Virus record (IMG/VR): IMGVR_UViG_3300038393_001497 | Coordinates: 1-28,550 of that record | DNA length: 28,550 nucleotides | Reading direction: 5' to 3' (one strand) | Origin: a virus | Lineage: Duplodnaviria; Caudoviricetes | Part shown: piece by piece, positions 1 to 28,550 of the stretch | Position numbering within the stretch: the stretch's first letter is position 1 | Layout of the letters: every line of letters begins with the position of its first letter | Made by a program: the position numbers and the translations under genes | The notes under the pieces: generated by a model | What the model was told of the DNA's origin: nothing | Databases searched by the model: none | The model's input: the letters and a program-made list of their open reading frames with translations, nothing else

Positions 1-806
1 ACATCTTTGCGAACGACCTGATCCACCCGGTAGGGCAGGGCTACCGCTATTACGGAGAGTTGATCGGGCTGTATCCGACGACGAGCCTCCAGCCCCCGAA
101 GATGATTAGCAAATCGGTCGTCGGCAGCACCGTCGTCGTGACCTTCGACCAGCCCATTAGGTTGTCGGCCACCCTCGCGGACATGAACACGCCGGGGAAC
201 AGCAAGAACGGCTTTCTCGTCATCGACAATACCGCGACCACGGCGACGGGCAGCGTCACTCTGGCGGTAAATCCGGCAGCGAACGACACCGTTACGATCA
301 ACGGCAAGGCGGTCACGTTCGTCGCGAGTGGAGCGACAGGATTCCAGGTCAACATCGGCGCGGCGAACACGGACACGGCCACCAATCTCGCGGCGCTGAT
401 TAACGCCAATCAAGTCATTTTCAACTGCTCGGCATCCGTTGCATCGAACGTCGTAAACCTCACCGCCGACCGTGTAGGGCCGACTGGGAATTACATTACG
501 CTAGCGATGTCGAGCGCCGGCAATTCTGTTTCCGGCTCGACCTTCTCGGGCGGTGTCGATGGTGCCGAAAAGACTATTTCGGCTGTGGCCGTTGCTGGCA
601 GCACCGCCACGCTCACTGTCAACAATACGACGAACCTCACCGGAAACTGGAAGGTCCGCAATGGCCTTCAATCGGTAGGCACCTTTGGGACCGTTGGCGC
701 TGCCACCGATCGGATGCCCCGAACGATGGTGGTTGGCACGACCAATGTGGGAACGGCTCAGGACGGGACGGTCCTCGAAAACTTCTCCATCACGCAGGAG
801 ATTTAG
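1..806 (+). CDS. Tail fiber/tailspike-like protein, C-terminal part (5' truncated by window), with end of an SGNH esterase domain
   Basis: Frame is open from nt 3 (IFANDLIHPVGQGYRYYGE), giving the DxxHP motif of SGNH block V, then a T/G/A/N-rich beta-repeat region. Lies upstream of the lysis genes. Confidence 0.6.
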   Translation, partial: IFANDLIHPVGQGYRYYGELIGLYPTTSLQPPKMISKSVVGSTVVVTFDQPIRLSATLADMNTPGNSKNGFLVIDNTATTATGSVTLAVNPAANDTVTINGKAVTFVASGATGFQVNIGAANTDTATNLAALINANQVIFNCSASVASNVVNLTADRVGPTGNYITLAMSSAGNSVSGSTFSGGVDGAEKTISAVAVAGSTATLTVNNTTNLTGNWKVRNGLQSVGTFGTVGAATDRMPRTMVVGTTNVGTAQDGTVLENFSITQEI

Positions 807-809
807 CAG

Positions 810-1565
810 ATGACGCTGCAATCAAATGCGGGGAGGCTAAGGGCGCACTGGCGGCTCTCATCGTCTGGCTACGATGCCTCGAACGCGAGGCTCACCGATC
901 AATCCGGCAACGGCAATCATTTGCCCAAGCTGGCAGGAACGCCGAACTTCGGCACGTTCGGCGGACAGCCCAGCATGGAGATGAAGGGCGACGTTTATTT
1001 CGGCGGCGCCGCGGACTTCGTGCCGACAAAATTCACCGTCGTAATGCCCGTCTTTTCCAATCTCGGGGCCGGGGCAATCCTTCAGCCCTTCCACCTGTGC
1101 CAGAGGGAATACGCTGAACAGGCCCCGGGCGGAGCAAACGATCCGGCCTTCACTCTTCCCTTGGACTCTTTCGGAGCTGGACCGGCATTCGGAACGTGGG
1201 GGCAGCGGCTCAAGTTTACGGGCACGACGACCGTGCTAGGCGGATCGCTGCAAACGGTCGATTTCGCATCCACGACATTCACTGCCAACGCCTGGAACGT
1301 GGTCCAATGGGTTCTGGACCCTGACAGTCTCCAGGTCCGCATTCGCGTTGGCACCGGGGCATGGATTGTCGCGACGATCACGAGCGACCAGCGCACCCAG
1401 GTTCCGATGTTTGACGAGCTTCGTCTCGGCTACACGGCAACGCCGGTCGGGGCCGGTCTCTTCGCCTCTTCGCAGTGCATGATCTTCAACGGCGTTGCGC
1501 CCGACGAGAATGCGTCGGGCTATGCCTCGCTAATCAGCGCCTTGGTCGCGGACCCGAATGCGTGA
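810..1565 (+). CDS. Virion/tail-associated beta-sandwich protein (LamG/ConA-like, tentative)
   Basis: LTDQSGNGNHL motif common in phage LamG-like tail proteins. Starts 3 nt after the previous stop. Confidence 0.5.
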   Translation: MTLQSNAGRLRAHWRLSSSGYDASNARLTDQSGNGNHLPKLAGTPNFGTFGGQPSMEMKGDVYFGGAADFVPTKFTVVMPVFSNLGAGAILQPFHLCQREYAEQAPGGANDPAFTLPLDSFGAGPAFGTWGQRLKFTGTTTVLGGSLQTVDFASTTFTANAWNVVQWVLDPDSLQVRIRVGTGAWIVATITSDQRTQVPMFDELRLGYTATPVGAGLFASSQCMIFNGVAPDENASGYASLISALVADPNA

Positions 1566-2036
1566 ACCCATGCACCGCGCGTCGATTTCCCCGATCAGCT
1601 CCTTCGCTCCCTCGGCATTGGGATGCACTCCGTCAACCGTATCTCGTGGCGGATCGACGGTGAAGGTTGCAAGGCGGTCCAGTTCGGCCCGTTCCTTGGC
1701 ATACCGCCCGTGGTCGTTGGGTCCGGTTTCTACCACCACGACCGAAGGTCGCGCAGCCGCAATCACCTTGCGCGCATCGGGCAGCCAATCCTTCGAGGTT
1801 GACCATCCGATGCCCGCGTTAAGTGCCGGTTTGCCGCACAGGAACGGCATTCGCACCCGCTCCGTCACGCTGTCGCCGATGACCAGAACACCTCCGGGCT
1901 GCATTTGCGAGGCTTGGGAGAGGATCGCGGCCATTCGGGCTTCGCGGTGGAACTGCTCCGCCGATCCGCGCCATTTGAGCGCGCCAGCCCCAAGGCCGAG
2001 CGCGAAGGCGACCGCCAAAGCCACGACCCGCTTCAC
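1530..2036 (-). CDS. Secreted/membrane-anchored SGNH/GDSL hydrolase
   Basis: Signal-like N-terminus MKRVVALAVAFALGLGAG. All four SGNH blocks present: VIGDSV, NAGIGW, TGPND, DGVHP. Confidence 0.8.
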   Translation of the reverse strand: MKRVVALAVAFALGLGAGALKWRGSAEQFHREARMAAILSQASQMQPGGVLVIGDSVTERVRMPFLCGKPALNAGIGWSTSKDWLPDARKVIAAARPSVVVVETGPNDHGRYAKERAELDRLATFTVDPPRDTVDGVHPNAEGAKELIGEIDARCMGSRIRVRDQGAD

Positions 2037-2107
2037 GGCACATTGGCTAGCGCCAGACGCTGCAAAAGCAAGTGGGTCACTGATGCCACCCCGCTCCGGT
2101 CAGTTCC

Positions 2108-2539
2108 ATGCTTAGCGCCGCCGGATCGTCTGTCGCGGGCTGGACCACGACTGCGGGCGTGTGGATCGCCGCGCTGACGTTGATCGGCATTGCAGTTCGC
2201 CAGCTCGTTCCATGGAAGAAGCAGGAGAACGACAGCGAAGCGCAGTTCCGCGATGCACTGATCCGCCGCGTCGAAGCCTTGGAAAGCAAGATCGAGCGGC
2301 AGGAGGCAAGGCACCGCGCCGAGCAGAGCCTTAGCAACCACAAGCTCCGCAACATGACCGCCTGCTTCGACGCGATGCTGCTTATGCTCGAGATGACGCC
2401 GGAACGCGGCCCGGAGATCGTCACGAAGATCAAGGCGATGCGGGCCGACCAGATGAGGGCTGAGGCGCGGGAGGCCGCGATTATCAGGGCGGCCGACATC
2501 AGCGGCGGGGACACGCCTGCGGGGGAGGTTGGGCCGTGA
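2108..2539 (+). CDS. Single-TM coiled-coil protein upstream of endolysin (holin/antiholin candidate)
   Basis: N-terminal hydrophobic helix, then coiled coil. GTGA overlap with endolysin. Confidence 0.55.
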   Translation: MLSAAGSSVAGWTTTAGVWIAALTLIGIAVRQLVPWKKQENDSEAQFRDALIRRVEALESKIERQEARHRAEQSLSNHKLRNMTACFDAMLLMLEMTPERGPEIVTKIKAMRADQMRAEAREAAIIRAADISGGDTPAGEVGP

Positions 2540-3051
2540 AAGGCAACTTCGCCTCCTCGCTCGCCGCCGTCCTGATGCACGAGGGCGGCTATGTGAACGA
2601 TTCACAAGACCCAGGCGGAGCCACTAACCGGGGGATCACTCAGCACGTCTATGACGATTGGCGTCGGTCGCAGGGGCTTTCCCCGCGCGGCGTCCGCGCG
2701 CTCGAACAGGCTGAAATCGAGGCGATATACCGGAAGCTCTACTGGAACGCATGTCGCTGCGATGATCTCCCTTCCGGCGTCGATTACTGCGTGTTCGATT
2801 TCGCGGTGAACAGCGGGCCGGTTCGTGCCTGCCGCTACCTCCAGCGGGCAGTCGGTGTGACCGATGATGGCCAGATTGGTCCGGTGACGCTAGCGGCCGT
2901 GAACTCGAAGCCTGCTTGCGAGACCATCGCAGCTATCTCGGCTGCTCGTCTGGACTTCCTCGGCCAGCTTCCGACCTTTCCCCGCTTCGGCAAGGGATGG
3001 TCCGCGCGCGTCGGTGAGGTTGGGTTGAAAGCTGCGGAGATGAGCGCGTGA
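2536..3051 (+). CDS. Endolysin, glycoside hydrolase family 108 with C-terminal peptidoglycan-binding domain
   Basis: HEGGYVND..DPGGATNRGIT, FDFAVNSG, LQRAVGV.DDG.IGP.TL and FGKGW.AR motifs. Confidence 0.92.
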   Translation: MKGNFASSLAAVLMHEGGYVNDSQDPGGATNRGITQHVYDDWRRSQGLSPRGVRALEQAEIEAIYRKLYWNACRCDDLPSGVDYCVFDFAVNSGPVRACRYLQRAVGVTDDGQIGPVTLAAVNSKPACETIAAISAARLDFLGQLPTFPRFGKGWSARVGEVGLKAAEMSA

Positions 3052-3494
3052 ACGCGTGGCGCGAGCTCGTCCACACGCTGGCGAGAAACCCCATTTCGAC
3101 GTTCGCCGTCGGCTGTGTAGCCGCGACGGGCATCTACCTCGCCTACATGACGAACCAGCTGCTGCAGGTTCTCACCAGCCCCCACTGGTGCGCGAACGCG
3201 ATCCAGGCGGAGAAGATCAGCCCCGGAACCACCTATGTCGGGCTGACCACCTGCGTGAGCCTGCTGACCATCCAGCTTCAGGCTGTGGCGACGGGCTTTC
3301 ATATCTCGGTCGGTAGTTTCGCGCTTACTCTCATCGTCCTGATCGTCGTCGTGATCGCGGGCGCCCATGCGACCTTCAAGGCGAGCTCGGGCGGGATCGA
3401 GGGAAGTGTCGGAAGGGATGCGCCTGAAGCAGCTCAGGCGGTTGCTGACAGCGCTCAACAGACGGCGGACGTAATCAAGGAGCCGGGACCGTGA
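3048..3494 (+). CDS. Multi-TM membrane protein (holin candidate)
   Basis: 2-3 hydrophobic helices. Coupled to endolysin by GTGA overlap. Confidence 0.55.
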   Translation: MNAWRELVHTLARNPISTFAVGCVAATGIYLAYMTNQLLQVLTSPHWCANAIQAEKISPGTTYVGLTTCVSLLTIQLQAVATGFHISVGSFALTLIVLIVVVIAGAHATFKASSGGIEGSVGRDAPEAAQAVADSAQQTADVIKEPGP

Positions 3495-3616
3495 CTACCG
3501 CCATGCTCGGGCTGCTCGCGGTGAGCATCTTCGCGTCCGGCGCTGTCGTCGGATGGGCGGTCAGGGACAGCCGCGATGACGAGCCGCCCACGCGAGATGA
3601 AGGAGATTGGCTCTAG
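3491..3616 (+). CDS. Small membrane protein, 41 aa (not in ORF track)
   Basis: GTG overlaps the previous stop. MTTAMLGLLAVSIFASGAVVGWAVRDSRDDEPPTRDEGDWL; its stop overlaps the next GTG. Confidence 0.5.
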   Translation: MTTAMLGLLAVSIFASGAVVGWAVRDSRDDEPPTRDEGDWL

Positions 3617-3819
3617 TGAAAAGCCTTCCGCTCCTCCTCGCCACCATCGGCCTCGCATTAGCGACTGTCGCGCTGCTCGAAGCTCAACACACGGCACAGA
3701 ACGACGCGCTCCCGCTCACCCATGCGGATTACGAAGTCTGCGCCACCGTGCAGCCGCCACCGCTGACGCCGAACGCAAAGCGGCGCCGAATGCCGTCATC
3801 CACTGCGGAGCTTAGCTGA
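3616..3819 (+). CDS. Small signal-peptide/TM protein
   Basis: MKSLPLLLATIGLALATVALL; AGGAG upstream; coupled on both sides. Confidence 0.45.
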   Translation: MKSLPLLLATIGLALATVALLEAQHTAQNDALPLTHADYEVCATVQPPPLTPNAKRRRMPSSTAELS

Positions 3820-4001
3820 TGCTTACATTCATCCTGATCCTCGTCATCATCGCCCTCTTGTGGCTGTTGGCCATCGAGCTGCGGTTTCACAGCCTGAAAA
3901 ACCTCGTGGGCGTCTCTCTGGATACTGCAGAGAATGCGATCCACACGGCTGAGACCTTGTTCACCAAGGTCGAGGCCAAGTTGCCGAAGAGGGGTAAGTG
4001 A
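3819..4001 (+). CDS. Small single-TM protein
   Basis: MLTFILILVIIALLWLLAI; TGATG coupling. Confidence 0.55.
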   Translation: MLTFILILVIIALLWLLAIELRFHSLKNLVGVSLDTAENAIHTAETLFTKVEAKLPKRGK

Positions 4002-4441
4002 TGTTCGGCCTCTCGACCGCTAAGCTAGTCGCGTTCGCCATTGCGGCGGCTGCGATCATCAGCTTCGGAACCTGGTCGTTCAGTCTGCGAACGCGGCTCG
4101 AGCATCGGGACGCGCAACTCGCCGCTATCTGTACCGCAACCCGCACCGCCGCCAATCAGCCGAAGCTCGATTGCAAGCAGGTGCCGCAGCAGATCGGCTT
4201 CCTCGGGCAGGCCGTCACGGCGCTGTCGAATGCGCTCAAAGTCCAGAACTCTGCGGTGGAGGCGTTGGGCCAGCAGTCGGCAGATCAGCAGCAGAAGGCC
4301 GCACAGGCCTCTCGGGCCGCGCAGGGACGCGCGCGGGAGGCAGAGGCTACCTCGACCCGCCTAAACGCATCTTCGCGCTCTGATGACGCTCAGGCGAAAC
4401 CCTGCGCACCGTCGCGAGCCTTGAAGGAGGCATGGCAATGA
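3998..4441 (+). CDS. Putative i-spanin (Rz-like)
   Basis: N-terminal TM, long Q/A-rich coiled coil, C-terminal Cys, position in lysis cassette. Confidence 0.65.
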   Translation: MMFGLSTAKLVAFAIAAAAIISFGTWSFSLRTRLEHRDAQLAAICTATRTAANQPKLDCKQVPQQIGFLGQAVTALSNALKVQNSAVEALGQQSADQQQKAAQASRAAQGRAREAEATSTRLNASSRSDDAQAKPCAPSRALKEAWQ

Positions 4442-4893
4442 ATCACGCTATCACGATTGGCGAACTGCTGCGGTTCATCGGAGGCGGCGTTGGCATTCTC
4501 CTGTTGCTCGTCGGCGCACTCGCGTTGTTCGCCGGGGGAATGTCGGACGCGCCCGAAGCTGGCGATGAAAGCTCCAAAACCGGCTGCATCATCGGCGCTG
4601 TCGGCATCGTCCTGGTGGTGATCACTCTTGCCGCTTGTTCCACTCCTGCGGTGAAAACAGAAACCGTCGAGGTCAAAGTCCCCGTCGCCACTACGCCGCT
4701 GAAGCCCGCTCAAGTCCCAATACCACCGGCGCCGCTACCGAAGCGGCCGGATAGCCTGAGCGCCGCGGCGGATATTCTGCTGGCGAAGGTATGCGAGCTC
4801 GAGGGGTATGTGCTGCAGGCCGATCCTCTGCTTCGCGTGTCGGCGGGGCTTCCACAGCAGGCACTGCCAAAATACTCCGAGTGCGAGCACTAG
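4438..4893 (+). CDS. Putative o-spanin (Rz1-like lipoprotein)
   Basis: Lipobox ITLAA-C, then Pro-rich VKTETVEVKVPV..PIPPAPLP; directly follows the Rz-like gene. Confidence 0.6.
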   Translation: MNHAITIGELLRFIGGGVGILLLLVGALALFAGGMSDAPEAGDESSKTGCIIGAVGIVLVVITLAACSTPAVKTETVEVKVPVATTPLKPAQVPIPPAPLPKRPDSLSAAADILLAKVCELEGYVLQADPLLRVSAGLPQQALPKYSECEH

Positions 4894-5183
4894 CCCCGCA
4901 CCGCCTCCGCGATCTCCGTAAGCTCCGCGACCAGCTTGTCGTGGAACCCATCATCGAGAAACTTCACCACCCGCTCAATCGCGTCCACGATCTCCTGCCT
5001 CTGAGCGTCTGTTTCAGGGTCTATCGGTAAAGGCAGGTTCCTCCGCTCATACATTGAGAAGGCCAGCTCTACCTCGGGGATTTCCCAGAGCTTCAGGGTG
5101 ACTGCTGAAGGAGGCAGTCCCATGCCTAGGTAACGAGCCAGATCGACCGCGATTGCGCGCTGGATGCGGGTGAGCTCGGGCAT
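4890..5183 (-). CDS. Hypothetical protein, last gene of leftward accessory operon
   Basis: 97-aa ORF converging on the lysis operon. Confidence 0.55.
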   Translation of the reverse strand: MPELTRIQRAIAVDLARYLGMGLPPSAVTLKLWEIPEVELAFSMYERRNLPLPIDPETDAQRQEIVDAIERVVKFLDDGFHDKLVAELTEIAEAVRG

Positions 5184-5192
5184 GGGCGCGAC

Positions 5193-5306
5193 TTAGCGCG
5201 GTTTCGGCCCCGCGAACATGCACGCGCTGCACAGCAGCTTGCCGTCGATCATCCGAGCCGTCTTGCGCGATAGGCGCTTGTCGCAGCGGGAACAGCGGAG
5301 AGTCAT
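5193..5306 (-). CDS. Small Zn-finger protein, 37 aa
   Basis: MTLRCSRCDKRLSRKTARMIDGKLLCSACMFAGPKPR (CxxC...CxxC). ATGA-coupled to the upstream gene once the IS is removed. Confidence 0.55.
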   Translation of the reverse strand: MTLRCSRCDKRLSRKTARMIDGKLLCSACMFAGPKPR

Positions 5307-5315
5307 ATCCGTGTG

Positions 5316-5340
5316 GGCATATATCCCCTTGAAACATGTA
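5316..5340 (+). repeat. Left terminal inverted repeat of IS1595 element
   Basis: Matches revcomp of 7950-7974. Confidence 0.9.
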
Positions 5341-5363
5341 AGCACAATCGCTATATAAGGGGA

Positions 5364-6245
5364 ATGACGAAGAGCAAGGCACCGACCCTCCGGCAATTTC
5401 AGGACCGCTTCCCGACCGAGGATAGCTGCTTGGATCACCTGTTTGAGGTCCGCTACGCGGGCACGAATTGCCCGAAGTGCGACCGTCCGGTGAATTACAG
5501 CCGCGTTCGCGGTCGCCGCGCCTATCAGTGCGCATGGTGCGCGAACCAGCTTTATCCGACTGCTGGCACGCCGTTCGATCGCACTCGCACCAGCTTGCGC
5601 GATTGGTTCCTCGTCATGTTCATGTTCTGCACGACTCGGAACGGTGTCGCGGCCAAGGAAGTGCAGCGCCAGATCGGCGTCACCTATAAGACCGCGTGGC
5701 GCATGGCTCACGAAATCAGGAAGTACATGGGCCAGCTCGACAGCGACGATCCCTTGGGTGGCCCTGGGCAGATCGTTGAAATCGACGAAGCGATGCTTGG
5801 CGGCAAGGCCAAGGGCACTCGCGGCGGTCGGTTCGCTGGCAACAAAACCTGCGTTCTCGGAATGCTCGAAAACGGTGGCGAGATTGTCACCCGCATCGTT
5901 CCGAGCGTGAAGGCGCACCATCTTGTTCCCATCGTGCAGGAGCATGTCCTTCGCGGTACGCACATTCATACGGACGCGCTGCCGAGCTACCAGCATCTCG
6001 GAAACCACGGCTACCGGCACTCAAAGGTGCGGCATCAGGTCGGCGAATATGTCGGCTCCGAAGGCCAGACCGTAAACCGGATTGAAGGCTTCTGGTCGAT
6101 GCTGAAGCGCGGCATCAACGGCACGCACATTCATGTCAGCCCGAAGCATCTGCCGAAGTACCTTGGCGAGTTCGAGTACCGCTGGAACATGCGGCATGTG
6201 CCGCACTTGATGCTCGACCGGCTGATGCACTCGTTCACCCGCTAG
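5364..6245 (+). CDS. tnp: IS1595-family (ISXO2-like) DDE transposase
   Basis: Zn ribbon CPKC...CAWC, HTH with TAWRM, VEIDEAMLGG, IHTD, NRIEGFWSMLKRGI.GTH..VS.KHL..YL.EF.YRWN. ATG at 5364 follows AAGGGGA. Confidence 0.95.
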   Translation: MTKSKAPTLRQFQDRFPTEDSCLDHLFEVRYAGTNCPKCDRPVNYSRVRGRRAYQCAWCANQLYPTAGTPFDRTRTSLRDWFLVMFMFCTTRNGVAAKEVQRQIGVTYKTAWRMAHEIRKYMGQLDSDDPLGGPGQIVEIDEAMLGGKAKGTRGGRFAGNKTCVLGMLENGGEIVTRIVPSVKAHHLVPIVQEHVLRGTHIHTDALPSYQHLGNHGYRHSKVRHQVGEYVGSEGQTVNRIEGFWSMLKRGINGTHIHVSPKHLPKYLGEFEYRWNMRHVPHLMLDRLMHSFTR

Positions 6246-6453
6246 GCTCACGATCCTTTGCGGCGAGCGCCAACGGCAGCACATTTGCTCGCGTTAGCTC
6301 ATCCACACTCCTGATGAGGAGGTAGCGGGCAACGTCCCCGACGTTCGAGCCGTAGCGTCCGGATTCAACGAGAAGTTCAAGGCAGCGGTACACGTCATCC
6401 GGCAATGACGGGTGAACCTTTTTCGAATCGGTTGTGTTCTTTGGCCGCGCCAC
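6235..6453 (-). CDS. Ribbon-helix-helix (CopG/ParD-like) small regulator, IS passenger
   Basis: VHPSLPDDVYRCLELLVESGRYGSNVGDVARYLL resembles the RHH 'lV.sGrY.s.sevvR' pattern. Confidence 0.55.
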   Translation of the reverse strand: MARPKNTTDSKKVHPSLPDDVYRCLELLVESGRYGSNVGDVARYLLIRSVDELTRANVLPLALAAKDREPSG

Positions 6454-6550
6454 GGATGCAGCATAAGCGGGTTCTTAGTCGCTAACAATTCACCAAGTAG
6501 TGACTACAAACTGCTTGACGATCTGTTCACTCTGGCGCAGTAAGAACACG

Positions 6551-6586
6551 AAGAAAGGGCGGCCCCCTCTTTCGAGAGAACCGCCC
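6551..6586 (-). terminator. Intrinsic terminator downstream of the IS-borne tRNA
   Basis: Minus strand GGGCGGTTCTCTC-GAAA-GAGGGGGCCGCCC followed by TTTCTT. Confidence 0.75.
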
Positions 6587-6596
6587 CTGAAGGGTG

Positions 6597-6669
6597 GGTG
6601 ACGGACCGGAATTGAACCGGCGACCTAACGGGTACCAACCATTCGCTCTACCACTGAGCTACCGCCACC
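6597..6669 (-). tRNA. Atypical tRNA, anticodon GGT (Thr), His-like acceptor stem
   Basis: Cloverleaf: G GTGGCGG TA GCTC AGTGGTA GAGC G AATGG TT-GGT-AC CCGTT AGGTC GCCGG TTCAATT CCGGT CCGTCAC C. All four stems pair; anticodon at 6644-6646. Confidence 0.88.
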
Positions 6670-6778
6670 GCCTTACGCGGGCCAGCCGTAAAAAGCTGGC
6701 CCGTATTCATATGGGCCTTATCGCGGAAGCGGAGTCAAGCGGCTGCTGGCACTACCCGTGGACAAGTTCGTGAAATGT

Positions 6779-6910
6779 TCACGCCTTCGGATCAATATCT
6801 TGTGGATTGTTGCCCTTGCGCTGCGCCTTCGCTGTGCGTTCTTCCGCCTTATGCGGCTCGCCTTGGCTCATTGCCTTTAGGAGGCGGTCGAAGCGGTTCT
6901 GCCAGCCCAT
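6779..6910 (-). CDS. Small basic protein, 43 aa, IS passenger (not in ORF track)
   Basis: MGWQNRFDRLLKAMSQGEPHKAEERTAKAQRKGNNPQDIDPKA with AAGG-rich upstream region. Confidence 0.4.
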   Translation of the reverse strand: MGWQNRFDRLLKAMSQGEPHKAEERTAKAQRKGNNPQDIDPKA

Positions 6911-6950
6911 TAGCCTTGCCTTTCTGAGTTCATTTTAACACGCTCGACGA

Positions 6951-7931
6951 ATGGTGCGGCTACTTAAATTGGGCGCGATCATCGCCGCCCTCATTATCGT
7001 CGGCGGCAGTGCGTTTGTGTGGGCCTCAGCCGAATACGCCGCCCGGGAGAATGTACGCCGCGCCAGCGATGCCGCCCACGAATACAAGCAACATGCAGAC
7101 GGCGAAGCAAATGATCGCTGCAGGCTCATCGCCGCGTCGGAACAGGCGGAATGCCGCTACTCCATATACCACAGTGCCCACGAGGCAGGCCTGCGTGAAC
7201 GCGAAGTAGAGGCAGACGAGAATAACGCGGTATGGGTCAAGGCCGCCGGTCGAGCGGCCATTCTCGGGATTATTTTTACACTGCTCAGCCTGTTTCTGCT
7301 CTGGGCAAATTTCGCTGAGCAACGAATTACGAACCGGCAGTCGAGGGCGGATGCTAAAGATGCCGCTGCCTCTGCTGGCAAGTCTCTCGCCGCCGCTAAC
7401 AAGGCCGCCAAAGCGGCTGCTGCTCAGGTCGAAATCGCTCAAGACACCGCCTATCGAGACCTTCGAGCGTATCTTTCGATAGTCGTTGAGGGCGACAAGC
7501 CGAGCAAAAGCATTCTGTCCGGGACGGTCATCATCCGAAACGCTGGCCAGACGCCGGCAGGCATCAAACTGTTTATCAACACCTGGATCGGGCCGTGGCC
7601 CACAGAGGACCCGCATACGAAGGGGCCGCCACTCCTCGAAGATCCCCACCATCAGCCTTATATCAATCGTGGCTGTGAAGAGCGGGTCGCGTGGTTCTAT
7701 CCGTGGGCCGGGGACGCGCAGGATGAAATCGGCAAACTGTTCGGCGAACGGTCGGAGAAAGTCGCGCTGATGGTCTACGGAAGAGTCGAGTTCATTGACT
7801 TTATGAAACGCGAACGCGTGCTCAACTTCTCGTACCGCGACAACGGTTTCGTTGAGATGGGAAAGCCGATTGAAATGGTCCCCACTCCCAAAGGAAACGA
7901 GTACGAGGATCGCAGCGGCTACGAGGCTTAG
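6951..7931 (+). CDS. Two-TM membrane protein of unknown function, IS passenger
   Basis: TM near aa 5-26 and ~100-120, Ala-rich coiled coil, C-terminal beta domain (LRAYLSI, IRNAGQTPA, VYGRVEFID). Ends just before TIR-R. Confidence 0.75.
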   Translation: MVRLLKLGAIIAALIIVGGSAFVWASAEYAARENVRRASDAAHEYKQHADGEANDRCRLIAASEQAECRYSIYHSAHEAGLREREVEADENNAVWVKAAGRAAILGIIFTLLSLFLLWANFAEQRITNRQSRADAKDAAASAGKSLAAANKAAKAAAAQVEIAQDTAYRDLRAYLSIVVEGDKPSKSILSGTVIIRNAGQTPAGIKLFINTWIGPWPTEDPHTKGPPLLEDPHHQPYINRGCEERVAWFYPWAGDAQDEIGKLFGERSEKVALMVYGRVEFIDFMKRERVLNFSYRDNGFVEMGKPIEMVPTPKGNEYEDRSGYEA

Positions 7932-8275
7932 CACTGCCCAACCCCTCCGTACATGTCGGAAGGGGATATATGCCTCCGTGTGACTCGGACGGCCGGGCGC
8001 AACGGCTCCAGTCCGTGAACGCGGCGCATTTGGTTTTCGGAGACGCCGCTTACCCACATCCATTTGGGCTTCCAGAACTGCCACCACGGGCGCGCCGGAA
8101 TCCGATAGCGGGGCGTGTGGTCGGGGTTCATCCTGCCAAGCCACGCCTCGGCCAGCGCCTCTTCGCGCCAATCGCCCATTGCGGTCCTCCCTAGCCCCGA
8201 TACCCACCCGTAAGGGCGGAGACAAACGCAGATTTGGCTCCGTTCATGGGTAGCGGGATAAGCTCCAAAATCCAT
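7928..8275 (-). CDS. Hypothetical phage protein with its 3' end interrupted by the IS
   Basis: MDFGAYPATHERS...PWWQFWKPK...VRVTR. The original end was RI-stop at 5303-5308; it now reads into TIR-R. Confidence 0.5.
   Translation of the reverse strand: MDFGAYPATHERSQICVCLRPYGWVSGLGRTAMGDWREEALAEAWLGRMNPDHTPRYRIPARPWWQFWKPKWMWVSGVSENQMRRVHGLEPLRPAVRVTRRHISPSDMYGGVGQC
7950..7974 (-). repeat. Right terminal inverted repeat of IS1595 element
   Basis: Revcomp matches 5316-5340, followed by TSD. Confidence 0.9.
8193..8266 (+). repeat. Structured repeat copy F (reduced)
   Basis: AGC C CCG ATA CCCA [CCCgtaaGGG][CGGAG ac aaacgcagattt gg CTCCG] TTCA TGGG TAG CGG..GCT CC. Shares 22 nt exactly with copy C. 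Confidence 0.65.
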
Positions 8276-8276
8276 A

Positions 8277-8729
8277 TCAATCGTTCTTATCCAGGGCTGC
8301 GCGAAGGGCGATGATGGTGTCGTCAACTTCATGCGCGATCATATGCGGTTGGTGACCGGGCGGCGTTTCGTTTCGGTATCGGCCCAAGAGTGCGAGCGCC
8401 TTCCGCACCAGCTCATCAACATCGCCAAGGTCGGGTGTGGGGCGAGCTGCTTGCATGGCTTGGTATATCGCGGTGTAAACTTCGCGGCAGTCGCCTCGAC
8501 CGCGCTGAAATGGTGACTGCGACATTCCCATTGCCCGGCGATGAGCGTGCCATGCCGCTTCAAACATCGCCTCGGTCGGCAGCTCTCTCGCTTCTTCCTG
8601 ACTTGATACCTCGGGCGGCCAGTAGGTGTCGCCGGGAGCGTGGAAGCCGTCCGAGCAGTATTCGTTGAGCAGCGGGTCTTGAACTCCGCAAGTCGGGCAG
8701 CAGTCCTGACTTGATGGTGAGGGGGTCAT
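8277..8729 (-). CDS. Hypothetical phage protein (N-terminal Cys cluster)
   Basis: MTPSPSSQDCCPTCG...RYRNETPPGHQPHMIAHEVD; part of coupled leftward operon; start uncertain. Confidence 0.55.
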   Translation of the reverse strand: MTPSPSSQDCCPTCGVQDPLLNEYCSDGFHAPGDTYWPPEVSSQEEARELPTEAMFEAAWHAHRRAMGMSQSPFQRGRGDCREVYTAIYQAMQAARPTPDLGDVDELVRKALALLGRYRNETPPGHQPHMIAHEVDDTIIALRAALDKND

Positions 8730-8730
8730 G

Positions 8731-8874
8731 CTATCCGTGACTCCGGCCAAGAACGTCGCAGTATTCATAGAGGCCCGTTCGACCAGCCCTGCGAGCGCGG
8801 GCGACACTCTCTCGCCGGAAGCATGGCTCACACCATTCATTCTCACGATTTTTCCCGTGCTGACATTTACCCAT
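8731..8874 (-). CDS. Small Cys/His-rich hypothetical protein
   Basis: MGKCQHGKNRENEWCEPCFRRE; overlaps the upstream stop. Confidence 0.45.
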   Translation of the reverse strand: MGKCQHGKNRENEWCEPCFRRESVARARRAGRTGLYEYCDVLGRSHG

Positions 8875-9082
8875 TATCTCGATCCTTCTTTGTTTCGGAA
8901 ATGCGGGCCAACGCGGCACGGGCTTTCATTATCTGACCGTATGCCGAGAGGATGTGCCTCAAACCGGTTTTCACGCCCATTTCGTCCAAGCGTCCGGCGA
9001 CTATTCCAAGCTGGTAAGTTGCATCGCCGAGCATTCGTGAACAGGCGAGCAAGTCGGCTTCGCGCTCATCATCGTTGGTCAT
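8867..9082 (-). CDS. Hypothetical protein
   Basis: 71-aa ORF with ATGA coupling. Confidence 0.55.
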   Translation of the reverse strand: MTNDDEREADLLACSRMLGDATYQLGIVAGRLDEMGVKTGLRHILSAYGQIMKARAALARISETKKDRDNG

Positions 9083-9615
9083 GGGTTAGAGCCTGGTGTG
9101 GATGGTCCTGGAGAAGGGCTGGGCGTCTCGGCTGCGCCGACCGCGTGCTCGTGAACGGCACCAATCTTCGTTGTTGCCGCCGTTCCGGCTTCGCCCGCTG
9201 ACGCGATGTTCGCCCTGTGAAGGGTCACACATTGCCGCAGCCCCGGCGCGCACCCGCCTCGCTCACGATGAGTTTTCTCGCCAACTGCGAAAGCGATTTC
9301 GGTGCCGCGCGAAATGAGGGCGCTTTCCGATTGTGCATCCTCTGCTCTCAATGACGCTAGCGCATTCTCGGCCTCAGCGCGGGTGCTATACGCGCGCACG
9401 TCTAGACCGTCTCTGACGAGAATGTGTCGTCGGTAGGGCCCGTGTAAGTCGATCCTATAGATATGCTTGGCGCTCATTTGCCGCCTCCCGCGATAGCCGA
9501 TTGAAGCGGGAACCGCCGAGACGTGAAACAGGCTCGGCCCGAAGGGCGAAAGCGGCGGTGCCGTAAGGCAATCGCCCGGAACCTTGCCGCGCCCATATCC
9601 TTCCTCATTGGTCAC
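9079..9615 (-). CDS. Hypothetical protein containing two inverted copies of the structured repeat (alternative start 9477)
   Basis: Open frame from GTG 9615 (overlapping the previous stop) or ATG 9477 (GGGAGG RBS). Confidence 0.5.
   Translation of the reverse strand: MTNEEGYGRGKVPGDCLTAPPLSPFGPSLFHVSAVPASIGYRGRRQMSAKHIYRIDLHGPYRRHILVRDGLDVRAYSTRAEAENALASLRAEDAQSESALISRGTEIAFAVGEKTHRERGGCAPGLRQCVTLHRANIASAGEAGTAATTKIGAVHEHAVGAAETPSPSPGPSTPGSNP
9121..9204 (-). repeat. Structured repeat copy E
   Basis: GCGTC A GCG G GCG AAG [CCGgaaCGG][CGGCA ac aacgaagatt gg TGCCG] TTCA CGA GCA CGC GGT [CGGCgcaGCCG] A GACGC CC. Confidence 0.8.
9490..9577 (+). repeat. Structured repeat copy A
   Basis: GCGAT A GCCG A TTG AAG [CGGgaaCCG][CCGAG ac gtgaaaca gg CTCGG][CCCgaaGGG] CGA AAG CGGC GGT [GCCgtaaGGC] A ATCGC CC. 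Confidence 0.85.
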
Positions 9616-9946
9616 TCCTCTGTTCAAGAGATGCGCGGGCTTCACGGAAATCACGAATTGTGACCTCCATTCCGACAGGGTGTTCCCAAGTGCTGGCATT
9701 GTCCGGCTCGCTATCGTCAATGCAATTCAGACATGCTTCTGCGAACGGAGCCAAAGCCATTCCGCGTTGAGCGACCTGGAACTCCAGCTCCCCGATCCTT
9801 CTCTCAACGATGGCATAGGCGGCTTGGGCCTCGGGAACGAAATCCTCGAAATCATCCGCAACGTAGTCAGACGGCTTCCCGCCATGCAGGCCGGCGCTCA
9901 TCGCGCGGCTAATCGCCTTCGCCATTTCCTCAACAATGTCCGTCAT
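9605..9946 (-). CDS. Hypothetical phage protein
   Basis: MTDIVEEMAKAI..ALAPFAE..TIRDFREARA; coupled ORF. Confidence 0.65.
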   Translation of the reverse strand: MTDIVEEMAKAISRAMSAGLHGGKPSDYVADDFEDFVPEAQAAYAIVERRIGELEFQVAQRGMALAPFAEACLNCIDDSEPDNASTWEHPVGMEVTIRDFREARASLEQRSDQ

Positions 9947-10188
9947 TTCGGTGTCTCCGGGGTGGCGGTGTCGGATCGGCGATGCTCGTTGTTGATCAGC
10001 ATCGCGAGCAGCCGAGCCGAGAACCGCAGCGACCGGGCCGCCTCGTCATTGCCGCGCAGGCCCGCGACGATCGCGTAGTCGATCAGGCGATTGTGGGCTG
10101 CGGCATACCGAACGCAGTCCGGCTCTTTCGCGTTGAAGCTGCTCGCGACAGCGCAGTGGGCGCGCAGCCATACCTCCTCACGCGTCAT
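9943..10188 (-). CDS. Hypothetical phage protein
   Basis: MTREEVWLRAHCAVA; ATGA coupled on both sides. Confidence 0.55.
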   Translation of the reverse strand: MTREEVWLRAHCAVASSFNAKEPDCVRYAAAHNRLIDYAIVAGLRGNDEAARSLRFSARLLAMLINNEHRRSDTATPETPK

Positions 10189-10346
10189 GCCAGCCTCAGC
10201 GCGATCTGGGTTCCAACACCACCGGCTATCAAGCCGAACACCACCGCCCATTCCGGACCGGGATGCAGCACGCTTGCCAGCACTCCTGCGCCTAGTCCGC
10301 CGATCAAACAACCGACGACAGCGAAGACGATATCGCGCTTTCTCAT
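10185..10346 (-). CDS. Small two-TM membrane protein, 53 aa (not in ORF track)
   Basis: MRKRDIVFAVVGCLIGGLGAGVLASVLHPGPEWAVVFGLIAGGVGTQIALRLA; ATGA overlaps on both ends. Confidence 0.6.
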   Translation of the reverse strand: MRKRDIVFAVVGCLIGGLGAGVLASVLHPGPEWAVVFGLIAGGVGTQIALRLA

Positions 10347-10528
10347 TGCATTTGCCTCCGGCGTTTCATCTCCTGAAACTCAGCCCACGCCGCATCAAAG
10401 TCAGCGTCTGTATAGCCCTTGCGCCAGAGTGGGCGCGTGGCCTCGCGGAACTCCTCTCGGTCGAGTTCATCGAGACGCGCCCCGTCGTGTGGATCGGAAT
10501 CTTCAGGTAATTCCGGGTAGGCCCGCAT
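10343..10528 (-). CDS. Hypothetical protein, first gene after attP
   Basis: GGAGG RBS then MRAYPELPEDSDPHDGARLDELDREEF. Confidence 0.6.
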   Translation of the reverse strand: MRAYPELPEDSDPHDGARLDELDREEFREATRPLWRKGYTDADFDAAWAEFQEMKRRRQMQ

Positions 10529-10545
10529 TAGTCGCCTCCAAATAG

Positions 10546-10574
10546 ACAGGGGCCGAGGTTCACCTTGAACCTTC
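10546..10574 (+). repeat. Putative integrase arm-type site (left)
   Basis: ACAGGGGCCGAG-GTTCACCTTGAACCTTC, direct repeat of 10755-10784. Confidence 0.65.
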
Positions 10575-10666
10575 CAGCCCGAACTGTGCTGCAATGTGCA
10601 CCTTCCGGTGCTATTCTGTTCCCAAGGGAAATATCCCGACGCCACTACGCAGCGGCGAGGGGAAAC

Positions 10667-10714
10667 GCCTTCGGGAGGCAGGGGCCGGAGGTTCGAATCC
10701 TCTCTCCCCGACCA
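10667..10714 (+). other. attP: attP core: 3' half of tRNA-Pro(CGG)
   Basis: GCC TTCGGGA GGCAG GGGCC GGAGG TTCGAAT CCTCT CTCCCCG ACCA gives anticodon loop, T-arm and acceptor 3' strand with CCA. No D-arm or 5' half; adjacent to the 3' end of int. Confidence 0.85.
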
Positions 10715-10754
10715 ATTCTGTAGCGGAAATCCGCCATTCTTGCAAGAAAAAAGC

Positions 10755-10784
10755 ACAGGGGCCGAAGATTCACATTGAACCTTC
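10755..10784 (+). repeat. Putative integrase arm-type site (right)
   Basis: ACAGGGGCCGAAGATTCACATTGAACCTTC. Confidence 0.65.
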
Positions 10785-11811
10785 ATGCGTCAATTTCCCC
10801 GAGCTGAACCGCATCGGAAACCGTGCGGAGGAAGTCCGGCGAGAAGCGCGCGTAGTGCTGTTCGGTGGTCGCACTATCTTCGTGGCCCATGTATTGGGCG
10901 AGCACGTGCATCGGCACTCCGGCCTCTGCCGCCCAGACGGCTCCGGTATGGCGAAGCATGTAGGGCGTGACCTTGATCCCCGACCGTTCTGACGCGGCCT
11001 GAAACGCCTTCTTGATTGAGCGGATCGGCTCTGCGCCGCGCTCGATGATATACTCGCTCTGACGGCCCTCATAGGCCAGCTGCAGCGCTTCCATCGTCTC
11101 AGCGTTCAAGGGGACGACCGGACGCCGCTTGCGCGTCTGTTTGCGTCCAGGCGGGTTTAGATTGACGGTCGAGTGCTCCCAATCAAGCTGCGCCCACTGA
11201 AGCTCTAGGATCGCGGACGGGCGGGCCATCGTCGCAATGCCGAGCCTGACATACAGGCGGGCATGTGGAGCCTTCACTTCCCTGAACCATTTGCGGAACT
11301 TCGCACGATTGAGGGAACGCACCTTACGCTCGGCGACATCCGGCCTCCACAACGGCTTGACCCGCTGTATCTTGTTATTATCAGCGGCCCACTTCAGCGC
11401 CACCGATACAAGCGAAAGTTCGTAGCGCACTGTGGCCGGTGCCCGCTTGCGCTGAGCGGCGTAATCCTTCGCCATCTGCGCGTCGATCAGCGCGGGGTCG
11501 ATCTTCGCCCAGAAGGGCTTGAGCGCTTTCCACGCGTCCTCTTGCCTCGCGCTGGAGAGAATGCCAGCCTCCTTTCGGGCGGTGATGTATTCAGTCACAA
11601 CGCGCCCTACCGTCCACGGCTCGCCCGTGTCGCCCTTCTTCCATCGCTGGCGGGCCTCGGCCTCGGCCCCAGCCCTATCGGCGGCATATAGGCGCTCGCG
11701 ATGTCGCTTCGGCTTGCCAGCCCTGTCCCTGACGGGGTTTCCGTGTTCGTCGAGGACTGCATAGACGCAGGCCCAGGCCCCTCGGAAACGCTGGACGGTA
11801 TATTCTGGCAC
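10783..11811 (-). CDS. int: Phage integrase, tyrosine recombinase
   Basis: TMARPSAIL (R), YMLRHT, YMGH..TTEQHY (catalytic Tyr); next to attP. Confidence 0.93.
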   Translation of the reverse strand: MPEYTVQRFRGAWACVYAVLDEHGNPVRDRAGKPKRHRERLYAADRAGAEAEARQRWKKGDTGEPWTVGRVVTEYITARKEAGILSSARQEDAWKALKPFWAKIDPALIDAQMAKDYAAQRKRAPATVRYELSLVSVALKWAADNNKIQRVKPLWRPDVAERKVRSLNRAKFRKWFREVKAPHARLYVRLGIATMARPSAILELQWAQLDWEHSTVNLNPPGRKQTRKRRPVVPLNAETMEALQLAYEGRQSEYIIERGAEPIRSIKKAFQAASERSGIKVTPYMLRHTGAVWAAEAGVPMHVLAQYMGHEDSATTEQHYARFSPDFLRTVSDAVQLGEIDA

Positions 11812-11957
11812 TCGAACCTCCGAACCTCCTCTGCGGGGATGCGTATTAGCGTGCCGAGCCGAAAGCAGCCAAGCTCACCGTTGGCGATGGCCTTGCGGAT
11901 CACGCCCTCGGAGCAGCCCCATTCGGCGGCAAGCGACGAGACAGTGTAAGCCCTCAT
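11607..11957 (-). CDS. xis: Excisionase (HTH_17/MerR-like wHTH)
   Basis: YTVSSLAAEWGCSEGVIRKAIANGELGCFRLGTLIRIPAEEVRRF, immediately upstream of int. Confidence 0.8.
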   Translation of the reverse strand: MRAYTVSSLAAEWGCSEGVIRKAIANGELGCFRLGTLIRIPAEEVRRFECQNIPSSVSEGPGPASMQSSTNTETPSGTGLASRSDIASAYMPPIGLGPRPRPASDGRRATRASRGR

Positions 11958-12145
11958 CTGCGGCCCGCGATAGCCGATCGAAGCCCAACGGGCCGAGACA
12001 GTGAAACATGGCTCGGTTCACGAGAGCGGCGGTGCCAACGGCAATCGCCCAATATGTATTCCCTATGCCCCTTCTTTCTTACCAATACCCAGGGTGATCT
12101 TAGGCTTAGCTTTGAGTCCAAATACTGACGATGGTAAGTTTTCAT
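11954..12145 (-). CDS. Small hypothetical ORF made of an AT-rich segment plus repeat copy B
   Basis: ATGA coupled on both sides. Confidence 0.4.
   Translation of the reverse strand: MKTYHRQYLDSKLSLRSPWVLVRKKGHREYILGDCRWHRRSREPSHVSLSRPVGLRSAIAGRR
11967..12050 (+). repeat. Structured repeat copy B
   Basis: GCGAT A GCCG A TCG AAG [CCCaacGGG][CCGAG ac agtgaaacat gg CTCGG] TTCA CGA GAG CGGC GGT [GCCaacGGC] A ATCGC CC. Confidence 0.85.
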
Positions 12146-12708
12146 GGCGCATTCCCTTCGGGAACCGGGCCGTCGTGAACCGAGCCGCCAATCTTTGTTG
12201 CCGTCTCGGCCCGTTGGGCTTCCGTCCCTTGCGCGGCGCGAGCGCGTAGAGCGGCGGCGCAGAGGGCGAGGGCGGGGGTTGCGGCACTTGCGCCTTTGCT
12301 CTCGTCCGTCTCAGCAGTAGGATCGCCTACGAGCGCATATGGCCGATTGGCGGATGGGCCTACGCTCGAAACGACGAAGCCCCTCCCCTCCGGCACCAGC
12401 GCCATTGCTGCGTCGAGGGAGGCGGTGTAGCGCGCCCCATCGGCCATCCAGTCGATACGAAAGTTGCTCTCACGTTCGCCGTGCAATTCAGCGCCAGCCA
12501 TAACCAGCGACCGCTCGTGCGGGGTCGCTACCGCAGCGAGCCAAATCTCGCGGTCGAGCTTGGCGTCGGCGGCCTTTGCGCGCTCACAGCGGCGGGCGAG
12601 TTTCTTGACGCGCGAAGGATCGAAGCCCGCAGGGTGGAGATGCATAGCAGCTCCATCGCTTGCGACCAGAGCCTGACCCGAAGGGGCGCGCCCAGTATCT
12701 ATATCCAT
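12142..12708 (-). CDS. Hypothetical phage protein
   Basis: YTASLDAAMALVPEG..ATPALALCAAALRARA pattern typical of alphaproteobacterial phage proteins; C-terminus encoded by repeat D. Confidence 0.7.
   Translation of the reverse strand: MDIDTGRAPSGQALVASDGAAMHLHPAGFDPSRVKKLARRCERAKAADAKLDREIWLAAVATPHERSLVMAGAELHGERESNFRIDWMADGARYTASLDAAMALVPEGRGFVVSSVGPSANRPYALVGDPTAETDESKGASAATPALALCAAALRARAAQGTEAQRAETATKIGGSVHDGPVPEGNAP
12145..12234 (-). repeat. Structured repeat copy D
   Basis: GCGCA A GGG A CGG AAG [CCCaacGGG][CCGAG ac ggcaacaaagattggc gg CTCGG] TTCA CGA CGG CCC GGT [TCCCgaaGGGA] A TGCGC CA. Confidence 0.8.
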
Positions 12709-12733
12709 CCCACTAATCTCCTCACTGGGTCAG

Positions 12734-13138
12734 TCATGCTGCCTCATCCTTCGATTCATCGCTCCAGCGCACTCCGTGTTCATCACCGAACGCCTGGAGC
12801 CAGTCGATCAGCGTGCTCATCTGTGACTTGGTGAGGTGTGAGGAGCGAAACCCTTTCGGGAACGGGCGACCGTCCAGCCCCTCAAGGAATTGGCACTCCC
12901 AACCACAAGCGTTCATCGCTATGGCCTTCCAGTCGTCCGGCGTGTGCCGACGCACCTGCCCATTGTGGACGGGGCAGGCGACGGAAATATCTGTAAGCAT
13001 CGCCCACATCTTGTCCGACTGACTGACCGTCCGCGCCGGCTCGCGCACTTCGCCGACGTAGCCCGATGGGGCCTTGTCCACGATCCGCTTGAAGCGCTCG
13101 CGGCTGAAGGGATTGGTAAGGATGACGCGGTGTGTCAT
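12734..13138 (-). CDS. ninB: NinB/Orf family recombination protein
   Basis: RTVSQSDKMWAMLTDIS, DWK, GFRSSHLTKSQMSTLIDWLQAFGDEHGVRWS. Confidence 0.88.
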   Translation of the reverse strand: MTHRVILTNPFSRERFKRIVDKAPSGYVGEVREPARTVSQSDKMWAMLTDISVACPVHNGQVRRHTPDDWKAIAMNACGWECQFLEGLDGRPFPKGFRSSHLTKSQMSTLIDWLQAFGDEHGVRWSDESKDEAA

Positions 13139-13473
13139 TGCCGCTCCATCAGCTTTTGCCGGTGCGGCGACAGCTTGAAGAACATCTCCGCCAGCGCCTT
13201 CATGTCGATATGCGTCTCGGCCTCGAACGCCGCTTCGCCGATCTGATGCTGGCGAGCATGGCAGTCTTTACAAAGGCTGATGCACCATTGGTCGCTTGGC
13301 TTAATGCCAACGCCGCCGTCAGTTCCTGTCCGCACATGGGCGCACTCGATCGCCGTCTGCGTCCCGCAAGCTGAGCAAGCATGTCCGCGAACCCATGCGC
13401 GGTGACCGGGGCTGCGGCGCGGCTTTTCGGCCTTGTCCGACTTGCGGCTGATGCGGGATGGGAGGAAGGTCAT
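13135..13473 (-). CDS. DUF968-like putative HNHc nuclease
   Basis: HRAWVRGHACSACG..ECAHVR..GIKPSDQWCISLCKDCHARQHQIGE. Confidence 0.8.
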   Translation of the reverse strand: MTFLPSRISRKSDKAEKPRRSPGHRAWVRGHACSACGTQTAIECAHVRTGTDGGVGIKPSDQWCISLCKDCHARQHQIGEAAFEAETHIDMKALAEMFFKLSPHRQKLMERQ

Positions 13474-13482
13474 CGCTCGATC

Positions 13483-13758
13483 CTAAAAAGGAACGTCCGA
13501 ATCGTCGTCGAACTCGCTGGCGGGTTGCGGCGCATATCCGGGCGGCGTGTTATGGCTGCGCTGCTGCTGAGCCTCCTTCGGCTTGATCTTCAGCGACATA
13601 TACTTGCTGCCGTCCTTGGCCGTATTGATCCACGCGTCGAGCCAGCATTCGCCAAGCCCATCGACCAGTGCCGACCCCTTGTAATCGGGGTGCGTGTCGG
13701 CCTCCTTGCGCTCGTTCTTGAACAAGCTGCCGGTATTGGGTTTCATCTCGTAAGCCAT
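13483..13758 (-). CDS. Small SSB-like protein with acidic tail
   Basis: GSLFKNERKE..HPDYKG..WLDAW..KYMSL; ends DDDSDVPF. Confidence 0.7.
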   Translation of the reverse strand: MAYEMKPNTGSLFKNERKEADTHPDYKGSALVDGLGECWLDAWINTAKDGSKYMSLKIKPKEAQQQRSHNTPPGYAPQPASEFDDDSDVPF

Positions 13759-13759
13759 T

Positions 13760-14545
13760 TTATGCGTTCTCCGCTTCGAGGCCGGCGAGGCCGTGCCTGA
13801 TGTTGTCCACTTCGATCTGCAGCGGCGTGAAGTCCGCCGGAACGGACGGCCCGCCGAACCACCAGTCGGGAAGGTCGCGTTTGAGCTGCGCGACGAACTC
13901 CTTGACCTCGGCGGTGCGCTTCCATTCCTCGAAGTCCGCCAGCGACCCCATGCTGTGCAGGGTTCTCACGAACTCCTTCGCTGCCTTCTGAAGCTGCGTC
14001 CGGCAAGTGTAGGGGCCATCCAGGACGACGCGCTTCTGGGGTGGCGTCTCACCCGTCGTAGGGCGGTAATCGGCCCGGTTGTCCTGAACCTCGTCGGGGT
14101 CGTCGCCAGTTTCGAGGCCGAGCACCTTCAGCAGCGCGTATTTGACACCGTAGGAGATGGCCTTTCCCGGTCCCTTGTCCTGTGGATCCACGCCGTAGCC
14201 CATCGTCTCCACGTCGATGTAGTCGGCGCGGTTGTCGATGTTCTCGAAGCGGACGGAGAATACCGCCTCGGTGCGGTTGCCGTTCTGCTGGACCGTCAGG
14301 CCGCGCGGGTAGTAGATCACGCCGTGCTTGTGCAGCAGCGGGCGAACCTTCGCCGTCACCGCGTCATGCGAGACGATAGAGTAGTTCATGCCCTGCTTGC
14401 GCTCTTTCTGGACGTAATCGACTTCGCCCATGACGGCGGCGATGCGCTGCGCGATGTTGCGCTGACGGTCCATCTCGCTCAACACATCGGCGACGGTTTC
14501 CCCAACGACCTTGAGCGGCTTATCCTGGGTTGATCGGGTTGCCAT
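13760..14545 (-). CDS. erf: ERF-family single-strand annealing protein
   Basis: QDKGPGKAISYGVKYALLKVLGLETGDDPD ERF signature. Confidence 0.85.
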   Translation of the reverse strand: MATRSTQDKPLKVVGETVADVLSEMDRQRNIAQRIAAVMGEVDYVQKERKQGMNYSIVSHDAVTAKVRPLLHKHGVIYYPRGLTVQQNGNRTEAVFSVRFENIDNRADYIDVETMGYGVDPQDKGPGKAISYGVKYALLKVLGLETGDDPDEVQDNRADYRPTTGETPPQKRVVLDGPYTCRTQLQKAAKEFVRTLHSMGSLADFEEWKRTAEVKEFVAQLKRDLPDWWFGGPSVPADFTPLQIEVDNIRHGLAGLEAENA

Positions 14546-14733
14546 TATGCGGCCTCCTGCGTCTGGATCATTGCGCGAACGGCAGCGCGAATTGCGTGGA
14601 GCGTTGCTCGCTGGATTGGGTGGTTCGGATCGACCGTGCTGCGCGGCCATTGCCAGTAGTCGTTGTAGGCATCCTCAAATGCCTGCAGCGCATCGACCTC
14701 GGCGGTCTTGAGCTTCGGGAGTCGGGCTGCCAT
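14545..14733 (-). CDS. Hypothetical protein
   Basis: MAARLPKLKTAEVDALQAF; TAATG coupling. Confidence 0.55.
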   Translation of the reverse strand: MAARLPKLKTAEVDALQAFEDAYNDYWQWPRSTVDPNHPIQRATLHAIRAAVRAMIQTQEAA

Positions 14734-14921
14734 TACTGACCGCCCTCGTCGGAGGGGCAAGCGCGTTTGAGGCGCGCACCCCCGTCGCCGAAACCGGCCA
14801 TGTAGTCTCGCGCCCCACACAAGACGCAAACCTCATCGTAAAGACTGCTGTCAGAGAACCGGGTCACATGCCCGTTTTCGTCGGCGGCGCCATATTTCTC
14901 GATTGCCTCGCCTCTCGTCAC
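14733..14921 (-). CDS. Small Cys-containing hypothetical protein
   Basis: H..RFSDSSLYDEVCVLCGARD. Confidence 0.6.
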   Translation of the reverse strand: MTRGEAIEKYGAADENGHVTRFSDSSLYDEVCVLCGARDYMAGFGDGGARLKRACPSDEGGQ

Positions 14922-15190
14922 GAATTGCTGGCGGGCTGCTTATTGGGCGAACCCGCCTCCCTGGTTGTTGCGATACGGATCGGCTCAATGCACAGAGAGA
15001 ATGCGAGCGAACCGCCTTTTTCTGTGACGGTTATCTCAACCCCGTCGCACTCGGCCTTCAGAAGTGGCTCATGCTTGTTCAGAAGGTCGGTCACTATCCC
15101 CGCCAAGCTCTCGGCCATTCGCCCGACATGTGATTGTCGCGCCTGAATGGGTGCCAGAATGTCGGTCATGAAATCAGGCAAAGCGCTCAT
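14918..15190 (-). CDS. Hypothetical protein
   Basis: GGAGG RBS, MSALPDFMT; coupled. Confidence 0.55.
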   Translation of the reverse strand: MSALPDFMTDILAPIQARQSHVGRMAESLAGIVTDLLNKHEPLLKAECDGVEITVTEKGGSLAFSLCIEPIRIATTREAGSPNKQPASNS

Positions 15191-15465
15191 GCCGCCCTCC
15201 GTTTCGGTTCGAGATGTGGAAGCGGATCGGATGCGACCTCGGTAAGCTGTCCGCCCTCGGCTATTCTCCGCTTCGCCTCGATCACTTGTGGGTTTCCGTA
15301 GGAGGAGCATTCACAGCCGCTCAGGATCAGCTCGACATAGCGCTCGACGCCCGCGTTCCATTCCGCCAGCTTTTGCTCGGGAGTGCGAATGTTGAGCCCA
15401 AGCGACCGTGCGAAGTCCTGCGGTGAGACCTGCGATGCGTCGGCGGTGATGACACGGCGGGTCAT
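15187..15465 (-). CDS. Hypothetical protein
   Basis: ATGA-coupled ORF in the leftward early operon. Confidence 0.55.
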   Translation of the reverse strand: MTRRVITADASQVSPQDFARSLGLNIRTPEQKLAEWNAGVERYVELILSGCECSSYGNPQVIEAKRRIAEGGQLTEVASDPLPHLEPKRRAA

Positions 15466-15731
15466 TGGCGCGCTCTTTCGAGGACGGCGGCAGCCTTCCG
15501 GATCGTGTCGAGTGAGACGCGGATCGTGAGGCTGTCAGCGGTGCCGGAAACAATGTCGCGTTCTTTGAGGTTGAATCCCTCCAGCGCCTCATAAAGTTCG
15601 ACGAGCACGGCTGCGGCCTCGGCAATGTCGCGTTCACCAATGCGATCACCTGCCTTCCCGACAATCTTTGCCGCGTTCCTCGTGCGATTCACAATCGGCA
15701 GTTCCGCGCCTGAGGCAGAGGGGCGAGTCAT
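15462..15731 (-). CDS. Hypothetical protein
   Basis: MTRPSASGAELP..ELYEALE; coupled. Confidence 0.55.
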   Translation of the reverse strand: MTRPSASGAELPIVNRTRNAAKIVGKAGDRIGERDIAEAAAVLVELYEALEGFNLKERDIVSGTADSLTIRVSLDTIRKAAAVLERARQ

Positions 15732-15958
15732 TGCTGGCCTCGCAGTGCAGCAACCTTGTCGCGCGCTAGGGCCGAGACAGAGCGACGGTGCTGCGCCTCT
15801 TTGACGCAAGTTTCACAGTCGCTGGCACTGTAGTCCCCATTGCCCTCGAAGCAGACCCAATTGGTGTCGGCCAACCACTCGCCGCACAGCGTCAGGTGCG
15901 AATTGAGCGTCGTCACCGGACTGGCGATGTGAACCGTACCTGGTATTGATCTACTCAT
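15728..15958 (-). CDS. Small Cys/His protein (possible Zn-binding)
   Basis: VH..TLCG..DCETC. Confidence 0.55.
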   Translation of the reverse strand: MSRSIPGTVHIASPVTTLNSHLTLCGEWLADTNWVCFEGNGDYSASDCETCVKEAQHRRSVSALARDKVAALRGQQ

Positions 15959-16253
15959 CTGATGGACCCCGGTGAGGGTTGGAGTTCACGAGCAGATACG
16001 GATCGCGCTTGAAGTAGGCCCATTCCGCAGCGGCCTCCGCGACCTTGAGCAAGTCTGCGGCGCTTGCCGAAAACGGTTCCGGCATGGTGATCCAGCTGTC
16101 GACTGCGGCGATCAACTTCGCCTCGGCTTTCTCCGGCGAGCCAATCAGCGGATTGGGCCACGGAAGCCGCTCAAGCGTGTCGAACAGCCGATGCAGCGCT
16201 GCGTCGCCCGCGTTCACGGCGCGATCCACAGTGCAATGGCATATCCAGCGCAC
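15951..16253 (-). CDS. Hypothetical protein (start uncertain)
   Basis: Open frame in operon. Confidence 0.45.
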   Translation of the reverse strand: MRWICHCTVDRAVNAGDAALHRLFDTLERLPWPNPLIGSPEKAEAKLIAAVDSWITMPEPFSASAADLLKVAEAAAEWAYFKRDPYLLVNSNPHRGPSDE

Positions 16254-16423
16254 ACGGACATGATGAGGATACGGGCGAGACTAGCAGCGATATGCGATGG
16301 TCGCCGAATGGCCGAGACAAACGCAGATTTGGCTCGGTGCGAAGCACGACCAGCGCGGTGACGCGCAGCGGCAATCGCCCAAAACCCATCGGGATAAATC
16401 ACCACATGGCGGGGACGAGTCAT
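16214..16423 (-). CDS. Small hypothetical ORF containing repeat copy C, C-terminal TM
   Basis: ATGA coupled; ends ILIMSVCAGYAIALWIAP. Confidence 0.45.
   Translation of the reverse strand: MTRPRHVVIYPDGFWAIAAARHRAGRASHRAKSAFVSAIRRPSHIAASLARILIMSVCAGYAIALWIAP
16287..16380 (+). repeat. Structured repeat copy C
   Basis: GCGAT AT GCG AT GGTCG [CCgaatGG][CCGAG ac aaacgcagattt gg CTCGG][TGCgaaGCA] CGACC AG CGC GGT GA [CGCgcaGCG] GCA ATCGC CC. Confidence 0.8.
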
Positions 16424-16662
16424 CGCACCGCCTCCAGCACGCCGAGCTCAACGAGACGGTCGCGCCACTTCTGGATGAGGCGGCATCTTTGCTTTTCCTC
16501 GTCGTCGCCCATGAAGCTGTCGCAGCGGATTTCAGCTATCTTTTCGCCGAAGGGATGGTCCGCTCTTGATCCCCATTCGGTGACAACGGCCTTGTCCACG
16601 GCGCGAGCGAAACCGATGAGCGCTTTCAGCTTGTCGGCTTCAGCAGGGGAACGCCCACTCAT
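16420..16662 (-). CDS. Hypothetical protein
   Basis: GGAGG RBS, MSGRSPAEADKLKALIGF. Confidence 0.55.
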   Translation of the reverse strand: MSGRSPAEADKLKALIGFARAVDKAVVTEWGSRADHPFGEKIAEIRCDSFMGDDEEKQRCRLIQKWRDRLVELGVLEAVR

Positions 16663-16763
16663 GCGAGCCTCCACACAATATAAGCAAGAGAGATGACAGC
16701 CACGACAGCCGAGACGATCATGACAATGGCGACAGTGCGCGCATCGGTGGTGTTGAAGGTCAT
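16659..16763 (-). CDS. Small single-TM protein, 34 aa (not in ORF track)
   Basis: MTFNTTDARTVAIVMIVSAVVAVISLAYIVWRLA; ATGA overlaps on both ends. Confidence 0.5.
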   Translation of the reverse strand: MTFNTTDARTVAIVMIVSAVVAVISLAYIVWRLA

Positions 16764-16987
16764 GCGGACACCGGGCGGGCGTTCGGTGCCCAAGAGGCGA
16801 GATCGCGGGAGGGGCTGTTGATCCAGCCTTCGATGCGCGGCGGGTTATGCTCGCCAAGCTGGTCGCGGTGCCAAATATGGCGCTGCATGACGATCCCGTC
16901 ACCAGCGATGCAGAACTGGATGTTGTATGAGAGATCGCCGTTGCCGGTGATGCCCGTTTCGTGGGTTGGCTGAAGTTCGGTAGCCAT
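16760..16987 (-). CDS. First gene of the leftward (PL-like) operon, hypothetical
   Basis: GGAGAAGGA RBS, MATELQPTHE. Confidence 0.6.
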   Translation of the reverse strand: MATELQPTHETGITGNGDLSYNIQFCIAGDGIVMQRHIWHRDQLGEHNPPRIEGWINSPSRDLASWAPNARPVSA

Positions 16988-17018
16988 GTGTCCTTCTCCC
17001 AATCGAATGAGAGACGGT

Positions 17019-17066
17019 TTAGCACGACTGCTAACGATTGCAACCCCTAATTTGCAGGGATGCTAA
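17019..17066 (-). promoter_or_regulatory. OL-like operators and PL-like promoter
   Basis: TTAGCA-CGAC-TGCTAA (17019-17034) and TTTGCA-GGGA-TGCTAA (17051-17066). Minus-strand TTGCAA-N16-TAAACC overlaps the first. Confidence 0.75.
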
Positions 17067-17428
17067 CTATTTTTGCAGAATAATTTCACGATCCACTCGC
17101 CCACTGTGTCGGGCGCTGGAGACTGATATGCCGAGCCGAGCTCGTCGTCGGTAGTGCGGCCATCCTTATAGTGAGTGACCGTCGCCAAGAGCGCATATTG
17201 CCTGCTCGAGCAGACGATGGAGACATGAATCATAGTGTTCAGAAGGTTGGAATGCTTGGCGGTCGCGGGCACGACCTTGAACCATGCCTCGCCAGTGCCA
17301 GGGTGGAGCGGCGACGTTTCGGCGTCGAGCCACCAGGTCGCGCCGTTTCCATCTTCCCCGACGCTTACCCATCGGCCGTCAACCGTTCCTGCTGGCGCCA
17401 ATGCGAGCAAGATCGGAAGCAGGATCAA
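17063..17428 (-). CDS. Secreted/periplasmic protein co-transcribed with the repressor
   Basis: Signal peptide MILLPILLALAPA; W..V..WWLD..VCS..C pattern resembling surface-adhesin-E-like folds. Confidence 0.65.
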   Translation of the reverse strand: MILLPILLALAPAGTVDGRWVSVGEDGNGATWWLDAETSPLHPGTGEAWFKVVPATAKHSNLLNTMIHVSIVCSSRQYALLATVTHYKDGRTTDDELGSAYQSPAPDTVGEWIVKLFCKNS

Positions 17429-18135
17429 AACACTTCCCCGACAACCTTGTGGATCTTCGCCACGCGCTCGACTTCGACCCGGAACGTCACGTCAGGGTTG
17501 AATTGACGAAGCTCAATATAGGAGGCGGTGCGCCGGACGAGCTCCTTGATAAGCACCAGCGCGACCCGATCGGCCTCCTGGTCTTCCCCATTGCCGCGGA
17601 GTTGGACGATAACATCGTCGCCTATGGAAACGGTGGCTCGGGGGCTGACGATCACCCTCCGCCCCGGCCTAAAGCGAGGCCACATCGAATCGCCGACTAT
17701 CGTCACCGCATATGCCTGAGTGTCGTGTTCGAGACTGGCTGGGCGGCGGACATGATCGAGCACGTCCGCCATGTCGACTTCGGTAAGCTCTATATCCCGC
17801 TCGGGATCAAACGCTGTCATCGCCATTGCCGACCCCATCACAGGGATGGCCGGCAGCTCGCCCGAGCCGTATTTTTCTTCGAACGGCCGATCTCCGCGAG
17901 AGGAAACCTCCGAACGAATATTGTTGTTCCGCGTTAGAAACGGAGGGTAATCGGGAAAGCGCTCGCGCAGCTTGGCGACGGTCTGGCGGCTCAGTCGCGT
18001 CGTTGCCTTGCCGTTGTAGTGACGAGTGATTGTCGTCGCCGCGGCGCCAATCTCCGCCGCCACGCGGCTCGGCGCGAGACCGGCCCAATCGACAAGCTCT
18101 TTGATGAGGCGATGATCTTCAGCGAGCCCTTCCAT
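17425..18135 (-). CDS. cI: CI-like repressor, HTH plus S24 autopeptidase
   Basis: HTH APSRVAAEIGAAATTITR; VGDSMWPRF (Ser) and LIKEL (Lys). Start at 18135 chosen because 18146-18220 holds operators. Confidence 0.9.
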   Translation of the reverse strand: MEGLAEDHRLIKELVDWAGLAPSRVAAEIGAAATTITRHYNGKATTRLSRQTVAKLRERFPDYPPFLTRNNNIRSEVSSRGDRPFEEKYGSGELPAIPVMGSAMAMTAFDPERDIELTEVDMADVLDHVRRPASLEHDTQAYAVTIVGDSMWPRFRPGRRVIVSPRATVSIGDDVIVQLRGNGEDQEADRVALVLIKELVRRTASYIELRQFNPDVTFRVEVERVAKIHKVVGEVF

Positions 18136-18145
18136 CGCCAAGATA

Positions 18146-18223
18146 TTAGCAGCGATGCTAACGGCACGCTCTGTGCAAGGTTGCAAATTTATTGTTTGCA
18201 TAGCGTAGCAATCCTGCTAAAGA
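18146..18223. promoter_or_regulatory. OR-like operators with divergent PRM/PR
   Basis: TTAGCA-GCGA-TGCTAA (18146-18161), TGTGCA-AGGT-TGCAAA (18172-18187), GTAGCA-ATCC-TGCTAA (18205-18220). PR TTGCAT-N16-TAAAGA. Confidence 0.75.
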
Positions 18224-18230
18224 GGCCTTC

Positions 18231-18452
18231 ATGGACCAGCAGGACATTATCGCGACGATCGAAGAGCGCGCCGCCAAGCTACAGCTCTCGATCAGTGAGG
18301 TTTGTCAGGAAGCAGGGGTCCACCCCACAACGTTCTCGCGCTGGAAAAAGAGCGACAAGAACCCTCAGCCGATAGGCGCTACCTTAAAGAGCCTGTCCGC
18401 GATCACAGCAGTTCTTGATCGCCGTGAAGGCGAACAACTCCGCGCGGCGTAG
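18231..18452 (+). CDS. cro: Cro-like HTH regulator
   Basis: ISEVCQEAGVHPTTFSRWK; divergent from cI. Confidence 0.85.
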   Translation: MDQQDIIATIEERAAKLQLSISEVCQEAGVHPTTFSRWKKSDKNPQPIGATLKSLSAITAVLDRREGEQLRAA

Positions 18453-18528
18453 AGCCATGCAGGCGGGGAAACACATCACATCGCGCACCATCGCCGAGTC
18501 CCCACCCGGCAGCTCCCTGGCGCGCGTT

Positions 18529-18560
18529 CGGGCGACGAGCAGCGTATCGTTCGTCGCCCG
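18529..18560 (+). terminator. Hairpin after cro (tR1-like candidate)
   Basis: 10-bp stem CGGGCGACGA/TCGTCGCCCG; weak U-tract. Confidence 0.35.
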
Positions 18561-18585
18561 TCATATTCTGGCGGATTGCTGAGCG

Positions 18586-19017
18586 ATGGGCGGGGCTTGG
18601 CAGCCAATGACCTCCGCGCCGCGTGACGGGACGCGCATCATCGGTTGGTTTGAAGATCGGTGCATCGCAGTTTTTTGGCGGTGCGGGGTGGCTTACGTTC
18701 CCAATCGATACGGCAAGCGTCGGACGAATGAGACGGCGTGGTATTGGTCGGATGGCTATTCGCGGTATCGCGAGCCGGACTTTTGGCAACCCGAACCGGA
18801 GCCGCCGGCCGGTTTCTCTCGCGCTCCATTGTGGGAGCCGAAAGACAAGCGCGTTCTCGAAGAAAAACCGCCGTGCACCTTGGAAGAGCGACTGGAGGGC
18901 GCGAGGTCGACCGCTATTCAGCGGACATGGTGTCCCCAATGCGAACGCAAAGTTACCGCGGTTGAGGCCGAGGCGTGCTCGTCTCGCTTCTGCAAAGCCA
19001 AAGCGGAGGCCGCCTAG
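18586..19017 (+). CDS. DUF551-like phage protein with C-terminal Cys cluster
   Basis: WQPMTSAPRDGTRI..W..PDFWQPEPEPP; CPQC..CSSRFC. Confidence 0.65.
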   Translation: MGGAWQPMTSAPRDGTRIIGWFEDRCIAVFWRCGVAYVPNRYGKRRTNETAWYWSDGYSRYREPDFWQPEPEPPAGFSRAPLWEPKDKRVLEEKPPCTLEERLEGARSTAIQRTWCPQCERKVTAVEAEACSSRFCKAKAEAA

Positions 19018-19248
19018 ATGCGCCGCCCCACCATCCTCATCGCCTCTGCCTCCATTGGAGGTCTTGCTTATGCCGCATTCGCTTTTGCGCGTGCGGGGAA
19101 GGCGATTGATGAGGCGTGGGCCTTCGGTGATTTGCCGATGCTGCCCAGGGAATTGGCCTGCACCCCCGCACGGGCGGGGAGGGCACGCGGCGGGCGCAGG
19201 CCAAGAGGTTTCGCACGTCACATCGCACATGACGGGAGCAGTAAGTAA
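19018..19248 (+). CDS. Hypothetical protein with N-terminal TM
   Basis: Abuts neighbours on both sides. Confidence 0.45.
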   Translation: MRRPTILIASASIGGLAYAAFAFARAGKAIDEAWAFGDLPMLPRELACTPARAGRARGGRRPRGFARHIAHDGSSK

Positions 19249-19571
19249 TGGCGACCGCTCCAGATGTCGTCCGCAAATCTGCGGATTTCGACCGCTTCGA
19301 TGTGCTGAGCCGCATGGGCCGCGCCCTTAGCCGCGTGAAGTCGGATCGGCGGCTGACCCTTCAGGACATGGAGGATTTGCTCGGCAAGAGCGATGACCAG
19401 ATCAGCCGTTACATTGCTGGCGACGACATGCCTGCATCCGTTTGGATGAAGGCGCTGCACATCTTTCCGGAACTTGCGGACAGGTTCGAGGAAACGACCG
19501 CTGAGCGGGCGATGCAGAGCCGCCAAGTTCCGCTCGATCTAGATCCACCTCGACAGACGAGGGTTGCATGA
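19248..19571 (+). CDS. HTH regulator (CII-position)
   Basis: LTLQDMEDLLGKSDDQISRYIAG. Confidence 0.65.
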   Translation: MATAPDVVRKSADFDRFDVLSRMGRALSRVKSDRRLTLQDMEDLLGKSDDQISRYIAGDDMPASVWMKALHIFPELADRFEETTAERAMQSRQVPLDLDPPRQTRVA

Positions 19572-19708
19572 TCTGGCCCTTCCACAAGAAGAGCCCCGCC
19601 CGCGAGCTCGCCCTAATCGGCGTGGAAAAACGCCGCCGCTCAATCCGAGAGACAGCGCGGCTGATCCGTGAGGAGCTGAAACTACCGCCTGATCCGAGGC
19701 TTGCCTAA
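19568..19708 (+). CDS. Small hypothetical protein (not in ORF track)
   Basis: MIWPFHKKSPARELALIGVEKRRRSIRETARLIREELKLPPDPRLA; ATGA/TAATG coupling. Confidence 0.5.
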   Translation: MIWPFHKKSPARELALIGVEKRRRSIRETARLIREELKLPPDPRLA

Positions 19709-20571
19709 TGGCCCCGCTCGCGATCGATCTTTGCTGCGGCTTGGGAGGCTGGACGGAGGGCCTACTTTCCGAAGGCTGGCAGGTCCGCGGCTACGACATC
19801 GAAGCGCACGAATACGGCGAGGAGCGCTATCCTGCCGAACTTGTCCTCCGAAACGTGCTCGAGATGCACGGCTCCGAGATTGCCGACGCCGACTTGATCG
19901 TCGCCTCGCCGCCATGCACCGAATACTCCTACATGGCGATGCCGTGGAAGCGCGCGAAGCAGATTGCTCGGGCGCTCCGTGGCGAGGACGAGTTCCCCGA
20001 GCCCTATCGCGGCTCGCGCACTGTAGCACAACTCAACGCGATCTTCGACGCCTGCTTTCGGCTGCAACGCGAGGCGAGCGAGGCCGCTGGTCGCTACATT
20101 CCGATGGTCGTGGAGAATGTCCGCGGTGCCGAGCCGTGGGTGGGTCGCTCTGGCTGGAATTATGGATCGTTCTACTTGTGGGGCGATTTGCCCGCGCTTA
20201 TGCCGCCCGCCACCAACGCGGTGAAAGTGCCGAGCTTCCGCTTCGATGGGTCGGGCCGCTCATTTCAAAGCGAAAGTGTCCGGCGCACGGACGTAGGCAA
20301 AGGTGCTCGGTTCACGATCCGCGATTGCGGCATCGAAGGACGCAAGCGCCCCGGCATCAGCTTCGCCCAAGAGGGCTTCAACTGTACGCTTGCCCGTGAG
20401 CTAGCACCGACGCTCAAGCGCGGTGCCGTTAAGCTGTCGGACGAAGATCGCCGCCAACACCTTAGCTCGGCTCGCAAAGCCGCTTCCGCCAAGATCGCGA
20501 AAATCCCCTTCGCGCTCAGCTCGCACATCGCCCGTGTCTATAAGCCTTCCTTGGCAGCGGAGGCAGCATGA
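19708..20571 (+). CDS. Orphan C5-cytosine DNA methyltransferase
   Basis: Motif I DLCCGLGG, motif IV ASPPC, motif VI VENV, C-terminal AKIP. Confidence 0.8.
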   Translation: MAPLAIDLCCGLGGWTEGLLSEGWQVRGYDIEAHEYGEERYPAELVLRNVLEMHGSEIADADLIVASPPCTEYSYMAMPWKRAKQIARALRGEDEFPEPYRGSRTVAQLNAIFDACFRLQREASEAAGRYIPMVVENVRGAEPWVGRSGWNYGSFYLWGDLPALMPPATNAVKVPSFRFDGSGRSFQSESVRRTDVGKGARFTIRDCGIEGRKRPGISFAQEGFNCTLARELAPTLKRGAVKLSDEDRRQHLSSARKAASAKIAKIPFALSSHIARVYKPSLAAEAA

Positions 20572-20948
20572 CCATCCGCTCAGCCACTCCATCCGAAGCG
20601 CGGCCAAGCGCGATGATCGAGCTGCCGTTTCCGCCGGCAAGCCTGAGCGGCCACCATAATGAGCATTGGCGCAAGCTACAGCCGGTCAAGAAGCGCCACC
20701 GAGAATGGGCTCGGCTCGCCACCCAGGCCGCCAAGCCCGTTGTTCCAGAAACGGGCGACATTCGCGTGGTGGTGACGTTCTATCCGCCTGATCGTCGCGG
20801 CGATCGAACGAACTACCCAAACCGCTGCAAGCCGTATTTCGATGGGATCGCCGACGCGCTGCAGGTCAATGATCGCCGCTTCCTGCCGAGCTATCATTTC
20901 GCCGAGCCCTGCAAGCCGGGAAAGATCGTCGTCGAGGTGCGGGCATGA
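20568..20948 (+). CDS. RusA-like Holliday junction resolvase
   Basis: IELPFPP..TFYPPDRRGDRTN..KPYFDGIADALQVNDRRF (start may be 20613). Confidence 0.75.
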   Translation: MTIRSATPSEARPSAMIELPFPPASLSGHHNEHWRKLQPVKKRHREWARLATQAAKPVVPETGDIRVVVTFYPPDRRGDRTNYPNRCKPYFDGIADALQVNDRRFLPSYHFAEPCKPGKIVVEVRA

Positions 20949-21505
20949 CCGGCGCCGAACTCGCAGCCGATCTCGACGCGCTGCTCGCCTCCAATCCGCG
21001 CCTTTCAAAACCCCGCATTGGCGTTCTTCTTCACTCGCACCGTGCCGGTGTCGAACGCATCCGCGCGGCGAAGTTCCTCCACGCAAAGACGATTGCCAAG
21101 GCACGCGCGATCATCGCGAACCCGCCGCCCGAAGCGTACAAGGGCTATCGCGGCCCGCGGCGGGCTTGCTCGTCGGAAGCCAATGAGCGCCGCAAGGCGA
21201 GCATCCGCCGGTCTGTTTCGCGCAAGGCCCGAGCTCTGATCGCGGGTGACGAAAGCATTCTCACCACCGGGGGAAGGGTCAACCAGACGATCGCCACGGC
21301 AATGGTCGCGATCCGGGCCACGATGGAAGCCGAGCGCAGGGCAACAGATCCAATCGAACAGGCGCTTCTGAAGATCAGGCGCTCCAGGCGCATTATCTAC
21401 CGGGCAAGCGTCCACGGTGGCCCTCCTGACCGCTTCTATGTGAGCGGCAAGGGCAAAGAGACGATCGGGATTCCCGAGCTGCTGAAAATGGCGGAGGCGG
21501 CATGA
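20945..21505 (+). CDS. Hypothetical basic protein
   Basis: ATGA-coupled 186-aa ORF. Confidence 0.6.
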   Translation: MTGAELAADLDALLASNPRLSKPRIGVLLHSHRAGVERIRAAKFLHAKTIAKARAIIANPPPEAYKGYRGPRRACSSEANERRKASIRRSVSRKARALIAGDESILTTGGRVNQTIATAMVAIRATMEAERRATDPIEQALLKIRRSRRIIYRASVHGGPPDRFYVSGKGKETIGIPELLKMAEAA

Positions 21506-21807
21506 CGCTTCCACTGACCGAGAAGCAGGAGCTGGTGTGGCGCTACATCAAGTCGTGCGAGCGCTCTCCCTCTTACGAAGAGATGGCGCGCGCCTTGGGG
21601 TTCGCGAATAAGAGCCAACTCAACCGGCTAGTCGTGACGCTCAGGGAAAAGGGCTTCGTCACTTACGTCCCGAACCGCGCCCGGTCCATTGTCGCGCTCG
21701 ATCCTAGCCCGGTTGCATCGGCTATCCCAACCGCCGCGCTCATCAGCGAATTGGAGCGCCGCGGCTTAAGTGTCGTGATGCTTCCCCTGCATGGACGCAT
21801 ATCGTGA
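21502..21807 (+). CDS. LexA-N-like winged-HTH protein (no peptidase domain)
   Basis: LTEKQELVWRYI..SPSYEEMARALG..L.EKGFV..PNRARSI. Confidence 0.75.
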   Translation: MTLPLTEKQELVWRYIKSCERSPSYEEMARALGFANKSQLNRLVVTLREKGFVTYVPNRARSIVALDPSPVASAIPTAALISELERRGLSVVMLPLHGRIS

Positions 21808-22331
21808 GCCGCTCGCTATCCAAGCGCATCCGATTTGAGGTGTTCAAGCGCGACGAGTTTGCGTGCCAGTACTGTGGGGCAACGCCGCCGACCGCTGTTC
21901 TTGAGGTCGATCACATTGAACCCGTTGTCGAGGGCGGGTGTGACGACATGGATAATCTCATCACCGCTTGTTTTGCGTGCAACCGCGGGAAGGCGGGCGT
22001 GCCGTTGAGCGTCGTTCCGCAGTCCCTTGCGGACAAAGCTGCGGAGGTCGCTGAGCGCGAGGCTCAGCTTGCCGGGTACCAAGAGATTCTCCGCGCGCGC
22101 CGTGAGCGCCTCGAGGACGACGTGTGGGAAGTCTTTCGCCATTGGCGGGAGCAGGAAAGTACGACGCATGAACGGTTTAATAGCGTCAAGCGGTTCGTGG
22201 ACATGCTCGGCCTCTGTGAGGTGCTGGACAGTCTCGACACAACGCTAGCGGCCAACATTCGGAGCGAGAGGCGCGAGTTCCTCTACTTCTGCAAGGTCTG
22301 CTGGAACAAGATCAAAGGACGCGAACAATGA
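21804..22331 (+). CDS. HNH endonuclease
   Basis: RFEVFKRDEFACQYCG..LEVDHIEP..GG.DDMDNLITACFACNRGK. Confidence 0.9.
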   Translation: MSRSLSKRIRFEVFKRDEFACQYCGATPPTAVLEVDHIEPVVEGGCDDMDNLITACFACNRGKAGVPLSVVPQSLADKAAEVAEREAQLAGYQEILRARRERLEDDVWEVFRHWREQESTTHERFNSVKRFVDMLGLCEVLDSLDTTLAANIRSERREFLYFCKVCWNKIKGREQ

Positions 22332-23095
22332 GCCGTATTCGGTCGGTACACCCAGGACTGTGGACCGATGAGGCGTTCGTTTCCCTGACTCCGATGGCGC
22401 GCCTGTTGCTCATGGGGATATGGAACGAGTGTGACGACATGGGCAGCTTCGCGTGGTCGCCGCTAACACTAAAGATGCGTATCCTCCCAGCGGACAATGC
22501 CGACGCTTCCGAGTTGCTGGCCGAAATGGTCAATGCCGGCATCATCATGGACTATGAGGTAGCGGGAAAGCGTTACGGCGCTGTCCGCAACTTTTGTCAG
22601 TTTCAACGCCCGAAAAAGCCGAACTCAACATGTCCTCAGACCGATGAAGTTCGGGACTGGGTGAACACTGAGGCCCGTTCAACACGCGACGGTTCGGCAG
22701 AGGTTCCGAACGAGTTACCCACCAATGGGAAAATCCATCGCCAGATGGAGGATGGAGGAGGGAATGGTAAGATAGAAATTGCATCCTCTGCCGAGGATGT
22801 ATCGGCTGAGCCGACGCCCAAGCCGCTAACCAAACAAGAGGTTTTGGAAGCTTGGCAAGAGCGGATGGTCCCTCTTGGCTTCCCTCGGATAGCCAAGATG
22901 ACGGGGCAGCGGGAGCGGATGCTGAACGCTCGGCTGAAGGACAGCACCCTGGACGAGTGGCTGGCCGCCTTTGCCGCGATGGAGCGCAGCGCCTTCCTGA
23001 AGGGCGAGAACGATCGAGGCTGGCGAGCCGACTTCGATTTCCTGCTGCAGCCCAAGTCATTCACGAAATTGCTGGAGGGTGCGTATGACCACTAA
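22328..23095 (+). CDS. Phage replication initiator (O-like)
   Basis: MSRIRSVHPGLWTDE..ARLLLMGIWNECDDMG; C-terminal GENDRGWRADFDFLL..KLLEGAY. Confidence 0.8.
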   Translation: MSRIRSVHPGLWTDEAFVSLTPMARLLLMGIWNECDDMGSFAWSPLTLKMRILPADNADASELLAEMVNAGIIMDYEVAGKRYGAVRNFCQFQRPKKPNSTCPQTDEVRDWVNTEARSTRDGSAEVPNELPTNGKIHRQMEDGGGNGKIEIASSAEDVSAEPTPKPLTKQEVLEAWQERMVPLGFPRIAKMTGQRERMLNARLKDSTLDEWLAAFAAMERSAFLKGENDRGWRADFDFLLQPKSFTKLLEGAYDH

Positions 23096-23273
23096 CCGCC
23101 TGGCCAAGAGCGAAGCGCCGCAAAAGTTATCCGCGCAGCAATGGTGCGACCGCGGCAACGCCGTTCTCGCTGGCACTGAGGCGACGACCAAGGGCGAATA
23201 TTTGCCGCCACGAAATGACGTTCACTGGTTCGTTGAAAACGGTCGCCCGACGATTGGCTGGCGGCGCCGATGA
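23085..23273 (+). CDS. Hypothetical protein
   Basis: GGAGG RBS; coupled to replication gene. Confidence 0.5.
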   Translation: MTTNRLAKSEAPQKLSAQQWCDRGNAVLAGTEATTKGEYLPPRNDVHWFVENGRPTIGWRRR

Positions 23274-23409
23274 AACCCCGCACCACCGCTCTCATCAGCT
23301 CGTTCGGATCAATCGCGGCAATAGCCTTTGCCGGCTGTCTGTTCATGATTGGGGTTGCGAATGTGATCGAGGGGATCGGCTGCTGTCGGCAATCGGAGAG
23401 GGAGGGATC

Positions 23410-23901
23410 ATGCTGATGGCGGCGCCGCGTAGCATCACGGAGGTTCGCAAGGTCGCGAACGCTCCGCTCAGCACCATCGAAAGCATCGCCCTTGAGTGCA
23501 TCCGGCAGATCGCGAGCGAAGGACGCCGCGCGACGAAGGCGGAAATCTGCGCTGCCATTGGCTCGGACAATTACGAGGGCGGGACCGTTTCCGGTGTTAT
23601 CGGCCGCCTTGAATCCAAGGGATATATCCAGCGCGAGACCTACCAGCGCGGGATGAAGCTCTGCATCGTCGCCACCGGTCAATGCACCGCGCCGCCGCGG
23701 GATACATCACCCCACTGGCGGCTGAGAACCGAAAGCGTTCCCACTCCTGCGATTCAAGCCGTGCGGGAAAGGAATAAACCCGTTTCAGCGATGATCGAAG
23801 CCGAGGCCCGTCAGCTGGGAAAGCATCAGGCCGATTTCCTCGCCGACCTCGTTTACATCGGCTGGCACGAATACCAGGCTGAGAAGGAAACCGGACAATG
23901 A
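23410..23901 (+). CDS. Winged-HTH hypothetical protein
   Basis: GGAGG RBS; ATKAEICAAIG..VIGRLESKGYIQR. Confidence 0.6.
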   Translation: MLMAAPRSITEVRKVANAPLSTIESIALECIRQIASEGRRATKAEICAAIGSDNYEGGTVSGVIGRLESKGYIQRETYQRGMKLCIVATGQCTAPPRDTSPHWRLRTESVPTPAIQAVRERNKPVSAMIEAEARQLGKHQADFLADLVYIGWHEYQAEKETGQ

Positions 23902-24083
23902 CAGCAATCGTGATCCTGCTCGCGCTTTCGGCGCTCTACTGCGGCGGCATGTACTTGTTTCGTGTCGCGGCTTTCTACCGCGCGCAGGGCATGGATAGCC
24001 CAGCCAGCTTGGAGAACGACACGTTCCACCTCGGCCTATGCTTCATCCTCAGCATCGGCTTTCTGGGGCTGCTGCTCAAATGA
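23898..24083 (+). CDS. Small two-TM membrane protein
   Basis: Hydrophobic at both ends; ATGA coupling. Confidence 0.55.
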   Translation: MTAIVILLALSALYCGGMYLFRVAAFYRAQGMDSPASLENDTFHLGLCFILSIGFLGLLLK

Positions 24084-24155
24084 TCGCAGCCTTCCTCTGC
24101 CTCGTCGCGGGCTATGTGGTAAAACGCCACAGCGAAAGCTGGAGGGTGTGCCGGC

Positions 24156-24653
24156 GTGGCTAGCATCTACGGTCTTATCGACGATAACGGGAACCTTCGC
24201 TACATTGGCAAGGCGAACGATCCGGTTGGACGCCTCAAAGGCCATATGCGCGCCACGCGCCGTCGCCGCACACCGCTTTATGACTGGCTGCGGGGCAAAC
24301 CAGCGCCAGAAATGATCGTCCTCGAAAGTGGTTGCCACGATTGGGAGGTAAGCGAACGCGAGTGGATTGCGGCAGCGCGAACCGCGAATGTGCCGCTGCT
24401 CAATGTGGCGGACGGTGGCGATCAGCCGAGCTGTCCTAACGACGTTTGTGCGGCGAATGGCAGAAAAAACGGTGCTGCAGTTGCGGCCGATCCGCGCAGG
24501 AAGGCAATTCGCGATGCCAAAGCAGCGGCCGTGCGAACCCTTAGGGCATTTGAGCGCGAAGGAAGGATTGCAGCTGTCGCGCGACTCCGCACCATGATAC
24601 AAAGAAGGGCATTAGAGCGACCCGATTTGTTTGGAGATTGGGCGCATGTCTAA
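24156..24653 (+). CDS. GIY-YIG-like endonuclease
   Basis: IYGLID..LRYIGKA..R..H..SEREWI..LLN..GG. Confidence 0.75.
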   Translation: MASIYGLIDDNGNLRYIGKANDPVGRLKGHMRATRRRRTPLYDWLRGKPAPEMIVLESGCHDWEVSEREWIAAARTANVPLLNVADGGDQPSCPNDVCAANGRKNGAAVAADPRRKAIRDAKAAAVRTLRAFEREGRIAAVARLRTMIQRRALERPDLFGDWAHV

Positions 24654-25086
24654 GGTTGGCCGTCCCTCATCCTATGATCCAAAAATCGCTGCGAAGATAT
24701 GTGAACGATTGGCGCGCGACGAAAGTTTGGCGTCAATTTGTGCCGACGAGGGGATGCCGAGCACGACAACAGTGTTTCGCTGGCGGGAAGCGAACGACGA
24801 GTTTCGTGCCGACTATGCGCGCGCGCGTGTGGAGCAGGGGCATGCAGCAGCCGACACTGTGGGAGATATTCGCCGCAAGATCATGGCGGGCGAGATTGAC
24901 TGGCAGATCGGTAAGGCTGCTGCTGATTTAGCGAAGTGGGAAGCGAGCAAACGGGCGGCTCGCGACTTCGGAGACAAAATTGACGTGACCAGCGACGGCG
25001 AAAAGCTGCCTGTCGATGACGTAACCCGCGCAACGCGCCTCGCAGCTATCCTGGCCGAAATCGAAAAGCGGAATGCTGCCGACTGA
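24646..25086 (+). CDS. terS: Terminase small subunit (Sf6/P22-like)
   Basis: GRPSSYDP.IAAKICERLA..ESLASIC..MPS.TTVFRW..F..YARAR. Confidence 0.85.
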   Translation: MSKVGRPSSYDPKIAAKICERLARDESLASICADEGMPSTTTVFRWREANDEFRADYARARVEQGHAAADTVGDIRRKIMAGEIDWQIGKAAADLAKWEASKRAARDFGDKIDVTSDGEKLPVDDVTRATRLAAILAEIEKRNAAD

Positions 25087-26704
25087 TCCTGCCCTGATCG
25101 ACGCGTATCTTCAGCGGGCTACTCCTGAAGAGCGCGACGAGATCATGGCGCTGCTCGAAGCCGACATGGAAGCTCGAGTGTGGCGGGCGCAGGTAGGGCG
25201 ACAATCTGAAGCGGCTGACAGCGAGGCTGACATTACCGGCTACGGCGGCGCTGCCGGGGGTGGAAAGACCGACCTCATCGCCGGATTGGCCCTGACCGAG
25301 CATCAGCGGAGCGCGATCTTCAGGAGGGAAAAGGCGCAGACCGAAGGCATCGTTCAGCGCATTACGGAAATCCTTGGCTCGTCTGACGGCTACAACAGCC
25401 AGAAGTCCATATGGCGAACGACTGTCGCCAATGTGCCGCGGCTGATCGAGCTAGGCGGCCTCGACAATCCCGACGACCATCTGAGGTGGCAGGGGCGTCC
25501 GCACGACCTGAAGGCAATCGACGAAGCGACGGAATGCCGCGAGCAGCAGGTTCGGTTCGTCCTAGGATGGAACCGCACGAGCGATCCCAAGCAGCGGACA
25601 CGCGGACTGCTGACCTTCAACCCGCCGACGACGATTGAAGGCCGGTGGGTGATCGACTTCTTCGCGCCGTGGCTGAGCGATCGCTTTCCCAATCCAGCCA
25701 AGCCGGGAGAATTGCGATGGGTGACGACGCTCGGCGGAAAGGATGTTTGGGTCGATGGGCCAGAGCCGTTCGTGATCTTCAAGGGCGAGCCGCTGTATGA
25801 CTTCGATCAGGCGGACTTTGGACCGGAGAAGATCATCAGGCCCAAGAGCCGCACGTTCATTCCATCGCGGGTGACGGATAACTACTTCTACGTCCGCACC
25901 GGTTACATTCAGACGCTCCAAGCGCTGCCTGAGCCGTTGCGTTCGCAAATGCTGTCGGGCGACTTCACGGCCGGCGTGGAAGATGACGAGTGGCAGGTGA
26001 TCCCGACGGCATGGATCGACGCGGCGATGGCTCGCTGGCAGCCGAAAGACGCCAAGGGCGAGATGGACACGATTGGCTGCGACCCGGCGATGGGCGGCAA
26101 GGACAAGTTCGTCATGGCGCCGCGACACGGCACATGGTTCGATCATCTGATTAGCGTGCCGGGCGAGCAAGTGCCCGATGGCCAAACCGGAGCTGCTGTC
26201 GTCATCAAGCACCGCCGCGACAGGGCTGTGGTCAACATCGACGTGATCGGTTGGGGATCGTCGACCCTCAACATGCTTCAGGAGAACGAGGTTCAGTGTC
26301 ACGCCGTCAATGGCGCTGCAAAGTCGCTCGAGATCAGCAAGACAGGCAATCTCAAGTTCGCCAATTACCGCAGCGAGATCGTGTGGCGAATGCGCGAAGG
26401 GCTTGACCCGACGAATCCTGACCCGTGGGCGCTTCCTCCCGACCCAGAACTGAAAGCCGATCTTGCGGCGTATAAGTGGAAAATGACCGCTTCCGGCGTC
26501 CAGGTTCGCTCGAAGGACGAGATGAAGCAGGAGCTTGGGCGGTCGCCGGACAAGGGCGATGCGGAGATCATGGCCGCGATCCCGACAATGAAGATCGCTG
26601 CCTTCGAGGAACTGAAGGCTCAGACGCGCGGCGGCTACGACCGCTACGCCGAGCTACGCACCTATGAACCGATGACGAAGGGATATGACCGCTATGCCGA
26701 GTGA
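25073..26704 (+). CDS. terL: Terminase large subunit
   Basis: Walker A YGGAAGGGKT, Walker B AIDEA, LTFNP, nuclease IGCDPA..G.D, RSPDKGDA. Confidence 0.93.
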   Translation: MLPTDPALIDAYLQRATPEERDEIMALLEADMEARVWRAQVGRQSEAADSEADITGYGGAAGGGKTDLIAGLALTEHQRSAIFRREKAQTEGIVQRITEILGSSDGYNSQKSIWRTTVANVPRLIELGGLDNPDDHLRWQGRPHDLKAIDEATECREQQVRFVLGWNRTSDPKQRTRGLLTFNPPTTIEGRWVIDFFAPWLSDRFPNPAKPGELRWVTTLGGKDVWVDGPEPFVIFKGEPLYDFDQADFGPEKIIRPKSRTFIPSRVTDNYFYVRTGYIQTLQALPEPLRSQMLSGDFTAGVEDDEWQVIPTAWIDAAMARWQPKDAKGEMDTIGCDPAMGGKDKFVMAPRHGTWFDHLISVPGEQVPDGQTGAAVVIKHRRDRAVVNIDVIGWGSSTLNMLQENEVQCHAVNGAAKSLEISKTGNLKFANYRSEIVWRMREGLDPTNPDPWALPPDPELKADLAAYKWKMTASGVQVRSKDEMKQELGRSPDKGDAEIMAAIPTMKIAAFEELKAQTRGGYDRYAELRTYEPMTKGYDRYAE

Positions 26705-26990
26705 TCCGGTGCAGGATCGGGCCAAGGAGCTAACGGACAGCTACTCCCAGATGCTCGACAAGTTCGTGAACGACCTCATTCCGCCGACGCTTGAGAACGC
26801 CGAGTTCGCCGCCCGCTGCTCGGCCCTGCTGATTGCGCTCAACCGCCAGCTTGCGCGGTGTGCCGCGTCGTTCTCCGGCGTTCATCATGTCGAGCCCGAC
26901 GAGATGGTGAACCTCGTGTTCGGCCAGTTCCACCGCAATTTCAGGATCAGCCTCAGCGCGCTGGAAGGCGCGGGCGAGCCGGTGCAATGA
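26685..26990 (+). CDS. Hypothetical protein
   Basis: Overlaps terL stop. Confidence 0.55.
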   Translation: MTAMPSDPVQDRAKELTDSYSQMLDKFVNDLIPPTLENAEFAARCSALLIALNRQLARCAASFSGVHHVEPDEMVNLVFGQFHRNFRISLSALEGAGEPVQ

Positions 26991-27232
26991 ACGTTAGCTA
27001 CCAGGTCCGCCGCGCTGTCCCCGCCTCAACCCGTCCCGGTGGGCCGGAGGACAGGCATGTCGCGCTCGTCCTGTTCCAGCTGCCGGGTGAGCCTGTTGGA
27101 CGCTCCTTGGCGATCAGCGAGGAGATGATCCGCGCCGAATGCGGTGGCGATCCCAAGCGCGAGGATGAACTGATCCTGCGCGAGCTCAGCAACGTGCTCA
27201 GCCAAATGACCGCTGGAACGAGCATAGACTAG
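26987..27232 (+). CDS. Hypothetical protein
   Basis: ATGA coupling, MNVSYQVRR. Confidence 0.55.
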   Translation: MNVSYQVRRAVPASTRPGGPEDRHVALVLFQLPGEPVGRSLAISEEMIRAECGGDPKREDELILRELSNVLSQMTAGTSID

Positions 27233-27273
27233 CCGCGATTCAACCTCACCCGGGACGCGCATAGCCAAGGCGC

Positions 27274-27471
27274 ATGTGCTACGGCCAATCGGCGCAACAG
27301 ACCGCGAGAGCAGACCGGATTAGCGGCGTCATGGCCGCAGTCCTTGGCAATCAGCAGCTCGGGGCGAAGTTGATCTCTCGCGGCGTCGGTCGCCCGCTGC
27401 CTTCCATGATTGAACCGGCGCAATCGTCGGTCGCGTATCAGCCGCGCCGCATGTTCTCGGCGGCGAGGTAG
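27274..27471 (+). CDS. Small Met-Cys protein 1 (putative virion protein)
   Basis: MCYGQSAQQ. Confidence 0.5.
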   Translation: MCYGQSAQQTARADRISGVMAAVLGNQQLGAKLISRGVGRPLPSMIEPAQSSVAYQPRRMFSAAR

Positions 27472-27475
27472 CGCC

Positions 27476-27643
27476 ATGTGCATCGTCCCCGCGCTCATCG
27501 GCAAGGCTATCGGCGGCAGGACCGGAGGGATCATCGGCGCTGGTCTCGGCGGTGGAATCCCCGGCGCTCTCGTGGCCTCGCAGGTGTTCAACAAGAAGAA
27601 GCCCACAGCAACGACGGGTGCAGTCAACCCGTACGGAGCGTGA
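27476..27643 (+). CDS. Small Met-Cys protein 2, glycine-zipper hydrophobic
   Basis: MCIVPALIGKAIGGRTGGIIGAGLGGGIPGALVA. Confidence 0.55.
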   Translation: MCIVPALIGKAIGGRTGGIIGAGLGGGIPGALVASQVFNKKKPTATTGAVNPYGA

Positions 27644-27645
27644 CC

Positions 27646-27876
27646 ATGTGCCTCGCGGGCCTCCCGATGAGCCAGCAGGCGGTCACTCCGCAGCAAAAGC
27701 AGGTGCGCGGCTTCCAGCTTCTCGCCAACATCATCAGCTCGGGACAGGGTAATCCAGCAGCCAAGGCCAACCTCGCGCAGTTCAGGGCCGACTTCCAGGC
27801 GCGGCATGGAGGGATGACTGCCGCACAGCTGAACGCATCGCGGACGGGTGGCCCTGCATCGGTAACGGGAGCCTAG
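27646..27876 (+). CDS. Small Met-Cys protein 3
   Basis: MCLAGLPMSQQ; GGAG RBS. Confidence 0.55.
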   Translation: MCLAGLPMSQQAVTPQQKQVRGFQLLANIISSGQGNPAAKANLAQFRADFQARHGGMTAAQLNASRTGGPASVTGA

Positions 27877-27880
27877 AACC

Positions 27881-28099
27881 ATGTGCTTCTTCAGTGTCGC
27901 CGCACCCAAGATCGCGCCTCCTCCGCCACCGGCGCAGTTGCAGACGGTCCAGAACCCCAAGGATTTGATGCAGGACCCGCGTGACGGCTCGTCGAAGATC
28001 AGGCGCAGGGGATTGTGGGCGAGCGTGTTCACCGGGCCTTCGGGTCTGATGTCGGCTCCATCGGTTACCGGCTCGGGCGGCGGGATCACGGGTGGCTGA
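27881..28099 (+). CDS. Small Met-Cys protein 4 (T7 gp6.7/7.3-like position before portal)
   Basis: MCFFSVAAPKIAPPPPP..RRRG..SVFTGPSGL. Confidence 0.65.
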   Translation: MCFFSVAAPKIAPPPPPAQLQTVQNPKDLMQDPRDGSSKIRRRGLWASVFTGPSGLMSAPSVTGSGGGITGG

Positions 28100-28550
28100 C
28101 CTCACGCTCAAGGAACGCGCGCGACGGAGGCTGGAGGGGCTTAAGCAAAACCGCCAGTCATTCGAGCAGGATTGGAAGGAGATCGCGTCCTACGCTCTCC
28201 CGGCCCGCTCGAGGTTCCTAGCCAACGACACGAACAAGGGCAGGCAGCGCAACCGCAAGCTCAACAACAGTCACGGCATATTCGCATTCAGGACCCTTCA
28301 GGGCGGGATGACCTCGGGCCTGTCGTCGCAATCGCGACCTTGGTTCCAGCTGACGACTTATGATCCGGGCCTCGCTGAAGATGCGAGCGTGAAGGCGTGG
28401 CTCGGAGTGGTTCAGGAGCGGATCGAATCCTTCATCGCGCACACGAACTTCTACGGCGCGGCCAAGACCGGCTATCTCGAAATGGGCGCGTTCGGGACCG
28501 AAGCCTGCGTGATGCTCGACCATCCGCAGGAAGGGGCGGTGTGTCATGCC
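28092..28550 (+). CDS. Portal / head-to-tail connecting protein (podovirus type), 3' truncated
   Basis: MADLTLKERARRRLEGLKQNRQSFEQDWKEIASYALPARSRF..GMTSGLSSQSRPWFQL..WL..V..NFY..FGT. Confidence 0.85.
   Translation, partial: MADLTLKERARRRLEGLKQNRQSFEQDWKEIASYALPARSRFLANDTNKGRQRNRKLNNSHGIFAFRTLQGGMTSGLSSQSRPWFQLTTYDPGLAEDASVKAWLGVVQERIESFIAHTNFYGAAKTGYLEMGAFGTEACVMLDHPQEGAVCHA

Follow-up and report, generated by a model that had tools for sequence, protein, structure and literature searches.

A conserved tRNA gene combining a histidine-type G-1:C73 acceptor end with a threonine anticodon in a mobile IS1595-family cassette of a temperate phage

The window, i.e., the whole analyzed stretch of 28,550 nucleotides, is a contig of a temperate phage with integrase, repressor, terminase, and endolysin genes. 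Just past the integrase stop, positions 10669–10714 (plus strand) match exactly, over 46 nt, the 3' half of a Sphingomonadales tRNA-Pro(CGG), and likely form the attP core. Because of this match, and because the closest named relatives of the transposase described below are mostly from sphingomonads, we infer that the phage host belongs to Sphingomonadales. The early region also contains an imperfect 36-nt direct repeat (81%; 9487–9522 and 11964–11999) and a 36-nt inverted repeat (12010–12186).

An IS1595-family element of 2,659 bp with passenger genes occupies positions 5316–7974. It is bounded by 25-nt terminal inverted repeats (left, 5316–5340, plus strand; right, 7950–7974, minus strand; 88% complementary) and by an 8-bp target-site duplication (5308–5315 and 7975–7982, plus strand; 8/8 identical), and the empty-site joint 5307/7975 is seen in three of the four runs. 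The transposase (5364–6245, plus strand; 293 aa) is intact and combines a zinc ribbon with an IS1595-type DDE domain (PF12762 and PF12760; NF033547, 199 bits at a cut-off of 75), both being features of the family. From the look of its ends, the element may belong to the ISNwi1 subgroup. Siguier et al. are said to have described, in 2009, passenger-carrying “transporter IS” within the IS1595 family, and the element resembles these in its transposase, short inverted repeats, 8-bp duplication, and variable passenger genes. One passenger gene encodes a 326-aa protein with two hydrophobic stretches (6951–7931, plus strand), of no known family and absent from the other tRNA-bearing elements. No toxin or nuclease gene was found in the element by family matches, and a toxin–antitoxin or defense pair was rejected on the same ground.

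The tRNA gene is part of an optional cassette (6245–6845), which is missing from most related elements; contigs of related elements join about position 6244 to 6846, skipping the cassette, in all four runs. The cassette comprises, in the order of the minus strand, a GC-rich leader hairpin seen in the fold just upstream of the tRNA (6678–6703), the tRNA gene itself (6597–6669), an intrinsic-terminator-like hairpin of 15 pairs with a T-rich tail directly 3' of it (6555–6588), and, beyond the terminator, a 72-aa ribbon-helix-helix (RHH)-like ORF (6235–6453). The tRNA is thus antisense to the transposase, and its orientation and terminator suggest a separate transcription unit; no sigma-70 consensus promoter was found for it. 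The RHH-like ORF matches no entry of Pfam, NCBIfam, or PADLOC; it has 159 relatives, and its homolog P0002 is named in its source as an Arc/MetJ-type RHH protein. Upstream of the cassette is a 43-aa ORF (6779–6910, minus strand); many related elements, irrespective of cargo, share its N-terminal half, in convergent orientation to the transposase gene. The original prediction had linked the tRNA to an IS, and the link is borne out by the position of the gene inside an element with inverted repeats and an 8-bp duplication. The tRNA was also considered as the phage attachment site, and rejected, the att core being the tRNA-Pro 3' half beside the integrase.

The tRNA gene reads on the minus strand from G-1 (6669) and G1 (6668) to C72 (6598) and C73 (6597), followed by C (6596) and A (6595). 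It forms a clean cloverleaf with a 7/5 fold, a 5-bp anticodon stem, a 5-nt variable loop, and a fully canonical elbow. The acceptor pairs are G1-C72, U2-A71, G3-C70, G4·U69, C5-G68, G6-C67, and G7-C66, and the additional G-1:C73 is paired in the MFE fold. The anticodon loop is UU-GGU-AC, with a Thr anticodon followed by A37-C38; G49·U65 is present. CCA is not encoded after C73, as bases 73–75 are themselves CCA, i.e., one C fewer than in a His-type end. The structural features predicted initially (G-1:C73, U2:A71, the UU-GGU-AC loop, and the absence of CCA after position 73) are hence all present. That the loop arose from a His loop through a deletion was rejected, the stem being in register with a 7-nt loop; a register with bases 73–75 as an encoded CCA was rejected, too, as the discriminator is then lost, and is kept only as a possible dead-end product.

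ARAGORN calls tRNA-Thr(GGT) at 6597–6669, and both ARAGORN and Rfam find no further tRNA in the window. The match to Rfam RF00005 (62.8 bits, E 1.3e-11) falls inside the range of the host's own tRNAs (50–78 bits). Region 6540–6720, with the tRNA and the two flanking hairpins, folds with z = -4.79, and none of 200 shuffles is equally good. Contigs of runs X1 and X4 show 0 differences across the gene, although one best-matching run may be the window's own sample; run X21 also matches with 0 differences, in two 151-nt pieces at depth 2. Since all three match, assembly error does not account for the gene. Among 24 runs listed, no RNA run with the sequence appeared, which speaks neither for nor against expression.

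Host tRNAs are represented here by Sphingomonas daechungensis (genome G001), which carries a related cassette at L007/L088. Among its 46 other tRNA genes, all of which encode CCA, C73 is found in tRNA-His only (1/46) and U2 in none (0/46); C2-G71 is present in all three Thr tRNAs; and G49·U65 occurs in tRNA-His and, overall, in nine of the 46, with none of the three Thr tRNAs among them. Compared to tRNA-His(GUG), the window tRNA shares G-1:C73, G1-C72, G3-C70, and G49·U65 with the S. daechungensis gene, and differs in its GGU anticodon, A37, shorter D-loop, and lack of an encoded CCA. The host tRNA-His acceptor has C2:G71 where the window tRNA has U2:A71, and of the acceptor marks only G-1:C73 and G3-C70 are common to both. 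Compared to tRNA-Thr(GGU), the anticodon (with G35 and U36), G1-C72, variable loop, and D-arm equal those of the host gene, the D-arm (18/18) matching this host tRNA only; however, the window tRNA has G-1:C73 and C38, lacks C2:G71, and differs in all three other stems. Whole-gene scores are 48 for both Thr(GGU) and Ile(GAU) and 44 for His, and thus do not settle descent.

Bacterial His identity is attributed to G-1 and C73, with a weaker contribution of the anticodon (PMC4357726, PMC9976931). For bacterial Thr identity, Table 1 of PMC9976931 lists G1-C72, C2-G71, G4-C69, G5-C68, and the anticodon, and the same source describes position 73 as mattering little to bacterial ThrRS. In the window tRNA, U2-A71, G4·U69, and C5-G68 stand in place of the listed C2-G71, G4-C69, and G5-C68, and the tRNA would likely be rejected by ThrRS. 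The mixed His/Thr identity suggested at the outset is supported, as the gene is conserved (see below) and lacks C2:G71, a bacterial Thr determinant. A caveat attached to that suggestion, namely, that Sphingomonadales have lost G-1 from tRNA-His, proved wrong: the order is placed in the group retaining G-1:C73 and canonical HisRS (PMC3937112), the host-type tRNA-His has G-1:C73, and in both related genomes the motif-2 loop of HisRS is of the Gln type. Because Sphingomonadales keep G-1:C73 and canonical HisRS, charging with histidine is likely. Both genomes also encode a PF01743-family enzyme, this family covering CCA-adding enzymes and poly(A) polymerases without telling the two apart.

A scan of 30 of the 64 parts of IMG/VR yielded 120 loci, in which 76 distinct viral genes with a Thr anticodon are well paired and have C73 (within L371–L490). 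C73 is hence common in viral Thr-anticodon genes. C2:G71 is retained in all 76, and G at -1 occurs in only one, a near-absence that looks as if G-1 were selected against in this set; the combination of G-1, C73, and U2:A71 is found in none of the 76. Five well-paired viral Thr-anticodon genes, in four loci, combine U2:A71 with A73. Other IMG/VR loci (L215–L319, e.g., L230, L266, L270, and L313) contain recurring UGU-anticodon genes with G2:C71 and U73, several of them with an encoded CCA, and clusters with G73-free odd acceptors; the many rows of this survey that are pattern-register artefacts were not counted as non-canonical.

The cassette is rare. Among 197 transposase loci compared (duplicates included; for 173 of them, 700 nt or more of downstream sequence was available), the cassette or its RHH gene is found in S. 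daechungensis only, low-threshold ARAGORN calls at the related loci being judged spurious by eye. A pattern search in 271 genomes of the same genus gave five matches, of which one is a real tRNA (genome G1473) and four are not tRNAs. The G1473 cassette (L500) is orthologous and resides in a different IS1595 element, with a transposase 29% identical to that of the window. Cassette searches gave one match among 401 genomes of the order, S. daechungensis itself; three among 301 genomes of the class, two of them without a tRNA; and none but itself among 101 relatives of G1473. BLAST of the element retrieved one transposase fragment from plasmids and 11 generic tRNA matches from phages; the RHH protein and the tRNA region had no match, or partial tRNA-length matches only, in plasmids; three patterns for the cassette gave zero, two unrelated, and zero matches in IMG/VR, and alignment of the RHH protein against IMG/VR gave none.

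The S. daechungensis cassette contains a different tRNA (L007:6196–6269, minus strand), with G2:C71, A3:U70, and G73 in the acceptor, no G-1 or CCA, and two mismatches in the anticodon stem. Its loop is best read as Thr(UGU), while ARAGORN says Tyr; calls of this kind thus mislabel such genes, as Thr for the window tRNA and as Tyr here. In L368 and L370, the tRNA slot upstream of the RHH-like gene is filled by an ORF for a 38–45-aa basic peptide followed by a terminator; the repeats upstream of the slot in L370 resemble DnaA boxes. Because the L007 tRNA is of the G73 type and the L368/L370 slot holds a peptide ORF, the cassette, judged by these loci, does not require His identity.

Outside the class, two of 381 Terriglobia genomes have tRNAs with the same acceptor (A4-U69 replacing G4·U69), one with a GGU and one with a GUU anticodon (L491:1501–1574 and L492:1501–1574; L493, L494). 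Both are in the transposase leader of IS1-family elements with inverted repeats, and both have an atypical T-loop; in L491, a second tRNA-like unit lies upstream. The L493/L494 elements also carry an HTH antitoxin-like gene beside an unannotated neighbor that may be its toxin. Further tRNA-like genes were observed at a Defluviicoccus locus (L063:5277–5353, plus strand; U73, 8-nt anticodon loop; an IS1595 transposase precedes it by 191 nt), with an acceptor that resembles, by eye, the published tRNA0 acceptor; at L037:3596–3683 (plus strand; GUU (Asn), long variable arm, CCA), with an IS1595 transposase about 1.3 kb further downstream; and, in degenerate form, on a viral contig (L119:2930–3050, minus strand), after a hairpin resembling the cassette leader and with no similarity to the IS.

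The L500 tRNA is identical to that of the window at 70 of 73 bases, and retains G-1, U2:A71, C73, the entire anticodon loop, and the CCA-less end. Of the three differences, two compensate each other within a single T-stem pair, and the remaining one exchanges a purine for another purine in the T-loop. The background is far more divergent: the spacer is identical at 58 of 91 positions, and the fourfold-degenerate sites of the RHH gene at 9 of 28, i.e., near saturation. Against two conservative backgrounds, the binomial probability of such conservation is 6e-11 (spacer) and 3e-8 (RHH nucleotides). Since the gene is kept, with a compensatory pair, where synonymous sites are near-saturated, sequence comparison places it under purifying selection. 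The neighboring elements follow, with 46 of 52 positions of the terminator region (6545–6596) identical in L500, a comparable hairpin in L007, and the leader hairpin stem retained in both. Across the four genes from two phyla, which are two related pairs and not four independent events, seven of eight acceptor pairs are invariant and the anticodon stems covary; G-1 and G49·U65 are each kept in 4/4. Decay in homologs, named in the original prediction among the signs that would speak against it, is not seen in the ortholog, which is nearly identical, has a compensatory change, and keeps its stems intact.

The G-1 type of RNA is already known, being described and partly tested by Mukai et al. (2017; PMC5389517), who report, from soil metatranscriptomes, polycistrons of irregular tRNAs that include G-1 “tRNA1” species bearing Thr anticodons; the finding is taken up again in a review (PMC7609411). 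Of the 21 G-1 rows in the table of Mukai et al., which include duplicates, 18 state an anticodon, and in 16 of these it is GGU, UGU, or CGU. E. coli HisRS is reported there to charge two G-1 GGU species with histidine more efficiently than it charges tRNA-His, and the same two inserted no His at an ACC codon of sfGFP in E. coli; the tested species had GUG at positions 35–37, and the authors suggest that HisRS may have read this GUG. In a by-eye comparison, two GGU rows labeled “short CCA” share the first 15 nt of the window tRNA, and we read the label as denoting the same C73-C-A end. The published species have mostly Thr (NGU) anticodons on a 7/5 or 8/4 fold; the window tRNA likewise has an encoded G-1 pairing with C73 and an NGU anticodon, on a 7/5 fold. 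In contrast to the published species, which, by the text and table rows of that paper, come from a presumed acidobacterial tRNA0-tRNA1-tRNA2 polycistron, it is solitary, with its own terminator and RHH-like gene, in an IS1595 element of an alphaproteobacterial phage, and has A37-C38 where the tested species have G37.

Other systems are more distant. The tRNA-ProX described in PMC10404621 likewise has an acceptor that specifies one amino acid and anticodons that belong to others, Thr included, but with Pro identity (A73, G72), of which the window tRNA has no marks, and with mistranslation demonstrated in E. coli. Allo-tRNAs have an 8/4 or 9/3 acceptor branch and a long variable arm, unlike the 7/5 fold and 5-nt variable loop seen here, and a bioRxiv preprint on ACA reassignment offers a looser parallel. 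In the literature searched, where most subscription journals are outside coverage, we found no later paper on the G-1 tRNA1 species, no identity-switched tRNA as an IS1595 passenger, and no earlier description of an alphaproteobacterial phage in which an IS1595 element carries such a cassette on its own.

Our leading explanation, put forward tentatively, is that of a conserved IS1595-cargo tRNA, likely His-charged and probably poorly decoding, that acts as a stable mimic displaying a Thr anticodon loop. Transcription of the cassette tRNA would be separate and would stop at the terminator, and RNase P would cut the precursor at -1, as described for tRNA-His (PMC12439589). A host enzyme would then trim the 3' end and complete CCA; since the C73-C-A end lacks the full His-type CCA, the missing C must come from such trimming and repair. 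Host HisRS would charge the product via G-1:C73, a step that we consider quite probable. The charged tRNA would decode ACC and ACU poorly while presenting the Thr loop; that little His is inserted at these codons is marginally favored. C38 is expected to hinder formation of t6A37, and is counted here for poor decoding. The benefit might, most speculatively, lie in titrating readers of G35-U36 (ThrRS, or tRNA-targeting toxins and nucleases), and, equally speculatively, the RHH-like protein might be the cassette repressor.

Selection on G-1, U2:A71, C73, and the anticodon loop is consistent with such a mimic, as are the invariant acceptor pairs. A role that does not need accurate decoding fits because the Terriglobia relatives keep the acceptor with an atypical T-loop and, in one case, GUU. 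By analogy, the two G-1 GGU species that are histidylated yet reported to insert no His at ACC (PMC5389517) may serve as a precedent. From these relatives and the host HisRS type, the “uncharged decoy” originally proposed is less likely than a His-charged tRNA, and nothing observed here points to the originally suggested role against anticodon nucleases. Several observations speak against the mimic. The window tRNA has A37, not the G37 of the tested species; the published negative concerns one reporter position in E. coli, and may not carry over to a tRNA with a canonical elbow and a 5-bp anticodon stem; maturation would depend on repair, unlike that of the 46 CCA-encoding host tRNAs; the anticodon loop is unchanged in the ortholog, and the gene looks fully ribosome-competent; the same cassette slot is occupied by a G73 tRNA in L007 and by peptide ORFs in L368/L370; and the element has neither a detectable sigma-70 consensus promoter for the tRNA nor a toxin or nuclease gene.

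The main rival, and a close one, albeit itself on the unlikely side, is an active missense tRNA. Charged with His and brought to the ribosome by EF-Tu, it would insert His at ACC/ACU, either at low frequency or upon induction, and so serve the element in mistranslation, dormancy, or anti-phage action. The canonical cloverleaf, scoring within the host range, and the loop identical in the ortholog suit it, as does G49·U65, shared with host tRNA-His, with nine host tRNAs overall, and with no host tRNA-Thr, and invariant in all four relatives. The published rows, duplicates included, vary at the wobble position and keep G35-U36 constant in 16 of 18, as expected for reading of the Thr box; and natural mistranslating tRNAs exist, such as allo-tRNAs and tRNA-ProX (PMC10404621). 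However, the two tested relatives inserted no His at ACC (PMC5389517), and one Terriglobia relative has GUU. Moreover, nine ACC and four ACU codons are among the 20 Thr codons of the transposase, and ACC is also common in phage genes, so that misreading would hurt the carrier. A bolder proposal, which we regard as improbable, is that the identity-switched tRNAs of IS1- and IS1595-family transposons come in interchangeable cassettes under RHH control, and that the window cassette, with a His-charged tRNA reading Thr codons, would when derepressed cause proteome-wide Thr-to-His mistranslation; if true, insertion sequences would be spreading an RNA-only toxin or defense effector, in this case aboard a phage.

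Less probable still is an ordinary, if unusual, spare tRNA-Thr(GGU), for which ThrRS would have to tolerate U2:A71 and RNase P to cut at +1. It would account for G1-C72, G34, G35, and U36, for the D-arm shared with host tRNA-Thr(GGU) only, and for a C73 that would matter little to bacterial ThrRS, and the five viral genes with U2:A71 (and A73) offer a parallel; yet G-1, avoided in C73 Thr genes (1/76), is kept in all four relatives, three listed Thr determinants are replaced, and the published relatives are charged by HisRS (PMC5389517). Comparably doubtful is a fold that serves the element, either by directing the processing or stability of the transcript of the cassette or transposase, or as a DNA handle for cassette capture. 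The tRNA does adjoin the transposase on the same strand in L500 (downstream) and in L493/L494 (leader), the cassette passes between elements whose transposases share only 29% identity, and its slot takes different RNAs or a peptide ORF; in the window, however, tRNA and transposase lie on opposite strands and the tRNA has a terminator to itself, a conserved anticodon loop is unnecessary for a processing signal, and most related elements lack the tRNA. A decaying or never-matured pseudogene hitch-hiking in the IS, as the CCA-less end, the rarity of the cassette (one real match in 271 genomes of the genus, no further one in 101 relatives), and the two stem mismatches of the L007 version might suggest, is very improbable, given a gene kept with a compensatory change and all stems intact against near-saturated synonymous sites.

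The tRNA gene is real, selected, and mobile. Since 2017, the only source of irregular G-1 tRNAs has been fragments of soil transcripts, with charging seen in vitro and no role assigned; here, one is found in a defined mobile cassette, and for one G-1 tRNA purifying selection on the mixed His/Thr identity is now documented. Natural controls are provided by the phage site in its occupied and empty states, by related IS that have or lack the cassette, and by the cultured strain S. daechungensis JCM 17887, which carries a sister cassette; they make it directly testable whether such a tRNA is a decoy, a regulator, or a deliberate mistranslator.

Follow-up and report, generated by a model that had tools for sequence, protein, structure and literature searches.

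The accessory operons of this phage DNA carry short repeats that diverge in sequence and share one fold, which raises the question of what the repeats do there. The window analyzed here is a stretch of 28,550 nucleotides from a virus of the Caudoviricetes (IMG/VR record IMGVR_UViG_3300038393_001497). An earlier note, made from the letters of the window alone, had described six copies, had placed selection on a folded single strand, probably of DNA, and had offered three candidate roles: an attC-like recombination site, a REP/RPE-like mobile palindrome, or a protein-loading signal on single-stranded DNA (ssDNA).

Seven copies and their shared fold

A covariance model, R1, was built from 30 elements, none of which came from the window. 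R1 recovered all six of the reported copies, at their positions and strands, together with a seventh, copy G, that had been overlooked; scores ranged from 22.7 to 79.7 bits, and the next-best match in the window reached 15.8 bits. In controls, the best nhmmer score on a shuffled 3.9-Mb locus set was 9.8 bits, and the best descriptor score on 1.1 Mb of shuffled sequence was 28, against a descriptor cutoff of 29. Early descriptors had missed copies A, E, and G in one version and E and G in another.

Copy F (8193 to 8266, plus strand; 22.7 bits) is a reduced form with a 3-bp outer stem, a CCA tail, and no third hairpin; it is antisense to the leftward genes, with GGAGG and an ATG 12 nt from its 5′ foot. 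Copy E (9123 to 9204, minus strand; CC tail, 9121 to 9122; 72.9 bits) is in the sense orientation, and copy A (9490 to 9575, plus strand; CC tail, 9576 to 9577; 68.0 bits) is antisense and has a four-way inner junction. Between their 5′ feet lies cargo slot 1 (9205 to 9489, minus strand, 285 bp), which begins with GGAGG and an ATG 12 nt from the foot of copy A, whose open reading frame (ORF; 9079 to 9477) continues through copy E, and which is intact on contigs of runs X1, X3, and X8. Copy B (11967 to 12048, plus strand; CC tail, 12049 to 12050; 72.7 bits) is antisense and falls within an ORF at 11954 to 12145, its 5′ foot being 9 nt before the ATG of an excisionase-like gene. The CA tail of copy D (12147 to 12234, minus strand; 79.7 bits), a sense copy, continues into an ATG at 12145, and its foot replaces the last few codons of a cargo gene. 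Copy G (12610 to 12691, plus strand; CC tail, 12692 to 12693) is antisense and was matched by R1 from 12608 to 12694 with 65.5 bits. The 5′ feet of copies D and G enclose cargo slot 2 (12235 to 12609, minus strand, 375 bp), a piece of a gene that joins in frame with the element on either side (ORF 12142 to 12708); locus L017 carries other cargo in its place. Finally, copy C (16287 to 16378, plus strand; CC tail, 16379 to 16380; 47.0 bits) is antisense and has a six-pair P3 stem and a four-way inner junction.

The same region holds the 3′ half of a tRNA gene (10669 to 10714, plus strand), at the start of which (10669) contigs run on into the full tRNA 5′ half, and which is likely the attP core of the integrase. 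A tyrosine integrase and the excisionase-like gene follow at 10783 to 11957 (minus strand), and a recombination module encoding NinB, a DUF968/HNH-like protein, a small SSB, and an ERF annealase at 12734 to 14545 (minus strand) supplies candidate helpers of exchange at the repeats.

The element spans about 85 nt and is predicted to fold on one DNA strand into a multibranched structure with two junctions. Covariation bore out the claim of a single shared fold, as 20 of 24 pairs change on both sides and one-sided (wobble) changes are absent from 714 cells. GNA triloops make up 466 of 900 loops, in line with the mini-hairpin type proposed earlier, although one of the examples given, CCCaacGGG, is not a GNA loop. 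The internal element described as a fixed AC/GG is present in 275 of 280 parsed elements and consists of an A·G mismatch plus a Y-R pair; it is AT/AG in the other 5, the variant that copy G carries. A second A·G mismatch separates P2 from P3 (G·A in copy E), and tandem GA/GA occurs in P3 in 230 of 280 parsed elements. So many invariant bases and mismatches suggest that the fold is read by a specific protein. For single copies folded alone, DNA z-scores were −1.5 to −5.0 on the described strand and −0.4 to −3.2 on the other. The GNA loops, the fixed A·G mismatches, and the lack of wobble changes support selection on folded ssDNA rather than on RNA or an encoded peptide. An unpaired CC/CA tail was found in 247 of 278 phage, 5 of 5 microvirus, and 9 of 9 plasmid copies but in only 65 of 120 GTDB copies, among which the idea of a universal primase trinucleotide in the tail fails. 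The position before the 5′ foot (−1) is G in only 9 of 278 phage copies.

At E values up to 1, the only Rfam match in the window was the tRNA, and the repeats were likewise unmatched in four genome loci, in agreement with the statement that this is not a named family. No account of the fold was found in the literature searched, which left out most subscription papers.

Paired copies and sequence breaks in temperate phages

The family is not confined to this window or to phages; it comprises 470 distinct copies across 530 loci. Temperate phages have 7 to 14 copies each in both orientations, and the element is also present in the cultured Sphingopyxis phage VSN-002. With 98 antisense and 95 sense copies there is no polarity, in contrast to a lagging-strand site. 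Pairs of adjacent copies standing back to back (n = 92) bracket small cargo genes, 80 of the pairs within 900 bp, whereas the other two arrangements have medians above 2 kb. The cargo genes are trimmed to cores, and 58 of 80 slots are stop-free (29.9 expected). A Shine-Dalgarno motif and start codon lie within 30 nt of the foot at 19 of 98 antisense and 3 of 95 sense copies, and no −35/−10 match was found at any window copy.

Sequence breaks are frequent at the 5′ foot, where the element stays with its 3′ flank: 16 pairs of copies share the 3′ flank only, 1 shares the 5′ flank only, and 4 share both. Among those 16, only 7 combine a break at the foot with a nearly identical element, and these include two microvirus pairs and three pairs from a single trio; the remaining 9 differ inside the element, so that a strict cut at the foot was rejected. 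The link to recombination drawn in the earlier note thus stands insofar as flanks often change at the foot, but exchanges also occur within the element or at its 3′ tail. Four slot pairs share a backbone and carry different cargo. In reads and contigs, joints fall at 12235/12236 (foot of copy D) in four runs, and pieces from runs X2 and X5 start at 11967 (foot of copy B), preceded by other letters; these joints rest on 29 to 32 letters per side at 90% likeness. A wide read layout also showed mosaicism at gene borders distant from every copy. The most frequent neighbors are DUF968-like genes; like the integrase, they occur in 27 of 42 multi-copy loci, which are partial genomes searched with few enzyme queries. 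No enzyme family tested was present in all 42, and a dedicated enzyme was dropped as an explanation.

Copies in microviruses and conjugative elements

Seven microvirus records (L021, L039, L065, L413, L052, L332, and L333), representing about four to five lineages, bear the element, and in all seven it occurs once per genome, in an intergenic position on the gene-coding strand. The coding strand of a microvirus is the virion strand, and in 7 of 7 the element thus lies on the strand exposed as ssDNA. In KT264808 it occupies the gap after the major capsid gene, the same place as the φX174 and G4 signals. According to PMC9865509, any microvirus probably requires such a structure. MT839809, considered as a further microvirus, had no capsid match and resembles a leading-region fragment. 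No RNA holder of the element was among those listed.

In the F plasmid, the element is located on the strand that serves as template for ssb and ygeA, about 470 bp upstream of these genes and about 100 nt 3′ of the Frpo hairpin on the transferred strand, within the same ~550-bp repeats of F and R100 as Frpo. Leading genes are transcribed from this T-strand, as described in PMC11541004 and PMC9849209. R46 (3 copies) and R388 (2 copies) carry the element in leading-region repeats, on the same strand and in the same place as in F; the two longest R46 repeats and both R388 repeats end in the element on their gene-distal side, and shorter R46 repeats are without it. Only in plasmid copies does it belong to repeats upstream of ard/ccg genes; the window copies are without the remaining repeat. 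In 38 of 78 GTDB loci the element is antisense to and 3′ of ardC, and in integrative and conjugative elements (ICEs) it stands before ardC. A relaxase is encoded on the element's own strand in 12 of 22 relaxase-bearing GTDB loci, so that placement on the T-strand is uncertain there.

Among complete E. coli genomes, 2,266 of 5,426 contain the element; 4,830 of 4,890 places are on plasmids and 60 are chromosomal. Of 1,229 plasmid hits overall, 883 are on conjugative plasmids. The element is confined to mobile DNA. BLAST against a phage collection gave short matches in Arthrobacter, Bacillus, Clostridium, Bacteroides, and others. R751, R6K, ColE9-J, and ColIb-P9 had no model match. ColIb-P9 has a longer relative at the same place with an identical central stem, and for that reason we dropped the notion that the element is missing from plasmids encoding a primase of their own. 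Between F and both ColIb-P9 and R100, modules are exchanged at the same element foot.

A candidate initiation signal and its alternatives

We propose that the element represents a new class of single-strand initiation signal that is read by the host, and that its repeats also serve as points of gene exchange, a reading to which we give an even chance. Priming machinery of the host, be it the primosome, a primase, or RNA polymerase, would bind the predicted fold and start a complementary strand, which would run into the DNA on the element's 5′ side. In microviruses the element would serve as the origin of the minus strand; its part in conjugative elements would be to assist conversion of the transferred leading strand, and in temperate phages copies on both strands may prime single-stranded recombination or repair intermediates. 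In a back-to-back pair, both copies are directed into the short gene between them and provide about 85 nt of similarity, for which reason the phage's ERF-type annealase would probably swap cargo genes at or within the copies. Priming alone predicts no junction at the foot; a strand end remaining there could yield the sharp junctions. The protein-loading signal is the best fit of the three roles first suggested. A host protein is a likelier partner than the Int, ERF, or SSB encoded in the window, since microviruses and conjugative plasmids carry the same element on its own. A bolder version, in our view doubtful, is that microviruses and conjugative elements share this host-read fold as their signal for starting the second strand, and that temperate phages made back-to-back pairs into self-priming, integrase-free cassettes whose copies prime cargo like a PCR primer pair, the foot capturing and trimming new genes.

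Much of the same evidence could be read differently. Folded strands are cut by IntI at attC and by HUH transposases at their hairpins, and an integrase or DUF968/HNH-like protein might similarly cut the 5′ foot and join new DNA. Breaks at the foot with the element kept on the 3′ side, the rarity of G at −1, the modules exchanged at one foot between F and its relatives, and the DUF968-like neighbors all agree with such a nicking site. We nevertheless consider it unlikely, as each enzyme is absent from many of the partial multi-copy loci, 9 of 16 pairs cross over elsewhere, copies face both ways, and a nick at the single copy of a microvirus would open its genome; the lack of polarity, of a universal enzyme, and of a fixed exchange point also led us to set aside an attC-like site as the primary role. 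A compact single-strand promoter or accessory domain, at which RNA polymerase binds the fold and RNA from the 5′ foot serves as both mRNA and primer, would account for the ribosome-binding sites near antisense feet and for the proximity to Frpo. It would also suit early conversion in F, which rifampicin abolishes at psiA and ygeB (bioRxiv 10.64898/2026.01.09.698686). Against this, ribosome sites at the foot are also expected from operon read-through, no window copy has −35/−10 boxes, sense copies would transcribe into gene ends, and Frpo works through a hairpin of 328 bp that forms separately from the element, all of which makes a promoter improbable.

GNA mini-hairpins are stable structures, and a fold that stops an exonuclease or polymerase on ssDNA might act as a protective cap or roadblock, with cargo breaks trimmed to the two feet and promoter hairpins shielded. 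The back-to-back geometry with junctions at the feet and the trimmed cargo would fit, and the ssp2 roadblock of F, until which psiA conversion is mostly held, is a precedent (same preprint). A circular microvirus genome, however, lacks any end in need of protection, a roadblock would harm it, and the many invariant bases and mismatches point to specific protein reading; we judge this explanation rather unlikely. Less probable still is a structured RNA from either strand or a REP/RPE-like mobile palindrome. In its favor, the opposite strand of 205 of 606 C-GNA-G hairpins could form cUNCGg loops that have a second pair, and copies lie within open frames with stop-free slots. However, 228 of the 606 are unable to form UNCG and 173 would have only the closing pair, wobble changes and Rfam matches are missing, and what are mismatches between purines turn into mismatches between pyrimidines in the complement. 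An empty site with both flanks rejoined was not present among the matches listed, which speaks against REP/RPE-like insertion, as does the small chromosomal share in E. coli.

The priming of incoming ssDNA is unsettled for most microviruses and conjugative elements, for which the element offers one defined 85-nt candidate. The φX174-type primosome assembly site (n′-pas, PriA), the G4-type primase origin, and ColE1 ssiA/ssiB are likewise short folded ssDNA with GNA mini-hairpins, and the φX174 and G4 signals resemble it in being intergenic on the microvirus virion strand; like the element, signals of this kind also occur on plasmids. Identity with them was rejected: no model or descriptor match was found in the whole genomes (L386, L387, and L388). 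The element differs in its two junctions, two A·G mismatches, and tandem GA, and in its 7 to 14 copies in both orientations in temperate phages; its initiation activity is a prediction. Like Frpo/ssiD and ColIb ssi1-3 (class 1 ssp), it lies on the T-strand upstream of leading genes. Unlike Frpo, it has no long hairpin rebuilding −35/−10 boxes and is present without Frpo in phages, microviruses, IncN, and IncW; it is a separate domain outside cloned ssiD, and one Frpo candidate, Frpo* 6, extends over its first ~35 nt. Cloned F ssiD (D90178) stops about 100 nt short of the element and ssiE bears no relation to it (PMC11541004, supplement file 7), so there is no sign that the classical ssi screen picked it up. 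Because rifampicin abolishes early psiA and ygeB conversion and psiA mostly awaits ssp2, the F copies are not sites of efficient rifampicin-resistant priming in E. coli. The element comes with a covariance model and occurs in F, the best-studied plasmid, as well as in R46, R388, and phage VSN-002, and is thus directly testable.

The element is also a rare case of a naturally occurring multibranched DNA structure, and it links the shuffling of accessory genes in temperate phages of alphaproteobacterial type to a feature of the sequence. Integron attC and the DUF1874 motif are likewise folded ssDNA beside exchangeable small genes, and there too the breakpoint lies close to the folded strand's foot (PMC5737381); attC is a single imperfect hairpin with R/L boxes in one orientation per array, whereas the element is multibranched, lies in both orientations, has no fixed integrase, and occurs as single copies in microviruses, where no integrase is expected. 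The DUF1874 motif gave no Rfam match to the element. PeSL cassettes of T4-type phages are also short repeats in variable regions whose genes are shuffled by recombination, but they consist of sigma70 promoters and terminator stem-loops, neither of which the element has, and it carries ssDNA signatures instead (Arbiol 2010). The element forms the gene-distal end of some CUP repeats (IncN/IncN2) and of the R388 long repeats (LDR). CUP is described as an upstream regulatory repeat, and no account was found of this fold or of its occurrence in phages; PMC3490853 proposes that recombination among CUP repeats removes the stretch lying between them.

Fold, family size and DNA-level selection

An earlier note had placed six diverged copies of one branched element in the window, F 8193-8266 (+), E 9121-9204 (-), A 9490-9577 (+), B 11967-12050 (+), D 12145-12234 (-) and C 16287-16380 (+). 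All six were present there and were recovered at 22.7-79.7 bits by a covariance model (R1) built on 30 elements, all from other loci; the same search added a seventh copy, G (12610-12691, +). Top scores in shuffled controls were 9.8 bits for nhmmer and 28 for the descriptor (cut-off, 29). Five scans by pattern, one by protein and a set of named records together gave at least 530 loci (5.6 Mb) with at least 556 matches, and at least 470 distinct elements with flanks (315 fully parsed, 97 complete profile matches and 58 partial). Named GTDB hosts, among the matches listed, are mostly Alphaproteobacteria and Pseudomonas.

From its 5' edge (the foot), the element consists of P1 (GCGNN/NNCGC), an A, P2, an A.G mismatch, P3, hairpin 1 and P4, followed by a second A.G mismatch, a Y-R pair, a variable stem-loop and either TTCA or hairpin 2; the strand then returns via P3 and P2 to hairpin 3 and P1 and ends in an unpaired tail, CC or CA. 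P3 takes the form of six pairs or, in 230 of 280, of two pairs, a tandem GA/GA and one pair. Pairing was found in 97.3% of the 714 cells of the 30-sequence alignment, with two-sided changes at 20 of 24 pairs and one-sided changes at none; these figures are biased towards structure because the sequences were chosen from 46 passing a pairing-based descriptor. The independent test of the fold is the recovery of window, microvirus and plasmid copies by the model, and the covarying fold proposed earlier holds.

The proposal of a DNA-type fold was likewise borne out. Among 900 loops, 466 were GNA triloops, 36 were GNRA and none was UUCG; G.T pairs account for 0-3% per stem position, and the described strand had the lower DNA folding energy in 363 of 370 elements, versus 298 for RNA energy. 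Of 606 C-GNA-G hairpins read as complement, 228 cannot form cUNCGg, 173 match in the closing pair only and 205 could form it. Peptide constraint as the cause of conservation was excluded, as copies run in either orientation and some are intergenic. The element is selected at the DNA level, real and widespread.

An Rfam search of the window matched a tRNA only, with no match for the element. Literature searches, which included the available parts of PMC5737381, PMC9865509, PMC9849209 (with supplement), PMC3490853, PMC7690428, PMC12672017, PMC11541004, PMC3167613, bioRxiv 10.64898/2026.01.09.698686 and PMC2839356, found neither the fold nor its occurrence in phages and microviruses described; primary ssi/CUP papers could hold a partial description. 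As one unit, the element is apparently undescribed.

Cassette arrangement in temperate phages

By gene content (integrase, excisionase-like gene, NinB, DUF968/HNH-like, SSB, ERF, repressor, RusA, replication initiator, terminase), the window is a 28.5-kb temperate-phage fragment, and all its copies lie within the leftward early operon. Four near-complete temperate-phage genomes carry 14, 13, 11 and 7 matches, each set clustered within 14-21 kb, and cultured phage VSN-002 has four strong matches. Phage copies are oriented either way about equally often (98 antisense, 95 sense).

In the collected loci, 92 neighboring pairs stand back to back with feet facing (median gap, 381 bp; 80 of them ≤900 bp), 56 face to face (2081 bp) and 45 direct (2192 bp). 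The window has two back-to-back slots, E-A (9205-9489) and D-G (12235-12609). A single stop-free frame runs from one element through the cargo into the other in 58 of 80 slots, where 29.9 would be expected, and the cargo often either opens at the foot with a ribosome site or is a gene whose ends have been cut short. Element-free homologues of the D-G cargo extend a few codons beyond D's junction, and in a cytosine methyltransferase cargo the junction falls just ahead of its presumed first motif. A short cytosine-methyltransferase-like gene in seven loci (L010, L011, L059, L067, L012, L017 and L048) has elements at one, both or no ends and would serve well for dating junction events.

Comparison of 282 viral elements gave 16 pairs with a common 3' flank only, 1 with a common 5' flank only and 4 with both in common, an asymmetry that may come in part from a larger cargo pool; of the 16, 7 have near-identical elements and break at the foot, and 9 differ within the element. 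Four slot pairs, one being phage locus L017 and the window, have the same backbone and other cargo. Logan contigs of four runs (short sides, 90% likeness) part from the window at D's foot, 12235/12236, and rejoin it at 12706; other pieces begin at the feet of B and G, and the same cargo occurs next to a different element or with none. Points of the region remote from the copies are mosaic as well.

Elsewhere in the window, a tRNA 3' half (10669-10714; CGG anticodon, Pro) lies downstream of the integrase, is likely attP and is separated from copy A by four small genes. An IS1595-family transposase (5313-6245) adjoins the lysis region, near a tRNA-Thr(GGT) at 6596-6668. Inside the D-G cargo gene, 12274-12386 is a hypervariable patch that has nothing to do with the elements; related contigs carry many alternative internal segments there.

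Plasmids, microviruses and a predicted role

The element matched 1229 plasmid records, 883 of them conjugative, and 2266 of 5426 E. coli genomes, where 4830 of 4890 places were plasmid. The F copies (58090-58174 and 63478-63562) are on the template strand of ssb and ygeA, about 470 bp upstream of those genes; R100 and R388 have two copies each, R46 three and an IncN-like E. coli plasmid four. Searches of R6K, ColE9-J and R751 did not find it. Plasmid copies sit in repeats long known, namely Frpo repeats, CUP (PMC3490853, available part) and R388 repeats. On F, the element lies about 100 nt beyond the Frpo hairpin, on its 3' side, and folds as a separate unit, and ssiD, as given in the part of PMC11541004 available (supplement file 7), ends before reaching it. 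Longer relatives, in which the central stem is kept and extra arms are added, occur in R388 (L393, 20077-20212) and, at the same foot just 3' of Frpo-like repeats, in ColIb-P9 and a third R100 repeat (L405, L407, L408); R1 misses those of ColIb-P9 and R100.

Of 78 GTDB loci, 38 have ardC antisense to the element and 5' of it, and 2 have it on the 3' side. Loci with a relaxase-like gene, a label we take to fit the DUF3363 proteins of ICE-like loci, show the F-like arrangement in 10 of 22 and another in 12. In Bradyrhizobium loci (L257, 9820-9950, and relatives), two copies of a second structured motif with GNA hairpins separate ardC from the element; this motif has no Rfam match and is also found without the element.

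Microviruses carry a single intergenic copy on the gene strand in 7 of 7 element-bearing records among the loci collected, which are not independent, four (L021, L039, L065, L413) being mutually related; one, L052, displays it twice owing to its terminal repeat. The related four are 5.8-kb genomes with phiX174-like capsid and Rep genes. The element is a minority feature of microviruses, because model and descriptor searches found none in phiX174 or G4 and BLAST of a named phage collection gave two microviruses only.

The microvirus genome and the transferred plasmid strand share one need, host second-strand synthesis, and in both it is the exposed strand that carries the element. We therefore read the element, with roughly even confidence, as a single-strand initiation signal of a new class, from which host enzymes would synthesize the second strand; if it primes, it would be a new variant of a known signal type. 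In temperate phages, copies might prime recombination intermediates and could give the annealase its homology arms. The chief contrary result comes from F, whose early conversion is sensitive to rifampicin and for the most part awaits ssp2 (bioRxiv 10.64898/2026.01.09.698686, available part), which argues against strong primase-only priming and leaves an RNA-polymerase-linked role; that the element acts as a promoter seems unlikely. Priming alone does not account for the junctions' preference for the foot. A dedicated nick there is as improbable a candidate as the promoter role, and a nuclease or polymerase barrier would be slightly less probable again.

Although the models match neither, GCG-N-AGC mini-hairpins resembling a minority element subtype occur in the F-G gap of phiX174 (L386, 2310-2370) and the origin-side region of ColE1 (L388, 1310-1370).
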